Part shown: piece after piece, positions 1 through 64,000 of the stretch
Position numbering within the stretch: position 1 is the first letter of the stretch
Layout of the letters: each line of letters begins with the position of its first letter
Assembly: GCA_006226545.1 (NCBI GenBank)
Contig: SBGR01000010.1
Coordinates: 22,237-86,236, forward strand
Reading direction: 5' to 3'
Source: Bacteroidota bacterium
Lineage (GTDB): Bacteria; Bacteroidota; Bacteroidia; UBA8524
Length of the DNA stretch: 64,000 nt
Program-made: the position numbers and the translations under genes
The notes under the pieces: model-generated
Databases searched by the model: none
What the model was told of the DNA's origin: nothing
Seen by the model: the letters and a program-made list of their open reading frames with translations, nothing else

Positions 1-2477
1 TCCTCGGCATCGCTAAATTCTTTTACCAACACAAATTGTCTGCTGCTGGCAAATAGATCATCGATTGCATAACTCGTTCCCGCTTTTTGTTTCGCGTTGA
101 AGTCGCTGATTTTTGCTTTAACGTTATTCAGGTTCAACTTGCCTTTCACTGCAGGGAGGAGCAGCATGAAGTAATGTTTGGAGTTGGGGTTGAATTGGTA
201 ACTCTGTTTTTTGGCGGTACTGTCTGAACCGGAGCTCATCTTGTCTTCTGCCAATTTTTTCTTGTATGCGTTGAGCATGCGGGTAGCGGTCAAGGCTTCC
301 GGTGTGCTGGCATACGTGAGGGTAACATTTTCCAATTCTTTTATGCAGCGTTCAGTGGAGTCAATTTCACCGTAAACCACAGCCTCAAGCAATTCAAACT
401 TTGGCTGAAGGTAACTGCCAAAATACTGTTTGTCGTTTTGGGCTTTAAGACTCAAAACCTCTGCAAAGGCTTTTTGTTGGTGAGCAGAATAGGCTTTTTG
501 ATATAAAGCAGAAACAGCTTTATTCTCCGGATTCTCTTCTACTTGCTTCACTGAACTTTCGCTCAAATATTTAGCGTAGCTACTTTCCGGGTATTTGCTC
601 AATAACTCGGCTTTGCTTTTATCGGCTTGGGCAGCATCACCTAATTCGGTGGCTACCTTATAACTATAGTATAGAGCTTTCGGTTTTTGTTCGTGTTTAG
701 GGAAACGCGTGAGGTATTGATTGAGGTAGCTTTGGCTTTCCTGAAACTCTTTTAAGGCTTCGTAATAGATTTCGCCCACATTTAACATGGCCTCGGCAAT
801 GCGGTTTTGAGATGATGATTGTGCTTGAGCGCTGAAAGGAATGTCTTTGTAATACAAGGCTTTTTCTGGAGCGATGGAATCCGGTAACTCGTTTTCCTGA
901 CCTTTGTTGTCATCGCCTTTGGCGTTGTCTTGTCCGTTGCCATCGTCGCCTTTGTTCTCGCCGGTATTGATGGCTTGGCTTTCATCAGCAATGCTTTTGA
1001 ATTGCCAGTTGTCAACGTTTTTACGTCGGCCCCAGCGGTTTAAGAACTCGGTATATCCACGCGCTACGTTGGCTTGATCATCAAAGTAGAATCCGCCTCC
1101 TGCAATAACCGGAACAGTGGGTTGAAAAGGGTTACCCGGCATCATTGGATTACCGCGGTTGGCTTGTTGGCGTTTTAACTCTTCTTCTTGTTCCTTGCGA
1201 AGACGTTCTTGTTCTTTTTCGTTTTCGATGGCTTTGTCTACCAAGCGGTCAATTTCTTTCATCGGAAGCTTGGCCACCTTAAGCAGGCTGTCTTCTCTCT
1301 GAATTAATATTAGGTTTTTAATCAAGTCGGTAAGCACTTCTTGCTTAGCCTTGAGCTTATCGTAGTTTTCAAATTCCGGCTTCAGGTAATTCACCGCACT
1401 ATCGTAATACAATTGTGCTTGGTCGTATTTAGGTTGAGCGAAATAGATATCGGCTATCGCTAAATAACTTAGCGCCTTCTGATCGGCATTGCCTTTATTG
1501 TGGTTATTGCTCGCTTTGAAATCGGCTAATGCTTGCTCCGGATTGTTTTCCCGTTTTTCAATTACACCAAGTTCGTAGTAAATCTGATCGTAGAAGTTGA
1601 TGTTTTTATCGTCGCGCAACATGCTCTTGAGGTAGCGACGAGCAGCTCTTACTTCACCTTTGTCTTGCGGATTGTAGTTTCGAGCGAGGTTGACTTTGGC
1701 GTTAAAAGCCATTTCATACGGCGGAGCACCTTTGGTTACGGTTTTAAAATGTTCACGGGCTTTATCGCGAACTCCCAATTTATCGTATAGCTGTCCTAAG
1801 ATATAATGGTAGCGAGCCCTTTGCGCCGAACCTTTCGCACGGGCCAACGCTTTCTCCATGTTCTCTGCAGCCAATTTGTATTTGCCTTGGCGGATGTAAA
1901 CAGCGGCGGAAATTTCGCTCAAGAAAGGTTTAAGCTTCTCCGGGAACTTGCTGTCGTTGTTCATCAAGCCGATGATGGCTTCTGCTTCACCTGATTTATT
2001 AAGGAATACATAGGATTTGATAATCCAGAGCGTAGCCTCATACGAGATGGGAGTGCCTTTGTATTTGCTGTTGATGTACTGGAAATTTTCAATGGCCGCG
2101 AAGTAGTCGGCTTTAAAGAAATAGGCTTTACCCTGAAGCAACCAAGCATCGTCAACCCATTTACTCAGCGGACGGTCGGCAATGATTTTGGATGCCTTTT
2201 TAATGATCTCATCCATTTTGCCGCTTAAGCTTTTACGCGATTCTTCTGTGGCGTATGGGTAGACTTCCAGGATTTGTTTGTAATCGTCTTTGTGACTTTT
2301 CTCCAAGCCTTTCACGGCATCGTCTAAACGCTCGTTGCCATTGAAGTACACGTTGAATCGGGCTACCATATTCTGGTAGTTCCTATTCATAAAAGTATTG
2401 CGGTTTTTATCGCAGGCCACCAGGGAGGCGGTGATCAGGATCAAAGAAAAAATGCGAACGATCGGCTGGCGTAACAA
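1..2477 (-). CDS. porW: T9SS/gliding TPR lipoprotein PorW/SprE (3' end runs off the window)
   Basis: Not in the ORF track because it is truncated. Hand translation from TTG 2477 gives LLRQPIVRIFSLILITASLVAC-DKNRNTFMNRNYQNMVARFNVYFNG (lipobox plus the SprE-like RxNVYFNG motif). The same frame is still open near 780 (AEAMLNVGEIYYEAL, TPR-like). It is divergent from the M23-bactofilin-atp block. Confidence 0.8.
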   Translation of the reverse strand, partial: MLRQPIVRIFSLILITASLVACDKNRNTFMNRNYQNMVARFNVYFNGNERLDDAVKGLEKSHKDDYKQILEVYPYATEESRKSLSGKMDEIIKKASKIIADRPLSKWVDDAWLLQGKAYFFKADYFAAIENFQYINSKYKGTPISYEATLWIIKSYVFLNKSGEAEAIIGLMNNDSKFPEKLKPFLSEISAAVYIRQGKYKLAAENMEKALARAKGSAQRARYHYILGQLYDKLGVRDKAREHFKTVTKGAPPYEMAFNAKVNLARNYNPQDKGEVRAARRYLKSMLRDDKNINFYDQIYYELGVIEKRENNPEQALADFKASNNHNKGNADQKALSYLAIADIYFAQPKYDQAQLYYDSAVNYLKPEFENYDKLKAKQEVLTDLIKNLILIQREDSLLKVAKLPMKEIDRLVDKAIENEKEQERLRKEQEEELKRQQANRGNPMMPGNPFQPTVPVIAGGGFYFDDQANVARGYTEFLNRWGRRKNVDNWQFKSIADESQAINTGENKGDDGNGQDNAKGDDNKGQENELPDSIAPEKALYYKDIPFSAQAQSSSQNRIAEAMLNVGEIYYEALKEFQESQSYLNQYLTRFPKHEQKPKALYYSYKVATELGDAAQADKSKAELLSKYPESSYAKYLSESSVKQVEENPENKAVSALYQKAYSAHQQKAFAEVLSLKAQNDKQYFGSYLQPKFELLEAVVYGEIDSTERCIKELENVTLTYASTPEALTATRMLNAYKKKLAEDKMSSGSDSTAKKQSYQFNPNSKHYFMLLLPAVKGKLNLNNVKAKISDFNAKQKAGTSYAIDDLFASSRQFVLVKEFSDAE

Positions 2478-2498
2478 ACGGATTCCTATTTAATACAA

Positions 2499-2506
2499 TA
2501 ACTTTG
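2499..2506 (+). promoter_or_regulatory. Bacteroidota sigma70 -7 element (TAACTTTG) upstream of the M23 gene
   Basis: Exact TAnnTTTG match 46 nt before the ATG at 2553. Confidence 0.55.
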
Positions 2507-2552
2507 GAGCAGCGAAAATATTATATAATAAGCAATATCCCTTTATTATTCT

Positions 2553-3404
2553 ATGGAGAAGAAAAAACGCCTCATCAATCGACTAAGGAATAAGTACCGT
2601 CTGGTTATCATGAACGAGTCTACCTTGGAAGAGAAGGCTTCGCTTACCTTGAGCAAGCTGAACGTTTTTATCGTGGCCAGTAGTTTGGTGGTATTTTTTA
2701 CGGGAATGTTGATTGTTATTTTCGCTTATACCCCTTTAAAGGAATACATACCGGGCTGTGTGGATAGGGATCAAAGCAGGTTGTTAATTGATTTAGCGAT
2801 GAAAGCGGATTCTTTGGAATACGTGATTCACGCCAACGACCTTAAACTGCGCAACGATTTAAATATTCTGCGCGACAGACCGGATACCTCCAGTGCCGAT
2901 TTCAATTCATTGGACAGCGCATCGGCGGCCTCACAATTGGATCCGAGCGAAAGGGAATTGGCTCTGAGGGAAGAAGTGAAACCGGAAGAAGATTATGCGT
3001 TAAGAGGGAAATCGCGCAATGCGTCTCCGGCTCTAGCACCATTCTTTACGCCATTGGACGGTATGGTGTCCGCGAAGTTTGATCCCTTAATTGACCACTT
3101 AGCAACCGATATTGTTTCGAAATCGGATCAGACTGTTAGGGCGGTATTGGATGGTACCGTTGTTTTCTGCGACTGGACTTCTGAAACAGGTCACGTCATC
3201 GCTATACAGCACAGCAATAACCTGCTCTCCATCTACAAGCACAATTCGGTATTGTTAAAAAAAGTTGGTAATTTCGTTGATGCGGGTGAAGCCATCTCTA
3301 TTGTAGGGAATTCAGGCGAGTCGTCTACCGGACCTCATCTCCATTTTGAGCTATGGCATAATGGAACCGCTTTAAACGCAGAAGATTATATCGTTTTCAA
3401 GTAA
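2553..3404 (+). CDS. M23 family metallopeptidase, membrane-anchored
   Basis: N-terminal TM helix; HxxxD (HLATD) and HxH (GPHLHFE) zinc motifs. Confidence 0.9.
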   Translation: MEKKKRLINRLRNKYRLVIMNESTLEEKASLTLSKLNVFIVASSLVVFFTGMLIVIFAYTPLKEYIPGCVDRDQSRLLIDLAMKADSLEYVIHANDLKLRNDLNILRDRPDTSSADFNSLDSASAASQLDPSERELALREEVKPEEDYALRGKSRNASPALAPFFTPLDGMVSAKFDPLIDHLATDIVSKSDQTVRAVLDGTVVFCDWTSETGHVIAIQHSNNLLSIYKHNSVLLKKVGNFVDAGEAISIVGNSGESSTGPHLHFELWHNGTALNAEDYIVFK

Positions 3405-3410
3405 GGGGAC

Positions 3411-3845
3411 ATGTTCAACAACAAAGAATCAAAAGTGAAGAGCAAAGCAGCAGATATCAGCAGAGAAGAATTGAACCTGATAGGGGTAGGTACCACCATT
3501 ACCGGTGATATCAATAGTGGGGGAGACTTGCGCATTGATGGAACCGTAAGAGGAAATGTAAACTCCAAAGCCCGTTTGGTATTAGGTCCGAATGGCAAAA
3601 TTGAAGGCGATATTCAAGCTCAGAACGCTGATGTTCAAGGCAGCGTAAAAGGTAAAGTGATGGTGAGCGAAATCTTATTCTTAAAAGCTACCGCGCTTAT
3701 CAATGGCGATATCATCACCAATAAGTTGGTGGTTGAAAATGGTGCTGAGTTCAACGGTAACTGCGTGATGAAATCAGGTAGCCGTATTCTTGACGATGTT
3801 GCCAATGGATCAGGGAAAGCCAAGGCCCAAACGGCCAACGTATGA
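3411..3845 (+). CDS. Bactofilin (polymer-forming cytoskeletal protein)
   Basis: IGxGTxIxGDI...LRIDGxVxGxV...GDI repeats; typical M23-bactofilin pairing. Confidence 0.9.
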   Translation: MFNNKESKVKSKAADISREELNLIGVGTTITGDINSGGDLRIDGTVRGNVNSKARLVLGPNGKIEGDIQAQNADVQGSVKGKVMVSEILFLKATALINGDIITNKLVVENGAEFNGNCVMKSGSRILDDVANGSGKAKAQTANV

Positions 3846-4029
3846 TTTTTTAAAGATGTGGGGAATGACGCTTCCCCTCATTCTCACTACTGCCTTATTA
3901 GGTTTATTGGGTCATTGGGTCGACCAATGGCTTGAATTTGATTTTCCATTGTTCACTTTGCTTGGTATTTTTGCCGGCCTGGTTGGAGCAGTTTATCAGC
4001 TGTTGAAGACCTTGAACAAGAAGAAATAA
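3805..4029 (+). CDS. AtpZ/AtpI-family small membrane protein
   Basis: Two TM helices with a GxWxDxW motif, upstream of atpB. Start uncertain (ORF track uses 3790). Confidence 0.75.
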   Translation: MDQGKPRPKRPTYDFLKMWGMTLPLILTTALLGLLGHWVDQWLEFDFPLFTLLGIFAGLVGAVYQLLKTLNKKK

Positions 4030-4030
4030 C

Positions 4031-4414
4031 ATGACTTTCGGCAAATTTTCCTTACGCCTAGCGGCTTTCTCGCTGCTGGTAGCAGTACTGATTCAAGTGC
4101 TGTTGATGAAAACTACTTTATTGATTCCGGCCATTTGGGGAGCCTATGCTTTTTTTGTGGTGCTCACTTTGGTCTTATATTATATAAGTACGTTCTCTTT
4201 AAAGATGTCTGTAAAAAATTCCATGAGCATCATTTTTGGGGCCATGGGATTTAGGCTTTTTGCTAGTCTCATTTACATTGTAGCCTATACCTTATACACG
4301 GGTGAAAAAGACATTCCGTTCACCATTTCTTTCATGCTACTTTTTCTTTTGTTTCAGGTATTTGAAATTTACCACATAGTAGCTAACTTGCGCCCCGATT
4401 CAAAAAAGTCATAA
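4031..4414 (+). CDS. ATP synthase I-like 4-TM membrane protein
   Basis: Four hydrophobic segments, immediately upstream of atpB. Confidence 0.65.
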   Translation: MTFGKFSLRLAAFSLLVAVLIQVLLMKTTLLIPAIWGAYAFFVVLTLVLYYISTFSLKMSVKNSMSIIFGAMGFRLFASLIYIVAYTLYTGEKDIPFTISFMLLFLLFQVFEIYHIVANLRPDSKKS

Positions 4415-4418
4415 ATCG

Positions 4419-5594
4419 TTGATGAAGCACGTAAATACAGGCGTTAGAGGATTTTGGAGTGTGAAATTTTTCGCCTTTTTGCTCTCTTTTCTGACGTTCA
4501 CTTGGACTTTCGCAAGTGATCCGGGACATGATGCGCATGAAAATCATGGTACAACTGAGGTAGAAAATCACGTTGATAGCACGGCTGTTCATGGTGAAAA
4601 TGCTCATGGTGAAGAAGGACATGGTGAAGAGGCTTTTACAGCTGCTTCAATGGCCGGTACCATTTTGCATCACATCAGCGACGCACACGAATGGCATTTC
4701 TTTACTGTAGGTGGTACACATGTTACCTTGCCACTTCCGGTAATTCTTTATTCAGAACAATACGGTTTAGATATCTTCATGTCTAGCCAATTCCACCATA
4801 ACCACGGTGTTTATAAGCATTACAAGAATGATCATGAGCACATCCTTTTATTGGATGAGGAAGGTAATGTATTAGAAGGTGCAAGCGTAATGGATTTCTC
4901 TGTTACCAAAAACGTAGCTTCTATGTTAATTGCCTTTATCCTTATGGCTTGGATCTTCATTAGCATGGCGAATGCCTACAAGAAAAGACCAGGTCAAGCA
5001 CCTAAAGGATTGCAGTCGTTCATGGAACCATTGGTATTGTTTGTACGCGATGAGATTGCTCGTCCGAATTTAGGACACAACTACGCGCGTTTCATGCCTT
5101 ACTTGCTTACCTTATTCTTTTTTATCTGGATCAATAACATGCTTGGATTGCTTCCGGGAGCGGCTAACGTAACCGGTAACATTGCTGTTACAATGGTCTT
5201 GTCTTTAATCGCATTGGTTGTTACTAATATTAATGGTAATAAATCATACTGGGGTCACATTTTCTGGCCTCCGGGAATCCCAACTCCGGTTAAGTTTATC
5301 TTGATTCCGGTTGAGGTAATTTCCATCTTCACCAAGCCATTTGCCTTGATGATTCGTTTGTTCGCTAACATCACAGCGGGTCACATCATCATCATGAGTA
5401 TCTTGTGTTTGATTTTCTTGTTCTCTGACAATGGAAACAATGCAAGCGCAGGCTTCGGGGTATCTTTTGCTTCTGTACCATTCGCTATATTCCTTTACAC
5501 ATTGGAGTTACTGGTAGCGGCTATTCAGGCCTTTATCTTTACCATGTTAACTGCTTTGTTTATCGGGCAAGCAATGCCAGAAGATCATCATTAA
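4419..5594 (+). CDS. atpB: F0F1 ATP synthase subunit a
   Basis: FALMIRLFANITAGH and IQAFIFTML motifs; His-rich N-terminal extension. Confidence 0.97.
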   Translation: MMKHVNTGVRGFWSVKFFAFLLSFLTFTWTFASDPGHDAHENHGTTEVENHVDSTAVHGENAHGEEGHGEEAFTAASMAGTILHHISDAHEWHFFTVGGTHVTLPLPVILYSEQYGLDIFMSSQFHHNHGVYKHYKNDHEHILLLDEEGNVLEGASVMDFSVTKNVASMLIAFILMAWIFISMANAYKKRPGQAPKGLQSFMEPLVLFVRDEIARPNLGHNYARFMPYLLTLFFFIWINNMLGLLPGAANVTGNIAVTMVLSLIALVVTNINGNKSYWGHIFWPPGIPTPVKFILIPVEVISIFTKPFALMIRLFANITAGHIIIMSILCLIFLFSDNGNNASAGFGVSFASVPFAIFLYTLELLVAAIQAFIFTMLTALFIGQAMPEDHH

Positions 5595-5602
5595 TCAAAT
5601 AG

Positions 5603-5884
<282 letters not shown>

Positions 5885-5900
5885 TAAAGAAACCTTTACG

Positions 5901-5931
5901 GGTTGCTTTTCCTCTAAAGGGAAAAGCAACC
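5901..5931 (+). other. Intergenic stem-loop after atpE
   Basis: GGTTGCTTTTCC-N7-GGAAAAGCAACC, a perfect 12-bp stem with no immediate U-tract. Confidence 0.7.
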
Positions 5932-5962
5932 TGTATTTTGTCCAAAGTGTAAAAGAAAAGAA

Positions 5963-6457
5963 ATGGAGTTATTAACCCCGGGTTTAGGTCTTTTCTTCTG
6001 GACATTAGTGGTTTTCGTAGTGATTTTGCTCATTCTGCGCAAGTTTGCGTGGGGGCCAATCATGAAAGCCATTCATGACCGCGAAGAATCGATCGAAAAT
6101 GCGTTAAAAGCTGCTGAAACAGCCCGTGCCGAAATGGCTCAGCTGCAGAGCGGTATCGAGTCTGCCAAAAGAGAGGCAGCTGCGGAGAGAGATCGTATCC
6201 TAAAAGAAGCAAACGAGATCAAAAACTCCATCCTTGATCAAGCTAAGAAAGACGCACAGTCTGAAGGAGCGAAAATCTTGGAAGGTGCCCGTGAGTCGAT
6301 TAACAAAGAGAAAGCTGCTGCTATGGCTGAAGTAAAAGCACAGGTTGCCCTGTTGTCTTTGAGCATCGCTGAAAAAGTATTGGCTAAGAAATTTGAGAAT
6401 CAGGCTGAACAAGAGGCTTTGGTGAACGATTACCTGGAAAAAATTTCCTTGAACTAA
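5963..6457 (+). CDS. atpF: ATP synthase subunit b
   Basis: PGLGLFFW N-terminal TM, KFAWGPI, long coiled coil. Confidence 0.97.
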   Translation: MELLTPGLGLFFWTLVVFVVILLILRKFAWGPIMKAIHDREESIENALKAAETARAEMAQLQSGIESAKREAAAERDRILKEANEIKNSILDQAKKDAQSEGAKILEGARESINKEKAAAMAEVKAQVALLSLSIAEKVLAKKFENQAEQEALVNDYLEKISLN

Positions 6458-6458
6458 T

Positions 6459-6995
6459 ATGTCAGAAATCAGAATAGCGTCAAGGTATGCCAGCTCTTTG
6501 CTCGGATTAGCAGAAGAACAAGGTAAGTTGGATGCGGTGCAAAACGACATGCAACAATTCAAAAGTGCTTGCGAAGGCAGCAGAGAATTGGTGAACATGT
6601 TGAAGAGCCCTATCGTTACCCCTGCTTTGAAGAGACAGGTGTTGGATAAAACATTTGGTTCTTTTCAGGATCTGAGTAAACTGTTCTTGCAAACTGTGGT
6701 AAGAAAAGGCCGTGAGGCTTACCTTCCTATGATTGCTTCAGAATACCTGGCTCAATACAATGAAAAGAAAAACATTGCAAAGGCTGTGGTAACTACCGCT
6801 AATCCGATCAATGCGGATATGGTGGCTAAAATCAAGAAGGAGCTGGAAGTTAAAACAGGTAAAACCATTGAAATCGAAACCCAAGTGGATGCGTCCATTA
6901 TTGGCGGTTTGGTGGTTCGTATCAACGATAGCCTCTTCGACGCAAGCATTGCGAATTCATTGAAAAAAATCAAAAAAGAACTCGTTTTAAACTAA
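6459..6995 (+). CDS. atpH: ATP synthase subunit delta
   Basis: IASRYA; [13 protein letters not shown]...DAS. Confidence 0.96.
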
Positions 6996-7003
6996 AAAAA
7001 AGT

Positions 7004-8581
7004 ATGGCGAACATTAGACCTGACGAGGTTTCAGCGATCATCCGCGAGCAGCTGGCCAACCTGAAGTCGGAAGCCGAACTAGAAGAAGTGGGTACAGTAC
7101 TCCAAGTGGGTGACGGTATCGCTCGTATCTACGGATTGACGAAAGTACAATCTGGAGAATTGATTGAATTTGAAAACGGTACTGAAGGTATCGCCCTTAA
7201 CTTGGAAGAAGACAATGTAGGTGCGGTATTGTTAGGTAAGTCTGAAGACATTAAAGAAGGTGATACCGTTAAACGTACTCGTCGTATTGCTTCCCTCAAA
7301 GTAGGTGAAGGTATGTTGGGTCGCGTTGTAAATACAATGGGTCAGCCTATCGACGGTGACGGCCCTATTAGCGGTGATTTATACGAAATGCCAATCGAAA
7401 GAAAGGCACCGGGTGTAATTTACCGTGAGCCGGTTAAAGAACCGTTGCAAACAGGTATCAAAGCGATTGACGCCATGATTCCAGTTGGTCGTGGTCAGCG
7501 TGAGTTGATCATTGGCGACCGTCAGACTGGTAAAACAGCTATCGCGATTGACACCATCATCAACCAAAAAGAATTTTACGATAAAGGACAACCCGTATAC
7601 TGTATCTACGTAGCCGTAGGCCAAAAAGGTTCTACTGTTGCTCAGGTGGTTAAATCCCTGAAAGATGCTGGTGCTATGGATTATACCGTTGTTGTTGCCG
7701 CTACGGCTGCCGACCCTGCTCCACAGCAGTTCTACGCTCCAATGGCCGGTGCTGCAATTGGTGAGTTCTTCCGTGATACCGGTCGCCCGGCTTTGATTAT
7801 CTACGACGATTTGTCTAAGCAGGCTGTGGCTTACCGTGAGGTATCCTTGTTGCTTCGTCGTCCACCAGGACGTGAGGCTTACCCGGGTGACGTATTCTAC
7901 TTGCATAGCCGCTTGTTAGAACGTGCCGCTAAGGTTAACTCTTCTGACGCAATTGCTCAGCAGATGAACGATTTGCCGGAATCTATCCGTCCGTTGGTAA
8001 AAGGTGGTGGTTCATTAACCGCTCTTCCTATTATCGAGACCCAAGCCGGTGACGTATCTGCTTATATCCCAACCAACGTAATTTCCATTACCGATGGTCA
8101 GATCTTCCTCGAGTCTAACTTGTTTAACTCAGGTGTTCGTCCGGCCATTAACGTAGGTATCTCGGTATCACGTGTGGGTGGTAACGCTCAGATTAAATCC
8201 ATGAAGAAAGTAGCAGGTACCTTGAAGCTTGACCAAGCTCAGTACCGCGAGCTTGAGGCCTTTGCCAAATTCGGTTCTGACCTCGATGCAGCTACTAAAT
8301 CTGTATTGGAAAAAGGTGCCCGTAACGTGGAAATCTTGAAGCAGGCCCAGTATTCACCTGCATCAGTAGAAAACCAGGTTGCTATCATTTACCTTGGAAC
8401 AAAAGGTTTATTGAACAAAGTTCCGGTGAAAAAAGTGAAAGAATTCGAAAATGAATTCATCCAGTTCTTGCAAAGCAAACACAAAGATGTGTTGGCTCAG
8501 CTTGCAGCAGGTAAAATCGATGACAGCATCACTGCTACACTAGAGGAAGTGGCTAAAGACCTCACAGCAAAATACAACTAA
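7004..8581 (+). CDS. atpA: ATP synthase subunit alpha
   Basis: GDRQTGKT Walker A; [22 protein letters not shown]. Confidence 0.99.
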
Positions 8582-8587
8582 ACATCA

Positions 8588-8605
8588 CGGGGCCTTAGGG
8601 CCCCG
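8588..8605 (+). other. Intergenic GC hairpin between atpA and atpG
   Basis: CGGGGCC-TTAG-GGCCCCG. Confidence 0.6.
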
Positions 8606-8623
8606 ATAATTGTTGAATAAAGA

Positions 8624-9505
8624 ATGTCAAACTTAAAGGAAACAAGATCCCGGATCACCACGGTTAGCTCTACCCAGCAAATCACCAAGGCCATGAAATT
8701 GGTTTCGGCGACGAAGTTGCGTAAAGCGCAGATGGCTATCACGCAGATGCGTCCGTATGCTGAGAAGCTTCAAAGCATCCTGGGGAATCTTTCCGGAAGT
8801 ATTGAAGATGCTTCTCTAGCGAAATATTTCGAAGAGAGAGAAGTAAACAAGGTATTGTTGGTTGTGATGACATCAGACCGCGGACTTTGTGGTGCCTTCA
8901 ACTCGAACATTGTGAAACGAGTGAAACACCTTCTCAATACCAAATACGCTCATTTGCCAAAAGAGAATGTAACTCTTCTCTTCAACGGTAAAAAGGGCGG
9001 TGATTTACTCGCTAAATTAGGTTACCCTGCAATTATGGATAACCGTGAAATCTTCCAACACTTGGAAGCGGATAACGTGTTCGCTTTCGCTCAAAGTTTA
9101 TTGGATCGTTTCACTGAAAGAGAGTTTGATCGTGTAGAATTGGTATACAACCAATTTAAAAATGCGGCTACTCAAATCATCACCAACGAGCAATTCCTTC
9201 CGGTAGATATTCAAGCTTACGCTACTGAAGATAGCAGCGCTAACAACGATTACATCTTCGAACCATCGAAAGTGGAAATCTTGGAAGAATTGGTGCCACG
9301 TAGCTTGAAGACTCAGGTCTACAAAGCCCTGCTTGATTCATTTGCTTCTGAACACGGTGCCCGAATGGTAGCGATGGACAAGGCAACTGAAAATGCCGGC
9401 GACCTGATGAAAGCCCTCAGACTGGCTTATAACCAAGCACGTCAGGCGGCTATTACAACAGAACTTTCTGAAATCGTGGGCGGTGCAGCTGCCTTGAACG
9501 GTTAA
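8624..9505 (+). CDS. atpG: ATP synthase subunit gamma
   Basis: QITKAMKLVS; SDRGLCGAFN; ARQAAITTELSEIVGG. Confidence 0.99.
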   Translation: MSNLKETRSRITTVSSTQQITKAMKLVSATKLRKAQMAITQMRPYAEKLQSILGNLSGSIEDASLAKYFEEREVNKVLLVVMTSDRGLCGAFNSNIVKRVKHLLNTKYAHLPKENVTLLFNGKKGGDLLAKLGYPAIMDNREIFQHLEADNVFAFAQSLLDRFTEREFDRVELVYNQFKNAATQIITNEQFLPVDIQAYATEDSSANNDYIFEPSKVEILEELVPRSLKTQVYKALLDSFASEHGARMVAMDKATENAGDLMKALRLAYNQARQAAITTELSEIVGGAAALNG

Positions 9506-9529
9506 GAAATATATCTTTTGCCAAAATAG

Positions 9530-9555
9530 AAAACCCTCCATTAGGAGGGTTTTTT
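9530..9555. terminator. Bidirectional intrinsic terminator between atpG and the DUF2202 gene
   Basis: AAAACCCTCC-ATTA-GGAGGGTTTTTT. Confidence 0.9.
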
Positions 9556-9581
9556 CATTTATAGAGATTTTGGTTTAAAGC

Positions 9582-10205
9582 TTATTTACCGCATTCTTCT
9601 TTTAAGCTATTGATGATGCTGTCAAATTTCTCCTGGGAGATATACTGTGGAGTATAGGTGCTTCCCTGGTTTTTAATTTGACTGTTGAAGGCGCGGATAT
9701 GGTTTCTAGAACCGCAGTTTAAATCAGTATAGACTTTCACTAAATCCGGATTGGTGGTTTTGGTAAGTAATCCGTCAATGTCATTGATGTCCATGTCTTC
9801 TATTGTAGCTCCTACTATTAGTGCATCCAATTCAGATAAGGCTGTTTTCTGAGCAAGGGTATAGTATAGGTCTTGCAATGTTGCGTTGCTAAATTTGCCT
9901 TCTTCTGCCAAAGCAGGATCAGCAATACCGTATTTATCCATTAAGGTTTTAATGCGCTCAAAATGGGTTTGTTCACTACCGCTAATATGTTCAAAAATCA
10001 TTAAGTCGTACTTAGACTTTGCCAGTAAATAAACATCACGAGCCAGTTTCTCTTCCTCTCTCAAAAATTTGAGATTGGCAATTTCTTCTGCGCTAAGTGT
10101 ATAGACAGGAGCGGTAGGGGTTTCTGTTTTGCTGCAGCCGGTACATGAAATCATGCAAGTGCCCACTCCGAAAAACAGAACGCTTAAAATCAGTAGCTTT
10201 TTCAT
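9582..10205 (-). CDS. DUF2202 ferritin-like exported protein (probable lipoprotein)
   Basis: REEEKLARDVY, SEQTH, IEDMDI and GSRNH di-metal-type motifs; signal peptide with Cys residues from MKKLL. Confidence 0.85.
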   Translation of the reverse strand: MKKLLILSVLFFGVGTCMISCTGCSKTETPTAPVYTLSAEEIANLKFLREEEKLARDVYLLAKSKYDLMIFEHISGSEQTHFERIKTLMDKYGIADPALAEEGKFSNATLQDLYYTLAQKTALSELDALIVGATIEDMDINDIDGLLTKTTNPDLVKVYTDLNCGSRNHIRAFNSQIKNQGSTYTPQYISQEKFDSIINSLKEECGK

Positions 10206-10281
10206 AACAGTAGTATTTAGGTTGGTGTTCAATTCCTTCTGGAATCCACTACTAAGTTCTTTATAAACCAGCTGAGAATAC

Positions 10282-10296
10282 GTGACTTAGGTTACA
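10282..10296. promoter_or_regulatory. Palindromic operator-like site upstream of the DUF2202 gene
   Basis: Minus strand reads TGTAAC-CTAA-GTCAC, a near-perfect GTAAC-N4-GTTAC dyad. Confidence 0.4.
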
Positions 10297-10337
10297 TGAG
10301 CTTGAGGTTTGTGCTTGGGGATTTAGAATTGAGGTTT

Positions 10338-10363
10338 GTAGAGGCGACGCATGCGTCGCCTCT
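10338..10363. repeat. REP-like palindrome (GTAG type), copy 1
   Basis: GTAG followed by the perfect 24-bp palindrome AGAGGCGACGCATGCGTCGCCTCT (10340-10363). Confidence 0.7.
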
Positions 10364-10403
10364 TTTGAAGGTTAGTCTAATGTAGTTTGTCTATGGCAAA
10401 CAT

Positions 10404-11438
10404 TTAATCTCCTTTCCGCTCAGCTAAGACTCGTTTTGCTGCGGCAACAGCTACTTCATGGTGAGTGCCTGGATTTGAAACGATGTTTTTCAAAAAGGCT
10501 TCATCTTTATGCTTATAACGATGGAAGAACCGATTCTCCTTTTTCTGTTTCGCCCTTAGTTCTCTTTGAGTAGGAATGGAAGAACGCAAATAGGGATAAA
10601 CAAAGACCCTCTCTCTGGGCTTTTTGCTGAGCCGCGTAGCAAGCTTTTCGGTTTCCGCACTCAAGCTACTCAAGTAATAGCACCTTGTAGCCGTTTGTAT
10701 ACGCAAGAAACTAAGCTCAAAGATTCGTTTATCCACTTTGGGTTGTCGGCACACATCGACAAATTGCATTTCAGTAAAGGGAATAGCTCTTTTTTCTTGT
10801 TCGTGCAATAGATAAAGGGTCTTGGTCTTCCAGTCGATGTTCCATTCAGCGCGTTTATCGTTGAAGTAGTACGAAAGAATTAAAATGCCCGGAGGAAGTA
10901 TGAATAGCAGAACTGCACCGGCAAACAGGAATACGAACCAAATGATATACGGATCCATGTTTTCGGAGTTAAAGAGAATAATTCCCAAGTGTGATGGGAC
11001 AATGATGAGTAAACTGCTGAACAAACCCAGGAACCCATAATTCAGTTTGGGCGTAAAGACTTGAGTTTCGGGTGAGGGAGTAATCTTATGACCTTCCTGT
11101 TTCGACAGTTTTCCGGAGTAGAAATCGGCTACCAGTTGTTGCATTTGCCGATAGGAATCAACTTTGCCCGGATCTACTTCAAAATACCAATCGTTGGATG
11201 TGTCTTGATTTCGGTAGAAAAAGCGAACTCTGTTATTTTCCTCCCTGGCTATCTCCAAATAATGCTCATCGCTATGGTAAATGGTGATGGCGGGATATTC
11301 TTCTTCTGAATTTTCTGTGCGCTTCCATTCTGCTTCCCATGGGAATGTCTCAAATACTTCTAGGAATTGCTCTGATGTGATGAGAGCATCATTTCCTAAA
11401 GAAGGGTCATGTGTTACTTTATAGCGAAGGGGTTTCAC
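10404..11438 (-). CDS. Hypothetical membrane protein with two central TM helices
   Basis: 344-aa ORF with two hydrophobic helices; no motif recognised. Confidence 0.7.
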   Translation of the reverse strand: MKPLRYKVTHDPSLGNDALITSEQFLEVFETFPWEAEWKRTENSEEEYPAITIYHSDEHYLEIAREENNRVRFFYRNQDTSNDWYFEVDPGKVDSYRQMQQLVADFYSGKLSKQEGHKITPSPETQVFTPKLNYGFLGLFSSLLIIVPSHLGIILFNSENMDPYIIWFVFLFAGAVLLFILPPGILILSYYFNDKRAEWNIDWKTKTLYLLHEQEKRAIPFTEMQFVDVCRQPKVDKRIFELSFLRIQTATRCYYLSSLSAETEKLATRLSKKPRERVFVYPYLRSSIPTQRELRAKQKKENRFFHRYKHKDEAFLKNIVSNPGTHHEVAVAAAKRVLAERKGD

Positions 11439-11486
11439 TGCTGTGAAGATAGGAATTTGAGGAATGGGGTTGAGGATTTAGGTCAT

Positions 11487-11513
11487 TAGCGGCGACGCAT
11501 GCGGCGCCACTAC
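11487..11513. repeat. REP-like palindrome, degenerate copy 2
   Basis: TAGCGGCGACGCATGCGGCGCCACTAC shares the GGCGACGCATGCG core with copy 1 and ends in CTAC (reverse complement of GTAG). Confidence 0.6.
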
Positions 11514-11642
11514 CGAAGGTTAAGCAATTTGGGTGTAGCCTTAGGTCAATACCTGACCTATTAAAGCTTGGTCTAAATGCCTTAACGTCTTGATGTCCTA
11601 ACGTCAACAATTCCAATTCTCATGTCACTACATCTATTTTAT

Positions 11643-11672
11643 TTTGAAAACTTTCATTTTCAATTACATTTG
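11643..11672 (+). promoter_or_regulatory. Promoter of the arg leader (-33 TTTG and -7 TACATTTG)
   Basis: TTTG at 11643-11646 and TACATTTG at 11665-11672, 10 nt before the leader ATG. Confidence 0.75.
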
Positions 11673-11682
11673 CAACCACAAA

Positions 11683-11742
11683 ATGAAACAAGTACTACTG
11701 AACTATAGATCACTTAGACGCAGGCCATACGCGGCAGGCTAA
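11683..11742 (+). CDS. Putative arginine-operon leader peptide MKQVLLNYRSLRRRPYAAG
   Basis: ATG 11683 to TAA 11742 with A-rich initiation context; Arg codons AGA, then AGA-CGC-AGG in tandem; lies between a promoter and a terminator ahead of the arg genes. Confidence 0.8.
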   Translation: MKQVLLNYRSLRRRPYAAG

Positions 11743-11774
11743 GGGTGTGTTCAGCAGTGAAAGAGATAAACCCG

Positions 11775-11803
11775 AAAGGCTTGCCGCATGGCAGGCCTTT
11801 TTT
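11775..11803 (+). terminator. Attenuator terminator in the arg leader
   Basis: AAAGGCTTGCC-GCAT-GGCAGGCC-TTTTTT, located upstream of the first structural gene. Confidence 0.85.
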
Positions 11804-11948
11804 GTTTTTATCGCTAAAGATTTGACTACATGAATTTAACAGACATGCTACATAGAAAAACGATACTTCGAAGTGCAAACCGACAAACGCATTTTGAACA
11901 GATTCAATCCATTCACGACATGTTAAACTATACCTAGCTGTACGCTAA

Positions 11949-12632
11949 ATGAACATATTTAAACCGAAGTTTAAAGTGCAGGTAGCCGATGAGCGGCACT
12001 TACCTTATGCACAAACCATCGTTGATGAGATGGAAGCTTCCGCCAAAGTGCGAGGCACCGGTATAGCGAAACGCAGTCCGGAATTTATCATCAAAAAAAT
12101 ACAGGAGGGCAAAGCTGTCATCGCTTTAAGCTCCTCCGGTGAATGGGCCGGATTCTGTTATATCGAATCTTGGAGCCACGGTCAATTTGTGGCAAACTCC
12201 GGCCTTATAGTCAATCCCGCCTTCAGAAAAAGCGGATTGGCCAAAGAAATCAAGGAACGCATCTTTCAACTATCACGCTCCCGTTACCCTGAGGCTAAAA
12301 TATTTGGACTCACCACCGGATTAGCCGTGATGAAGATTAATTCCGACCTGGGCTACGAACCCGTTACATACCAGGAACTCACCACCGACGAAGATTTTTG
12401 GAGCGGCTGCAAGAGCTGCGTCAACTACGATATTCTCATGGCCAAAGAGCGCAAGAACTGCCTCTGCACCGCCATGTTATACAACCCAGAAGAAAACGTA
12501 ATCAAAAAGTGGAAAGGACGAAGGCTGGATTTTTCCCGCCACTCCGACCTGTATGAACGGTATATGCGCATCAAGAAGAGTCGCTTGTTGCGCTGGATTA
12601 ATAAAGTAAAAGAGCCCAAAACACAAAAATGA
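11949..12632 (+). CDS. GNAT N-acyltransferase, putative N-acyl-glutamate synthase (ArgA function)
   Basis: VANSGLIVxPxFRxSGLA acyl-CoA motif; FWxGCxSC; first gene of the arg operon. Confidence 0.8.
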   Translation: MNIFKPKFKVQVADERHLPYAQTIVDEMEASAKVRGTGIAKRSPEFIIKKIQEGKAVIALSSSGEWAGFCYIESWSHGQFVANSGLIVNPAFRKSGLAKEIKERIFQLSRSRYPEAKIFGLTTGLAVMKINSDLGYEPVTYQELTTDEDFWSGCKSCVNYDILMAKERKNCLCTAMLYNPEENVIKKWKGRRLDFSRHSDLYERYMRIKKSRLLRWINKVKEPKTQK

Positions 12633-13843
12633 CAAAACGCGTAGTATTGGCCTATAGCGGAGGACTAGATACTTCCTATTGTGCCCTTTACCTGAGCAAG
12701 GAACTCGGCTATGAGGTCATTGCCGTAACCATCAATACCGGTGGTTTTTCAACCGAAGAATTGGAACAAATTGGCGATAGGGCCTTGAAAGCCGGCGTAG
12801 CGAAATACGAGGTACTCGAAGAAACCCAACGCTATTACGATAAAGTAGTACAATACCTTCTTTTTGGTAATGTGCTTAAAAATCAAACGTATCCACTTTC
12901 CGTAAGTGCCGAACGTATCGCTCAAGCATCTGCCTTGGCTGCCTATGCCAAAAAAGTCAATGCGGCTGCTGTAGCGCACGGGAGCACCGGAGCAGGAAAC
13001 GACCAGATTCGCTTCGATATGATTCTACAAAACCTGCTGCCGGGCATCGAATTGATCACCCCCATCCGCGATAAACAACTGAGTCGCGAGGAGGAAATCA
13101 ATTACCTGCACCAAGCCGGACTAGATTTCCCTTCGTCCAAAGCGACCTACAGCATTAACCAAGGACTTTGGGGAACTTCGGTAGGAGGCAAAGAAACACT
13201 CAACTCACGTCAAAACCTTCCTGAATCAGCTTGGCCTATTCAAGTGAGCAAGTCGGAGCCTGAAACAGTGCAAATCCGTTTTGAGAAAGGTCAGCCCGTA
13301 TCGGTAAACAATATTCGTTTTGCTCATCCAATTCAAGTGATCAAAGCCTTACACAGAATTGCATCGCCGTTTGGCATCGGCAGAGACATTCACGTGGGCG
13401 ATACGATTCTCGGAATCAAAGGCCGTGTTGGGTTTGAAGCAGCCGCGCCCCTCATCCTCATCAAAGCACACCACTTATTGGAGAAACACGTACTTACCAA
13501 ATCACAGCTCGCGTGGAAAGAGCAGATTGCACAATTTTACGGTAACAATCTACACGAAGGTTTATACCTCGATCCGGTGATGCGCAACATGGAGGCTTTC
13601 TTGGAAAGCAGCCAAGAAAAAGTGAGCGGCAATGTTTTTATCAAACTTTACCCTTACCGTTTTGAGCTGGAAGGCATTGAATCGGAACACGACCTTATGT
13701 CGTCTAAGTTTGGAACATACGGCGAAATGAACCGCGCCTGGTCTGCCGAAGACGCCAAAGGGTTTATCCGCATCTACGGAAACCAAAATACCATGTACTA
13801 TCAGATTAACAAGGAGGAGAACCCATACCATGAATACAATTAA
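12629..13843 (+). CDS. argG: Argininosuccinate synthase
   Basis: LAYSGGLDTS; AHGSTGAGNDQIRF. Confidence 0.97.
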   Translation: MTKRVVLAYSGGLDTSYCALYLSKELGYEVIAVTINTGGFSTEELEQIGDRALKAGVAKYEVLEETQRYYDKVVQYLLFGNVLKNQTYPLSVSAERIAQASALAAYAKKVNAAAVAHGSTGAGNDQIRFDMILQNLLPGIELITPIRDKQLSREEEINYLHQAGLDFPSSKATYSINQGLWGTSVGGKETLNSRQNLPESAWPIQVSKSEPETVQIRFEKGQPVSVNNIRFAHPIQVIKALHRIASPFGIGRDIHVGDTILGIKGRVGFEAAAPLILIKAHHLLEKHVLTKSQLAWKEQIAQFYGNNLHEGLYLDPVMRNMEAFLESSQEKVSGNVFIKLYPYRFELEGIESEHDLMSSKFGTYGEMNRAWSAEDAKGFIRIYGNQNTMYYQINKEENPYHEYN

Positions 13844-14810
13844 AGTAGGCATTGCCGGTGCTGCCGGATATACAGGCGGAGAATTGATACGCATCTTACT
13901 TCGTCACCCTCAGGTAGAAATTGCATTTGCACACAGCAATAGCTCAGCCGGGAAAAAATGGTATGAGGTGCACCACGATTTACTTGGAATAACAGACCGC
14001 GGATTTACTGCCGGTTTTTCGCAAGACATCGACGTGCTTTTTCTCTGTGTTGGCCACGGCGCCGCACGTAAGTTTATGGAAGAGACGCCGCTCAACTCTC
14101 ACATTAAAGTGATTGATTTGAGCACCGACTTCCGTCACCAGGCTTCCAATAACTTCGACGACCGTAACTTTGTCTATGGCCTTCCTGAGCTGAACCGCGA
14201 CGCCATCGCTAAGGCTTCCAATATCGCTAATCCGGGCTGCTTTGCTTCAGCCATCCAATTGGCTTTATTGCCTTTGGCTGCGGCAGGTAAATTAACGAGC
14301 GAAGTACATATTCAAGCCACCACAGGTTCTACCGGTGCCGGACAAAAACCTACAGCTAGCTCGCATTTCTCTTGGCGCAACAATAACCTCTCGGTATACA
14401 AAGCGCTCGATCACCAACACATGCAAGAGATTACAGAAAGCCTAGCGTCGCAACAATCGGCTTTGCCGGCCATCCATTTTATTCCGCAAAGAGGCAATTT
14501 CACCCGCGGCATCATGTCGGTGGCTCAAGTGCAATCTGATTTGTCACAACAAGAAGCGGAAGCTTTGTTTAGCGAATACTATGCAAACCATCCATTTACC
14601 CATGTTGCGCCGTTCGACCTGGATTTGAAGCAGGTGGTAAATACCAATTTCTGCTATATCCAAGTGGTGAAACAAGGCAATCAGTTGCTCATCATTTCCA
14701 TCCTCGATAACCTTTTGAAAGGGGCCTCAGGCCAAGCGGTTCAAAACATGAATCTGATGTTTGGCTTGGAAGAAAATACCGGACTCCAACTTAAAGCTTC
14801 TGCCTTCTAA
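13830..14810 (+). CDS. argC: N-acyl-gamma-glutamyl-phosphate reductase
   Basis: GAAGYTG; IANPGCF; DNLLKGASGQAVQNMN. Confidence 0.97.
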   Translation: MNTIKVGIAGAAGYTGGELIRILLRHPQVEIAFAHSNSSAGKKWYEVHHDLLGITDRGFTAGFSQDIDVLFLCVGHGAARKFMEETPLNSHIKVIDLSTDFRHQASNNFDDRNFVYGLPELNRDAIAKASNIANPGCFASAIQLALLPLAAAGKLTSEVHIQATTGSTGAGQKPTASSHFSWRNNNLSVYKALDHQHMQEITESLASQQSALPAIHFIPQRGNFTRGIMSVAQVQSDLSQQEAEALFSEYYANHPFTHVAPFDLDLKQVVNTNFCYIQVVKQGNQLLIISILDNLLKGASGQAVQNMNLMFGLEENTGLQLKASAF

Positions 14811-15949
14811 TGAAATTATTCGACGTTTATCCGCTTTACGATATCACGCCTGTGAAGGCTTCGGGCTCTCGCTTATGGGACGCTCAGGGTAAAGAATACC
14901 TCGACTTATACGGAGGTCATGCGGTAATCTCTATTGGTCATTCTCATCCGCATTACGTGCAACGCATCACCGAGCAATTGAACCAAATTGGCTTTTACAG
15001 CAATGCGGTGAAAATGCCTTTGCAGGAAGAGCTAGCGTATAAATTGGGTGAGCTTTCAGGCTATACCGATTATGCTTTATTTCTTTCCAACTCAGGCGCT
15101 GAGGCCAATGAGAATGCCTTGAAGGTGGCTTCATTTTACAACGGAAGAAAGAAGGTATTGGTGCTAAAAAACTCCTTCCACGGAAGAACATCACTTGCGG
15201 TGGCAGCTACCGATAATCCCAAAATTGTGGCCCCGGTAAACGAAGCTGAATTCATTCAGTTTATCCCCATCAACGATGAGCAAGCCTTAAGCGAAGCGAT
15301 GGATGAAACAGTTTGCGCCGTGATGCTCGAGGGCATTCAAGGTGTAGGTGGTATTCATGTGCCCAGTGTTTCTTATTTGCAAAAGGTGCGCTCTTTATGT
15401 GATCAGTTTGGCTCAGTCATGATTCTAGACGAGGTGCAATCGGGTTACGGTAGAAGCGGTTATTTCTTCGCTCACCAATACGCCGAGGTAAAACCGGATA
15501 TCATCACCGTAGCCAAAGGCATGGGTAATGGTTTTCCGGTAGCCGGCACTTTACTATCGCCTAAGTTTGAAGCGAAACACGGTATGCTAGGCACCACTTT
15601 CGGAGGTAACTACCTCGCATCCGCTGCGGCCATCGCCGTATTGGAAGTGATCAAAGAGGAAAACCTCATTCAACATTCGGCTGAACTTGGGGCCTATACC
15701 ATTGAACAACTCAAGGGAATCTCCGGTATCACGGAAGTTCGCGGCATGGGTTTGATGATTGGCATCAGTTTGCCGTATTCTTCTGCAGCCGTTCGCAAGA
15801 ACTTGTTGATGGAACACGGCATCTTTACCGGATCGGCTTCCGACCCAAATACCTTACGACTCTTACCGGCGCTCAATGTGAGCAAAGCCGATATCGATAC
15901 TTTCTTAGACGCATTAAAGAGTGAAGTGATGAAAGGGCAGGCTTCGTGA
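14810..15949 (+). CDS. argD: Acetyl/succinyl-ornithine aminotransferase
   Basis: Class III PLP aminotransferase (NSGAEANE, FHGRT, DEVQSG, AKGMG, GTTFGG) within the arg operon. Confidence 0.92.
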   Translation: MKLFDVYPLYDITPVKASGSRLWDAQGKEYLDLYGGHAVISIGHSHPHYVQRITEQLNQIGFYSNAVKMPLQEELAYKLGELSGYTDYALFLSNSGAEANENALKVASFYNGRKKVLVLKNSFHGRTSLAVAATDNPKIVAPVNEAEFIQFIPINDEQALSEAMDETVCAVMLEGIQGVGGIHVPSVSYLQKVRSLCDQFGSVMILDEVQSGYGRSGYFFAHQYAEVKPDIITVAKGMGNGFPVAGTLLSPKFEAKHGMLGTTFGGNYLASAAAIAVLEVIKEENLIQHSAELGAYTIEQLKGISGITEVRGMGLMIGISLPYSSAAVRKNLLMEHGIFTGSASDPNTLRLLPALNVSKADIDTFLDALKSEVMKGQAS

Positions 15950-16923
15950 AAAATTTCATGGGAACAGCAGATGTGAGCGATGTGCAGCAACTGCTGGATG
16001 AAGCCTTGAATCTTAAGGCCGATCCGCAATCTGCAGCTGATATTGGAGCCGGCCTGAAGTTGGGATTGGTGTTTTTAAACCCAAGCCTGCGCACCCGACT
16101 CAGCACCGAAATGGCGGCTAAAAACCTCGGCATGGACGTGCAGGTTTTGAACATGAGCTCGGATGCGTGGGCCATGGAGTTTGAAGAAGGAGCCATCATG
16201 AATGCCGACAAAGCCGAACACATCAAAGAGGCAGCCGGCGTAATCGGACGTTATTTTGATATCATCGGATTGCGGAGTTTTCCGGGTTTGAAAGACCGCG
16301 ATGCAGACGATGAAGAACGCATCTTTAAAGCGTTTGAAAAGTATACGGCAAAGCCGATGCTCAGCCTGGAAAGTGCAACTCGTCACCCGCTGCAAAGCCT
16401 CGCCGACTTGATCACCATCGCTGAACACAGCAAAAAGAAAAGACCGAAAATCGCCTTGACCTGGGCGCCTCACGTAAAGGCATTGCCTCAAGCTGTTCCT
16501 CATTCCTTTGCCGAGTGGATGTTGGCAGCCTGTCATGAACTGCATATTGTCCATCCTCCAGGACTGGAACTTGACCCATCCTTTACCGATGGGGCCATCA
16601 TCACACACAACCAAGAAGAGGCATTGGAAGATGCCGACTTCATCTACGTGAAGAACTGGTCGATGCGCGAACCTTACGGCAAAGCATATGAAGGGGGTGC
16701 AGATTGGCTCTTGACCGAAGACAAGCTGAAACAGGCGCCTGAGGCAAAGATTATGCATTGCTTGCCGGTACGTCGGAATGTGGAATTGAGCGATGAACTG
16801 CTCGACTCACCTCGTTCGCTCGTATTGGACCAGGCAGAGAATAGACTTTGGTCGGCAACGGCCGTATTACGCAGAATGATAATTGAACTCCATGAAAAAC
16901 AAGGAAGAACTGTGGGTGCTTAA
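15946..16923 (+). CDS. argF: N-succinyl/N-acetyl-ornithine carbamoyltransferase (ArgF')
   Basis: FLNPSLRT, HPLQ, TWAPHxKALPQAV and HCLPVRR motifs of the AOTCase/SOTCase subfamily. Confidence 0.92.
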   Translation: MKNFMGTADVSDVQQLLDEALNLKADPQSAADIGAGLKLGLVFLNPSLRTRLSTEMAAKNLGMDVQVLNMSSDAWAMEFEEGAIMNADKAEHIKEAAGVIGRYFDIIGLRSFPGLKDRDADDEERIFKAFEKYTAKPMLSLESATRHPLQSLADLITIAEHSKKKRPKIALTWAPHVKALPQAVPHSFAEWMLAACHELHIVHPPGLELDPSFTDGAIITHNQEEALEDADFIYVKNWSMREPYGKAYEGGADWLLTEDKLKQAPEAKIMHCLPVRRNVELSDELLDSPRSLVLDQAENRLWSATAVLRRMIIELHEKQGRTVGA

Positions 16924-17695
16924 AGTTGGCGGGAAAGTCTTGGAAGATGAAATGGCTTTGGCCACCTTTCTGGATCAACTCGCTACTTCAGGCAAACGTT
17001 TTATCTTGGTTCACGGCGGAGGCAAACATGCCAGCGCCTTGGCTGAAAAGCTTGGCATTCCGCAACAGATGGTAGATGGCAGACGCATCACTGATGAGGC
17101 CACGCTGGAGCTTGCTTTGATGAGCTATGCCGGTCTCCTCAATAAAAAGGTAGTGGCCCAATTGCAAGGTCGCGGTATCAATGCCGTTGGCTTAAGCGGT
17201 GCCGACGGAAATACGGTTCCGGCCATGAAACGCCCGGTTGGCGATATAGACTACGGCTGGGTGGGAGATCCAATCCCGGGTGAAGTCAACAAACTTTTTC
17301 TTTTAACGCTACTTCACGGAAATTTGAGTCCGGTATTCTGCGCCTTGACCCACGATAAAATGGGCCATATGCTCAATACCAATGCCGATACCATGGCGCA
17401 AACCCTGGCCATCGCGATGAGTCACCATTACCGCGTTAAACTTCTCTACCTTTTCGAAAAGAAAGGCGTACTGCGCGATCTAGACCGCGAAGACAGTTTA
17501 ATTCCGTTAATCAGACGTACAGATATTCAAGCGCTGAGCGATACGGGAGTCATATCAGAAGGCATGTTGCCCAAGTTGCAGAATGCCGCCAAAGCCGTTG
17601 AAGCCGGCGTAGAGGCTGTACTCATTGGTGCAGCCAGTCAGTTGCCTCATATTTTAAGCGACGAAGCAGAATCAGCTACCCATGTCATCGATTGA
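16892..17695 (+). CDS. argB: Acylglutamate kinase
   Basis: LKVGG; VHGGG; GRRITD; NTNAD; GMLPK. Confidence 0.95.
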   Translation: MKNKEELWVLKVGGKVLEDEMALATFLDQLATSGKRFILVHGGGKHASALAEKLGIPQQMVDGRRITDEATLELALMSYAGLLNKKVVAQLQGRGINAVGLSGADGNTVPAMKRPVGDIDYGWVGDPIPGEVNKLFLLTLLHGNLSPVFCALTHDKMGHMLNTNADTMAQTLAIAMSHHYRVKLLYLFEKKGVLRDLDREDSLIPLIRRTDIQALSDTGVISEGMLPKLQNAAKAVEAGVEAVLIGAASQLPHILSDEAESATHVID

Positions 17696-18743
17696 AACCT
17701 ATACCGAAGAATCGCTTGAGCTCTTAGCGCAACTCTTGAAAATTCCGGCTTTGTCAGGTCAAGAAGCAGCCAAAGCAGATGCGCTGGAAGCCTGGCTCCA
17801 AGAACGACAGTACGAGGTTCAGCGATTTGGGAATAACCTGGTAATGAGTCATAATCCGAATGTGGAGCTTAAGGTATTACTGCATTCGCATATTGATACG
17901 GTGAAGCCTGCATCCAGCTGGACTCAAGATCCTTATGCTGCCAGTTGGGAGAACGGAAAACTGACTGCCCTAGGTAGCAACGATGCCGGTGCTTCAGTAA
18001 TCAGTATGTTGGCTGCCTTTCGTTATTTAAAATCAATCAATTGGCCTTATGGCTTGTATTGGGTGGCCGGAGCAGAAGAAGAAAACTCCGGTTCGGGAGG
18101 TTTATCGGCTTTGCTGCCCCATTTGCCTGAATTCAGCCTAGCCATCGCCGGTGAGCCTACTTCGCTCAAAGCGGCTGTGGCAGAAAAAGGTTTGATGGTG
18201 ATAGACGGCGAAGTGAAAGGCGTGGCCGGACATGCTGCTAGAGAAGAAGGGGTGAACGCCATTTACGAGGCTTTAGCAGATATTGAATTTTTCCGCGACT
18301 ATCGTTTTGAGAAGGATTCGGAGTTTTTAGGTCCGGTAAAAATGAACCTAACCGTTGCTCAAGCAGGCGAAAAACACAATAGCATTCCGGATAGTTTTCG
18401 CTATACCGTAGACGTGCGCCTAAACGAAATGTATACCCACGAAGAAGTGCTTGAAATCGTGCAATCGCATTGTAAGGGACAACTCAGCATGCGAAGCAAT
18501 CGCTTAAAACCAAGTGCTACTCCGGTAAATCATCCGGTGCGAACAGCGCTGAGAAATATGGCGATCGAGCAATACGGTTCACCAACCTTATCAGACCAGG
18601 CTTTGATGCCCTGGCCATCGCTCAAAATGGGTCCCGGCGATTCTGCCCGCTCCCATACAGCCGATGAATTTATTCTGGACAGTGAGATAAAAGAGGCTGT
18701 GCAGACCTATATCCAACTTTTACAAAACACCTATTCGAAATGA
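17682..18743 (+). CDS. argE: M20 deacylase (ArgE-like, N-acyl-citrulline/ornithine deacylase)
   Basis: SHIDTV, GSNDAG, EEE, GEPT and SHTADE motifs; arg operon context. Confidence 0.85.
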   Translation: MSSIETYTEESLELLAQLLKIPALSGQEAAKADALEAWLQERQYEVQRFGNNLVMSHNPNVELKVLLHSHIDTVKPASSWTQDPYAASWENGKLTALGSNDAGASVISMLAAFRYLKSINWPYGLYWVAGAEEENSGSGGLSALLPHLPEFSLAIAGEPTSLKAAVAEKGLMVIDGEVKGVAGHAAREEGVNAIYEALADIEFFRDYRFEKDSEFLGPVKMNLTVAQAGEKHNSIPDSFRYTVDVRLNEMYTHEEVLEIVQSHCKGQLSMRSNRLKPSATPVNHPVRTALRNMAIEQYGSPTLSDQALMPWPSLKMGPGDSARSHTADEFILDSEIKEAVQTYIQLLQNTYSK

Positions 18744-20050
18744 AACTCTGGTCGAAAGGAAATACCGCACCGCAAGAGGTGCAGCATCGTATAGAAGAAT
18801 TTACCGCAGGCGAAGACCGACACTGGGATGCTTTTCTGGCTGTGGTAGACGTGCAAGGCAGCATCGCTCATGTGAACATGTTGGCCAAACAAGGTTTATT
18901 GAGCGAAGCAGATCACGCTATCCTCATTCCGGCTCTACAAGGTTTACTGGAGCTGGCTAAACAAGGCAAACTTCACTTGGAAGAAGGGGTGGAAGACATT
19001 CACTCGCAAGTGGAACTCATGCTGACCCGAGAACTAGGCGAGGTAGGGAAAAAGATTCACGCGGCCCGCTCCCGCAATGATCAAGTTTTAGTCGACTTGA
19101 AGCTTTACCTACGTGAAGAATTGCTTTCGCTTGAAACAGAGGTACAAGATTTCGCTAAGCAAATGTTGGCTTTGAGTGAAAAACACAAAGACGTGCTTTT
19201 GCCCGGCTATACGCATTACCAAGTAGCGATGCCTTCTTCTTTCGGGTTGTGGTTTGCCTCTTGGGCCGAATGTTTGGCTGAAGACCTGTGGCAAGTACAT
19301 GCAGCAGTTAAGCTGGTGAACAAAAATCCGCTTGGCTCGGCTGCCGGCTTTGGCTCCTCTTTTCCTATCGATAGAGAACAGACCACCCAAGAACTTGGCT
19401 TCAGCAACCTGCATTGGAATGTTTTGAATGCGCAGATGAGCAGGGGAAGAACAGAAAAATCGGTGGCTACAGCTTTGGCTGCGCTCGGATTTACCTTGGG
19501 TAGAATGAGCCAAGACATCGTTTTATACCTATCGCAAAACTTTGGTTTCCTGCGATTCCCTTCGGCTTATACCACGGGCTCTAGCATTATGCCGCACAAG
19601 AAGAATCCGGATGTATTTGAGCTGATGCGCGCGCGTTGCAACAGATTGCAGTCCTTGCCCAATGAGTTAGCGTTGATTCAAGCTAACCTCTCCACCGGTT
19701 ACCACCGCGATTTGCAAATCATGAAAGAGCACCTTTTTCCGGCATTGCAGGAGTTGAAATCGTGCTTTAACATGGCAGGCTGGATGCTTGAAGTGGTGGA
19801 AGTGAGTGAATCTATTCTGAGCGATGAGAAATACCGCTACCTCTTTACGGTGGAGGCTGTTAATCAGAAAGTATTGGAAGGCATGGCCTTTAGGGATGCT
19901 TACGTGTCTGTTGGACAAACCGTTGAAGCAGGGAAGTTTGAGTGGAATGCATCGCTAAAACATTCGCACCAAGGCAGTTTGGGAAACCTCTGCAATGGGG
20001 AGATTGAAAGGCAATTGAATGAGGTGAGCGAGGCCATTGCAAAAGCCTAA
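18740..20050 (+). CDS. argH: Argininosuccinate lyase
   Basis: RSRNDQ; PGYTH; GSSIMPHKKNPD. Confidence 0.97.
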   Translation: MKLWSKGNTAPQEVQHRIEEFTAGEDRHWDAFLAVVDVQGSIAHVNMLAKQGLLSEADHAILIPALQGLLELAKQGKLHLEEGVEDIHSQVELMLTRELGEVGKKIHAARSRNDQVLVDLKLYLREELLSLETEVQDFAKQMLALSEKHKDVLLPGYTHYQVAMPSSFGLWFASWAECLAEDLWQVHAAVKLVNKNPLGSAAGFGSSFPIDREQTTQELGFSNLHWNVLNAQMSRGRTEKSVATALAALGFTLGRMSQDIVLYLSQNFGFLRFPSAYTTGSSIMPHKKNPDVFELMRARCNRLQSLPNELALIQANLSTGYHRDLQIMKEHLFPALQELKSCFNMAGWMLEVVEVSESILSDEKYRYLFTVEAVNQKVLEGMAFRDAYVSVGQTVEAGKFEWNASLKHSHQGSLGNLCNGEIERQLNEVSEAIAKA

Positions 20051-20125
20051 GCAATTGTCATTTCGCGGTCATATTTGATTATAGGAAGTTGTAAGTTTTA
20101 CAGATTCTCTATTTTAGCTCCGTCT

Positions 20126-22534
20126 ATGAAGAGAAGCTTACTGATGTTCTGCATTTTGTTCTCCCTGTTGGGAGTGAATGCGCAGCCCATTACCCAAACC
20201 ATTCGTGGTAAAGTAGTAGATAAAGAATCGAAGTACCCGCTTACCGGGGTAACCATCAAATTATTGACTGATACCAGCGGTACACGTGGATGTGCTAGCG
20301 ATGTAGATGGCAATTTTGTGCTGGAGAATGTGCCGGTGGGTAGGCATAGTTTACAGTTCTCGTACATGGGCTATTCCACCCGGGTGCTAGACAATATCAC
20401 CGTAAGCTCAGCCAAGCAGGTGGTATTGAATGTAGACCTTGAAGAAAGCATTACCCTAGCCGAAGAGGTTATCATCAGCAATAAGAAAAATTCTTCCGAT
20501 CCGCAGAATGAGATGGCGATTATCTCGGCGCGTTCCTTTACGGTGGAAGAAACCGATCGTTTTGCGGGCAGCAGGGGAGACCCCAGCCGGATGGCCTCCA
20601 ACTATGCTGGCGTACAAGGCGCAAACGACTCAAGAAATGACATTGTGATTCGAGGCAACTCACCTGCCGGTGTTTTGTGGCGTGTAGAAGGCATCGATAT
20701 CCCTAACCCAAATCACTTTGCTATTCCGGGTACTACCGGTGGACCGGTTAACATCATCAACAATAAGATGTTGGCCAACTCCGATTTTTACACGGGCGCT
20801 TTCCCGGCCGAATTCGGTAATGCTACAGCCGGTGTCTTCGACTTGAAGTTCAGACCGGGCAATAACCAGAAATACGAAAACAGCTTTCAATTTGGCTTCT
20901 TAGGCACCGAACTGTTTTCAGAAGGACCTATCAATAAAAAGAAAGGCTCCAGCTACTTGGTTGGCTACCGCTATTCCAGCTTAGCACTATTCGATGCCTT
21001 GAAGTTTGATATCGGTACCAATGCAGTTCCGAAATACCAAGACGGCGGATTTAAACTCAATTTCCCTTTGAAAAACAATGCCAGCATATCTGTTTGGGGC
21101 ATTGGAGGCTATAGCAGCATCGATATTTTGATTTCAGAATTGTTGCCGGAAGAACGAAATATCTACGGAGAAAACGACCGCGACCAATATTTTACATCGT
21201 ATATGGGTGTGCTTGGTGCTACCTACAATAAAAGCTTCAATAGCAATACCTTTTTGAAAGTTACAGTGGCTGCCATGAACCAATCGGTTGTAGTGCACCA
21301 CGAATACCTGTTCTATTCACAGAACCGGGATACCTTGTACAAGAAAGATCCTTTGCTTCAGTATACCTTTAGCAATACAACCTACAATACACACGCGTCA
21401 GTTAATCATAAGCTCTCGAAGAAACTTACCTTGAAGGCCGGTGTCTTGTTTGATATTCAGAAATTCAATTACCACGATTCGGCACGGGCTGTTGTGCAAG
21501 ACAACCAAGGAAATTACAACCTAGACCCTTGGTCGGTGCGCTGGAATGCCGATGAATATGCCCTATTGCTTCGTCCTTATGCCCAAGTGAATTGGAAACC
21601 AACAGCACGCTTCACTGCGAACTTCGGTTTGCACAGTCAGTATTCATCGCTCAATAATGCTGTTTCTGCTATTGAACCAAGAGCCAGCATGCGCTACGCA
21701 ATCAACAGCAAAACCAATATGAGCGCAGGACTTGGTTTGCATAGCCAAATGCAGTCGCCTTATTTGTATTTCTACCAATTTGACACAGTAAACGGAACAA
21801 GCAACAGAGACATGGGCTTTACCAAAAGCTTTCACAGTGTTATTGGATTGGAACGTAGCCTAGGCAAAAGTACCCGCGTGAAGAGTGAATTGTATTTCCA
21901 ATACCTCTTCGACGTTCCGGTTAAAACGATTCCAAGCTCATTCTCTTTACTCAATACCGGAAGCGGCTTTTCTCGCTTCTTCCCGGAACAATTGGTCAAC
22001 CAAGGCAAAGGCCGCAATTACGGATTGGAACTCAGCGTGGAGCATTTCTTCTCTAAGCGTTTTTTCTTCTTGGTAACCGGATCACTCTTCGATGCTAAAT
22101 ACCAAGGCAGCGATAATGTTTGGCGCAATACCGATTTCAATGGAGGTTATGCATTGAGTGCCATCTTAACCAAAGAATGGAAAGTGGGCAAAAGCGGAGC
22201 ATTTCAAGCAGGAACAAACGTGACCCATGTAGGCGGACGCTATTATTCTCCGGCTGATACGGCCTTGAGTAACGCACGCAGTGAATTGATTGAAGTGGAT
22301 TCGCTAAAAAACACCTTACAGACGCCGGCTTATTTCCGCATGGATTTGCGCCTTTCGTACAAATGGAATAGGCCGAAGGTGAGTCACGAGTTTGCCTTAG
22401 ACATTGTGAATGTGCTGAATACGAAGAATGTTTTGGCCTTGACCTATGCGCCTGATCCGAGCAGCACCACCAACGTTCGTTTCGAATACCAACTTTCTTT
22501 ACTGCCGCTCTTCTATTACAGGCTGGATTTCTAA
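20126..22534 (+). CDS. TonB-dependent receptor with N-terminal carboxypeptidase-regulatory-like domain
   Basis: Signal peptide; IRGKVVD..G..F.L..VPVG domain; plug motif NDIVIRGNSP; C-terminal YRLDF. Confidence 0.9.
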   Translation: MKRSLLMFCILFSLLGVNAQPITQTIRGKVVDKESKYPLTGVTIKLLTDTSGTRGCASDVDGNFVLENVPVGRHSLQFSYMGYSTRVLDNITVSSAKQVVLNVDLEESITLAEEVIISNKKNSSDPQNEMAIISARSFTVEETDRFAGSRGDPSRMASNYAGVQGANDSRNDIVIRGNSPAGVLWRVEGIDIPNPNHFAIPGTTGGPVNIINNKMLANSDFYTGAFPAEFGNATAGVFDLKFRPGNNQKYENSFQFGFLGTELFSEGPINKKKGSSYLVGYRYSSLALFDALKFDIGTNAVPKYQDGGFKLNFPLKNNASISVWGIGGYSSIDILISELLPEERNIYGENDRDQYFTSYMGVLGATYNKSFNSNTFLKVTVAAMNQSVVVHHEYLFYSQNRDTLYKKDPLLQYTFSNTTYNTHASVNHKLSKKLTLKAGVLFDIQKFNYHDSARAVVQDNQGNYNLDPWSVRWNADEYALLLRPYAQVNWKPTARFTANFGLHSQYSSLNNAVSAIEPRASMRYAINSKTNMSAGLGLHSQMQSPYLYFYQFDTVNGTSNRDMGFTKSFHSVIGLERSLGKSTRVKSELYFQYLFDVPVKTIPSSFSLLNTGSGFSRFFPEQLVNQGKGRNYGLELSVEHFFSKRFFFLVTGSLFDAKYQGSDNVWRNTDFNGGYALSAILTKEWKVGKSGAFQAGTNVTHVGGRYYSPADTALSNARSELIEVDSLKNTLQTPAYFRMDLRLSYKWNRPKVSHEFALDIVNVLNTKNVLALTYAPDPSSTTNVRFEYQLSLLPLFYYRLDF

Positions 22535-22559
22535 GTGGGATTAGCGAATTTGCAACCCG

Positions 22560-23873
22560 ATGGCATTTAGCGAGGCAGACATGGAATGGAACTCAGGCTT
22601 TAAACACGCCTGGGATGTGATGACACAAACACGCGAATGCGTGCTGATCACGGGAAAAGCAGGGACCGGTAAATCGACCTTGCTGCGTCACTTTGTGAAA
22701 GAATCAGGGAAAACCTGCGTGGTTGTTGCGCCTACAGGAATTGCCGCTATTAACGCCGGCGGACAAACCGTTCATTCCTTTTTTGGATTGCCTATCAGGC
22801 CCATCATGCCGGGCGATTCTGAAATAAAGAAATACGGAAAATACCATCCCAAGTACAAGATCATGGCGAACATGGACGTGCTGGTGGTGGATGAGGTTTC
22901 CATGCTCAGAGCCGATATCATCGATGCGATGGATCACTCGCTTCGCATCAACTTAGGCATCAATAAACCTTTTGGAGGCAAACAGGTGGTTTTCTTTGGC
23001 GACTTATTCCAGCTGGAACCGGTGATGCAAAATAATCCGGTGGAGCGCCATCTTTTTACCGAAGTGTACAGAAGTCATTATTTCTTTGATGCCCAGGTCT
23101 TTGACGAATTGCATTTGCCCAATATTGAGCTGACTAGCGTATACCGTCAGAAAGACGAGAGCTTTATCAGTCTCTTGGATAGCATTAGAACGGCTACCTT
23201 GGAAGAAGACGGCATGCGTGAACTGAACGCGCGTTATATGCCGGATTACGAAGCTTCGCCCGAAGAGTTGACCATCACCCTTTGCACCAAAAACTATATG
23301 GCAGAAGGCATCAACGACTTCATGTTAAGTAGGTTGGAGTCTAGGTCGCAATCGTATAAGGGAGAGATAGAAGGCGAGTTCAACGAGCGAAACCTGCCAA
23401 CGGCTTTTAGCCTGACCTTGAAAGTAGGGGCGCAAGTGGTCTTCCTAAAAAACCACGTTAGTGGCAAATACGTCAACGGCACCTTAGGCAAGGTAACGCG
23501 CTTGGATCCGATGCAGATTGAGGTGGAGCTGGAAGACGGTGAAACGGTGATGCTGGAAAAGGAAGTTTGGGAGAATAAGGTTTATAAATTCGATAACCTG
23601 AACAAACGTATTCAAAGCGATGTAATTGGCCGCTTTACCCAGTACCCTGTAAAACTCGCTTGGGCGATTACCATTCACAAAAGCCAAGGTTTAACTTTCG
23701 ATAGAACCATTGTAGACATGGGCAGTGGCGCCTTCGCGCACGGACAAATGTATGTGGCTTTAAGCCGCTGTCGTTCGCTAGAGGGACTTTACTTGAAACA
23801 GCAAATTCGCTATCAAGACATCATCGTAGACGAACGCGTGGTGAACTTCGCTCGAAGAAACTTGCTGGTTTAA
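22560..23873 (+). CDS. PIF1/RecD-like SF1B DNA helicase
   Basis: TGKAGTGKS; DEVSM; GDLFQL; AITIHKSQG; YVALSR. Confidence 0.92.
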   Translation: MAFSEADMEWNSGFKHAWDVMTQTRECVLITGKAGTGKSTLLRHFVKESGKTCVVVAPTGIAAINAGGQTVHSFFGLPIRPIMPGDSEIKKYGKYHPKYKIMANMDVLVVDEVSMLRADIIDAMDHSLRINLGINKPFGGKQVVFFGDLFQLEPVMQNNPVERHLFTEVYRSHYFFDAQVFDELHLPNIELTSVYRQKDESFISLLDSIRTATLEEDGMRELNARYMPDYEASPEELTITLCTKNYMAEGINDFMLSRLESRSQSYKGEIEGEFNERNLPTAFSLTLKVGAQVVFLKNHVSGKYVNGTLGKVTRLDPMQIEVELEDGETVMLEKEVWENKVYKFDNLNKRIQSDVIGRFTQYPVKLAWAITIHKSQGLTFDRTIVDMGSGAFAHGQMYVALSRCRSLEGLYLKQQIRYQDIIVDERVVNFARRNLLV

Positions 23874-24256
23874 ATGCTACTCCAGCCATCTTGATCCGAA
23901 GCGTCAAAGGCATCTTGAATCCAATTGATTTCAGGGTTTCCTTGCTGGAGTACAACGGAAACAATATCGAAGCGGTAGGCTGCTTCACTAAAGGCTTCAC
24001 CTAAATACGCTTGCATGGCCTGTTCCATAAGTTGCTGCTTTTTAAGCGATACATATTCTTCTGGTAGTCCGAAGCGTAGGTCCTTTTTAGTTTTTACTTC
24101 AACCATCACAAGCGTTTTATTTTGCATTACAATCAAATCGATTTCTGATTTTTTATAATGCCAGTTGCGCTCCAATATCCGGCAGCCTTGTGTCGTGAGG
24201 AATTGTGCCGCTAGGTCTTCGCCCAATTGTCCGATAGCGTTTTGGTCCAGTTTCAT
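23870..24256 (-). CDS. yraN: YraN family endonuclease-like protein (UPF0102)
   Basis: GQLGEDLA; RNW; EIDLI; VEVKT; RFDIV. Confidence 0.9.
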   Translation of the reverse strand: MKLDQNAIGQLGEDLAAQFLTTQGCRILERNWHYKKSEIDLIVMQNKTLVMVEVKTKKDLRFGLPEEYVSLKKQQLMEQAMQAYLGEAFSEAAYRFDIVSVVLQQGNPEINWIQDAFDASDQDGWSSI

Positions 24257-24349
24257 GCCCTCAAGTTCGCACGACTTTAACCGACTTTTGGTCGTGCTTT
24301 GGTCAATTTTGCGCTGCCTGAGTGTAGAAAGCTAACGTATCTTTGTGCT

Positions 24350-25063
24350 ATGCGTAAAGTGCGATTTGAAGATTTGGGTACGCGGGAATACCAAGACACC
24401 TGGGATTACCAGGAACAGCTTTTTGGTGAAAACGTGAATGCCAAGTTAGCGGCAAGAAGGGCGGAGGTAGCAGGAGAGCCTTTTGAACTCCATACCCAAG
24501 ATCATTTGCTTTTTGTTGAACACCCGCATGTCTATACCTTGGGCAAAAGCGGAAAACCTGAAAACCTCTTGATTGACGAAGCCGGGTTGAAGGAAGTGAA
24601 TGCAACCTATTTGCCGATTAACCGCGGGGGCGATATCACCTACCACGGTTTTGGACAGCTGGTAGCCTACCCCATCTTCGATTTAGAACATTACTTTACC
24701 GACATCCATAAGTTTCTACGTTACCTCGAAGAAGCCATAATTTTAACACTGGCCGATTATGGAATCAGCGCCGGGCGCATTGACGGATTGACAGGAGTTT
24801 GGATAGAACCTGACAATATGGACAGGGCCCGGAAGATTTGTGCCATGGGAATTCGGTGTTCGCGTTGGGTAACCATGCACGGACTTGCATTGAACGTAAA
24901 CACCGACTTGAAATACTTTGAATACATAGTGCCATGCGGCATAGACGATAAAGCGGTTACATCCATGCAGGCAGAGCTAGGCCATGAGGTTTCGATAGAG
25001 GAAGTGAAAGCGAAGGTGAAATTCCATATCGCTCAATTGTTTAGCATTGCCTTTGAGGAATAA
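24350..25063 (+). CDS. lipB: Lipoyl(octanoyl) transferase
   Basis: EHPHVYTLG; RGGDITYHG; KICAMG; HGLALN; IVPCG. Start placed after TATCTTTG (24338-24345). Confidence 0.95.
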
Positions 25064-25091
25064 AGGATATAAAAAATTGTATTTTAAACAC

Positions 25092-25715
25092 ATGAAAAAA
25101 TCTTGGATCATTATTGCCATTATCGTTGCTATCCCATTGTTCGGCTTTATGTGGGCGAATGGAGTCTACAACAAAATGCTGCGTTACGATGAAACAACCA
25201 GCGAAGCCTGGGGCTATGTTCAATCGGCTTACCAACGTAGGGCAGATTTGGTACCTCAATTAGTGGCCACAGTTGATATGGCTGCGGAAAACGAAAAAGA
25301 AATCTTGATGGGCGTTACCCAAGCACGTGCAGGTATCGTTGAATACAATAATAACTTAGGTGAGCTGAAAGAAGGCATCAACAATGCGAAGAACCCGGAA
25401 CAGATGAACATGTACGGTAAAAAAATCAATACAGCCATCAACTTGGCGTTTGAAGCCTATCCGAATATTCGTTCTACCGACGGTTTCATGAAGTTGCAAG
25501 ATGAATTATCCGGTACTGAGAACCGCATTAAAATTGAACGCGACAGGTATACTTCAGCCGTGAAGGAATACAATATCTACCGCAAAGGCATCATGCGCAA
25601 TATGGCCTTGTCCATCTTAGGCAAAGCCGATGAGTTTGAAGCAAAAGAAGGCTTTAAAACGTTGACAGAAGGTGCTGATAAAGCGGTTGACGTAAGAGAG
25701 GAGTTCAAAAAATAA
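25092..25715 (+). CDS. lemA: LemA family protein
   Basis: N-terminal TM; YQRRADLVP; EAYP; GTENRI. Confidence 0.92.
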   Translation: MKKSWIIIAIIVAIPLFGFMWANGVYNKMLRYDETTSEAWGYVQSAYQRRADLVPQLVATVDMAAENEKEILMGVTQARAGIVEYNNNLGELKEGINNAKNPEQMNMYGKKINTAINLAFEAYPNIRSTDGFMKLQDELSGTENRIKIERDRYTSAVKEYNIYRKGIMRNMALSILGKADEFEAKEGFKTLTEGADKAVDVREEFKK

Positions 25716-26155
25716 TGGGACTTCTTTCAAAAGACTTTCTGAGTGAAGCAGAAGCAGAACGCATTGTAGCTGCTATTCGTGAGGCAGAAAAAAACACCTC
25801 CGGAGAAATTCGACTTCACGTAGAACCATTTTGTAAGATTGAGGTCATGGACCGAGCGGCCGATGTATTCGGCTTCTTAGACATGCACAAGACAGCACTT
25901 CGCAATGGGGTGCTGTTTTACCTCGCTTTTGAAGACCATCAATTTGCCATATTAGGCGATGGTGGAATTAACCAAAAAGTAGCCGATAACTTTTGGCAAG
26001 AGACCCGCGACTTGGTTTTGAACCATTTTAAATCAGAGCAATACACCGAAGGCTTAGTGCAAGGAATACTCCATGCGGGCGAACAATTGAAACATCATTT
26101 TCCGTATCAATCGGATGATAAAAACGAATTAAGTGACGAAATCTCATTTGGCTAA
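25715..26155 (+). CDS. TPM-domain protein
   Basis: AEKNTSGEIR; RNGVL; NELSDEI; lemA-linked. Confidence 0.88.
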   Translation: MGLLSKDFLSEAEAERIVAAIREAEKNTSGEIRLHVEPFCKIEVMDRAADVFGFLDMHKTALRNGVLFYLAFEDHQFAILGDGGINQKVADNFWQETRDLVLNHFKSEQYTEGLVQGILHAGEQLKHHFPYQSDDKNELSDEISFG

Positions 26156-26897
26156 AAGCCTTTCCATACTCACGCTTTTTACATTTTTTATTGCTGCGTT
26201 TACCGCAGATGCCAGGTCATTGCCTGATTCGGTTTCCGGAAAGCGTGTTTACGATGAGGCGGGAATCTTGAGCCCAGGAGAAATTCAATCTCTGGAACAT
26301 AAGATAGTTTCCTACCAAGACACCACCTCCACTCAAATTGTGATTTTTATTGGTAAATCGCTTGAAGGAGAAGACATCGAAGGCTTCAACTATAGGCTTG
26401 GCGAAGCCTGGGGTATTGGTCAAAAAGGCAAAAACAACGGTATCGTCATCAGTGTATTCATGGAAGATCGTTTGATGCGCATTGATGTGGGCAGAGGCTT
26501 GGAAGCAGCCATTACCGATGGTGAAGCCTACCAAATAAGGATGCAAATACTCAGGCCAAATTTTCGGAACGGTGCTTATTACCAAGGCTTAGATCAAGCC
26601 CTGGATGCCCTTTTTGCAGAGGCCAACGGGGAATTTCAAGGAAACGGAGCTCGTTATCGAAAGAATAAGTCACCACTCTTCTTTTTTGTGATGCTAATCA
26701 TCATCTTCATCATTCTGCGCATCTTGGGTAAAGGCAGAGGAGGTGGATTTGGTGGTGGCTTCGCTGGGGGCTACATGGCCGGTCGTATGATGGGCGGCGG
26801 TTGGGGTAACTTCTCCTCCGGTGGCGGCGGCTTTAGCGGCGGAGGAGGCTTCGGTGGCGGAAGCTTTGGTGGTGGTGGTTCCGGTGGTAGCTGGTAA
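26133..26897 (+). CDS. TPM-domain membrane protein with Gly-rich tail (YgcG-like)
   Basis: WGIGQKGKNNG; GLEAAITD; FGGGSFGGGGSGGSW C-terminus. Confidence 0.9.
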   Translation: MTKSHLAKSLSILTLFTFFIAAFTADARSLPDSVSGKRVYDEAGILSPGEIQSLEHKIVSYQDTTSTQIVIFIGKSLEGEDIEGFNYRLGEAWGIGQKGKNNGIVISVFMEDRLMRIDVGRGLEAAITDGEAYQIRMQILRPNFRNGAYYQGLDQALDALFAEANGEFQGNGARYRKNKSPLFFFVMLIIIFIILRILGKGRGGGFGGGFAGGYMAGRMMGGGWGNFSSGGGGFSGGGGFGGGSFGGGGSGGSW

Positions 26898-26981
26898 TAG
26901 CTTAGTCAACACTGTATCTTTTCAAAGTCAGTTCAGGTAGAACGGCTTGTTTCTCTTTAAAAATCGTAGCAACTTGCCGCT

Positions 26982-27713
26982 ATGCTTAATAAACTGGATT
27001 TAGAACGTGTGGTGGTGCTCGACATTGAAACGGTGTCGCAAAATGCCAGTTACACGTCGCTAGATTCAGAATGGAAGGAGCTCTGGGATCTCAAAGCGGC
27101 CAACCTCAAACGCAAGGAGGAAGAAGACGAAGAAACGCTTTACAAAAGAGCCGGTATCTATGCCGAATTTGGTAAGGTGGTTTGCATTTCAGTGGGCTTC
27201 TTCCGTGCCTACGATGATCACTACCAGTTTCGTATAAAATCGTTTTACGGCGATGATGAAAAAGCGGTATTGAGCGATTTTGCCCAATTGCTGGATAGCC
27301 GGTTTCACGGCAAACAGTTTCTCTTGGCGGCCCATAACGGCAAAGAATTCGACTTTCCATACCTCGCCCGTCGAATGGTCATCCAGGGAATATCCTTACC
27401 ATTGATGTTAGACCATGCCGGCAAAAAGCCATGGGAGGTTCCACATTTAGACACCATGGAGTTGTGGAAGTTTGGCGATTTCAAACACTATACATCGCTA
27501 AAGCTTTTGGCTAAAGTATTGGGCATTCCAACGCCTAAAGACGATATCGACGGAAGCATGGTTGGAGAAGTCTACTGGAAGGAACAAGACTTGGAACGCA
27601 TTAAGGTCTATTGCCAGAAAGATGTAATCACCGTAGCACAAATGCTATTGCGTTTTAGCGGAAAGCGTTTGCTTAAGCAGGAAGAACTTATCTTTGCCGA
27701 CCAAGAAGACTAA
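26982..27713 (+). CDS. PolB-like 3'-5' exonuclease (DEDDy)
   Basis: LDIET; HNGKEFDFP; YCQKD. Confidence 0.88.
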   Translation: MLNKLDLERVVVLDIETVSQNASYTSLDSEWKELWDLKAANLKRKEEEDEETLYKRAGIYAEFGKVVCISVGFFRAYDDHYQFRIKSFYGDDEKAVLSDFAQLLDSRFHGKQFLLAAHNGKEFDFPYLARRMVIQGISLPLMLDHAGKKPWEVPHLDTMELWKFGDFKHYTSLKLLAKVLGIPTPKDDIDGSMVGEVYWKEQDLERIKVYCQKDVITVAQMLLRFSGKRLLKQEELIFADQED

Positions 27714-27715
27714 GT

Positions 27716-28588
27716 TTGGAACTACTCACACCCCTACACTGGAAAGATTACGAGCTACTTGATTGTGGCAACTTTGAGAAGCTGGAACGCTTCGGTAAAT
27801 ATATTCTTCGTCGCCCGGAGCCTCAGGCAATCTGGAACAAGCGCTGGACCGAAGAAGAGTGGAAGATGCACACCAATGCCTCGTTCAGCCAGAAGGGCGC
27901 CCATTCTGGAGAGTGGCGCAAAAGCAATATGCCCGACAATTGGTTTATGCATTACAACCACGGAGGCATGAAACTTCGGTTTAAGTTGGCCTTAACAGCC
28001 TTCAAGCACGTTGGTATTTTCCCGGAGCAAGCCGCTAACTGGGATTTCATCTATAACTCAATTAAAGCTTTGCCGGTTGAACAGCCGCGTGTTTTAAATT
28101 TATTCGCCTATACCGGCGGTGCATCGCTTGCGGCTAAGGCTGCCGGCGCAGATGTGGTGCACGTAGATTCAGTTCGTCAAGTAGTAGGATGGGCAAAGGA
28201 AAATATGGAATTATCTAGCTTAGATAATATTCGCTGGACTGTTGAAGACGCTTTGAAATTTGTAAAACGGGAAGCCAAACGCGGTAAATTTTACCACGGT
28301 ATCTTATTGGACCCACCGGCCTATGGCATTGGTGCAAAAGGAGAACGCTGGAAATTGGAAGAGAGCTTAAACGATATGCTCACCGACCTATCGAGTCTGC
28401 TTCACCCTGAACATAATTTCTTCTTATTGAACGTGTATTCTTTGGGTTTATCTGCTTTGGTAGCAGAGAACTTAGCGAATATTCACTTTCCAAAAGCGAA
28501 GAACCTCCATACCGGAGAATTGTATCTGAAATCAACAAGCGGCGTGAATTTGCCATTGGGTGTATTCGCTCGTTTCCACTCCCATTGA
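27716..28588 (+). CDS. Class I SAM-dependent methyltransferase (RlmI/RlmK-like)
   Basis: VLNLFAYTG; LDPPAYG. Confidence 0.85.
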   Translation: MELLTPLHWKDYELLDCGNFEKLERFGKYILRRPEPQAIWNKRWTEEEWKMHTNASFSQKGAHSGEWRKSNMPDNWFMHYNHGGMKLRFKLALTAFKHVGIFPEQAANWDFIYNSIKALPVEQPRVLNLFAYTGGASLAAKAAGADVVHVDSVRQVVGWAKENMELSSLDNIRWTVEDALKFVKREAKRGKFYHGILLDPPAYGIGAKGERWKLEESLNDMLTDLSSLLHPEHNFFLLNVYSLGLSALVAENLANIHFPKAKNLHTGELYLKSTSGVNLPLGVFARFHSH

Positions 28589-29713
28589 TTACCAAGTTTT
28601 CTTCTTCTGACGGCTAAACAAGGTGGCGAAACCGGCAATGAAGTAATAGAAGAAGTACAGTAAATCTAGAAAAGGTAAGAAGTACAAAGGCTGTAGGTCT
28701 TTCGTCTTGTGCATGATTGGTCCGTAGATGGACAATTGCAGTATAAGCCTGAATCCGTAAATAGCGAGTGGGATATAGTATACCGGCCAGTAGATTATGC
28801 TTAAAGCCAATGCCGGGTAGAATAGTAAATGTGATACATTCAGCAAAGCCAGTTTCCATTTGCTTTTAGCAGAGTAGAATTTGCCTGTGTTCAGGTGGCG
28901 TCTTTTCTGTTGGTACCAAGCGCCAAAGCTGTCTTTAGGTTTGGAGTAAATGAAGCTGTCCGGATCCAGGTTAACGGTTACGTTTGAAGAGGTGGCCGTT
29001 TCATTTACAAACAGATCATCGTCGCCAGAGATAATGTGATTATGTGAGGCAAAACCTTTTACGCTGAAGAACAGACTTTTTCTGTAGGCTAGGTTTCTGC
29101 CTACGCCCATATAGGTCTGCTTGGCTAAAGCGAAAGACATATACTGCAAAGCGGTATAAAAAGTTTCAAAACGAATAAAGAGGTTGAGTAGTCCACTTTT
29201 CTTTTCGTAAGGCGAGTAGCCTAAAACAATGGATTTGGAATCAGTGAAATGAGATTGCATGGAGCTAATCCAATGGCGGTCGGCTGGTTTGCAATCACTA
29301 TCGCTCAACAATACCCATTCATTGCTGGCCGCTTTAATCCCTAGGGTCAATCCGAATTTTTTACCTTTCGGATAACGCTCTTGCTCCACGATTTTCACAA
29401 TCTTGAGGTGCGGGTATTGCAGCTCCATGGTTTCGAGCAGGTCTTGAGAAGAATCCCAAGATCCGTTGTTGACTACAATTACTTCATAGTTAGGGTAATC
29501 CTGCTCTAAGAAATATTGGAGATTGGCTTCCAGATTTTTGTACTCATTGCGGGCTACGATAATAACAGAAACGCCTTCGCCGCCTTTGGCTTTCCCTTTA
29601 CCGGCTTTGAAACGAGCCAAACGGAGAAAGTAAAACAGCAAATAAATCACCTGAAGGAGGGTGGCTAAGCCCAAAACAACGAGGGCAATAAAACCGATTT
29701 GTGCAGGATTCAT
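28589..29713 (-). CDS. Membrane-bound GT2 glycosyltransferase
   Basis: SVIIVARNE; DSD; GDDD; QKRRH; flanking TMs. Start placed after TAATTTTG (29722-29729). Confidence 0.9.
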   Translation of the reverse strand: MNPAQIGFIALVVLGLATLLQVIYLLFYFLRLARFKAGKGKAKGGEGVSVIIVARNEYKNLEANLQYFLEQDYPNYEVIVVNNGSWDSSQDLLETMELQYPHLKIVKIVEQERYPKGKKFGLTLGIKAASNEWVLLSDSDCKPADRHWISSMQSHFTDSKSIVLGYSPYEKKSGLLNLFIRFETFYTALQYMSFALAKQTYMGVGRNLAYRKSLFFSVKGFASHNHIISGDDDLFVNETATSSNVTVNLDPDSFIYSKPKDSFGAWYQQKRRHLNTGKFYSAKSKWKLALLNVSHLLFYPALALSIIYWPVYYIPLAIYGFRLILQLSIYGPIMHKTKDLQPLYFLPFLDLLYFFYYFIAGFATLFSRQKKKTW

Positions 29714-29951
29714 CAACGAAGCAAAATTATTCGGCATTTGCACAAGTCCACGCTTTCTCTTGCTGATTCTTTCCACAACTTGAGGAAAACAAGGCCTTAG
29801 AAGTAGCTTAATATTGGCGCTTTACCGTTATTTACCTAGTGATGGGCTTTTGAAAATTGAGAAATAACTATAAATCACGTCTAAAGGCTTGCATGCTTGA
29901 AATAGTTTCGGAATCTTTGCATTCGATAATTTTGACGCAGGGAAGCGCTCT

Positions 29952-30350
29952 ATGAAATACTTACTAATCCTCATGTTTGCCGTGATTGGTTTTGCCTTCA
30001 CGGGTCCGGTTGAAATTCGCAACCAAGGAATGGCTTCAAGCTATCCGGCTACGGCTGAAGGTCAGCTTACCGCCAGTGGTGAATTATACAGTGCTAGCGA
30101 ATTGACCGCTTGCCATGCAAGTTTGCCTTTCGGTACCATGGTTCGCGTTACCAATATTAGAACCAATGAAAGCGTTGAAGTTCGTATCAACGATCGTTTC
30201 CAATTTAAAACAAACCGCGTAATTGATCTTTCAGCAGCAGCAGCCAAGAAGATTCATTTATTCAATAATGTGGCTCCTTTGGTGAGTATGGAAGTGATTG
30301 AAATTCCAAAAGCGGAAGGCGAGACCGCCACGCCGTCATCAGAAGGTTAA
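29952..30350 (+). CDS. rlpA: RlpA-family double-psi beta-barrel lytic transglycosylase (no SPOR domain)
   Basis: TASGE..LTACHxSLPFGT..VRINDR..IDLS. Confidence 0.88.
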   Translation: MKYLLILMFAVIGFAFTGPVEIRNQGMASSYPATAEGQLTASGELYSASELTACHASLPFGTMVRVTNIRTNESVEVRINDRFQFKTNRVIDLSAAAAKKIHLFNNVAPLVSMEVIEIPKAEGETATPSSEG

Positions 30351-30381
30351 ACCTTTAGCTTAGAAATACATCGGAGTTTGT

Positions 30382-31017
30382 ATGAACTCAAGAACCTTAT
30401 ACAGCCTGCTAGTTCTAGTGGGCTTTTTTATTGTCGCATTTCCTGTAAAAGCTCAGGATTCTACCTTCATCAAGGTTCATTTTTTATACGGCTCCGTACC
30501 TGTTGATTCGTTTAAAGAGGAAGAACCCGAATGGTTTGGTGGCTTATTGGGCGGACATGTAGGAATTGAAATCGATACCAACAGAGTATTGCATTTTGTG
30601 CCTCAGGGCGGACTTCATATCATCGGACGAGTTAAAAAGAACTTCAAAAGTCATTTTGCGCAAAGCGATACGACATCATTCTGGGGTATTTTCGGTACAC
30701 CAGCTGATTCGGTTAAAAGGTTGAGCGTGGAGATGAAAGTTAGTGCCAAACAGAAGCATGATTTAGACAGCATAGCCATTGCCTATCGATCGAAGGTGCC
30801 TTACGATTATGCTTTTTTTGGGATGCGATGTGCATCGGCAACCTACGATGTGCTTTCGGCTGCCGGAATCTTGAAATACTACCATCCCAAAGTCAATTAT
30901 CCGCAGCATTTTTATCCGGCCTTGTTTCGAAAGAAACTGCTGGCAAGGGCTGAAGATCATCAGTGGGACTTGTACAGACGAGAAGGTACTTACCGCAGGA
31001 AATGGGAGGAAGACTAG
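30382..31017 (+). CDS. Exported hypothetical protein, possibly permuted papain-like
   Basis: Signal peptide; GHVGI precedes YDYAFFGMRCAS. Confidence 0.6.
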   Translation: MNSRTLYSLLVLVGFFIVAFPVKAQDSTFIKVHFLYGSVPVDSFKEEEPEWFGGLLGGHVGIEIDTNRVLHFVPQGGLHIIGRVKKNFKSHFAQSDTTSFWGIFGTPADSVKRLSVEMKVSAKQKHDLDSIAIAYRSKVPYDYAFFGMRCASATYDVLSAAGILKYYHPKVNYPQHFYPALFRKKLLARAEDHQWDLYRREGTYRRKWEED

Positions 31018-32108
31018 GTTTTTTCGTATTGTTTTCCGGGTAAGCTGCGTATCAATCCTTTCATCTCCAATTCCAATAAATTCAAGGCAACTTCACCTGC
31101 GCTAAGTTGGGCATCCATGTTCAATGAATCGATGTCCCAATTGCGTTGTTGATCAAATAGCGAAAGCAAGGCAAGCTCTCCTTGACTCAATTCAAGTGGA
31201 AGAATGGTTTGTTTCAATAGGTTTTTATCTTGGTCCCAACCCATGAAATAGGCGAGGTCTGCGGCGTTTTCTATAAGACCCGCCTTCTGTGTTTTAATGA
31301 GGAAATGGGTTCCTTCCGAGCTGGCTTTGCCTACTTCTCCGGGGTAGGCATATACATCGCGGTTATAAGAAAAGGCGATGTCTGCTGTAATCATCGCCCC
31401 GCCTTTTTTTGCCGATTCTACTACAATAAGAGCATCACAGAGACCGGCTACAATGCGGTTTCGACTGGGGAAATTCTCTTTGTCTGGTTTAGTGCCGGTG
31501 AAGAACTCGGTTAGCAAGCCTCCGTTCAGCTCCATCTCTTTGACGGTCGATTTATGTTCTCCCGGATAGATGCGGTCTAGGCCATGCGCCACCACGCCTA
31601 TATTACTAATGTGATGTTTAACTGCTGAGCGATGGGCTTGGATATCAATTCCAAAAGCGAGTCCGCTGATGATTTGTACACCGTAAGCTTCGATGTCTTC
31701 CACCAAATGCTTCACGCAGTCTTTGCCGTATTCTGTGCATTTTCTTGTCCCCACAATGCCAATGGTTCGTGGTGGATTGAGGTTTGCATTACCTCTAAAA
31801 AACAAAAGGAGCGGAGCATCCGCTAATCGTTTCAGACGTCGGGGATAAGCCTCATCTGTATAGCGTAATAACTCCACTCCATTTCGTAACACATACTCCA
31901 GTTCGCGCTCCGCACGACTGAAATCCTTAAACTGTAGCACTTGTTCGCTGAGCTTCGGTCCGATACCGGGAATCTTGCTGAGCTCCTTTTGTTTCGCCTT
32001 AAAGACGGCGCTCGCAGATCCACAATACGCGATTAAATTACGCGCACCCACAGGCCCGATTTGCGGCACCAAACTCAGACTTAACAAATACAACAATTCG
32101 TCATCCAT
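31014..32108 (-). CDS. dprA: DNA-processing protein DprA
   Basis: IVGTR; SGLAFGID; FPSRNRIVAG; VESAKKGG; winged-helix tail. Confidence 0.95.
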   Translation of the reverse strand: MDDELLYLLSLSLVPQIGPVGARNLIAYCGSASAVFKAKQKELSKIPGIGPKLSEQVLQFKDFSRAERELEYVLRNGVELLRYTDEAYPRRLKRLADAPLLLFFRGNANLNPPRTIGIVGTRKCTEYGKDCVKHLVEDIEAYGVQIISGLAFGIDIQAHRSAVKHHISNIGVVAHGLDRIYPGEHKSTVKEMELNGGLLTEFFTGTKPDKENFPSRNRIVAGLCDALIVVESAKKGGAMITADIAFSYNRDVYAYPGEVGKASSEGTHFLIKTQKAGLIENAADLAYFMGWDQDKNLLKQTILPLELSQGELALLSLFDQQRNWDIDSLNMDAQLSAGEVALNLLELEMKGLIRSLPGKQYEKT

Positions 32109-32127
32109 GGCCGGCAAATTAGGACAT

Positions 32128-32160
32128 AAAAAAAGGGCCTGAAATAGCTCAGACCCTTTC
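32128..32160 (-). terminator. Intrinsic terminator after the T9SS cargo gene
   Basis: Minus strand GAAAGGGTCTGAG-CTA-TTTCAGGCCCTTTTTT. This also argues against the ORF-track dprA start at 32162. Confidence 0.75.
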
Positions 32161-32182
32161 AAACAATACGTTTACGGCAATC

Positions 32183-33994
32183 TTACGGTTGTACTACAAA
32201 CTGACGTTGTACCCGAGTACTTTGCCCTTCTATCGCTAAAATATAGCTTCCTGCAAGTAGCATGGAACTGTTAAACTTGAATTGATTTTTACCCGCCTTT
32301 ACTCGGTCTTCTAATAAGGTGGTCACCAACTTACCACTCATATCATATACCTTAAAACTCAGGTGTTCACGAGCAGGTAATTCAAATACCAATTGGAAAT
32401 AGTTAGCACTCGGATTCGGGAATAGTGATAGCTCGCTTATGGCTTCTGTTTGAACGCTCAGTTGAGGATCATTGTTTACAATCTTGGCGATGGTAGTTCT
32501 GTTGATGCGGTCGCCATAGCTGCCGGCCAACCAAAAGGTATTGTGGGTATTGTAGGCTTTCTGAATTCCGGTATAGTCGCCCCATCTTTCCAGGCTATCT
32601 AAGAGCACATCAACATCTCTTAAACCCGACTTTACCCGAGTGAGTTGAGAGAAAATGCCCGAATAGTTCATGTAGATCACCGAAGTGCCCGGGAAGGTAT
32701 TTGGCGAAACGTGCGAAAAGGTCAGAATCACGCTGTGGTCGTTGGTGGCGCCGCTGCCGGCATAGGCAATGTCCGGATAACCAAGGTCTAAGGTATCGTA
32801 ACTTAAAACCTGCAGATTCGCCGCTGCATTGGCATTTGGATCAACTACCCCGTAGTAGATACCGGCTGCATTTGAATTCATGTCGCGGGTATTGCCGGCA
32901 AAATGAATCAAGCCGTTTTGGTGCATGGCAGTAAGCACGCGCGCATCATTGGTTTGCATTTTCTGTCCGTCGGGTTGAGGTGCAGAAGGGGGCAAGCCAT
33001 AGCTCTTATTGGTTTTGAATAGTTTGGTTTGCAAAGTGGCATTGCCGTCTTTAACCGATCCTTTGATGGTATGCACAAAAAGGCTGTCGTTCTGAATATC
33101 GCCGGGTCTAACAGATAAGAAATAAGTCTCCGGACCGCTTGGTTTCATGCCGCCTTGCGAAGGACAGATGCTCCAAATTGGTTTGCCGTCGTATTTAATA
33201 TCGCTCCAAAGGTTATGGTCTAGTGAATCGCCTTCATAGCCGCTCGCTAAGTCAATTTGCCAAATGATGGACTGCCTGAATCCGTCTTGCCAGCCTTTGT
33301 CGTCTTCCAAAAGATTAAGGGTCAAGAATAAGTCTTGATCAGAGATGCTGATGATAGGATAATCAGACCAGCTGGTATCACTAAAAGGATTTCCTGGCAG
33401 CAGGTAGCAGTTCCAATCGCCGGTAGGGTCATTGGTTTGCGAAAAGCAGATCACCGGATTATTGGTGGTGCTTTCATTGCCGTTTAAGAAAACCACGATA
33501 TAACGATCGTGGATTGGATCGTATAAGGTACGCGGGTCGAAGGCTCTGTTCAAGGATCCCACTGAATTAGCGAAGAATGCCAAGCTGCGCGAAAGCAAGG
33601 TCGCTCCGTTGGAGTCGATCATGCGTAAGCTGCTGTTCAGAACACTGATGATTTTACCATCATTTCCAATGCACATGTCATTGTCGTTTGGTGTCCCACC
33701 TCCGGTATTGCCTTGAAACTCCAAGGCTACTTCCGGCGCTGCGCCTTGTGCTTTGTATTGACGATTGCCTGTGTTGTGTCTAGGCAATGCATCTACGTAT
33801 GCTTTGTTCTTTTTGTAGTCGCCTCCCGGAGAAGGCATGGCTTGTATGGTTAAGATTTGAGGGTCGTAATCCGGTGCGTCTTCGCTCAAATTAACCACCT
33901 TCTGAATAGGAGTCTTAGAACGGACAGGTGCATTCTGAGCTCGTGTTGCCAAGCAGGCTGCAACCAATCCAAGTGAAAGTAAAACTTTACGCAT
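32183..33994 (-). CDS. T9SS type A CTD secreted protein (RWGDY-motif family)
   Basis: Signal peptide; DPRTLYD and RWGDY motifs; C-terminal LFPNPS...YDMSGK...GSYIL sorting domain. Confidence 0.8.
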
Positions 33995-34073
33995 AAGGCA
34001 AATATACATTTTTAGTGAAGTGGATTTGGCCGATTTTCTTCGGCCCTCTCGGCCTATTTGCTACCTTTGTGGC

Positions 34074-35309
34074 ATGCATACCACCACAGGAACATCACAG
34101 TACTTTATCGATTTAGAGCATGAGTTTGGCGCTTTCAATTACCATCCTCTGCCGGTTGTATTAAATAAAGGAGAGGGTGTTTTTGTTTGGGATGTGGAAG
34201 GCAAAAGGTATTACGATTTCCTTTCGGCTTACAGCGCCGTTAACCAAGGACATTGCCATCCGAAAATCATTCAAGCTTTAATCGACCAGGCTTCTGTGCT
34301 CACCTTGACTTCTCGCGCATTTCATAACGACGTATTGGGAGAGTATGAAAAATACATGTGTGAATACTTCGGCTACGAACGCGTTCTGCCCATGAATACC
34401 GGTGTAGAAGGAGGAGAGACTGCCGTTAAGCTTGCGCGTCGGTGGGGTTATGAGAAAAAAGGTATTCCGGCCAACCAAGCACGAATCCTTTTTGTTGAAG
34501 GCAATTTCTGGGGTAGAACTTTGGGCGCCATTTCGGCCAGCACTGATCCGGATAGCCGTGTCAACTTTGGTCCGTTTATGCCGGGTTACGACCTGATTCC
34601 TTACAATGATTTATCGGCTCTTGAAGAAGCACTGAAAGATCCCAATGTAGCCGGATTTATGTTTGAGCCAATTCAAGGAGAAGCCGGTGTGGTAGTGCCA
34701 CACGAAGGTTACCTAAAAGGCGTTCGGGAATTATGCAGCAAATACAATGTCCTGATGATCGCAGATGAGGTGCAAACCGGTATCGCTAGAACAGGAAAAT
34801 TGGTTGCTTGCGATTGGGAAGGGGTTAAACCGGATATTCTCATCTTGGGCAAAGCCTTATCAGGCGGTGTTTTTCCGGTATCGGCGGTATTGAGTAGCGA
34901 TGAAGTGATGCTCACCATTCAACCGGGTCAACACGGTTCTACCTTTGGTGGAAATCCATTGGCTTGTAAAGTTGCCATGGCTGCCCTGGATGTAGTGAAA
35001 GAAGAAGCTTTGGCTGAAAAAGCTGATCGCTTAGGGCAAATCTTCCGCGAACGTATGCAACAACTTGCCGATAAATCACCATTGGTGGAGTTGGTTAGAG
35101 GCCGAGGCTTATTAAACGCCATCGTAATCAAACCGTTTGGTGAAGGCAAAAGCGCTTGGGATGTTTGTTTGCTGTTGAAAGAAAACGGACTCCTCGCTAA
35201 ACAAACCCACGGTGATATCATCCGCTTTGCGCCACCTTTGGTTATCACAGAAGCTCAGCTACACGAATGCTGCGATATCATCGAGCAGACTATTCTCAAG
35301 CTTGCCTGA
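34074..35309 (+). CDS. rocD: Ornithine--oxo-acid aminotransferase
   Basis: NYHPLP; [12 protein letters not shown]; NFWGRT; EPIQGEAG; GKALSGG. Confidence 0.95.
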
Positions 35310-35462
35310 GAAATATTTACTAGTTAAGAAGCAAGTTCCAAGAGTTTCTGTGTTCTTAAAGAATCAGAGTTTGACAATCCTTTAATAGGGGAGCAAGATT
35401 TTGAGCGCCTACTTAATGCACTGTTTTCAAGCTCTAGCCCCGCGCCCTAGACTCTTTGCTTT

Positions 35463-36704
35463 TTAGTGTCCTTTGATAATTACCTTATCGATCCACTCGG
35501 AACGGAAAGCGTAAGGAATCCAATTGAGCGATGGAATTTCTTTGGTGATGATGAGGTTGGCGATTTTGCCTTTGCTGATGCTGCCCAATTCTTCCTCCAT
35601 ATTTAAGGCGTAGGCTGCGTTGAGTGTAGCGGCATTAAAGGCCTCTTCCGGTAAAAGCTTCATCTGGATACAGGCCAAACTCACCACAAATCGCATATCA
35701 CCACTTGGAGCAGATCCCGGATTATAATCCGTCGCTAAACAAAGTGGCAAGCCTGCATCGATAATTTGTCGGCCCGGGGTATACGGCATGCGCAAGTAGA
35801 AGGAGCAATTCGGTAGCGCTACCGGCATGGTTTTACTTCCACGCAAGGCTTCAATCTCTGCTTCACCGGTATATTCTAAATGGTCAACGCTAACCGCGCC
35901 CATCTTCACGGCAGCCTGAACGCCGCCGTTGAGGCCCAGCTGGTTTCCGTGGATTTTCCCTTTTAAGCCGTGTTTGTATCCGGCTTCCAAGATGCGTTCG
36001 GTTTCTTCGGGCGAGAAAAAACCTTTTTCGCAGAATACATCGATGTAATCGGCGAGGCCTTCCGCAGCAATCTCGGGTAGCATCTCTTCAATGATTTGTT
36101 GAATATACCCTTCGTGGTTGTCTTTGAATGCCTGTGGGTATGTGTGTGCGCCAAGGAAGGTAGCCTTAATCGGAATGGGAGAGATGTCTTTGAGTCGGCG
36201 AATGACCCGAAGCATTTTTAGCTCATTCTCCAAGTCAAGTCCATAACCGCTTTTAATTTCCAAGGCGCCGGTCCCCATCGCTATTAATTCTTGTACCCGG
36301 TGCAAGGCCGACTTGTACAAATCCTTTTCGCTAGTCAGGGCCATCTTAGCTGCAGAGTTGAGAATCCCTCCTCCGGCAGCTGCAATTTCTTCGTAGCTCT
36401 TGCCCTGAATCTTCATCACAAACTCTTCTTCCCTGGAGGCCGGAAAAACCAAGTGCGTATGTGAATCGACAAATGCCGGAAGAACCATTTTACCCGTCGC
36501 GTCAATAATGCGATCACTATCGTGTGCCGGCGACTGCACATCCTCTTTGGGCATTACACCGAAGTCCTTTATTTTCTGGTCTTCAATCAAAAGCCAAGCG
36601 TTTTCCAAGTAAGGGAAATGAGCCATGTCGGCGCCGGCTTTAAAAGGCTGATTGGTATCGAGAATGCCGTAAAGACGGCTGATATGACGTATGAGGGTGC
36701 GCAT
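35463..36704 (-). CDS. hutI: Imidazolonepropionase
   Basis: DSHTH; GGGI; EIKSGYGL; DHLE; ATDYNPG. Confidence 0.93.
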   Translation of the reverse strand: MRTLIRHISRLYGILDTNQPFKAGADMAHFPYLENAWLLIEDQKIKDFGVMPKEDVQSPAHDSDRIIDATGKMVLPAFVDSHTHLVFPASREEEFVMKIQGKSYEEIAAAGGGILNSAAKMALTSEKDLYKSALHRVQELIAMGTGALEIKSGYGLDLENELKMLRVIRRLKDISPIPIKATFLGAHTYPQAFKDNHEGYIQQIIEEMLPEIAAEGLADYIDVFCEKGFFSPEETERILEAGYKHGLKGKIHGNQLGLNGGVQAAVKMGAVSVDHLEYTGEAEIEALRGSKTMPVALPNCSFYLRMPYTPGRQIIDAGLPLCLATDYNPGSAPSGDMRFVVSLACIQMKLLPEEAFNAATLNAAYALNMEEELGSISKGKIANLIITKEIPSLNWIPYAFRSEWIDKVIIKGH

Positions 36705-36782
36705 CGCTACAAAAATGACCTATTTAGAAGGGAATTGAAAATTTATCCCCTCCAATATGCGGCATTCTGTACCTTCGGATGT

Positions 36783-37292
36783 ATGAATACACTGGATCGA
36801 TTGAAAAAGCCTTTGGTACATGGAAAACAAACCTTTATAGCGAATACAGCCGTGGTGATTGGCGATGTGGAGATGGGCGATAATTGCAGCGTTTGGTTTG
36901 GGGCCGTGATTCGTGGCGACAGTGATATCATCCGTATCGGTAACCGAAGCAATGTGCAAGACAATGCCGTAATTCACTGTGATCCGGGAGCGCCGGCTAT
37001 TATTGGCGACGATTGCGTTGTTGGTCACTCGGCAATTGTACACGGTGCACAGCTGGGAAATGCTGTCTTAGTCGGAATGCACGCTACGGTATTGAATAAT
37101 GCTAAAATTGGAAACAATGTAATCATCGGAGCGAATGCGCTTGTAACCGGAGGTACGGTAATTCCCGATAATTCACTTGTGTTGGGGAGTCCGGCGAAAG
37201 TGGTAAAGACCTTGACTGACGACCAGATTCAGGGAATCTACGAAAATGCCAAAGTCTATGTTGAAAAGGCTGAGGCTTACCTCAGTCTTTAA
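36783..37292 (+). CDS. Gamma carbonic anhydrase-like protein (YrdA/CaiE family)
   Basis: Hexapeptide repeats; RGD; NVQDNAVIH; GHSAIVHG. Confidence 0.9.
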   Translation: MNTLDRLKKPLVHGKQTFIANTAVVIGDVEMGDNCSVWFGAVIRGDSDIIRIGNRSNVQDNAVIHCDPGAPAIIGDDCVVGHSAIVHGAQLGNAVLVGMHATVLNNAKIGNNVIIGANALVTGGTVIPDNSLVLGSPAKVVKTLTDDQIQGIYENAKVYVEKAEAYLSL

Positions 37293-37293
37293 A

Positions 37294-37641
37294 CTAGAGT
37301 AATTCTTTCACCAGTTCGGGCGGACGGCCAATCACCGCTTTGGTGCCTTTTACGACTACCGGTCTTTCCATCAAAATAGGATGATCTACCATGGCCTGAA
37401 TCCAATCTGATTCGCTCAGGTTTTTTCCTTTGAATTCATCCTTGAAGATGCTTTCTCCTTTGCGGATCAATTGCTCAGCCGGAATGCCCAGTTTCGCAAT
37501 CAGATCGGTGAGTTCAGCTTTGTTTAACGGGGTTTTTAAGTATTCAATGATAGTGGGTTCGGTGCCCGAATCTTGAATCAATTGAAGCGTTTGTCTACTT
37601 TTCCCGCAGCGGGGATTATGGTAAATAGTAATCGATGCCAT
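37294..37641 (-). CDS. arsC: ArsC family reductase (glutaredoxin type)
   Basis: YHNPRCGKSR; ERPVV; IGRPPE. Confidence 0.85.
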   Translation of the reverse strand: MASITIYHNPRCGKSRQTLQLIQDSGTEPTIIEYLKTPLNKAELTDLIAKLGIPAEQLIRKGESIFKDEFKGKNLSESDWIQAMVDHPILMERPVVVKGTKAVIGRPPELVKELL

Positions 37642-37741
37642 AGCGCAAAGATAGTCAAGGGCTTTAAGACACTTGAAAGTAAAAATATTGGATTTTGCTT
37701 TGAGGAATGAATCTTGTACCTACATTTGAAGCAGGCAGTCT

Positions 37742-37882
37742 ATGCAAATCCAAATCTCAAATAGCGCCCAAGAAACCAAGAAGTCCGGTAGCCAAGGGAA
37801 AGAAAAAACCCGTGAACAGGCACACCGTGTATCATTAGCACCTGATCAAGATGTGAAGCAGAAATCTGCTGGCAACGATTAG
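37742..37882 (+). CDS. Candidate 46-aa small protein
   Basis: MQIQISNSAQETKKSGSQGKEKTREQAHRVSLAPDQDVKQKSAGND, preceded by TACATTTG at 37721-37728. Confidence 0.4.
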   Translation: MQIQISNSAQETKKSGSQGKEKTREQAHRVSLAPDQDVKQKSAGND

Positions 37883-40521
37883 GCTCTTGTGAATTTGACC
37901 AACTTGGTATAAAGCTCATCCGGCTTGAATGGCTTCGTTACGTGATCATTCATCCCGATTAGCTTGGAGACCTCTTTGCTGTCTAGCAAAGCCGAAGCCG
38001 TTAGGGCGATAATAGGTGTTTCCGTATTGAATTTCCGAATCTCTTTAGTGGCTTCATAGCCGTCCATTACCGGCATCTGTAAATCCATCAAGATCAAGTC
38101 GTACTTGACTTCGCTTACTTTTTCTACGGCCACTTTTCCGTTCTCAGCAACTTCGTAGTCACAACCCCATTTGCTCAAGAAACTTTTCGCTACAAATACA
38201 TTTACTGCATTGTCTTCCACCAGCAGAATGCGTTTGCCATTGAGCGAATCTTTCGGCACTACTGCCGTTGTATCAGCTTCGTCGCTGCTTTGTGTTTGAA
38301 GCACTTTAAGCGGGATAGTGAAATGGAAAGTTGATCCCTTGCCTTCTTGACTTTCTACTTTGATTTCGCCACCCATCAATTCCAACAAGCGCTTGGATAT
38401 CGCTAAGCCCAGCCCTGTGCCGCCGTATTTCCGTGTTGATTTAGTGCTAGCCTGGCTGAAGCTTTCAAAGAGACGCGGTAAAAATTCTTTCGGCATGCCT
38501 ATGCTTGTATCTTGAATAGCGATATGGTAGATTGCCCCTTGGTCGTCTTGGTTTTGGCAGCTAACCTTCGCTGTAACTTTGCCGCCTTTGGTAAACTTGG
38601 TTGCGTTAGAGATCAGGTTATTGAGTACCTGAGTTAATCTAAGTTTATCACCCCGAACGCCGGAAGGAACAGACTCATCCATCTCTAATGCCAAGGTGTT
38701 TTCGAGTTCGTCTGCTCGGAGTTTGTTTTCATTCAGCACCTTTTTCACCAGGTCACGCAAGTCGAATTCTTCTTCCATCAACTGGAGCTTTCCGGCTTCT
38801 ATCTTATTGTAGTCGAGGATATCGTTTACTAAGATTTGGAGGTTATTAGCTGAGAAATGCAGGGTTTGGATTTTCTCTTCCCATGCGGTGCTTTTCAGTT
38901 CGTCGTGGAGAATATGCGATAATCCGATAATGGCATTCAGCGGTGTGCGTATCTCGTGGCTCATGATGCTCAAGAATTCAGACTTAGCCATGTTGGCGTT
39001 AATCGCTTCTTCCCTTGATTCAATGAGGTTGGTTTGCGCATTGGCGTTGTCAATGCCCGATGCCAGTACGTTAGCAGCAAGCTTTAAAACGTCAATTAGC
39101 ATGCGAGCATAGTCCTTGTCTTTTTGTTCCCAAACGATGATCCAACTCGGTTTTGGAAGTGCCTTTGTTTCGAGTGGAATATGAGCGAAAACCAATTCGT
39201 TTCGCTCCTGAATATGAAGTAGGTTTTGAAGTTTTTCCGTTTTCAAGTGAGTCAGAAACTGATCTAACTTAACTTCATCAATATGACCAAAGCTCAATAG
39301 CTTCTCATCTTCCAGGTGAATATGTTCCGGCAATACCAGCGTAGCTCCGGTGGCTTGCGATTCATGCAGTATCTCAGGTTGGTGCTTAGCGAAGATTTTG
39401 GTCCAATGTGTTCCGTGCAGCAACTCTTCGCCTAAAAGTGAAACTTGCGATAAGAGCTTAGCATTGATTTGAAGGTTCAGTTCCGTCCGCTTCCAAGTGG
39501 TAATATCGCGCAGGCTCAGGATATAACCGGTTTCATGCCCTTGCTGTTTTTTTCCTTCAATCTTTCTGAAGCTTAAGCTAAACCAGCCGTCGGGTTTGGA
39601 TTTTAACTGAACCTCGGTGGTGTAAACCGGACTCAAATCCAGTCTTTCGGTAGCCTTGTTTAAATCAATGCCGCTCGCCTCAAACCATTTGTCAGCATTG
39701 TCTCCTGCTTTCAAGCTGCGGTTAAAAAGTTGACGAGCAGTATCGTTTTGTTCTACGATTTTTAAGTCTTGACCAAACAAAAAGACGGCATCCTGCAAGC
39801 TGTTGAATAACTGCTCGTAGGCCATAGGTTGGATGGATAGAAATTTACGTTGGAAAACTTCGTAAATAACGATGAGCCCGGTGATGGTAAAGGAAAATGG
39901 GGTAGGGTCGAATCCTTTGATGGGTATAAGCTTGAGCAGGTAAAATAGGTTGCCAATCCAAGGAATAAATGCAGCAATAACGATAAGTGTTATGCTTTTT
40001 CGTTGGGCTGACGAGGCTTTGATGGCTGAATAAACCAAAAGAACCGAGCCAATTAAAAGTGAGATATAAATCCCAATGACTAAAAACCAGAAGAACTCGC
40101 CGTATTGAAAAGTAGAAGAGAAGTCGCCCGGACTTTTTGTACTTGACACGTAGATGAGGTGATGGTATTCATTGAGCTGAATAAATGTGATGAGGCCAAA
40201 TAACAGCAACAATACCCTTGGTAAAATTTTAGCTCGTATGTTTTTAATGATGCCGGAATATTCCAAAGAAAAGAGCATCCAAAAAGTTGGTGCGCCTAAG
40301 ATTCCGGCGTACGACATCAAAGAGATACGTTCAATTACTTTAATGTCATTGGTGAGGGCGCTCACGCTGTCGCAGATACACCACCAAGAAATAGCAAACA
40401 TTACCGCAGCAAAACTCGTTGCTCCGGGAATGCTTTTTCGTTGAGCAGCCACCACACCGGTAACGCTTGTTACAACGGCAGATAGGGTTAGAATAACTTG
40501 TAAAAAGAGTATGCTGTTCAA
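37879..40521 (-). CDS. Hybrid sensor histidine kinase (7TM, PAS-like, HisKA, HATPase, REC)
   Basis: Multi-TM N-terminus; SHEIRTPL; NLISNA; GGTGLGL; LMDLQMP. Confidence 0.92.
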   Translation of the reverse strand: MNSILFLQVILTLSAVVTSVTGVVAAQRKSIPGATSFAAVMFAISWWCICDSVSALTNDIKVIERISLMSYAGILGAPTFWMLFSLEYSGIIKNIRAKILPRVLLLLFGLITFIQLNEYHHLIYVSSTKSPGDFSSTFQYGEFFWFLVIGIYISLLIGSVLLVYSAIKASSAQRKSITLIVIAAFIPWIGNLFYLLKLIPIKGFDPTPFSFTITGLIVIYEVFQRKFLSIQPMAYEQLFNSLQDAVFLFGQDLKIVEQNDTARQLFNRSLKAGDNADKWFEASGIDLNKATERLDLSPVYTTEVQLKSKPDGWFSLSFRKIEGKKQQGHETGYILSLRDITTWKRTELNLQINAKLLSQVSLLGEELLHGTHWTKIFAKHQPEILHESQATGATLVLPEHIHLEDEKLLSFGHIDEVKLDQFLTHLKTEKLQNLLHIQERNELVFAHIPLETKALPKPSWIIVWEQKDKDYARMLIDVLKLAANVLASGIDNANAQTNLIESREEAINANMAKSEFLSIMSHEIRTPLNAIIGLSHILHDELKSTAWEEKIQTLHFSANNLQILVNDILDYNKIEAGKLQLMEEEFDLRDLVKKVLNENKLRADELENTLALEMDESVPSGVRGDKLRLTQVLNNLISNATKFTKGGKVTAKVSCQNQDDQGAIYHIAIQDTSIGMPKEFLPRLFESFSQASTKSTRKYGGTGLGLAISKRLLELMGGEIKVESQEGKGSTFHFTIPLKVLQTQSSDEADTTAVVPKDSLNGKRILLVEDNAVNVFVAKSFLSKWGCDYEVAENGKVAVEKVSEVKYDLILMDLQMPVMDGYEATKEIRKFNTETPIIALTASALLDSKEVSKLIGMNDHVTKPFKPDELYTKLVKFTRA

Positions 40522-40576
40522 GGGCGGGAATCTCTACCTAACGAAGGTAACCTGTAGGTAGCGAATTATACAAGTA

Positions 40577-43066
40577 CTAGGCAACAACCTGTTCCATCAA
40601 TTGGTATAATTGATCAGGTCTGTAAGGCTTGTACAATACATCATCAAAAAGTCCTTGAGGTAATTCAGAAACTTCCGATTCATTGGCTGCTGTTAGACCG
40701 ATGATGCGCACATTGCTTCCGTTTTGGTTGGCCATTTCACGGATGCGTTCAGCGGCCTCTTTACCATCCATAATTGGCATGTGCAAGTCCATTAGGATTA
40801 AGTCGTAATGGCCTTCTGCTGCTTTGGTATAGCATTCCAATCCGTTCTTGGCCCATTCTGCCTGCGCATTCACGCGGTTCATGAGCATCTTTAGAATCAG
40901 AATATTTTGTTCGTGGTCTTCGGCAATCAGAAGTTTCTTGTGTTTTGGCCAGGTGAATTGGTTATTGGTTTGAAGCTTCGGGGCTGAGATGGTGCTGGTT
41001 TTTACCGACGCCACTTTCACATCAAAATGGAAGGTAGAGCCTTCACCTAATTTACTTTCAACAGAAATTTGACCGCCCAATAACTCTAAAATTCCCTTAG
41101 AAATGCTCAGGCCTAAACCAGATCCACCTTTGCTCCGTGACATAGAGAAATCTTCCTGGTGGAATGGCTCAAATACTTTCTTCAACCCTTCTTCGCTCAA
41201 ACCGATACCGGTATCGCTAAAGCTGAAGCGGAGGTGAATAGAGTTGTCGTTTTTTTCGATGATGGAAACTTTAAACTGAATTTTACCGGTGTCGGTAAAC
41301 TTCACCGCATTGGATAATAAGTTATCGATTACCTGTCTGAGTTTTCTAGAATCTACTTCTACCTTCTCCGGCAAGTCATCGCTAAGGATGATCTCAGATT
41401 TTAATCCTTTGAAATTGGCATCTAATTGATACGGGAAATACACCTCGTTTAGCCAGGTACGTAGGTTGATAATCTCGGTTTTAATAGAGCTTTGGCCTGA
41501 TTCCAAATTATTCAAGTCAAAGATTTCATCTACCAGTTTATTTAATTGATCAGCTGATTGAAGCTGAATGCGCAACTTTTCTTTGGATTCGTCGCTCATG
41601 TGCTGATCCTGGGTAAGCAACTCTCCAATATTTCGAATCACGTGCAATGGCGTGCGAATTTCATGGCTCACCACACTCAGGAATCGGGTTTTTGTATTCA
41701 AGGCCTTTTGCAGGCTTTCCTTATTGTGCTCTAGCTCACTGGTTTTTTCTTGTAACTCAGCATTATTGGAGGCTAAGGCAGCTTGGTGCTTTTGCAATTC
41801 CTTGCTTTGCTTCTGCATGCGGCTGTTTTGCCAGATATAAAGGATGAAGCCAATTCCGAGGAGAAGGGCTAAAATCATCCAGTACATGCGGATTTCTTTT
41901 TGGGTATTGACATCCTCTTCTAGCTCGGCCATACGTTGCTCATTTTGCTCTGAAGCATATTGCTGCATCAGTTCTTCGGATGCTAATTCTGCCTCCCAAG
42001 TCTGAAGTGAATCTTCGGTGCCTTTCCATAAGATATAGGATGCCAAAGCAGCTTCCGGATTTCTTGCAGCTTCGTGTACCTGCCATTCCAGCTCGTATAC
42101 TTTAGCGAGTAAAGGGAAGCTGTTGATTTTCTCTACCAATACGGTGGCTGAGTCTATGTAGATTAGTGATGCTTGGTATTCTTTCTTCTCGAAGTAGAAG
42201 TTTGCAATGTTTAAGTAGGCATCGGCCAAAACCGGTGTGTTTCCACTTTGTTTGATATTGGCAATGGCTTTTTGGTATGCTTCAGCGGCTTCACTCCATT
42301 GACTCATGCCCGAATAAACGCGAGCCAGGTAGGCATAATCGCTGCCAATGTATTCTGGGTCTTGCGTTATTTCATCCAATTGAAGCGCCATGGTGAAATA
42401 GCCTTCTGCACCTTTAAAATTACCTTGATTTGATTTGTTGATGCCTAAATTGACATAGGCCATCGCGCGTAAATCTTGGTTATTTTGTTGTTCGCCAAGT
42501 TTCAATACTTCTTTGAAAAGGCTGTCTGCCGACTCAAAGCGGTTTAGGTGGCTGAGAATTAATCCCAAATTATTTAACCCATGAGCTAAGCCCATGGAGT
42601 CTTTCAATTCTTTAAAGAGATTGATGGCAAGTTTATACTGACCAATGGCTTCATCCCATTTACCTGAGCGGTCTAGAATAATGCCCTTTTGGTTGTAAAA
42701 ATCAGCTTCGGTGCGGGTGTCTTTTAACTTTTTAGCGAGCGCTAATCCCATTTCTTGGTGTTTGCTTGCCAACCTTAAATAACCTAGGTCGAGGTAAGCA
42801 TCGCCTAAAGAATAGAGGTAGGCAAGTCGCAATGAATCCAAACTGCTATGACGTAATTCTGCCAAGCTCGACTCCATTTTTTGGGAAGCTAATTTTGGCT
42901 GAGTCTGCTTTAGTATAAGGAGTTCTTTGTGACGATCAAGAAGTTCTTTTACCACGCTTTTATTTGGTGCCTCTGTTTCAAAAATAGCAGCTTGGAGCAT
43001 GGACTCAGAAGCCACGCCTAGCATGAATACAAAGGGGAAGAAAAGACGAAGGATTTGGTACTTCAT
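40577..43066 (-). CDS. Hybrid sensor histidine kinase (periplasmic TPR, TM, HisKA, HATPase, REC)
   Basis: TPR repeats; SHEIRTPL; DTGIG; GSGLGL; LMDLHMP. Confidence 0.92.
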   Translation of the reverse strand: MKYQILRLFFPFVFMLGVASESMLQAAIFETEAPNKSVVKELLDRHKELLILKQTQPKLASQKMESSLAELRHSSLDSLRLAYLYSLGDAYLDLGYLRLASKHQEMGLALAKKLKDTRTEADFYNQKGIILDRSGKWDEAIGQYKLAINLFKELKDSMGLAHGLNNLGLILSHLNRFESADSLFKEVLKLGEQQNNQDLRAMAYVNLGINKSNQGNFKGAEGYFTMALQLDEITQDPEYIGSDYAYLARVYSGMSQWSEAAEAYQKAIANIKQSGNTPVLADAYLNIANFYFEKKEYQASLIYIDSATVLVEKINSFPLLAKVYELEWQVHEAARNPEAALASYILWKGTEDSLQTWEAELASEELMQQYASEQNEQRMAELEEDVNTQKEIRMYWMILALLLGIGFILYIWQNSRMQKQSKELQKHQAALASNNAELQEKTSELEHNKESLQKALNTKTRFLSVVSHEIRTPLHVIRNIGELLTQDQHMSDESKEKLRIQLQSADQLNKLVDEIFDLNNLESGQSSIKTEIINLRTWLNEVYFPYQLDANFKGLKSEIILSDDLPEKVEVDSRKLRQVIDNLLSNAVKFTDTGKIQFKVSIIEKNDNSIHLRFSFSDTGIGLSEEGLKKVFEPFHQEDFSMSRSKGGSGLGLSISKGILELLGGQISVESKLGEGSTFHFDVKVASVKTSTISAPKLQTNNQFTWPKHKKLLIAEDHEQNILILKMLMNRVNAQAEWAKNGLECYTKAAEGHYDLILMDLHMPIMDGKEAAERIREMANQNGSNVRIIGLTAANESEVSELPQGLFDDVLYKPYRPDQLYQLMEQVVA

Positions 43067-43216
43067 ATTGCCTTAAGGGTTCAAAAATAGAAAGGAATCC
43101 AGGCGGAAAAAGCGGTTGACCATCACCTGAGTGCTTTAGTTGATTTAGTGAATGCTTCTATTGTTATTACGTCAAGATTGTAAATAATACGTCTAGCTTT
43201 GGGTTTTCTACAACGT

Positions 43217-43250
43217 AAAACGGCCGAGTCTCCAAGAAGATTCGGCCGTT
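43217..43250 (-). terminator. Orphan intrinsic terminator in the kinase/htpG intergenic region
   Basis: Minus strand AACGGCCGAATCT-TCTTGG-AGACTCGGCCGTTTT. Confidence 0.65.
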
Positions 43251-43448
43251 ATATAAGGGGGGATTAAAGAACATTCGAGTGATTCAACTGAGCAGTGTCA
43301 AAAAACTCTAATGCAAAGCAAAGGCAATACGGCCGATCAAGAACTACTTAATATTGGTAGTTTTTAGTCTGTCAATTCGTCACACTTCCCGTGCTGGCAC
43401 ATTCTCTGACCAAAGGAGAGAAAATTAACAAGCTTAGAATTGTAGTAT

Positions 43449-45347
43449 ATGAGTACCATGAAAGGATCTATTCAGGTTAACACGGAAAACATCTTCCCAA
43501 TCATTAAGAAGTTTTTGTATTCCGACCATGAAATCTTCTTACGCGAATTGGTTTCAAACGCGGTTGATGCCACCACCAAATTGAAGGCTTTGTCATCGCT
43601 AGGTGAATTTAAAGGTGAGTTGGGTGAACTTTTTATTGAGGTGAAAGCTGACAAAACTGCGGGAACACTGAGCATCATCGACCGTGGTGTGGGTATGACA
43701 GCCGAAGAAATTGATAAGTACATCAATCAAATCGCTTTTTCGGGTGCTGAGGAGTTTGTGCAGAATTATAAAGATGCAGGCGAAAGTGGCATCATTGGGC
43801 ACTTTGGATTAGGATTCTACTCTGCCTTTATGGTAGCCAAACAAGTAGAGATTCGCACCTTGTCTCATAAAGAAGGTTCGGTTGGAGCGCGTTGGACTTG
43901 CGACGGTAGCACCGAGTTTACCATTGAGCCATTTGAAGAAAAGACTGAACGTGGAACAGAAATCATCCTCCACATCGATCAAGAAAACCAAGAGTTTTTA
44001 GAAGATTCAAGAATTAGCGGACTCCTCGGTAAATATTGCCGCTTCTTGCCTGTGCCGATTAAATATGGCAAGAAAACAGAATACATCGATGATCCATCCG
44101 GAGAAAAAGACGAAAACGGAAACGTAAAACGTACCGGTATTGAAGTAGATAATTACGTTAACAACCCGAACCCGATTTGGAGAAAGAGTCCGAGCGAACT
44201 CAAAGACGAAGACTATAAAGCTTTCTACCAAGAATTGTATCCAATGGCAGAACCGCCGTTGTTCTGGATTCACCTCAACGTAGATTATCCGTTTAACCTA
44301 ACCGGCGTATTGTATTTCCCGAAGGTGAAAAACGAGTTGGAGCTGCAGCGCAATAAAATTCAGTTGTATTCAAACCAGGTTTTCGTAACCGATGAGGTTA
44401 AAGACATCGTTCCGGAATTTTTGATGTTGCTCCACGGCGTTATCGACTCACCGGATATTCCGTTGAACGTATCTCGTAGCTTCTTGCAAGCAGATCAAAA
44501 TGTAAAGAAGATTACCGGACACATCACTAAAAAGGTAGCCGACAAACTTGAAGAACTCTTCAAAGCAGACCGCGAAGCCTACCAAGAGAAATGGGATAGC
44601 TTTGGACTTTTTGTGAAATACGGTTCAGTGAGCGAAGAGAAGTTTGCTGATAAGTCGCTGAAGTTTGCCTTGCTCACCAATACAGACAAAGAATACTTCA
44701 CTTTAGAAGAATACAAAGAGAAGATCAAAGCGGCTCAAACCGACAAAGAAAATAAGGTGGTGATGCTGTATACCAGCAACCCGAAGATGCAGGCTCCGTT
44801 TATTGAAACAGCCAAGAAAAGAGGCTACGACGTGGTTAACTTCGACGGTCCTTTGGATACCCACTACATCGGGTTTTTGGAAAGCAAAGACAGCGATTTG
44901 AAGATTATTCGTGTAGACGCGGATGCCATCGATAAGCTGATAGACAAAGGCGAGAAACGTGAATCTGTATTGAGCGATGCGCAGGTGGAAGCCTTGAAAA
45001 ACGACTTCACCGGGTTCATCAACAATGAAAACACAGAGATTCAAGCTGAGCCACTTTCACCGGATGATCACTTTATCACCATCATCAAACCTGAATGGGA
45101 GCGCCGCATGAAAGAGATGAGCCAAATGGGTGGCGGTATGGATTTCTACGGCATGATGCCTGAGCGTCGCGTTGTGTTGATCAATACCAATCATAACCTG
45201 GCCTCACGTGTAGAGCAACTTAGCGATGCTGAGCAGAAAAAGGCTTTCCTCAGTCAGAGCTATGATTTGGCTTTATTGTCGCAGCACATGTTAGAAGGAG
45301 AGGCACTAGAGCGTTTCATCCGACGAACAGAAGAAATGATGAAATAA
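43449..45347 (+). CDS. htpG: Chaperone HtpG (Hsp90)
   Basis: IFLRELVSNAVDA; DRGVGM; IGHFGLGFYS; DIPLNVSR. Confidence 0.98.
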   Translation: MSTMKGSIQVNTENIFPIIKKFLYSDHEIFLRELVSNAVDATTKLKALSSLGEFKGELGELFIEVKADKTAGTLSIIDRGVGMTAEEIDKYINQIAFSGAEEFVQNYKDAGESGIIGHFGLGFYSAFMVAKQVEIRTLSHKEGSVGARWTCDGSTEFTIEPFEEKTERGTEIILHIDQENQEFLEDSRISGLLGKYCRFLPVPIKYGKKTEYIDDPSGEKDENGNVKRTGIEVDNYVNNPNPIWRKSPSELKDEDYKAFYQELYPMAEPPLFWIHLNVDYPFNLTGVLYFPKVKNELELQRNKIQLYSNQVFVTDEVKDIVPEFLMLLHGVIDSPDIPLNVSRSFLQADQNVKKITGHITKKVADKLEELFKADREAYQEKWDSFGLFVKYGSVSEEKFADKSLKFALLTNTDKEYFTLEEYKEKIKAAQTDKENKVVMLYTSNPKMQAPFIETAKKRGYDVVNFDGPLDTHYIGFLESKDSDLKIIRVDADAIDKLIDKGEKRESVLSDAQVEALKNDFTGFINNENTEIQAEPLSPDDHFITIIKPEWERRMKEMSQMGGGMDFYGMMPERRVVLINTNHNLASRVEQLSDAEQKKAFLSQSYDLALLSQHMLEGEALERFIRRTEEMMK

Positions 45348-45360
45348 CATCCAATAGATT

Positions 45361-45384
45361 AAGCCGGCTAGTCCGGCTTTTTTT
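45361..45384 (+). terminator. htpG terminator
   Basis: AAGCCGG-CTAGT-CCGGCTTTTTTT. Confidence 0.85.
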
Positions 45385-45409
45385 ATGCATCTCCATGTAT
45401 CTTTGAGCC

Positions 45410-46423
45410 ATGCTTGAAAACGCATCGCTTAAGTCCTACCATACTTTCGGAATAGAAGTAAAAGCCAGGTTTCTGGTTGAGGTTCACAGTCCGGAAGAAC
45501 TGCAAGCCTTTTACCAAGATCCGGCATTTGCCGCGCTTCCCAAGTTGATTTTAGGAGGTGGTAGCAATGTCTTGTTTACCCAAGATTTTCCCGGATTGGT
45601 GCTTGTGAACAGGTTACAAGGTATTGAGGTACTTGCGGAGGATGACTTTGAAGTGCACCTCAAAGTGGCCTCGGGCGAGAACTGGCATGCGCTAGTACAG
45701 TATTGTGTTGAGCGCAATTGGGGAGGCATAGAAAACCTTTCATTAATACCGGGCACTGTGGGTGCCGCTCCGATGCAAAATATTGGTGCCTATGGTGTGG
45801 AGATTAAAGAGGTATTGGAGAAAGTTGAGTTCTTGAATTTGGAGAACTTCGCTAGTCAAACCTTAAGCAATGCCGATTGCCAATTTGGTTACCGTGAGAG
45901 CATTTTCAAACATGAGTTAAAAGGCAAGGCCTTCATTACAGCTGTTTACCTCAAGCTTCAAAAACGCGGTCACCTGCTGAAGATGAACTACGGCGATATT
46001 CGCGATAAGCTGGAGGAAGCCAGGGTGAATGAGCCGGGCATAGCCGATATAAGCAAGGCGGTTATCGCCATTCGGCAGAGCAAATTGCCTAATCCGGCAG
46101 AGCTGGGCAATGCGGGCAGTTTCTTCAAAAACCCCATTGTGGCTGAAACAGTCTTACATCAGATCCAGACTACCCATCCTTTGGTGCCATTTTATCCTGC
46201 CGGCGAAGGCTTAGTGAAAGTGCCTGCCGGTTGGCTGATTGAGCAAAGCGGATGGAAAGGAAAAAGGGTAGGGAATACCGGTAGCCACGCTAGGCAGGCC
46301 TTGGTCTTGGTGAATTACGGAGATGCTAAAACGGAAGAAGTGCGCGACTTAGCTTATGCTATCATAGCCGACGTTGAATCTAAATTCGGAATCCGACTAC
46401 ACCCGGAGGTGAATTTTGTTTAG
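45410..46423 (+). CDS. murB: UDP-N-acetylmuramate dehydrogenase
   Basis: GGGSNVL; IPGTVGAAPMQNIGAYG; FGYRES; GNAGSFFKNP. Confidence 0.97.
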   Translation: MLENASLKSYHTFGIEVKARFLVEVHSPEELQAFYQDPAFAALPKLILGGGSNVLFTQDFPGLVLVNRLQGIEVLAEDDFEVHLKVASGENWHALVQYCVERNWGGIENLSLIPGTVGAAPMQNIGAYGVEIKEVLEKVEFLNLENFASQTLSNADCQFGYRESIFKHELKGKAFITAVYLKLQKRGHLLKMNYGDIRDKLEEARVNEPGIADISKAVIAIRQSKLPNPAELGNAGSFFKNPIVAETVLHQIQTTHPLVPFYPAGEGLVKVPAGWLIEQSGWKGKRVGNTGSHARQALVLVNYGDAKTEEVRDLAYAIIADVESKFGIRLHPEVNFV

Positions 46424-46455
46424 TCGATAGACCATAGACCATGGACGATGGTTGT
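46421..46455. repeat. Degenerate heptamer tandem repeat
   Basis: TAGTCGA TAGACCA TAGACCA TGGACGA TGGTTGT. Confidence 0.55.
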
Positions 46456-46480
46456 TAAATGGAGTACAATAATCGAACTT

Positions 46481-46526
46481 ACAGTCAACAGTCAACAGTC
46501 AACAGTCAACAGTCAACAGTCAACAG
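46481..46526. repeat. Perfect heptamer tandem repeat (ACAGTCA)6 plus ACAG
   Basis: Read directly from the sequence. Confidence 0.95.
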
Positions 46527-46533
46527 CCCTGTA

Positions 46534-47004
46534 CTATTTCCCCATGGCTCTGCGCATGGCCATCATATAGCCCAGGTGCAATCCTGCATGTACGCCTGCA
46601 AAGTGAACGGCTTCTTGTGCATTGTACAAAGAAGCACCGTAGCTTGTTTCATAAGCTTCGTATTCGTTCAAAGCACCTGCACCGGCCAATTGAGGAAGGT
46701 CGCTCATAAATTTTTGATGAATCGCGGAGAGTTCCATCAATTCTTCACGGGTGCATTCAACTTTACCATCGGAGTCTTTTCTGAACTTGGCAAGCTGGCG
46801 CAGGTTAATCTGCAATTCTTGTCCGCTGAGTTTTAAAACCAGCAACTGACAGGTTACAATGGTATGCCCGAAGTTCCACGCTATGGTATTGTTGATACCC
46901 GGAATTTGGCGGTTGAGGTCTTCATCGCTCAATGATTCCAAAATGCGCAACATGTTTTGATGGGTCACGCTCAGTACACGTAAACTAAGGGAGGTAATTT
47001 CCAT
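46534..47004 (-). CDS. DinB/YfiT family protein
   Basis: NNTIAWNFGH; HAGLHLG. Confidence 0.85.
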   Translation of the reverse strand: MEITSLSLRVLSVTHQNMLRILESLSDEDLNRQIPGINNTIAWNFGHTIVTCQLLVLKLSGQELQINLRQLAKFRKDSDGKVECTREELMELSAIHQKFMSDLPQLAGAGALNEYEAYETSYGASLYNAQEAVHFAGVHAGLHLGYMMAMRRAMGK

Positions 47005-47126
47005 ACCGCAAGGTTAGCATATACTTGGCCTTGTTCAAAGTAGAATTCACTTTTAGCGATGAAGTTCTTATCGATCAAAAAAACATATTGCATTCACTTA
47101 ACATTGGCTTACTATTTTGCCGGCGC

Positions 47127-47999
47127 TTGAAACAACGTATCTTATTTATTGTCAATCCAATCTCAGGAGGAAAAGGCAAAGCCGGATTCCCTGAATTGCT
47201 TCAAAACAACCTAGATCATGCTCGGTTTGAATCTACCGTTTGGGTCTGGGAAAATGGAACCGATGCTACTGCCAGAGCAGAGTTAGCCGTTAGCGAAGGC
47301 TACGATGCTGTTGCTGCTGTTGGTGGCGATGGTACCGTGCATGCTGTTGCAAGAGCTTTAGTTCATACTTCAGTAGCATTGGTTATTATCCCCATGGGCT
47401 CAGGCAACGGACTTGCCCGCTACTTGAAGATTCCGCTGAATACGAAAAAGGCCATTCAAAGCATTGGAAACGTGGAGCCGCGCAAGATGGACATGATTTC
47501 TTTCAACGGACTTTTGTACAGCAATGTGGCCGGCGTTGGCTTTGATGCGCATATCGGTGCCTGTTTCGCTAAATCCACATCACGAGGTTTATGGGGCTAT
47601 GTGAAGTCGATAACCCAAGAATTGTTTCACTATAAAAGCGATACGTATAGCCTGAATTGGGAAAATGGAACCTGGTCGGGGAAGGCCTTTCTGATCAGCA
47701 TAGCCAATGGAGCGCAATGGGGTAATAATGCATGGATCGCGCCGAGTGCTTCGTGTTTTGACGGACTCATGCAGGTGGCAATTTTGAAACCATTCAGCTG
47801 GTATCAGGTACCCGGGATTGCGCTGGCTTTGTTTCGCAAAACGGCAGATAAAAGCAGTTACTTCAATCAGTTTTCTTGCAGTGAACTGACACTTAAAAGA
47901 GAAGATCACGTGGTGTTTCACCTCGACGGTGAGCCTTTGGATGGTGAGGAAACAGTTCAGTTGAATGTATTAGCCTCCGCGATCACGCTTTGGCATTGA
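47127..47999 (+). CDS. Diacylglycerol/YegS-family lipid kinase
   Basis: NPISG; GGDGT; PMGSGNGLA; GVGFDA; HLDGE. TTG start inferred. Confidence 0.9.
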   Translation: MKQRILFIVNPISGGKGKAGFPELLQNNLDHARFESTVWVWENGTDATARAELAVSEGYDAVAAVGGDGTVHAVARALVHTSVALVIIPMGSGNGLARYLKIPLNTKKAIQSIGNVEPRKMDMISFNGLLYSNVAGVGFDAHIGACFAKSTSRGLWGYVKSITQELFHYKSDTYSLNWENGTWSGKAFLISIANGAQWGNNAWIAPSASCFDGLMQVAILKPFSWYQVPGIALALFRKTADKSSYFNQFSCSELTLKREDHVVFHLDGEPLDGEETVQLNVLASAITLWH

Positions 48000-48852
48000 G
48001 TGCGGCTTCTTTCTTTGCCTTGTATTGAACAGCCAAAGCATTGCCAACGGCGCCGGCAATAACCAAAAACATTCCTGCTATACTGAGCCAATTGTAGGTT
48101 TCGCTAAACAAGAAGTAGCCAAAGCCTAAGGCGTAGAAGATGCCGAAATATTGAAAGATAGCTACTCCCGCCAAATTGGAATGCTGAAAGGCACGGGTCA
48201 TAAATACCTGTCCGTATTGCGTGGTAATTCCAATCCCAATCAGAATTAACCATTCGAGCATGTCTTTGGGCCATATCCAAGTGTTAATGGCCGGAATAAG
48301 TACCAATGGAAGCGTAACCAAGGGAAAATAAAAGACCACCACATTTGGATCGTCGTTTTTTCCAATCTTCCGAATCATATTGTAAGCTGCACCGGAAGCC
48401 ACCGCACTGCCAATGCCCGCCAATAAGATGAGTAGTTCAATGCGGGCATCAAATCCACGAATCACCAATACGCCGGCAAAAGCCAAGGCATAAAAGAGCC
48501 ACGTAAACCACGACATTTTCTGTTTGTTGATGAAAATAGCCAATACGGCTGTGAAGACTGGCGATAAATACTGGATGCTCACAGCAGCGGCTAGAGGCAT
48601 GTGTTTAAGCGTGAGGTAATACAAGGTCAAGCCAATAAAACCGAAGACACCCCTGAGAATCAGATGTTTTTTATCGTTTCCAAAAGGATTGAGTCCGTGT
48701 TTCTTTATTACAGCATAAGAAATCAATAAAGTAACCAGCGCTCTGAAAAAGATCAATTGGAAGACGCTGTAATTGTCGGCGTAACGCACCAAAACATTCA
48801 TCAATGCTAGAAAAAAGCCTGAAAGCAGAATGTTTGAAATCGCCTTATTCAT
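47983..48852 (-). CDS. DMT/EamA family transporter
   Basis: About 10 TM helices in two EamA halves. Confidence 0.88.
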   Translation of the reverse strand: MNKAISNILLSGFFLALMNVLVRYADNYSVFQLIFFRALVTLLISYAVIKKHGLNPFGNDKKHLILRGVFGFIGLTLYYLTLKHMPLAAAVSIQYLSPVFTAVLAIFINKQKMSWFTWLFYALAFAGVLVIRGFDARIELLILLAGIGSAVASGAAYNMIRKIGKNDDPNVVVFYFPLVTLPLVLIPAINTWIWPKDMLEWLILIGIGITTQYGQVFMTRAFQHSNLAGVAIFQYFGIFYALGFGYFLFSETYNWLSIAGMFLVIAGAVGNALAVQYKAKKEAALNAKA

Positions 48853-48877
48853 CGCGCAAATGTACAGGTTCTTGTCC

Positions 48878-48982
48878 TTAACACAATTTGCTTCGCGCTT
48901 GACACAATCGGCCCGGAGTGCGAATTCTGTTAAAGAATGTTCCGTTTTTGTTAAAGTGTCGGGTTTGGCTGTTTCAGATTTG
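48878..48982 (+). promoter_or_regulatory. Four-box operator plus degenerate -7, copy A
   Basis: TTAACAC 48878, TTGACAC 48899, TGTTAAAG 48928, TGTTAAAG 48949, CAGATTTG 48975. Confidence 0.7.
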
Positions 48983-49052
48983 TGGCATCAAATCGATGAC
49001 AGTTATGAAAACCTTATTTACTGCTTTCGCTCACGATACTAGAACCAAAAAA

Positions 49053-50621
49053 ATGAAAAGACTAATCAACCTAAGCTTAGTAGCCTTGTTAAGCACAGGC
49101 TCGCTTTCAGCACAAAAATTACCGGGTACGGCAGACAGTACCTTCAATGGAAATGGCTATGGCCTTTATCGCTTCGGCGACAAACATGCACAATTGGGCA
49201 GTGGCTATATTGACCAGAATGGCAAACTTGTAATCATTGGTGGATCCATCAATGCACAGAACAAATGGGATGTGGGCTTAACCCGCTTAAATATGAATGG
49301 AAGCGAAGACATGTCCTTCCGTAACAATGTGGGACCTTCTCATATCGACTTCAACAACGGTGAAAATGATGGTGTTTCGAATATTGCGGCGACCAAAGAT
49401 GGTGGCGCTATAGGTGTTGGAACATTTACCGGACAAAACGGTACCGATATAATGGTAGTGAAATTTGATGCTACCGGAACTGTACAGCTAAACTTTGCAA
49501 CAAACGGATACCTTACCCATGAAGTAGATCCGGGTTACGAAAAAGTGACCCACGTTTTGGAAGACAAAAATGGCAAGTTTGTGCTTTTAGGCGATTTGCC
49601 TTTTTCGCTCAAAAAAATGTTTGTAATGCGATTGAACTCCAACGGTACAATCGATAGCAGCTTCAGCGGGGACGGTATCATGTACCTCGACCCAATGGAT
49701 TTATCCAATACACCGGCGGCACTTTTGGAAAGACCTCAAGGTGGTTACTATGTGGTTTCAAGAACTTCAGGAAATGGAGCTACCTATGTAAGTGTTACTT
49801 CGGTTTCCAATAATGGTAATATCAATATCGACTTAGGCGGACCGGGTGAAGTAAGCTTGAAAGTAAATGGAAATGATGCTTCGCCAATTGATGCGGTTTA
49901 CCACAACGGTTCAATCTTCATCTGTGGCACTTATCCAAGTGCCCAAGGCAATGACGACGGCTTTTTGGCTCGTTTGGAAAAAGACGGAACATGGAATACG
50001 ACATTCGCAGGAACCGGCTTTGCTCGCATCGTTCACAACCTAGCTAACCCATACGATGAAGAAGTATTGAGTATGTGTATAGCTCCTGATAGCTCTATTT
50101 TTATCTCTACCATCGCTCATACACCAGACACGTTAACCTTGATGTTATCCCGTTACAAAACGGATGGTAATGTGGAAGGATTATTTGGTAATCAGAATGG
50201 TCGTCACCACGAGTATGCAATCGCCGACACGGTTTCTCAATTTGGCTTATATGATTTGGTATTGGATACCGGCTCTCAACGCCTTTATGTTTTGGGTAGC
50301 CAATCTAACCCAAGTCAAAGTGGATTTTTTGTATACGCTACGTATACCGGTGAATTTGAAAAAGCCTCAGGTGGCGGAACCGGCATCTACACTAAAACTG
50401 AACAAGTTCGTGTATTTCCAAACCCGGCTGGCCAATGGTTGCAGCTTGACTTGAGCGATGATCAGCCTGTTGCAGTTAAAATCTACGATGTTCAAGGTCG
50501 CGAAGTGCTGCAGTCTAATTCAGCTCGCCTGAATACCTCTGCACTACAAAACGGTATTTACTACCTCCGCGCAGAACAAGCCGGCAAATTATTCAATGCC
50601 AAAATTCAAATCCTGAACTAA
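49053..50621 (+). CDS. T9SS-secreted delta-60-repeat beta-propeller protein, paralog 1
   Basis: Signal peptide MKRLIN; repeated RLxxxGxxDxxFxxxG; VFPNP CTD. Confidence 0.85.
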   Translation: MKRLINLSLVALLSTGSLSAQKLPGTADSTFNGNGYGLYRFGDKHAQLGSGYIDQNGKLVIIGGSINAQNKWDVGLTRLNMNGSEDMSFRNNVGPSHIDFNNGENDGVSNIAATKDGGAIGVGTFTGQNGTDIMVVKFDATGTVQLNFATNGYLTHEVDPGYEKVTHVLEDKNGKFVLLGDLPFSLKKMFVMRLNSNGTIDSSFSGDGIMYLDPMDLSNTPAALLERPQGGYYVVSRTSGNGATYVSVTSVSNNGNINIDLGGPGEVSLKVNGNDASPIDAVYHNGSIFICGTYPSAQGNDDGFLARLEKDGTWNTTFAGTGFARIVHNLANPYDEEVLSMCIAPDSSIFISTIAHTPDTLTLMLSRYKTDGNVEGLFGNQNGRHHEYAIADTVSQFGLYDLVLDTGSQRLYVLGSQSNPSQSGFFVYATYTGEFEKASGGGTGIYTKTEQVRVFPNPAGQWLQLDLSDDQPVAVKIYDVQGREVLQSNSARLNTSALQNGIYYLRAEQAGKLFNAKIQILN

Positions 50622-52192
50622 TGACAGTTATAAATAAAATTGTAGCCTGCTTTGGAGTTGCCCTTTTGGGTGTGCTCCAAGTACAGGCACAGATGTACGG
50701 GGCGGCAGATAGCGCCTTTGGTACCAACGGAATGAAATCCGTTGACTTTGGAAGTAAAACTGACCAGTGCAGAAGTTCGGTGCTCGATAACCAAGGCCGT
50801 ATTTGGCTTGGCGGTTATACCGAAGGAAACGTTTCCATCAACTCCAGCTTCACTCGCTTAGACACACTGGGTGGATTGACACCCGGTTTTAAAGACAACG
50901 GAATCGGAGTTTTGGATTTTGATCCAAACGGCAATGAAGGGGTCTTCTGCATGGCCGTTGACCAAAGCAATCGCGTTTACGGTGTGTCTTTGATTGATGG
51001 AGCTGTGAGTGGAGATGTTCTCGTATTCCGCATGAACCTTGAAGGTGTTTTGGATACCAATTTTGGTAAAAACGGATACCTTACTCACGAGGTGAGTTCA
51101 GCGGATGATTTTCCTCATTCCATGCTGATTGACGAGAATAACCGTCCGGTTATTATGGGATATTCTGAATTGGCTACAGACGATTTGTTTGTGCTTCGGT
51201 TATTGGAAAATGGCGATCGCGATAGCAGTTTTTCTGCGGATGGAGTTGCCTTTTTTGATCCTTTGAACTTGGATAACTCCCCTGCAGGTATAGCGATTCG
51301 TCCTACCGCCATGGGAGGTGGTTATTATATCGGTTCTTATCAAAACCAAGGCGGTTCAAAGGTGGCCAGCATTACCAGTGTTTCAAAAAACGGTAACCTG
51401 AACATTGATTTGGGTGGACCGGGTATGGCTCATTTCAGAAAATCAGGATGGAGCACAACGTCACAAGATATAGTGATGATTGGCAGTCACCTATACATTG
51501 GTGGTACCTATAGAGGAAGTAATGACAACCAAGATGCCTTTATCTCATGCATAGGCTTGGATGGCAAATTGAATGTAGACTATGGAGATAGCGGTTCTGT
51601 CGTTATCATCAATACACCGGCAAACTTAGATCATGAGGCATTCTATAAATTGAAAGTTGCAAGTGATAGCTCAATTTATGCGGCTGGTATTGCTCAAATC
51701 AATGGTGATTACCTTATTCTTACTGCGCACATAGACCCATCAGGCAGCAAAGTAGGATTGTTTGGAAATAAGGGTGGTTTTCATATCACCGCCTTGCTAA
51801 ATGGATCTACAAGCTTTAGCGTTACCGGAATGGCCATCGACGATGTACGAGGAAGGTTATTTGTTACCGGTGCATTTGAAATCAATTCTGAAATTGATGC
51901 CTATGCCTATGCTTTTAAAACGAAGGCTACCACGCCGGCCGGTCCTAATGCCGTTCAGATGCTTGTCAAACGATTGACTGTGTATCCAAACCCAAGCAGA
52001 GGTTCGGTGAATTTACCTGAAATGGAACACGGTGAACTTGGTGTTTACGCTTCAAATGGCCAATACATGGGAATGTTTGAAATTGAAAATGGACAAGTTT
52101 CATTGCCTTCTTCACTGAGAAGTGGTGTATATTTTCTGCGTGTGACAGATGGAAATACTGTCTATACAGCTAAATTGAACCTGATTAAATAG
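50621..52192 (+). CDS. T9SS-secreted delta-60-repeat beta-propeller protein, paralog 2
   Basis: Same repeats; shares YLTHEV and NIDLGGPG with paralog 1; VYPNP CTD. Confidence 0.85.
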   Translation: MTVINKIVACFGVALLGVLQVQAQMYGAADSAFGTNGMKSVDFGSKTDQCRSSVLDNQGRIWLGGYTEGNVSINSSFTRLDTLGGLTPGFKDNGIGVLDFDPNGNEGVFCMAVDQSNRVYGVSLIDGAVSGDVLVFRMNLEGVLDTNFGKNGYLTHEVSSADDFPHSMLIDENNRPVIMGYSELATDDLFVLRLLENGDRDSSFSADGVAFFDPLNLDNSPAGIAIRPTAMGGGYYIGSYQNQGGSKVASITSVSKNGNLNIDLGGPGMAHFRKSGWSTTSQDIVMIGSHLYIGGTYRGSNDNQDAFISCIGLDGKLNVDYGDSGSVVIINTPANLDHEAFYKLKVASDSSIYAAGIAQINGDYLILTAHIDPSGSKVGLFGNKGGFHITALLNGSTSFSVTGMAIDDVRGRLFVTGAFEINSEIDAYAYAFKTKATTPAGPNAVQMLVKRLTVYPNPSRGSVNLPEMEHGELGVYASNGQYMGMFEIENGQVSLPSSLRSGVYFLRVTDGNTVYTAKLNLIK

Positions 52193-52197
52193 AATAC

Positions 52198-54786
52198 ATG
52201 TCGTTCATCGTTCTAGAATACTTAAAGAAATCCGTAAGACCCGGAGGAACGCCTACCCGCTTGAAAGAGTGGGCAGGCTTCATTCTCTGGACGCAGGCTT
52301 TAGTGCTTTATCTCGCTAATGCCATAGCAGACCCCATGTCGATTGACATGGGCCTGGTAGTGAGCGTAACGGTATTGGTTTGGCTATTCTGGTTCACGTT
52401 AAATCCGAGGCTGCAGGTTCCGATGCTGCAGCTGCTTATTTATTTCGGACTTTTTATTCAGGTGCTGGCGGTGTATCGCACAGACGCCGATATATCAGGT
52501 ACCATTTACTTTATGGTGTGGTCTTCGGTGGCATTGTTGGCTGAACGCAGGGAGTACACCAATTTTGCCGCCGGGCTGAGCACCATGATGCTGGTCTTTT
52601 TTGGATTGGCCTGGTCTGTCTACCAAGCAGACGATCATTATATTTCGGGTGCAACTTCTATCGCTACCTTTATTAGTGGGAGTGTGATTGCACTCATGAA
52701 CTTTTACCTCCTTTTGGTAGATTACCGGGGAGGCTTGCTCAAGATTGAAAACCTCCGAGAACAATTTGAGCGATTGGAGAAGATATCGGAATCGATGTCG
52801 GAAATCTTAAGTAAAAAAGAACCTGTTTCTCTTTTGCTCTGGCACGTGGCCCAGCGTTGCATGCCGCTCATGGAGCTGGATGATTTTGTGATTTACCTCT
52901 ACGATGAAAGCAGCGGAACACTCAAACAAGTAGCAGCCTATGGAATCAAATCCGAAGGTCGGGAAATACAAAACCCCTTGGAGATTAAACCGGGAGAGGG
53001 TGTAGTTGGACGCTGTTATGCTGAAGGCAGAACCATACGGGTGATGGATACCAAGGAGATAGACTTCTACTTGGTGGATGTAGAGAATCACCGTTCTGAA
53101 TTGGCGGTTCCAATTTTCAGTGGCGATAAGGTGGTGGGTGTGCTGGATTCAGAAAGCGCAGAGCCGGGTTTTTACAAGCTGCATCACATGCGGTTTTTTG
53201 AAATCATTGCTAGTTTCTGTGGCATCAAAATCACGGATGAACAGGCGCAATCGCAAATACACGAGGCAGAATTAGCCAAACAGTTGGCGGAGCAATTCAA
53301 AGAGTTGGATGAGTTAAAGAATCGCTTTATCTCCAATATCTCGCACGATTTAAAAACGCCTTTGTCTTTAATCAAAGGTCCGGCCCAGCAGATTCAAAAG
53401 ACCAGTCAGGAAGAGGAGACCCTTAAGCATGCTGCCTATATTCAAAAGAATACAGAACACCTTTTACACATGGTGGAGCAGCTTCTGCAGCTTCAGCGCT
53501 TGGATCATGGTTTGAAGCACCTTTACCCGGAACGCTTCCAACTTTGCGATATCATTCAACCATTGGTGGAGCAGTTTGAATCGCTTATTGAGCGAAAGAA
53601 AATCCACCTCGAAGTGAAGCGTTGCGAGGTCATCATGTTTACTGATCGCTTTAAGTTGCAGCAGTGCGTTCACAACCTTTTGCAAAATGCCTTTAAGTAT
53701 ACGCCTGATGGCGGCTCAGTAGGAATTAAGATTTTCCGCAAACCTGACGATGGCGATTTGTTTATTGAAGTTTGCGATAGCGGACCGGGCATTTCCCAAG
53801 AACACCACAGAAAGATTTTTGATCGCTTCTATAAAACCGATGTCAACAACCACGAGGGAACGGGTATCGGGTTATCCTTGGTGAAAGAATACATGGAAAT
53901 GATCGGTGGAACGGTAGACTATTCTGCCAGTCCTTATGGCGGCGCTTGTTTTACACTGAAGTTAGATCGTAAGCTTTTGGAAAATGTAGATACCGAAACC
54001 CAACCAACAACAGGTTTACTCGATACGGAGAATCCGGTGGTTTTGGTGGTGGAAGATCATCCTGAATTAAATGAATTTATAGCGAGCAGCTTACGTTCTC
54101 AGTACCAGGTTATTCAGGCGTTTGACGGACAAGAGGCTTGGAAGAAAGTGCAAGAAGATATGCCGGATCTGGTATTGGCCGATTTGATGTTGCCGCATAT
54201 GCAAGGGGAGGAATTGCTTCGCCGAATCAAAGAAGACGATAACCTAGCGCATATTCCGGTGGTGATTTTAAGTTCGAAAAGTAAGGTTCCGGATAAAGTG
54301 GAGCTCTACGGTTTGGGTGCGGAGAATTACCTGGTGAAGCCGTTTGATGCGGATGAACTTTTAGCCGTTATCAAAAATTGCTTCGAGCGAAGAAAACAAC
54401 TGCAGCAATTGCTTTCGGATAAAGGCATTGTGTTAAAAAAGCAGCATAACCTGAGTCCGGAAAACGAATGGATGAATGAGTTGATGCAATTGATTCGAGA
54501 GAATTTGGATAGCCCTGAACTAAGCGGTGCATTCATTGGAGAATCGTTGGGCATGGGCCGAAATCGCTTGCAAAGGGAATTAAAAGCGGCTACCGGATTA
54601 TCGCCAGCGGAGTTTATTCGTTTTGTGCGCTTGGAAGAAGCCAAAAACTTGCTTGAGAATTCTAAGCTGACGGTTTCTGAGGTGGCCTATTCTGTGGGCT
54701 TCAATAATTTGAGTTATTTCACCCGGTCTTTTAAAACACAGTACGATGTTCTTCCATCGGAAGTGAACAGAGCGGCAGAAGTTTAA
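52198..54786 (+). CDS. Hybrid two-component regulator (multi-TM, GAF, HisKA, HATPase, REC, AraC HTH)
   Basis: GEGVVG..SELAVPI..GVLD GAF; SHDLKTPL; DSGPG; LADLMLP; SEVAYSVGFNNLSYFTRSFK. Confidence 0.92.
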   Translation: MSFIVLEYLKKSVRPGGTPTRLKEWAGFILWTQALVLYLANAIADPMSIDMGLVVSVTVLVWLFWFTLNPRLQVPMLQLLIYFGLFIQVLAVYRTDADISGTIYFMVWSSVALLAERREYTNFAAGLSTMMLVFFGLAWSVYQADDHYISGATSIATFISGSVIALMNFYLLLVDYRGGLLKIENLREQFERLEKISESMSEILSKKEPVSLLLWHVAQRCMPLMELDDFVIYLYDESSGTLKQVAAYGIKSEGREIQNPLEIKPGEGVVGRCYAEGRTIRVMDTKEIDFYLVDVENHRSELAVPIFSGDKVVGVLDSESAEPGFYKLHHMRFFEIIASFCGIKITDEQAQSQIHEAELAKQLAEQFKELDELKNRFISNISHDLKTPLSLIKGPAQQIQKTSQEEETLKHAAYIQKNTEHLLHMVEQLLQLQRLDHGLKHLYPERFQLCDIIQPLVEQFESLIERKKIHLEVKRCEVIMFTDRFKLQQCVHNLLQNAFKYTPDGGSVGIKIFRKPDDGDLFIEVCDSGPGISQEHHRKIFDRFYKTDVNNHEGTGIGLSLVKEYMEMIGGTVDYSASPYGGACFTLKLDRKLLENVDTETQPTTGLLDTENPVVLVVEDHPELNEFIASSLRSQYQVIQAFDGQEAWKKVQEDMPDLVLADLMLPHMQGEELLRRIKEDDNLAHIPVVILSSKSKVPDKVELYGLGAENYLVKPFDADELLAVIKNCFERRKQLQQLLSDKGIVLKKQHNLSPENEWMNELMQLIRENLDSPELSGAFIGESLGMGRNRLQRELKAATGLSPAEFIRFVRLEEAKNLLENSKLTVSEVAYSVGFNNLSYFTRSFKTQYDVLPSEVNRAAEV

Positions 54787-54805
54787 TCGGTATTTCTAAG
54801 TTGAT

Positions 54806-54841
54806 AAAGCATCACGTGACTATTGGTCGGTGGTGCTTTTT
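54806..54841 (+). terminator. Probable terminator after the hybrid regulator
   Basis: AAAGCATCAC...GTGGTGCTTTTT. Confidence 0.6.
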
Positions 54842-54951
54842 GTGTTATTAGCGATAAGCGTAAGTTTTGTTTTGTGCTAAAGGAGTGAGGTAGCTCATGC
54901 TGTAGTTTTACCTTGGCTTTTACTTGTTTTGAGCCTGCAATAGAAGCTGCG

Positions 54952-55057
54952 TTAACACTGGATAATCAAGGTTTGACACAAATTGCACTGGGGGTGAAAT
55001 TGTGTTATTCAATGCTTCAAATGTGTTAAAGGATTGAGTAGAATGTTTTCAGTTTTG
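54952..55057 (+). promoter_or_regulatory. Four-box operator plus degenerate -7, copy B
   Basis: TTAACAC 54952, TTGACAC 54973, TGTTATT 55003, TGTTAAAG 55024, CAGTTTTG 55050. Confidence 0.7.
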
Positions 55058-55082
55058 CATCAGTTTATTTGACAGAACTACT

Positions 55083-56630
55083 ATGAAAAAAACAATCCTA
55101 TTCTCACTGGCCATGGCAGCCAGTTTGGTATCTGGGGCTCAGAAGCTGGGCACCATCGATTCAACTTTTGGTACAAACGGCCGCACTGTAAAAGACGTTA
55201 CCGGATCAGCTTACAATGAAACCATCACCGGTTCTGCTGTTGGTCCGAATGGCGACATTTATGTATGCGGCTACACCACTACCAATGTAGGAGCCGACTT
55301 ATTTGTGGCGCATTACGATGCAAACGGACAGCTTGATGCCAACTTTGGTAATAGCGGTATTTTTATTTCTGACCTGAGTTTGGGTGGCGATGACTTTGCC
55401 GGAGCGGTTTTGAGAAAGGCCAATGGTAAACTTATGGTGACTGGGTCTACAGCGGGCAATGCTTACCGTGAACCCATGCTTATTCAATTAAATAGCAATG
55501 GTTCTTTTGACGCCAGTTTCGGAACCAATGGTGTGGTGAAATACGATTTAGGTATTGCCGCTACTTCAGGGTTTATTGTAGAACGTGCCGATGGAAAAAT
55601 CGTGATGGGCGGTACTTTTAACAATGGAAGCGACCATGATTTCTATGCACTAACTGTACACCCGGATGGTAGCAGAGCCACAGGCTTTGGAAACAATGGA
55701 TTTCAGAATTACGGCTTTGCAGGAAAAGATGAGTCTTTGGTAGCCATGCTAACCGATGCTAATAACCGCGTACTCCTCGGTGGAAGTTACAAGGATCAAT
55801 TCACGGATAAAATTTCCATGATCATGATTGATTCAACCGGTAATGGGGCCTCAGGCTTTGGTTTGAATGGTTGGGTGATGGTTCAAGAAGGATCTTACTT
55901 TACCTATTTGAGCGATTTGAAATTTGATGCCTCCGGAAATATTGTTGGAGCAGGTTGGGTAAAGGGAGGCATTAACAATGACGTTTTTATCTTTAGATTA
56001 TTGCCTAGTGGTTTATTCGATAAGAACTTTGATTCTGATGGAAAGCGTCAGTTTGGGTTGAAAATTGGAAATCCGGCCAACGAATACTTGTATTCAATAA
56101 ACATTCAAAACGACGGTAAAATCGTGGCGTATGGTTATTATTTAGAGAACAGTATTAAATACGGTTTGGTTATTCGATTCAAGTCGGATGGATCATCTGA
56201 TCAGGGTTTTGGTGGGCCTTACGGTTACAATTTGATTCCGCATGCCGATTTCAATAATACCCTTTCGGGAAATATCATTGTTCGTCCTTCCAATGAACGT
56301 ATAATTATGGTAGGTCGCACAAAGGTGAATTCAGATTACGATATGATGTTGGTGGCCATACACGGCACTGAGCCATTCCCGGCAAGCGTTAAAAGCAATG
56401 TGAATCAATCGCTAAAGCTATATCCGAATCCGGCACATGAACAATTTGCTGTAGAGGCAGATTGGACAGAAGGTACCTTGGTTTTAATGGATTTGAACGG
56501 CAAGGTGATCTCCAGCTGGAATGAGAAATTGCAGACGTATTCCATCCCTGCAAACTTGAAACAAGGGGTTTATGTAGTCAGACTGCAAACAGCGACTGCA
56601 ACGTTCACTTCGAAAATGATTATCAACTAA
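55083..56630 (+). CDS. T9SS-secreted delta-60-repeat beta-propeller protein, paralog 3
   Basis: Signal peptide; GxxDxxFGxxG repeats; QNDGKIV; LYPNP CTD. Confidence 0.88.
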   Translation: MKKTILFSLAMAASLVSGAQKLGTIDSTFGTNGRTVKDVTGSAYNETITGSAVGPNGDIYVCGYTTTNVGADLFVAHYDANGQLDANFGNSGIFISDLSLGGDDFAGAVLRKANGKLMVTGSTAGNAYREPMLIQLNSNGSFDASFGTNGVVKYDLGIAATSGFIVERADGKIVMGGTFNNGSDHDFYALTVHPDGSRATGFGNNGFQNYGFAGKDESLVAMLTDANNRVLLGGSYKDQFTDKISMIMIDSTGNGASGFGLNGWVMVQEGSYFTYLSDLKFDASGNIVGAGWVKGGINNDVFIFRLLPSGLFDKNFDSDGKRQFGLKIGNPANEYLYSINIQNDGKIVAYGYYLENSIKYGLVIRFKSDGSSDQGFGGPYGYNLIPHADFNNTLSGNIIVRPSNERIIMVGRTKVNSDYDMMLVAIHGTEPFPASVKSNVNQSLKLYPNPAHEQFAVEADWTEGTLVLMDLNGKVISSWNEKLQTYSIPANLKQGVYVVRLQTATATFTSKMIIN

Positions 56631-56656
56631 AAATATAGTACATAGAAATAAAATTT

Positions 56657-56686
56657 AAGCCTGTCCTCAATAGGGGGCAGGCTTTT
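56657..56686 (+). terminator. Intrinsic terminator
   Basis: AAGCCTGTCCTC-AATA-GGGGGCAGGCTTTT. Confidence 0.8.
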
Positions 56687-56832
56687 CTATTGGACCAATG
56701 TTAAGGGATGCCGAGTGGTAACTTTTGTTCGACGAATTTCTCAGTAGGTGGTAAGTAATTAGTTAACAATTCCATTAATATTGTGGTAGACGTCTAGCCT
56801 CAAATTGGACTATTCGTGAAAACCAAACTTTT

Positions 56833-59800
56833 ATGGAGATGAAGATTACAAACTTTAAACGCTCATTCGGGCGCGGCTTTATGCGAATTGCATTAGCCTT
56901 CACCATGGTAATGCTGATGGGCCTCACTGCATGGGCTCAACCAGATTATTACAGTTACAACACAGGAACCAGTTACAATGCCTTTCCGCTGAACAGTACC
57001 ACAAACAAGGTACAGTGGATTTACGATGCAGGTCAGTTCCACTCCAATGGACCTACTGGTAATCCTGCTTTTTCTGGGCTTATTACCCATGTCTATTTCA
57101 GACTCGGAACCACAACTAACGGTTCTAGCGTTTACAGCAATTTCACTATCAAGCTAGGCCAAAACGTTGGTACGCAAAGTACTTGGACTAGCACCACCTG
57201 GGCTACGGGCTTAACTACTGTGTTTTCACAGGCTAGTTATTCCATGACAGGAGCTTCTCCTACCAGCTGGTACATGGTTCAATTGCAAACCCCGTTTGTT
57301 TACGATCCTAGCCTTTCACTGGTAATGGAAATTTCAGTAACCGGCGGAACAGGAAACCAGGTAGCGCAGTATACTGCTAACGGAAGCCGTCGTATTTGGG
57401 GTACTTCTGCAGGTGCGTCTGGGTCAAGCTACGGAACTGGTCAGGTTGACTTTGGTTTCGATATCGTTCCTTTGAACGTAGACGTTACATCAATTACTTT
57501 CCCAAGTGATATTTGCCAGTTTGAAACCACACCGGTTGAGGTTACGGTTGAAAACACCGATATCGTTGCTCGTGGAGGTTTCTTATTGGAGTACAAAATT
57601 AATGGTGTCAGCCAATCAGTTGAGACCTATACTCAACAAATACCAGCCGGGCAAAGTGCCAATTTTATCTTTAACGTACCAACGGCAAACCTCACTACAG
57701 GTCCGTTTACCATTTCAGCTAATGTGGTAGGTAAAGCACAGTTTGTAGATCAAGCCTATAACGTAAATGGAGCGCCTGATGGTTCAATAGTAAGTCAAGG
57801 TTCCACATTCCAAGGTGCATTCAATTCTGGAACTGCCTTAGATCCGGATATTGTGGCTTACGGTGATCAGATTTCTTATACGATTAGTGCCCCTCCAGGT
57901 TATGTAAACAGTAATTACAATTCCACGTGGGCATTTGATTTCTACGAATTTGTTACAGCAAATGGTAGTACTGCAGGTGCTGCACACGTTCAGAATAACC
58001 CAAGCGGTAACAACGATGCAACCGTTACCTTTAATCCGGTTCAAGGTCTTTCTGACTCTACCTTTAAAATCCGCTATGCTTTAAGAGAAACAGTTCATAA
58101 CTGTGTTGCTCCTGTAGTAGAACGCGAAATTTTTGTTGCACCTCGCCCAACAGCCGGTTACACTTCAGGTACGGCTTGTGAGAACGGTCAAATGAAGTTT
58201 AAAAACAATAGCGCTGTTACCTCTGGTTTTATCACACATAAATGGTATTTCGGTGATGGTGACTCTTCTACCTTAATTAACCCTTCTCACGTTTATGCAA
58301 ATGCGGGTACCTACAATACTCAATTGGTAGTAACCACCAACTACGGTTATACTGCAAACTATACCCTTCAAGTAGATGTGTTTGAAAATCCAGATGCAGC
58401 ATTTGATGCATTAAACGTTTGCGAAGGCAATGCAAATACCTTTACGGATGCTTCTATGATCCCGGGAGGAACTCCTGTGTACGAGTGGAACTTCGGCGAT
58501 GGCTCTACTTCATCTGCTTCAAGCCCTAGCCACCAGTACGCTACTCCGGGTAACTATACCGTAACCTTGAAAGTAACCACCAACGGTTGTGTTGATCAAA
58601 TGAGCAAAGAAGTTACCTACGCGCCAATTCCGGTAGCCGACTTCAACTTCAACCAAGTTGATTGCAATAACGACGAAGTTACATTCAGCAATGCTTCTAC
58701 CTTAGCATTTGGTAACATGGGTTATTCTTGGGATTTTGGCGACGGTACAAACGCGAATTCCAATAACCCTAAACATACCTACAGCTCTTTCGGTAACATC
58801 AACGTTACCTTGGTAGCAACTAGCAATTTTGGTTGTACTCACCAAGTGGTAAAAGCGGTTAGCTTGAAAGAAGCTCCAATGGCAGATTTCACCGTAGCTA
58901 ACTTGTGTAACAAAGACAACGTTTCATTTACCAATACAGGTTCTGAGCCTTCAGGTTTCACTACCGCTTACGAGTGGAGCTTTAACGACGGAAGCACTTC
59001 AAATGCTAAAGACTATTCACGCAGCTTTAATGCCATCGGTACTTACACCGTTACTTTGAAAGCACAGTCTTCAAATGGTTGTGTTGACGAGAAAATGGTT
59101 AACATCAGCGTAGATGAAAAACCAGTTGCTGGTTTCGTTGCTGCCAATACATGTGAAGGTAGCGATGTACAATTCAATTCTGCTGCTTACGGTAACAACG
59201 GTAACTTTACTCATAGCTGGGATTTTGGTTCTAGCATGACTAGCAACTTGATTAACCCAACTCAAAGTTTAGCAACCGGTACTCATGCTGTAACTTTAAC
59301 GGTTGAGTCTCCAAGCGGATGTAAATCTACATTGACTAAAAACGTTGAAGTATTTGCAAAACCAGTTATCAGCAATTTGGTATTCACTACCTTAAATATT
59401 GGTGATGGTAACATGGGCTTGACTGCCGATATCACTCCAGCGAACATTCCATACACCATCTTATGGGGTGATGGTAATAAAACCTTCGGTACTGTAAACG
59501 GTCCGGTTGCTGAGCAACACCAATACACACTTGATGGTGTTTGGACTGCTGATATTCGTTTGAACAACAATGGCTGTTTAACTCAAACTACCGTTGATGC
59601 AAATGTGAAACGTACCGGAATGGAGCATGTTAATACGACTGCTTTGACTGCTTACCCTAACCCAGCTCGTGATGCCTTCAAGGTAGACTTGAGCAAAGTT
59701 GAAGGTTCAGTTAAACAAATCGAAGTATTGAACGCCAATGGCCAAGTGATGAATGTAAACATCGAGATGTTAGAAACATCTGCTGATGTAAACATGAATC

Positions 59801-59880
59801 AAGTAGCTGCAGGTCTTTACCTGGTACGTGTTCAGACTGAAAACGGAATCTATACCACACGAGTAAACATTACTCGATAG
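56833..59880 (+). CDS. T9SS-secreted multi-PKD-domain surface protein
   Basis: Repeated WxFGDG and HxYxxxGxYxVxL PKD motifs; AYPNP CTD. Confidence 0.88.
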   Translation: MEMKITNFKRSFGRGFMRIALAFTMVMLMGLTAWAQPDYYSYNTGTSYNAFPLNSTTNKVQWIYDAGQFHSNGPTGNPAFSGLITHVYFRLGTTTNGSSVYSNFTIKLGQNVGTQSTWTSTTWATGLTTVFSQASYSMTGASPTSWYMVQLQTPFVYDPSLSLVMEISVTGGTGNQVAQYTANGSRRIWGTSAGASGSSYGTGQVDFGFDIVPLNVDVTSITFPSDICQFETTPVEVTVENTDIVARGGFLLEYKINGVSQSVETYTQQIPAGQSANFIFNVPTANLTTGPFTISANVVGKAQFVDQAYNVNGAPDGSIVSQGSTFQGAFNSGTALDPDIVAYGDQISYTISAPPGYVNSNYNSTWAFDFYEFVTANGSTAGAAHVQNNPSGNNDATVTFNPVQGLSDSTFKIRYALRETVHNCVAPVVEREIFVAPRPTAGYTSGTACENGQMKFKNNSAVTSGFITHKWYFGDGDSSTLINPSHVYANAGTYNTQLVVTTNYGYTANYTLQVDVFENPDAAFDALNVCEGNANTFTDASMIPGGTPVYEWNFGDGSTSSASSPSHQYATPGNYTVTLKVTTNGCVDQMSKEVTYAPIPVADFNFNQVDCNNDEVTFSNASTLAFGNMGYSWDFGDGTNANSNNPKHTYSSFGNINVTLVATSNFGCTHQVVKAVSLKEAPMADFTVANLCNKDNVSFTNTGSEPSGFTTAYEWSFNDGSTSNAKDYSRSFNAIGTYTVTLKAQSSNGCVDEKMVNISVDEKPVAGFVAANTCEGSDVQFNSAAYGNNGNFTHSWDFGSSMTSNLINPTQSLATGTHAVTLTVESPSGCKSTLTKNVEVFAKPVISNLVFTTLNIGDGNMGLTADITPANIPYTILWGDGNKTFGTVNGPVAEQHQYTLDGVWTADIRLNNNGCLTQTTVDANVKRTGMEHVNTTALTAYPNPARDAFKVDLSKVEGSVKQIEVLNANGQVMNVNIEMLETSADVNMNQVAAGLYLVRVQTENGIYTTRVNITR

Positions 59881-59902
59881 GTCTTAGTATAAAAGCTAAG
59901 CG

Positions 59903-59931
59903 AAGCCCCGGCCTTTGGTCGGGGCTTTTTT
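59903..59931 (+). terminator. Intrinsic terminator
   Basis: AAGCCCCGGCC-TTT-GGTCGGGGCTTTTTT. Confidence 0.88.
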
Positions 59932-60024
59932 ATTTGTCTATTTTTTAATGAATTAGGCAGCGAATAATAGTAGAAAGGGTACTTTTACCTACACAGTTGA
60001 ACACTGTCAAACCAAAACTAGCGT

Positions 60025-63000
60025 ATGAAAAAGATCTTTTTACTCTTTGCCTTCTTAGCCCTAACCTTATTCTCCAAGCCTTTGAAAGCCTCCCACATGG
60101 CAGGTGGCAATATCCACGTTCAGCAATTGGATACCCTCGGCACTTACATTGTTTACCTCACGGTTTACAGAGATTGCAATGGCATTGGGCTGTCTTACCC
60201 CATCCTACATGCGGAACAGAATAATACAATTCTTCACGATACCCTGAATTCGTCCAACTTAATCCGCGTAACCGACATCACCGGCATTGGCGATTCCTGC
60301 ACCATCCAAACAAGGTGCAACGGTGGCTCCTTCTATTATGGAATTGAAGCATACCTGTTTGCAGATACCATAGACTTGAGTGGATTTCAGGCCTGTGAGG
60401 TTGCCATCTACTACGATTCTTATGTGAATAGGCTTTCACCTATCAATGGTCCAACGCCGCCTTATTTGCCCTTTTTTGTGGCGGCTAACATCAATAAATG
60501 CATGGTCAATTCAACGCCGTATTTTTTACATCAACCTACCCATTTAATTGGTGCAAACCAAAATCTCTCGTTGAGTTATGCTGCAGCAGATACGGCTGAC
60601 AATGGCGATTCCATTAGCTATGAACTGACTACGCCATTGACCGGACTGGGTTCATACTTTACCTATACCGGACAGTTTACCTACCTGAGACCCATGACCT
60701 TTTTGGGGTTCCCAATTCATACATTACCCTTACCCGGTGGATATCACATCAACCCGAATACCGGCTTATTGCAGTTTCGTCCTACACAGGCTAATCAAGT
60801 AGCTTGGGTGGCAGTTCGGGTAAAAGAATGGCGTAAGATTAACGGAGTAAGTACGGTGATTTCACAGATTACCCAAGACCTAATGTACATCGTGATCAAT
60901 AAGCCCCAGCAAACCATGCCTGTGGCAAATAACCTTTCGGCTTACGATGAGCAGGCAGATCTCCAGCTTTGTAGCCAAGATACTTTTAGGATGAGCCTAG
61001 ATATTCAAGACGCAGATGGTGATAGCGTTTTTGTACGTTGGGACAGCCTGCCAAACGGCGCCAACTTAAGCGTTACACACGATTCCAACTCGGCAGCCCA
61101 GATTGAATTTACGTGGTATCCGGGTGCTGGTCGGGTGAGAACCCAGCCTTATTTATTGAACTTGGAACTGCGTGATCAAGCTTGTCCAATAGCCAATAAA
61201 TCGTACCGAACTTACCGTCTTTTTGTTCACGATAGTATTCCGGCACCTCAAGTAAATGTTGGTCCGGATACAATGCTCTGGGACTTTAGCGCTAACCTTC
61301 GTGTGGCTGCATCAATAAGCAATCAGTTAAATCGAGCTGTGCGCTGGACCAGTTCTGGCGACGGACATTTTAATCGATCAGATACCTTGTATCCTACTTA
61401 TATCCCCGGTACAAATGATAAAAACAGTTGTCAATATTCGCTCTACTGCGAGGTTTTGGATTTTGGTTGTGGCGGACCGGGAGGTAAATGGATTGATACT
61501 TTGAATGTTATCAGACAATACGATTCCCTTTATATCAATGCCCCGTCGGCCTACCACTTTGGCGATACGGTTCAGTTGAACCTTTTGCAGACACCTCCCG
61601 TAAAACAATTTTTAGGTTGGAGAACTTTAGGCGATGGAAGCTTTGATGATAGCAGCAAGGTGCAAGCGAAGTATACGCCGGGCTCGCAAGACTGGGCAAA
61701 CTGCAGCTGGACTATCTTGGCCGATTTCCAATATACGGGCTGCACCGTTGTTAGCGATACACAGCATTTTCAACGTCTGAGCAACTACGATTACGGCCTC
61801 GCTCCACAACAAGCACTTCGTGGAGATACAATCTATGTGGAAGCTTACCTTACAGCCAATAGCGCGGGTTCGGTATACTGGACTAGCCTAGGCAATGGTA
61901 TTTTGGGTGATAGCATGGCCAGTCAAACCTGGTACCTTCCGGGAACACAAGATTATGCCAATTGTCAGTCGTATTTGCAAGTGCGCGAATGGCCTTTGGG
62001 TAGCTGCTTCGGATTGGCCGACAGCTTCACCATTCAAAAAGAAACACCAGCGTGGAAAGCCGGCTTGAGTCAACAGTTGAATTACGGTGATACTGCATTT
62101 TTGCAAGCTCAACCTAGTGCAAGCTCAACCTACCAGTTTGGCTATTGGACTAGCAGTGGCGATGGTCATTTTACCGATTCCAATGACGCTAACTCAGCCT
62201 ATATTTTAGGGACACAAGATTGGGCAAGCTGTGTGGTGGGAATCTACTGGAATGAGATTGACCCAGACTGTGGAGGTAGAACCGATAGCTTGGCGCTGGT
62301 GCGGAAAAGTACTAGCATCGATGCCGGGGTAGATTTGGTTGCCTATTTCGACAGCTCCATGAGTTACCAACTGCAAGGCTGGTCAGATACGGCCAACGGT
62401 ATTACAGCCTACTGGAAAACGTTAGGCGACGGTACTTTTAGCGATACATTGGATTTGAATGCAGTCTATACGCCCGGACCTAACGATGGCATGAGCTGCG
62501 GGGCATTGCTTTCTTTAATTGAGTACCCACAAGGCAGCTGTACCAATTTCGATGGCATTCGCGTGGAAATACAAGATTCAGCTGAGGTTTTCTTCTCTGC
62601 AACGGTCGACTCCACAACATTTGATACTGTTTTCTTCCATTTTCAAAATCCTGGGGCGCGTTATGTCCGTTTGATCAATGCTCACGGAAGCGGCACCACG
62701 GTAATTTTGAGTCCGTATTTGGTGGCCTATGTTTTATCTGCTGCTGACAAACAAGATACGTTGGTTGTAGTAAATGGACTTTCCAGATCGCCGTGCGGTC
62801 CAGACAGCTGGTTTGGGGCGAATATTCATCCACAGATGAGATTGGGTACAGGAGTGTTGAGGCCAATGCAAGGGGTTGGTATGTACCCGAATCCGAATAA
62901 AGGAACCTTAAAGTTGAGCTTCACGAAAGCGCCTTCTCACTTGGATAGGGTAGAAGTATTTGCAGCCGACGGAAAACAAGTTGAAGTAATCTGGGAGCTG

Positions 63001-63111
63001 AAAGAGGGTGAAATGGAGTTGAAGTTGAAGAATCCGATTCCGGGTATTTACATGCTGCGGGTTCTTAGCGATAACAGCGTATATAACAGGAGCTTTACGG
63101 TTCAGCCTTAG
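60025..63111 (+). CDS. T9SS-secreted adhesin-like protein with five Ig-like repeats
   Basis: Signal peptide plus ASHMAGG..YRDC N-domain; five W(T/R/K)xxG(D/N)G repeats; MYPNP CTD. Confidence 0.85.
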   Translation: MKKIFLLFAFLALTLFSKPLKASHMAGGNIHVQQLDTLGTYIVYLTVYRDCNGIGLSYPILHAEQNNTILHDTLNSSNLIRVTDITGIGDSCTIQTRCNGGSFYYGIEAYLFADTIDLSGFQACEVAIYYDSYVNRLSPINGPTPPYLPFFVAANINKCMVNSTPYFLHQPTHLIGANQNLSLSYAAADTADNGDSISYELTTPLTGLGSYFTYTGQFTYLRPMTFLGFPIHTLPLPGGYHINPNTGLLQFRPTQANQVAWVAVRVKEWRKINGVSTVISQITQDLMYIVINKPQQTMPVANNLSAYDEQADLQLCSQDTFRMSLDIQDADGDSVFVRWDSLPNGANLSVTHDSNSAAQIEFTWYPGAGRVRTQPYLLNLELRDQACPIANKSYRTYRLFVHDSIPAPQVNVGPDTMLWDFSANLRVAASISNQLNRAVRWTSSGDGHFNRSDTLYPTYIPGTNDKNSCQYSLYCEVLDFGCGGPGGKWIDTLNVIRQYDSLYINAPSAYHFGDTVQLNLLQTPPVKQFLGWRTLGDGSFDDSSKVQAKYTPGSQDWANCSWTILADFQYTGCTVVSDTQHFQRLSNYDYGLAPQQALRGDTIYVEAYLTANSAGSVYWTSLGNGILGDSMASQTWYLPGTQDYANCQSYLQVREWPLGSCFGLADSFTIQKETPAWKAGLSQQLNYGDTAFLQAQPSASSTYQFGYWTSSGDGHFTDSNDANSAYILGTQDWASCVVGIYWNEIDPDCGGRTDSLALVRKSTSIDAGVDLVAYFDSSMSYQLQGWSDTANGITAYWKTLGDGTFSDTLDLNAVYTPGPNDGMSCGALLSLIEYPQGSCTNFDGIRVEIQDSAEVFFSATVDSTTFDTVFFHFQNPGARYVRLINAHGSGTTVILSPYLVAYVLSAADKQDTLVVVNGLSRSPCGPDSWFGANIHPQMRLGTGVLRPMQGVGMYPNPNKGTLKLSFTKAPSHLDRVEVFAADGKQVEVIWELKEGEMELKLKNPIPGIYMLRVLSDNSVYNRSFTVQP

Positions 63112-63887
63112 GGCTGGGCTATCGGTTCAAAATCAACATGGATATGGTCATCGTGTAAAGCGTTGATCTCCTTACTTAGTTTCTGAGCGAAATAGATACG
63201 GCTTTCCTTCAAACGAAAGCCGTTTTTCGTTTGGAATAATTCGTCGTGAAGAAAGGTATTCAGAATCACCTTTTTCACTTTTAATCCATGCTTGGCAGCA
63301 TTGCTGTGAATCGCTAGAATATAGGAACAGAGCAAGTCGAAATCTACCTGAATGGCAGTGTCCTTTTCCCATCTCCCTTGCTGGTCAAAATCCAAGAAAT
63401 AATGGGCTTTGCCTTTATCGTCTAGGCCAAAATAAGGTTTGCCGTTTCGCTTGAGCGGAATCATTAAATCTACGCTTAAGCCGTTTTGATGGGTTCGGTG
63501 AGGGAAGAGTTTACCACCTTGTTCATGCGAGCATTCCATCACCCGGTAAACGCGGTTTGATTCTTTAGATTCCAGCTGTTTGTAAGTGCCTAACATCGCT
63601 TTTACAACGCGATCATGGCAAAAGGCCCTTCCGGCTAAGTAGCTACCGGTATCGAAGTAGCGAAAATTTCTGCCCGAAAATGGAAACAGCTTACCGTTTA
63701 CCAAACTACCTTTTCCTTCTGTTCCTTTGCTGATGCTTTTTTTACCGTTGTCGGGATGCTCAGCTTGGTATTCAGCAATGGCATCGCTAATGGGTTCAGT
63801 TAATTTAACTACCGTGGAAACTGGTTTTTGTGACGGTTCGCAAGCTAAGAAGAGAAGAGTAAATAGGGAGATAAGCCATTTGTGCAT
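63108..63887 (-). CDS. MepA-like (penicillin-insensitive murein endopeptidase) lipoprotein
   Basis: Lipobox FLAC; HRTHQNGLSVD and HDDHIHV LAS-family zinc motifs. Confidence 0.78.
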   Translation of the reverse strand: MHKWLISLFTLLFLACEPSQKPVSTVVKLTEPISDAIAEYQAEHPDNGKKSISKGTEGKGSLVNGKLFPFSGRNFRYFDTGSYLAGRAFCHDRVVKAMLGTYKQLESKESNRVYRVMECSHEQGGKLFPHRTHQNGLSVDLMIPLKRNGKPYFGLDDKGKAHYFLDFDQQGRWEKDTAIQVDFDLLCSYILAIHSNAAKHGLKVKKVILNTFLHDELFQTKNGFRLKESRIYFAQKLSKEINALHDDHIHVDFEPIAQP

Positions 63888-63935
63888 GAAAGTGCTTTTA
63901 GGAAAAACGGGGAATTAAGTTGGCTAGTATAAAGG

Positions 63936-64000
63936 CTAGGCCGGTTTTGTTAGTGAAGCATAAACAGAGACGGCAATTAAAGCAATAACGCCAAGTACAA
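63936..64000 (-). CDS. 3' end of a membrane protein (partial)
   Basis: Minus frame reads ...VLGVIALIAVSVYASLTKPA* up to the window edge. Confidence 0.45.
   Translation of the reverse strand, partial: VLGVIALIAVSVYASLTKPA

Follow-up and report, generated by a model that had tools for sequence, protein, structure and literature searches.

A putative leader-peptide attenuator with arginine codons before an arginine biosynthesis operon of Bacteroidota

Introduction

Among enterobacteria, leader-peptide attenuators of the classical kind, such as trpL and hisL, control the trp, his, phe, leu, thr and ilv operons; in trpL, the terminator exceeds the antiterminator in stability. Arginine biosynthesis, in the textbook account, is controlled by the repressor ArgR and not by attenuation. 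Ligand-sensing arrest peptides include the fungal arginine attenuator peptide (AAP; the arg-2/CPA1 uORF), TnaC and SpeFL.

In S. aureus, the Arg codons of the short upstream ORF rbfL report arginine supply; in the available part of its description, rbfL acts on translation, by occluding the ribosome-binding site of rbf, and its target is a biofilm regulator (PMC13009471). The orf34 of Salmonella speF is an upstream ORF whose Arg codons report arginine supply, and it controls polyamine synthesis, as far as the available text describes it (PMC6386406). As described there, neither governs arginine biosynthesis through an intrinsic terminator, and both differ in this from what is proposed here. 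The literature searched describes no Arg leader attenuator for arginine biosynthesis or in Bacteroidota, with the proviso that subscription papers and supplements could hold a prior mention; in the available text of PMC2965389 neither 'arginine' nor 'Bacteroid' occurs.

The locus lies in a 64,000-nucleotide stretch of a Bacteroidota genome, referred to here, as a whole, as the window. From its sequence and that of its relatives, we consider it likely that the arginine biosynthesis operon is controlled by the element before it, acting as a ribosome-mediated (leader-peptide) transcription attenuator. As in the trpL- and hisL-type attenuators, a short, promoter-proximal ORF is rich in codons for the amino acid of the pathway, three helices are mutually exclusive, segment 2 has the stop codon at its edge, and the first structural gene is preceded by an intrinsic terminator. 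The terminator of the window is also more stable than its antiterminator, which is likewise the case in trpL. Unlike the enterobacterial attenuators, the window features arginine as the amino acid, an unrelated sequence, a Bacteroidota host with a promoter of the TAnnTTTG type, no Shine-Dalgarno sequence, a 5' leader of a few bases, and a second conserved uORF after the terminator. The element thus compared appears to be a real attenuator of the classical type, with a new amino-acid specificity.

No match at the gathering threshold was obtained for the Rfam leader families (Leu_, Phe_, His_, Thr_ and Trp_leader) or the T-box, the best leader scores being those of Leu_leader and Phe_leader (17.1 bits, against gathering thresholds of 50 and 55). 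At E<=10, the window region returned mir-55, Leu_leader, Phe_leader and snoR113, all at 15-18 bits and regarded as noise. Extending the search at gathering thresholds to 20 orthologous or analogous loci (61,262 bases) gave 0 matches.

The same genome (G000, contig C79) contains an attenuator of similar build, in which the His-rich leader MILNQLHHHHYHSSAQAC (6 His in 18 codons) and a terminator lie directly before hisG. Common to the Arg and His leaders are the TACATTTG box, a short ORF, the placing of the regulatory codons inside a hairpin, and a T-tract terminator. They differ in the distance from box to ATG, which is 20 nt in the His leader and 10 nt in the Arg leader; the His leader also has more regulatory codons and no second uORF. 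A scan of the genome found two more ORFs with an RRR run before terminators, on contig C33, with no long ORF downstream.

Architecture of the locus

From promoter to operon, the parts are arranged as follows.

11643..11646, + strand: TTTG promoter element, which from knowledge of Bacteroides promoters we take to be -33-like (T4/T5 of alignment A2 invariant; TTG/TTTG in 5/5 sequences)
11665..11672, + strand: -7 box TACATTTG, of the TAnnTTTG type (TAC[AT]TTTG invariant in 5/5 sequences)
11683..11742, + strand: uORF1, leader peptide gene of 19 codons plus TAA, MKQVLLNYRSLRRRPYAAG (ATG 11683, TAA 11740-42)
11707..11709, + strand: Arg codon 9 (AGA), invariant in 5 sequences
11716..11724, + strand: Arg codons 12-14 (AGA CGC AGG); codon 12 invariant, codon 13 Arg in 4/5 sequences, codon 14 in 1/5
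11774..11809, + strand: intrinsic terminator (segment 3, 11778-11787; loop, 11786-89; segment 4, 11790-11797)
11949..20050, + strand: operon proposed to be controlled, comprising GNAT acyltransferase, argG, argC, argD, acyl-ornithine carbamoyltransferase, argB, ArgE/DapE-type deacylase and argH

An initial annotation of this DNA had placed here a promoter, a 19-codon ORF with 4 Arg codons, an intrinsic terminator and, beyond it, the arg genes. The promoter was recovered as TTTG at 11643-46 with TACATTTG at 11665-72, the ORF at 11683-11742 with its four Arg codons, the terminator as a 12-bp stem with a T tract at 11774-11809, and the arg genes as a run of eight from GNAT to argH. The terminator stem (11774-11801) consists of 12 pairs, 6 of them G-C, around a loop of 4, with an A/T extension to 11801 and a T tract at 11798-11809 (T6-G-T5); the other 9 of the 10 terminator-like sites in 10000-22000 have shorter stems.

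The end of the -7 box is separated from the ATG of uORF1 by 10 nt, a spacing that is invariant in the 5 sequences, and the 5' leader is predicted to be very short, at ~5-7 nt. For F. johnsoniae, leaders of >10 nt are reported in 87% of predicted transcripts (PMC6847099). The short leader counts against the attenuator reading. Searching 11560-12760 against sequencing runs matched 10 DNA runs, of which a single one contained most of the words and may be the source sample, and 0 RNA runs.

In a motif scan of the + strand between 9890 and 13705, the -7 box at 11665-72 is the sole match to TANNTTTG, and 11673-13704 contains none. Since there is no TANNTTTG between terminator and operon, and uORF2 of locus L003 starts ~20 nt past the T tract, the arg operon appears to depend on read-through of the terminator. 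It might instead be supposed that uORF1 and the terminator form an independent small gene, or a short RNA, and that the operon is transcribed from an unrecognised downstream promoter, unregulated by the terminator. The scan for the promoter consensus is crude, and the genome G005 of the sister genus (locus L002) carries the arg operon and uORF2 without uORF1 or the terminator, so the attenuator is dispensable there; a TACTTTTG box lies directly 5' of its uORF2, indicating that uORF2 with its operon is able to exist independently. An additional promoter in the other loci is nevertheless hard to accommodate: the 11673-13704 stretch lacks the motif, in L003 and L004 uORF2 follows the T tract after only ~20-30 nt, the element occurs at the arg operon only, and its antiterminator is conserved and co-varying (see below), whereas a plain terminator needs none. 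We therefore rate this explanation as highly improbable.

Conservation of the leader ORF

The leader element was found in 5 distinct sequences, from the genus of the window and its sister genus, the genomes being uncultured. The orthologous leaders are those of G001, G003 and G009 (sister genus) and of the metagenome locus L110, the 1 new uORF1 sequence from a metagenome scan that also yielded 2 copies of L004. Searched with a covariance model, 4 of the 15 genomes of the family each yielded a single strong match (114-126 bits), located in every case at the arg operon. All remaining matches in these 15 genomes scored <=42 bits, and no further members of the element were detected among them. The initial annotation had proposed a comparison of this kind, and across these 5 distinct sequences conservation, accompanied by compensatory changes, extends to the leader ORF, the terminator and both alternative helices.

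Arg makes up 4 of the 19 codons of uORF1, compared with 4.3% genome-wide. The start, stop, length and frame of uORF1 are kept without an indel in the 5 sequences, unlike the spacer 3' of the P1 hairpin (described below), which has indels of 5-6 nt. The only invariant residues are M1, R9, R12, P15, A18 and G19, and variable columns are distributed over the three codon positions as 9/9/11; this flat distribution indicates that the peptide itself is not conserved. Retention of frame, start, stop, Arg9 and Arg12 while the other residues drift is the pattern that would be expected of a codon sensor rather than of a functional peptide. The run of Arg codons on which the ribosome had been proposed to stall is conserved in part: Arg9 and Arg12 are kept, but the three-Arg run itself is not, with Arg13 present in 4/5 sequences and Arg14 in 1/5, and uORF1 of L005 has just 2 Arg codons, which are not adjacent. 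The short run, with two invariant Arg codons, is a point against the attenuator reading, and the codon of Arg12 is partly constrained also by pairing within P1. The idea that AGA acts as a rare codon was dropped, as AGA accounts for 18% of the Arg codons in the long ORFs of the genome, a mid-frequency; there is one tRNA-Arg(UCU) gene.

It could also be argued that uORF1 senses general translation, or free arginine via the nascent chain, and not the charging of tRNA-Arg; slowing at a motif such as Arg-Arg-x-Pro, or a ligand-dependent arrest, would then set the choice between terminator and antiterminator. The invariant Pro15 (CCA) directly 3' of the Arg codons is in keeping with this, as are the mere two invariant Arg codons and the existence of ligand-sensing arrest peptides (TnaC, SpeFL, fungal AAP). 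However, residues besides R9, R12, P15, A18 and G19 drift, the flat 9/9/11 variability is unlike that of uORF2 and unlike what an arrest peptide leads one to expect, and 120 leaders elsewhere share the Arg-Arg pair with no common peptide (see below). Such sensing is in our view highly improbable, and the sensing of Arg-tRNA charging is preferred.

Alternative RNA folds

The P1 hairpin, and the strand that it shares with the antiterminator, are positioned as follows.

11694..11758, + strand: P1, the 1:2 hairpin, an anti-antiterminator that may also serve as a pause hairpin; RNAalifold consensus, columns 55-119 of alignment A2
11731..11740, + strand: segment 2, 5' strand of the antiterminator (GCGGCAGGCT), pairing with 11778-11787

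The 5' arm of P1 (11694-11726) contains the Arg codons, and its 3' arm (11733-11758) contains segment 2 and the stop codon. Segment 2 overlaps the final three sense codons of uORF1 and base 1 of the stop codon, and the stop codon lies inside segment 2 in 5/5 sequences. The minimum-free-energy fold of the leader (-43.3 kcal/mol, z = -3.6) was equalled by 0/200 shuffles and contains the 1:2 pairs named in the initial annotation, whose three mutually exclusive pairings (1:2, 2:3 and 3:4) were all found. The 2:3 duplex of 10 bp has a free energy of -16.9 kcal/mol, against -19.4 kcal/mol for the terminator. The best upstream partner of the 5' arm of the terminator is precisely the stretch that ends at the uORF1 stop codon; a partner as good arose in 0/1000 dinucleotide shuffles for the window and in 1, 7, 8 and 2 of 1000 for the four orthologues.

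Compensatory changes occur in 7 of the 22 pairs of P1, and the conserved terminator has 1 compensatory and 3 one-sided changes. P1 and the terminator together have 8 pairs with a compensatory change, a number reached in 0/500 shuffles, and 91.5% of their cells pair, as against 27-52% with the partners slid, the structure having been derived from the same 5 sequences, of two sister genera only, that were used to score it. For the antiterminator (8-10 bp), 92% of cells pair (slid controls, 22-50%), and its 3 compensatory pairs all come from one lineage (L005). Column 97 in segment 2, column 144 in segment 3 and column 155 in segment 4 co-vary, reading A/U/A in four sequences and G/C/G in L005, so that the three segments change together.

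A long, conserved and co-varying hairpin such as P1 is also what might be read by a trans-acting factor or a small-ligand RNA switch (as with TRAP, PyrR or a riboswitch), acting on P1, antiterminator and terminator with the ORF incidental; the lack of conservation in the uORF1 peptide, and a 5' leader that is very short for a translated ORF, would suit this. It leaves unexplained, though, why 5 sequences keep start, stop, length and frame without indels but show indels of 5-6 nt in the spacer after P1, why Arg9 and Arg12 are invariant, and why the stop codon falls precisely within segment 2 in 5/5 sequences. In addition, Arg-Arg leader ORFs occur in 120/161 upstream regions of widely different sequence, and 0 Rfam families matched. 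An RNA switch of this type is accordingly very unlikely.

For the leader-peptide attenuator, we infer that uORF1 is translated, that ribosomes stall at its Arg codons, and in which direction and how strongly it responds. Transcription would start a few bases 5' of uORF1, and the behaviour of the ribosome on uORF1 would select the RNA fold. When arginine is sufficient and charged tRNA-Arg plentiful, the ribosome would reach the uORF1 stop codon, where it would cover segment 2 (11731-40), or it would depart and P1 would re-form; in either case segment 3 would pair with segment 4, and RNA polymerase would terminate at the T tract (~11800-11809). When arginine is short, the ribosome would stall when Arg codon 9 or 12 (less so 13-14) occupies the A site, keeping the 5' arm of P1 open and segment 2 available for pairing with segment 3 once the latter is transcribed. 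This 2:3 pairing would block the terminator, and the polymerase would continue into uORF2 and the eight arg genes. The attenuator most likely switches the arg genes on when arginine is short. In the reading of the initial annotation, segment 2 is freed by stalling on the Arg run and covered by a ribosome at the stop; conservation and covariation lend support to this reading.

In a footprint model, the minimum-energy fold is the antiterminator for a ribosome on Arg9 and the terminator for one on the stop codon. With the ribosome on Arg12-14, segment 2 is free, yet the equilibrium fold is the terminator, so that the model needs the usual kinetic (co-transcriptional) argument.

A second conserved ORF

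A further short ORF, absent from the initial annotation, lies directly before the first arg gene.

11830..11937, + strand: uORF2, 35 codons plus TAG, MNLTDMLHRKTILRSANRQTHFEQIQSIHDMLNYT, found in 6 distinct sequences

The N-terminal half of uORF2 is Arg-rich and variable, and its C-terminal 15 residues are conserved, with H-F-x3-Q-S-x2-D-M-L-N-Y-T invariant (10 invariant residues among the last 15, in 6 sequences). Counts of variable columns at the three codon positions are 4/2/12. The stop is an invariant TAG, followed by C in 6/6 sequences, and lies 11 nt before the first arg gene in the window (7-12 nt across the sequences). No RNA structure was detected in the uORF2 region.

A degenerate DNA pattern for D-M-L-N-Y-T-stop matched exactly in 5/401 sampled genomes of the class, in two genera only. 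One extra match with one mismatch was put down to chance, since a reversed control pattern gave 12. The peptide had no match in NCBIfam; in Pfam, the only hit was H-NS_N at 16.3 bits, under the cut-off of 24.5. A profile of the 6 uORF2 peptides searched against 1.84 billion proteins returned a single marginal match (E 6.5e-4), to 9-residue stretches within a 151-aa protein, and it was taken as chance.

Given the peptide-level conservation of its 15 C-terminal residues and a TAG 11 nt before the first arg gene, uORF2 is a candidate arrest peptide; a conserved C-terminal peptide with a fixed putative arrest site, the invariant TAG, is what such a peptide would present. It resembles known arrest peptides in being short with a conserved C-terminal peptide, and may be likened to the fungal AAP in that a ribosome held at the stop would block initiation downstream. 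It differs from the fungal AAP, TnaC and SpeFL in being confined to two genera. Probably, uORF2 adds a second, translational layer of control just 5' of the first arg gene.

ArgR and Arg-Arg leaders in Bacteroidia

A search with the ArgR domains PF01316 and PF02863 gave 0 matches in the genome of the window, which is 94.4% complete; as a control, the same search found ArgR in B. thetaiotaomicron and others. Above the cut-off, ArgR was found in 0/41 relatives and in 4/121 sampled genomes of the class, being absent in the other 117. Of the 4 positive genomes, 2 have argR directly before GNAT, with no RR uORF within 300 nt, and 2 are without GNAT in the locus.

Conserved Arg-rich uORFs had been suggested as something to look for upstream of GNAT-argG, and they were found: among 161 distinct upstream regions across Bacteroidia, 120 carry a short ATG-initiated ORF with RR in its final 8 residues, as against 19 on the reverse complement, 7.5 in shuffles, and 21 for the next-best doublet, FF. 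The survey points to an Arg-codon leader as the usual arrangement upstream of GNAT-argG in Chitinophagales, Sphingobacteriales and relatives. Cultured carriers of such RR-stop leaders include Sediminibacterium ginsengisoli DSM 22335, Sediminibacterium roseum and Mucilaginibacter sp. SP1R1. A canonical terminator is present in only 7 of the 120.

A bolder reading, which we hold tentatively and think rather unlikely, joins these observations: uORF2 would be a bacterial counterpart of the fungal AAP, and the Arg-Arg-stop leaders of ArgR-poor Bacteroidia would be the main, so far undescribed control of arginine, by a non-classical route. With arginine or a pathway intermediate present, the C-terminal chain of uORF2 would hold the ribosome at the TAG and block initiation at the operon; in starvation, stalling on the upstream Arg codons of uORF2 itself would keep the start site clear. 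The two uORFs would then be tandem ribosome sensors, one for tRNA charging and the other for a free metabolite.

Significance

ArgR was found in only 4 of the 121 sampled genomes, which raises the question of how most Bacteroidia sense arginine. To this question the window, read as carrying a leader-peptide attenuator, would offer the clearest answer, with every classical part present in its leader and covariation besides. The survey of Arg-codon leaders makes the question testable in cultured species. The attenuator may also offer a compact arginine-responsive part for a phylum poor in genetic tools, and uORF2 is a new candidate for a regulatory peptide linked to a metabolite or to starvation.

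The arginine leader and its operon

Conservation, covariation, specificity and genomic context support the reading of the region upstream of the arginine operon as an Arg leader-peptide attenuator, with the function predicted from sequence. The initial annotation had described a promoter, a 19-codon Arg-codon ORF (uORF1), an intrinsic terminator and a set of mutually exclusive pairings, and all of these were found in place. A second short ORF (uORF2), absent from that annotation, lies further downstream.

Features of the arginine operon and its upstream region
10404-11438, minus strand: divergent gene, no family match
11439-11948: intergenic region between the divergent minus-strand gene and the plus-strand arg operon
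11643-11646, plus strand: promoter TTTG
11665-11672, plus strand: promoter box TACATTTG
11683-11742, plus strand: uORF1, 19 codons, MKQVLLNYRSLRRRPYAAG
11707 and 11716-11724: Arg codons of uORF1
11774-11801: terminator hairpin, 12 pairs (6 G-C), loop of 4, then T6-G-T5
11830-11937: uORF2, MNLTDMLHRKTILRSANRQTHFEQIQSIHDMLNYT, between terminator and operon
11949-20050, plus strand: arginine operon, eight genes
11949-12632: gene 1, GNAT acyltransferase (Pfam Acetyltransf_1, 20.0 bits, just below the 20.7 cut-off)
Following genes, in order: argG, argC, argD, acyl-ornithine carbamoyltransferase, argB, ArgE/DapE-type deacylase and argH, the last, ending at 20050

Apart from the box at 11665 there is no TANNTTTG on the plus strand from 9890 to 13705, and of the 10 terminator-like sites in 10000-22000 the terminator has the longest stem. 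Arginine accounts for 4 of the 19 codons of uORF1, compared with 4.3% in long ORFs; AGA is of middling frequency (18% of Arg codons) and is read by one tRNA-Arg(UCU) gene. The fold of the leader RNA has an energy of -43.3 kcal/mol (z = -3.6 relative to dinucleotide shuffles, matched by 0 of 200) and consists of the terminator and a long hairpin (P1) enclosing most of uORF1; this hairpin contains the 1:2 pairs of the initial annotation. The proposed antiterminator, a 10-bp duplex of segment 2 (11731-11740) with segment 3 (11778-11787), is also present, at -16.9 kcal/mol compared with -19.4 for the terminator. When the best-pairing partner of the terminator 5' arm was sought anywhere upstream, it was the stretch ending at the uORF1 stop in the window and in all four orthologues; this pairing was equalled by 0 of 1000 shuffles for the window, and by 1, 7, 8 and 2 per 1000 for the orthologues.

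The GNAT-like protein, presumably the glutamate acyltransferase of the arginine pathway, matched no NCBIfam model. Its gene was detected in 22 of 41 related genomes, and its named relatives are from Bacteroidia, for the most part Chitinophagales. The protein has 227 residues and an invariant Cys-rich C-terminal part (C154, C157, C171 and C173 in alignment A1).

Conservation and covariation of the leader

Only 15 species genomes represent the window's order, all in a single family with three genera. The uORF1-terminator unit was found in three genomes of the sister genus (G001, G003 and G009) and on one metagenome contig, L110, with 96% identity between its GNAT and that of the window; L111 and L112 are copies of the G001 sequence and L030 is a copy of that of G003, so that with the window there are five distinct sequences. 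In their alignment (A2) the -7 box and the 10-nt gap to the ATG are invariant and uORF1 always has 19 codons with no indel, while the spacer 3' of the first hairpin carries indels of 5-6 nt. The variable columns of uORF1 are spread evenly over the codon positions (9/9/11), and the only invariant residues are M1, R9 (AGA), R12 (AGA), P15, A18 and G19; Arg13 is present in four of the five sequences and Arg14 in one. At the sequence level it is the frame and two Arg codons that are conserved, not the peptide, as predicted for a codon-sensing leader.

RNAalifold recovers the terminator and P1 (columns 55-119, window 11694-11758). In these two elements 91.5% of cells pair, compared with 27-52% for slid partners, and 8 pairs have changed on both sides, whereas 0 of 500 shuffles had as many; the scored structures were derived from the same sequences. 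Of the antiterminator cells, 92% pair (slid controls 22-50%), with three compensatory pairs, which count as few events because all are in one lineage, L005. At one of the three, A/U/A of segments 2, 3 and 4 is G/C/G in L005, so that segment 3 remains complementary to both of its alternative partners.

A covariance model (R1) built from the five sequences was run on the family's 15 genomes. Four of them each have a single match of 114-126 bits, in every case at the arg operon. All remaining matches are at or below 42 bits, and many of these are ordinary terminators, since both strands matched at one place.

Read-through and the position of the ribosome

A box scan found no promoter box between the terminator and the operon, and in the orthologous loci L003 and L004 only ~20-30 nt separate the T tract from the next ORF; expression of the operon therefore requires a conditional terminator. 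In the proposed mechanism a ribosome stalled on the Arg codons would favour the antiterminator and read-through, and one at the stop codon the terminator. The ribosome was modelled as an unpaired block from -15 to +12 nt relative to the first base of the A-site codon. Placed on Arg9, the block gives an extended antiterminator as the minimum-energy fold (-36.2 kcal/mol); placed on the stop codon, it gives the terminator. With the block on Arg12-14 segment 2 is free, yet the equilibrium fold is the terminator, so that here the model relies on kinetic pairing, like classical systems: free segment 2 would meet segment 3 before segment 4 is made.

ArgR and other leaders in the genome

Neither ArgR domain was found in the window's genome, which is 94.4% complete, by a search that did detect its positive controls. 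ArgR scored above the cut-off in none of 41 relatives and in four of 121 genomes sampled evenly across the class. Two of these four are consistent with the anticorrelation of argR with the leader suggested initially: argR lies directly upstream of GNAT and no Arg-Arg uORF precedes it within 300 nt; such cases are too few for a test.

A His leader of the same build as the arg leader lies directly before hisG in the window's genome (contig C79 ~92590-92760, equal to L211:900-1060, minus strand). It consists of a TACATTTG box, the ORF MILNQLHHHHYHSSAQAC and a terminator, with a hairpin over the His codons (fold z = -5.1), and the gene behind it matches Pfam HisG at 175.8 bits. This makes it plausible that the organism uses ribosome-mediated attenuation.

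Two other short ORFs of this genome precede strong terminators, one with a Thr-rich end, MVMMTTTPTKTKK (contig C17 ~65875, minus strand), the other ending Trp-Trp (…DQHIWW; contig C37 ~63140, plus strand). Either may be another attenuator or just the end of a gene.

The second short ORF

All six distinct sequences from the two genera carry uORF2, among them that of G005, a sister-genus genome.

Other loci of uORF2
L110:582-686
L003:1390-1485
L005:1383-1478
L002:2178-2279, minus strand
L004:1420-1509, minus strand

It has 30-35 codons, with a variable, Arg-rich N-terminal half (3-6 Arg, one invariant) and a last 15 residues of which 10 are invariant (H-F-x3-Q-S-x2-D-M-L-N-Y-T). Its variable columns fall 4/2/12 by codon position, which clearly points to selection at the peptide level. 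RNAalifold found 0 pairs in the region and the fold z is -0.3, giving no conserved or unusually stable RNA structure. The peptide matched no family, and a search of 1.84 billion proteins gave no convincing relative; 5 of 401 genomes from the class carry its DNA signature, in each case at the arg-operon site. The stop is TAG followed by C in every sequence, 7-12 nt before the GNAT start. Because a ribosome held at this TAG would cover that start, uORF2 is a candidate for a regulatory arrest peptide or a translational gate.

In G005 (locus L002, contig C30) uORF1 and the terminator are absent and a TACTTTTG box lies directly before uORF2. This genome has lost, or never had, the first module, and the arrangement shows that the two leader modules are separable.

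Arg-Arg leaders across the Bacteroidia

The 300 nt upstream of GNAT were surveyed in all fetched loci (182 loci, 172 long enough, 161 distinct) for an ATG-initiated ORF of 8-70 codons with Arg-Arg within its last 8 residues. Such a leader was found in 120 of the 161 regions (Chitinophagales, Sphingobacteriales and others, including L031-L113), compared with 19 in the reverse complement, 7.5 in mononucleotide shuffles and 21 for the best other doublet, Phe-Phe; the sequences cover many named genera and are mutually related, so that these counts are not independent events. Eighty of the 120 leaders end exactly in Arg-Arg-stop and 97 use TGA. By a strict hairpin-plus-T-run rule a canonical terminator follows only seven, four of them of the window's own type. 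These may be members of a widespread family of arginine leaders that Rfam lacks and that would act with no classical terminator.

A subgroup of 18 leaders ending R-R-G-C/F shares a nearly invariant 45-nt block, in which the TGA stop lies inside a conserved 8-bp stem, CUGAUAGG/CCUAUCAG, enclosing a small hairpin with covariation in L083, L100 and L113. The block resembles a structured RNA linked to the leader stop codon.

Loci of the R-R-G-C/F subgroup
~90-130 nt before the GNAT start: L031, L045, L049, L050, L052, L055-L058
Continued: L067, L073, L083, L089, L091, L097, L100, L107, L113

In the third genus of the window's family (L008-L013) a 42-codon leader, MKKNK…ISRR-stop, stands in place of uORF1 and uORF2, ~125-260 nt before GNAT. 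Short complementary stretches past its stop could form alternative hairpins, and L010 and L012 have a hairpin plus T5.

Relation to known systems

The arg leader matches no curated RNA family. It has the structural features of enterobacterial leader-peptide attenuators and is predicted to work as they do; the geometry would fit theirs only with the kinetic proviso for a ribosome on Arg12-14. Arg-codon leaders are described for S. aureus rbfL, which acts at the level of translation on a biofilm regulator (PMC13009471), and for Salmonella speF orf34 (PMC6386406); neither controls arginine synthesis. Full-text searches of openly accessible main texts yielded no arginine leader attenuator of arg genes or in Bacteroidota, and the available part of the main text of Naville and Gautheret 2010 (PMC2965389) mentions neither arginine nor Bacteroidetes. 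The proposed mechanism is of a known type; its arginine specificity and the phylum in which it occurs would be new. uORF2 and the terminator-less Arg-Arg-stop leaders could prove to be more than attenuation of the known type.

Follow-up and report, generated by a model that had tools for sequence, protein, structure and literature searches.

Predicted cognate operators flanking the gene of an HTCS-type regulator in an uncultured Bacteroidota lineage

Why do two intergenic regions on either side of one regulator gene carry the same four-box layout, and which protein would bind there? The question arises in a window of 64,000 nucleotides (contig SBGR01000010.1 of assembly GCA_006226545.1; the genome is called G000 here, 3,450,271 bases), in which two operator-like regions of 79-80 bp, each with four half-sites, flank the gene of a hybrid regulator (862 aa, 52198-54786, plus strand) and lie 5' of genes for secreted proteins. 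Behind the first region (copy A) comes a gene for a T9SS-secreted delta-60-repeat beta-propeller (gene 1, 49005-50621, plus strand; DUF5122, delta_60_rpt and Por_Secre_tail), which starts at 49005, or at 49053 with a signal peptide. It is followed by a paralogous T9SS propeller gene (gene 2, 50621-52192, plus strand), 30% identical to gene 1 and overlapping the gene 1 stop with its start, and then by the regulator gene. The gaps between these three genes of unit A are -1 and 5 nt, and a terminator-like hairpin with a U run is found only after the regulator gene (54806-54839, plus strand; fold energy -17.1 kcal/mol, z = -3.1); this hairpin has an inner loop, for which reason a simple terminator scan overlooked it. 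The second region (copy B) precedes unit B, a third T9SS-secreted delta-60-repeat propeller gene (gene 3, 55083-56630, plus strand) with a 12-pair terminator at 56657-56684. Divergent from copy A is a gene for a 289-aa EamA/DMT transporter (open reading frame at 47983-48852, minus strand; Pfam EamA E = 2e-28), which is syntenic in the related genomes G003, G001 and G007 and in the metagenome contig L029.

The regulator had been labelled a GAF-AraC hybrid in the original prediction, which understates it. Pfam and hydropathy describe a single-polypeptide two-component system, 6TM-GAF-HisKA-HATPase-REC-AraC, with about six TM helices (residues 26-173), GAF (214-343), HisKA (374-438, E = 2.1e-14), HATPase (483-591; HATPase_c, E = 2.1e-26), REC (615-725; Response_reg, E = 9.4e-27) and the AraC-type HTH_18 (782-858, E = 1.6e-21); membrane anchor, HisKA, HATPase, receiver and C-terminal HTH together make up the HTCS architecture. 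The phosphorelay residues are intact, H383 (in SHDLKTPL) and D662 being invariant across five orthologues, as is the HTH region. In classical HTCSs of Bacteroides, two TM helices bracket a large periplasmic sensor domain. Such a domain was not found in this regulator, which has no Pfam domain before residue 212 and shows closely spaced hydrophobic segments followed directly by GAF. The receiver latch position reads AHIP (684-687) instead of the usual S/CHIP; in HTCSs the alpha3-beta4 latch motif is S/C-H-I-P, with A at the first position in about 6% of cases, according to the accessible text of PMC11253607. With its N-terminus of TM helices and GAF, the protein has HTCS architecture but differs in it from the classical glycan-sensing subgroup.

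All ten motifs of the two copies were found exactly at the positions and spacings originally proposed. Copy A comprises TTAACAC at 48878, TTGACAC at 48899, TGTTAAAG at both 48928 and 48949, and CAGATTTG at 48975 (spacings +21/+29/+21/+26); copy B comprises TTAACAC at 54952, TTGACAC at 54973, TGTTATT at 55003, TGTTAAAG at 55024 and CAGTTTTG at 55050 (+21/+30/+21/+26). Each box is a bipartite, asymmetric half-site of 17 bp, (T)TTRACAC-AAtyT-GCaC, with two conserved sub-motifs about 11 bp apart, and the four half-sites of each operator follow one another at a phasing of about 21 bp in the orientation → → ← ←. Their centres are 20-22 bp apart, half-sites 2 and 3 are separated by 3-4 bp, and half-site 4 is followed, after 19 bp, by a CAnnTTTG -7 box. 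In operator A, half-sites 1 (CTTAACACAATTTGCTT, 48877-48893) and 2 (CTTGACACAATCGGCCC, 48898-48914, 21 bp from half-site 1) are on the plus strand, while half-sites 3 (48918-48934, TTTAACAGAATTCGCAC on the minus strand) and 4 (48939-48955) are on the minus strand; the TGTTAA core of half-site 4 stands at the place expected of a -33 element, its anchor base 23 nt upstream of the -7 box. Operator B has half-sites 1 (GTTAACACTGGATAATC, 54951-54967) and 2 (TTTGACACAAATTGCAC, 54972-54988) on the plus strand and half-sites 3 (54993-55009) and 4 (55014-55030) in reverse orientation on the minus strand, the last of them covering the -33 zone.

This arrangement is unique in the genome. When both strands of all 3,450,271 bases are counted, the pattern TTRACAC-N14-TTRACAC matches only twice, at copies A and B, and the lone heptamer TTRACAC 422 times. 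The regulon had been proposed to be local, and a genome-wide scan for this pair had been suggested as a check; pattern and matrix scans alike revealed no further such sites in the genome. With a matrix derived only from the other genus (16 half-sites), half-sites of G000 rank 1st, 2nd (operator A, half-site 3) and 4th (operator A, half-site 1) among all genome positions, and half-site 2 of operator B is the top single site genome-wide with all three matrices. Tandem pairs above 18 bits number three with the other-genus matrix and four with the full matrix, all at the two operators, and half-sites 1 and 2 of operator A form the best tandem pair in the genome.

The motif also travels with the regulator. 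Among 15 genomes of the order, five encode it (G000, G001, G003, G007 and G009), and a three-box pattern adjoins it in four of these, the fifth, G009, being cut by a contig end. The search of the 15 genomes gave seven regulator-adjacent intergenic matches (in G000, G001, G003 and G007) plus one in a coding region of G002, and the pattern read backwards as a control gave none. Nine of the ten genomes without the regulator have no match; in the other the single match lies inside the coding region of a LytTR regulator, so that none is intergenic. The operator recurs beside every orthologous regulator with available flank, in G001, G003 and G007 (63-64% identity) and in L029 (90%). Copy B is also present in G007 and L029. 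G001, G003 and G009 lack operator B downstream of their regulator genes, so that the two-operator regulon is not universal.

The eight full operators come from five lineages, which are few and related and include the near-duplicates G000/L029 and G001/L033, so that the counts suggest more independence than there is. Among these operators box 2 follows box 1 at 20-22 bp and box 3 follows box 2 at 30-31 bp (measured between anchors), while box 4 follows box 3 at 21 bp in every case. Box 4 lies 23 nt from the -7 box in seven of the eight and 24 nt in operator A of G007; in G009, whose contig starts inside box 4, a hand count still gives 23 nt. In the 32 half-sites T-1, A+1 and C+2 are invariant, A+3 is kept in 31 and C+13 in 28, and this conservation is unchanged in the 24 half-sites left when the close relative L029 is dropped. 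Information peaks at -2 to +4 (TTRACAC) and at +10 to +13 (GC.C), which matches, at the level of sequence, the AraC/XylS pattern of asymmetric half-sites about 17-20 bp long, in which two blocks one helical turn apart are read by two HTH units in a fixed orientation.

It is solely the co-occurrence of motif and gene that points to this regulator as the most likely binder. The genome encodes many further AraC-type, receiver-AraC and other regulators, any of which might bind a genuine operator beside a merely co-regulated passenger. We consider this unlikely, since no other place in the genome has the motif pair, which stands beside the regulator in four of the five genomes that have it (the fifth contig-cut) and has no intergenic match in the ten that lack it; tandem asymmetric half-sites 21 bp apart, moreover, suit an AraC-type dimer.

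Could the likeness of the two copies simply reflect ancestry, as a functionless relic of the duplication of a promoter together with its gene? The genes behind A and B are indeed paralogous, and the two copies share a few aligned bases upstream of box 1. The similarity, however, is concentrated in the boxes, as the original prediction held in opposition to a uniform alignment of the spacers: in G000 copies A and B agree at 42/68 positions of the four 17-bp boxes and at 25/28 in the TTRACAC cores, as against 17/59 in the flanks, which is chance level (boxes versus flanks, one-sided Fisher p = 1.8e-4; the 59 positions are 20 on the upstream side, 20 on the downstream side and the 19 that separate box 4 from the -7 box). 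The paralogous target proteins are only 22% identical, while those of G000 and G007 behind the same operator are 48% (A against A) and 42% (B against B) identical with the same cores kept; the duplication behind A and B is old, and the split predates two genera. Box-specific conservation, strongly diverged targets and chance-level flanks together argue for a specific four-box operator under selection and against a relic; we regard the relic reading as very improbable.

The → → ← ← order necessarily yields dyad symmetry, and in the minimum-energy folds box 3 pairs with box 2 in copy B and with box 1 in copy A. A role as nucleic-acid structure, either as an RNA hairpin or attenuator or as the inverted repeats of an invertible promoter, nevertheless seems extremely improbable. 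The folds are no better than those of shuffled sequences (z = -0.49 and -1.60), Rfam gave no matches in the region, and the boxes lie upstream of the -7 boxes, with no same-strand transcription entering copy A. What is conserved is the sequence (an invariant TTRACA) and not the pairing. As to an invertible promoter, the repeats do not enclose the -7 box, and no recombinase gene adjoins them in the tables of open reading frames and families.

How would the regulator act on these promoters? The flavobacterial -7 box spans -12 to -5 (available text of PMC9723704), and this position rule places predicted transcript starts at about 48987 for unit A (-7 box CAGATTTG, 48975-48982, plus strand) and about 55062 for unit B (CAGTTTTG, 55050-55057, plus strand). 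Both promoters have CAnnTTTG and no TTTG at -33. As had been proposed, box 4 occupies the -33 zone at a fixed distance; its core would fall, by the same rule, at about -38 to -33, a geometry compatible with class II (promoter-overlapping) activation. Repression by the same regulator at the same operators is a doubtful but real possibility: dimers over -48 to -32 and further upstream would occlude RNA polymerase, with negative autoregulation of unit A and with unit B repressed until a signal arrives. In its favour, box 4 covers the -33 zone, where an operator could just as well block RNA polymerase. It would also agree with BT4124, of which an active variant occupies four half-sites at bt4114 and reduces the expression of genes behind its sites (PMC13292587, as far as its available text goes), and with the suggestion in the accessible part of PMC11253607 that HTCSs whose latch departs from S/CHIP, as AHIP does here, bind DNA unphosphorylated and possibly repress. 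Against it, the promoters look weak and resemble activator-dependent ones: both lack the consensus and the -33 TTTG, and no TAnnTTTG is found on the plus strand in the 6.3 kb from 48800 to 55150. AraC-family proteins and the HTCSs studied are mostly activators. Activation is the more likely mode.

The nearby EamA promoter, by contrast, has a perfect consensus -7 box, TACATTTG (48857-48864, minus strand), the sole TAnnTTTG on either strand of the intergenic stretch at copy A. It lies 4 nt from the start codon in a leaderless-type layout, and the gap is the same upstream of EamA in 5/5 loci. The further proposal that copy A affects this divergent gene finds weak backing: box 1 is 15-16 nt from the EamA -7 box in three loci. 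In G007 the distance is 28 nt, and the candidate -7 boxes of G001 give either 23 or 41 nt.

Taken together, copies A and B are best read as predicted cognate operators of the regulator encoded between them, which would activate the three T9SS propeller genes and itself; from sequence comparison we put the probability of this reading at about one half. Within a half-site, the spacing of the two sub-motifs would suit one AraC-type domain that places its two helix-turn-helix units in neighbouring major grooves. Since the centres are 20-22 bp apart, all four half-sites lie on one face of the helix, which would suit a protein confined to the membrane side in its approach to DNA. The tandem pair 1-2 may be occupied by one kinase-linked dimer and the oppositely oriented pair 4-3 by a second; half-site 4 would have its centre near -40, with its core in the place of the missing -33 element. 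A signal perceived within the membrane or through the GAF domain would lead to phosphotransfer from H383 to D662 and free the DNA-binding domain, and the bound regulator would then aid RNA polymerase at two weak CAnnTTTG promoters without a -33 element. Unit A, with two secreted propellers and the regulator, would create positive feedback, and unit B would add the third propeller. The autoregulation originally suggested is plausible in G000, where the regulator belongs to the same tight gene string as unit A, but weaker in G003, where a gap of 150 nt with a perfect hairpin separates regulator and propeller genes.

An extended form of this reading is speculative and on balance unlikely. The abutting → → ← ← set of same-face half-sites may mark where a tetramer tethered to the membrane binds, made up of two kinase-linked dimers about a two-fold axis. 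The regulator would then belong to a distinct 6TM-GAF branch of HTCSs whose cue comes from the membrane or the cytoplasm and is not a glycan; it would form a self-amplifying switch for a small set of T9SS propellers and, where spacing allows (G000, L029 and G003), also cover the -33 zone of the leaderless EamA promoter. If so, one symmetric operator would be a two-way switch.

The kind of system is already known and opens no long-standing question; ours is a sound, fairly ordinary regulatory prediction. For an HTCS-type regulator of an uncultured Bacteroidota lineage, it provides a precise and testable operator prediction at base level, made up of a half-site matrix, spacing rules and predicted transcript starts, and would extend the 21-bp tandem half-site rule, inferred for glycan sensors of gut Bacteroides, to a 6TM and GAF sensor and to T9SS cargo. 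As a compact natural case of four phased half-sites in mirror arrangement, it could help to model membrane-bound HTCS dimers on DNA.

The closest parallel is with the HTCSs of Bacteroides, in which kinase, receiver and AraC-type domain likewise share one polypeptide and the local regulon adjoins the regulator gene. Their predicted motifs are direct repeats with a mean spacing of 21 bp, read as dimers on one DNA face, with half-sites of 12-16 bp about 21 bp apart between centres (Ravcheev et al. 2013, available text of PMC3878776); the corresponding distances here are 20-22 and 21 bp in 8/8 operators. The footprint of BT4124 at bt4114/bt4108 consists of two sites of two half-sites about 21-22 bp apart, hence four at bt4114 as here, and its authors write that the protein appears to function as a repressor, transcripts behind its sites being lowered when the active variant is induced (J Biol Chem 2026, accessible text of PMC13292587). 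The original premise of repeats about 21 bp apart agrees with both reports. Unlike these systems, the present regulator has about six TM helices with short loops and a cytoplasmic GAF in place of a periplasmic sensor, AHIP in place of S/CHIP, and T9SS-secreted delta-60-repeat propellers in place of polysaccharide utilization loci as targets. In its operators the two tandem pairs point towards each other and adjoin, leaving 3-4 bp between half-sites 2 and 3, a possible further difference from BT4124.

MelR of the AraC-XylS family at Escherichia coli melAB has a promoter-proximal site that overlaps -35, and its two pairs of sites are oppositely oriented. It is soluble and ligand-binding and acts at sigma-70 -35/-10 promoters, whereas the promoters here are of the Bacteroidota -33/-7 type. 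At araBAD I1-I2, AraC similarly uses half-sites that form direct repeats at a distance of two helical turns, of which the proximal one reaches into the upstream promoter element, but there are only two activating half-sites, with looping to the distant O2, and the protein is soluble and without phosphorelay. In the available text of PMC2377442, AraC-family domains read two adjacent major grooves in fixed orientation, and four MelR molecules occupy two pairs of oriented 18-bp sites in a region shared with a divergent gene, a CRP dimer standing between its two pairs, whereas the pairs of our operators abut.

All the motifs and spacings that the original prediction had described for the two four-box elements, copies A and B, are present in the sequence, on a 3.45-Mb assembly of 87 contigs (44% G+C, 94% complete). 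Copy A has on one side a divergently oriented EamA transporter gene (minus strand, 47983-48852) and on the other a string of three genes, unit A, all gene identities here being taken from Pfam and NCBIfam. The first encodes a T9SS-secreted delta-60-repeat β-propeller, by Pfam and NCBIfam (start at 49005 or 49053, end at 50621), the second a paralogue of it with the same assignments (50621-52192), and the third, 5 nt further on, the 862-aa hybrid regulator (52198-54786). The intergenic gaps of this string are -1 and 5 nt, and its only terminator-like hairpin follows the regulator gene (54806-54839, -17.1 kcal/mol, z = -3.1). Copy B lies past this hairpin and ahead of a third propeller gene (unit B, 55083-56630, Pfam and NCBIfam), which is closed by a strong terminator at 56657-56684. 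Beyond that terminator, 56833-59880 encodes a protein of 1015 aa that combines five PKD domains with a T9SS sorting tail; ORFs comparable by size alone are found downstream in G001, a genome of another genus (1012 aa), and in the metagenome contig L029 (open-ended, at least 934 aa). A genome scan for tandem pairs detected no operator-like pair ahead of the 1015-aa gene.

The repeated unit was defined by aligning 32 boxes from eight full operators: A and B of the genome of the window (G000), of L029 and of G007, and A of G003 and G001, the last three genomes belonging to another genus. Each box is a 17-bp asymmetric half-site, (T)TTRACAC-AAtyT-GCaC, in which T-1, A+1 and C+2 are invariant and A+3 is kept in 31 of 32, with a second conserved block at +10 to +13 (C+13 in 28/32); the picture is the same without the close relative L029 (24 half-sites). 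Since the TGTTAAAG boxes are the reverse complement of this same half-site, the operator reads → → ← ←. Across the eight operators boxes 1 and 2 are spaced by 20-22 bp, boxes 3 and 4 by 21 bp in every case, and boxes 2 and 3 by 30-31 bp from anchor to anchor, which leaves 3-4 bp between the half-sites and sets their centres 20-21 bp apart. With these spacings, all four half-sites point to the same side of the helix.

The heptamer TTRACAC by itself occurs 422 times in the assembly, and the tandem TTRACAC-N14-TTRACAC, sought on both strands, only twice, at copies A and B. When the two copies of G000 were anchored on their boxes, 42 of 68 positions were identical within the four 17-bp boxes (25/28 in the TTRACAC cores) and 17 of 59 in the flanks, which comprise the sequence upstream, the sequence downstream and the interval from box 4 to the -7 box (p = 1.8e-4, one-sided Fisher test). 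A relic of simple duplication, which should leave similarity spread uniformly along the two spacers, is rejected because identity is concentrated in the boxes and not in the flanks. The proteins encoded behind A and B are old paralogues, 22% identical, and their counterparts in another genus (G007) are closer, at 48% for the A genes and 42% for the B genes, so the duplication is older than the split of the two genera; by this comparison, the boxes have been retained since before that split.

Full-length orthologues of the regulator (63-64% identity) occur in four genomes, G001, G003, G007 and G009, all of one other genus, and a 90% identical one is encoded on L029. A single-protein search of a genome collection gave no further orthologue, and its repeat from an alignment of five proteins, run on one genome per species with N-terminus-specific peptide patterns, yielded only those four MAGs, so the regulator is rare. 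The metagenome scan also gave L033, whose operator equals that of G001 over the stretch printed, and L030 and L031, whose flanks stop short of the operator; a further match, L032, was set aside as unrelated. Operator A is found upstream of the first propeller gene at every locus with flanking sequence (G003, G001, G007 and L029), the G009 contig starting inside box 4. Operator B is present in G007 and L029; the sequence downstream of the regulator in G001, G003 and G009 showed none. The composition of the units also varies. L029 carries three propeller genes upstream of the regulator where G000 has two. In the stretches compared (window 49005-49055 and about 300-1835 of L029), the first six codons after the G000 promoter (MKTLFT) match the start of the extra first gene of L029, and are followed in G000 by a second Met with the real signal peptide at 49053; this looks like a gene loss in G000, or a gain in L029, with the original start codon remaining in G000. 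In G003 (locus L021, 10709-10857, minus strand) the second propeller gene and the regulator gene are 150 nt apart, against 5-9 nt in the other loci, and the gap holds a perfect inverted repeat, CAAGGTCCTGAAG ... CTTCAGGACCTTG, which may be a terminator or attenuator uncoupling the regulator.

A matrix built from the other genus only (16 half-sites), scored at every position of the G000 genome, placed G000 half-sites 1st, 2nd and 4th. Above 18 bits, tandem pairs with a pitch of 20-22 bp numbered three with this matrix and four with the full one, all at the two operators. All 15 genomes of the order were also searched with a three-box pattern, and with the reversed pattern as a control. Matches at regulator loci numbered two in G000, two in G007, two in G003 (overlapping, one per strand) and one in G001, and the reversed pattern gave none in the 15 genomes. 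No match was found in G005 or G011 (the latter only 80% complete), which share the genus of the four orthologue-bearing genomes and lack the regulator. One more match, antisense within the coding sequence of a LytTR response regulator in G002, which lacks the hybrid regulator, was taken to be chance. Because the lineages are few and related, these operator counts are not independent. Binding of the boxes by another factor keeps some probability but is argued against by their strict co-occurrence with the regulator. The local regulon of the original prediction is supported, with matching sites only at the two operators and the pattern kept beside orthologues, and the elements are well supported, from sequence comparison, as a local, box-specific operator of the neighbouring regulator.

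The operators are also tied to promoters. An nAnnTTTG -7 box is found 23 nt downstream of the box 4 anchor in seven of the eight operators and 24 nt downstream of it in operator A of G007; in operator B of L029 a regular expression matched a nearer AAAGTTTG, and the aligned -7 box, AAGTTTTG, is at 23 nt. Six of these boxes are CAnnTTTG and two AAnnTTTG. In flavobacteria the sigma-A -7 box is described as spanning -12 to -5 (PMC9723704). This rule predicts transcript starts at about 48987 and 55062, and the half-site centres would be near -40, -61, -81 and -102 of these predicted starts, the core of box 4 covering about -38 to -33, the place of a -33 element. In most operators a short motif resembling CATCA(A/G) begins 0-3 nt after the -7 box (48983-48995 and 55058-55066 in the window, and orthologous operators; for example TTTG-tgg-CATCAAAT and TTTG-CATCAGTTT), and may be a start-site mark or a further conserved promoter feature. 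A sigma-70 scan returned 14 promoter-like sites, fewer than in shuffled sequences (mean 18.1), and is uninformative for this phylum. We reject an RNA structure or an inverton, since the -7 boxes come after the operator boxes, and it is the sequence of the latter rather than pairing that is conserved. The folds of the two copies did not surpass those of shuffled sequences (z = -0.49 and -1.60), and Rfam gave no family match at the boxes, only a weak Thr_leader at 56647-56786 (25.3 against a 55-bit threshold).

The regulator consists of six closely spaced hydrophobic segments (residues about 26-173, by hydropathy only), GAF (214-343), HisKA with H383 (374-438), HATPase (483-591), a receiver with D662 (615-725) and an AraC-type HTH_18 (782-858). 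This predicted domain order is that of a Bacteroidota hybrid two-component system (HTCS), but there is no periplasmic sensor. Five orthologues share H383, D662 and almost the entire HTH region without change. The receiver has AHIP at the site of the S/CHIP latch, which is reported to be present in most HTCSs and to have A at its first position in about 6% (PMC11253607). Residues 1-175 (window 52198-52720) match no Pfam family. Among 40 other genomes sampled, the 36 searched genomes without a full-length orthologue contain no counterpart of the N-terminal module, matches starting only at about residue 330-370, and the predicted six-helix region is on this evidence a rare sensor module.

The sequence thus far shows a unique and conserved element of four phased half-sites that keeps a constant distance to a weak promoter and is always next to the regulator gene. 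In the mechanism we propose, one AraC-type domain would occupy each half-site, its two helix-turn-helix units contacting the two conserved blocks 11 bp apart, a step that follows the AraC-family reading rule as given in PMC2377442. A kinase-linked dimer would sit on each tandem pair, as proposed for Bacteroides HTCSs (PMC3878776, PMC13292587). Two dimers, approaching from the membrane side, would fill the two mirror-image pairs, and the proximal subunit would touch RNA polymerase at a promoter without a -33 element. The plus strand holds no consensus TAnnTTTG between 48800 and 55150 (6.3 kb, three genes), so no obvious internal sigma-A promoter is visible for the regulator gene. Activation is favoured because of this absence, because the first base of the -7 box is non-consensus in the promoters of both units, and because the EamA promoter is by comparison a perfect TACATTTG. 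Repression from the same operators is a serious rival, since a site over -33 can occlude RNA polymerase and since BT4124, which alone among HTCSs has been footprinted, is reported to reduce, as an active variant, the expression of the genes that follow its sites. Activation, if it is the sign of control, would be self-amplifying, given that the regulator gene stands behind the propeller genes with hardly any gap and ahead of the only hairpin.

Synteny of the EamA gene holds at all loci, and its own -7 box is 4 nt from the start codon in five of five (G000, L029, L021 of G003, L022 of G001 and L023 of G007), so that the -12 to -5 rule predicts a leaderless transcript from the A of the ATG (48852 in G000). 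In G000 the box is the consensus TACATTTG, within 48850-48864 on the minus strand. An action of copy A on this gene had also been suggested. In G000, L029 and G003 the box 1 anchor is 15-16 nt from the EamA -7 box and would overlap the EamA -33 zone, but this spacing is not kept in G007 (28 nt) or in G001 (23 or 41 nt, according to which of two candidate -7 boxes is used). Around copy B there is no leftward CAAAnnTA, and hence no leftward promoter was seen, yet boxes 1 and 2 are still present, which argues that the distal pair is part of the operator in its own right. As a conserved feature, a symmetric action on the two divergent promoters is therefore rejected, and control of EamA would be at best a lineage-specific side effect.

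A likeness can be drawn with melAB, where the two pairs of MelR sites are oppositely oriented and the promoter-proximal site overlaps the -35 element. Four MelR molecules bind there to two pairs of oriented 18-bp sites, with a divergent regulator gene (PMC2377442). Literature found under the names 'delta-60 repeat' and 'DUF5122', those names only, appears to concern repeat-protein modelling and not regulation. The closest known elements are the HTCS operators of gut Bacteroides, and the present case is of the same kind. Comparative genomics of these systems gave direct repeats of 12-16-bp sites with a mean spacing of 21 bp (PMC3878776), and a DNase I footprint of BT4124 revealed two sites with two half-sites in each, about 21-22 bp apart (PMC13292587). 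The present system differs in its sensor module, of six predicted TM helices plus GAF, in its targets, which are T9SS cargo and not glycan-utilization genes, and in its two tandem pairs, which abut as mirror images.
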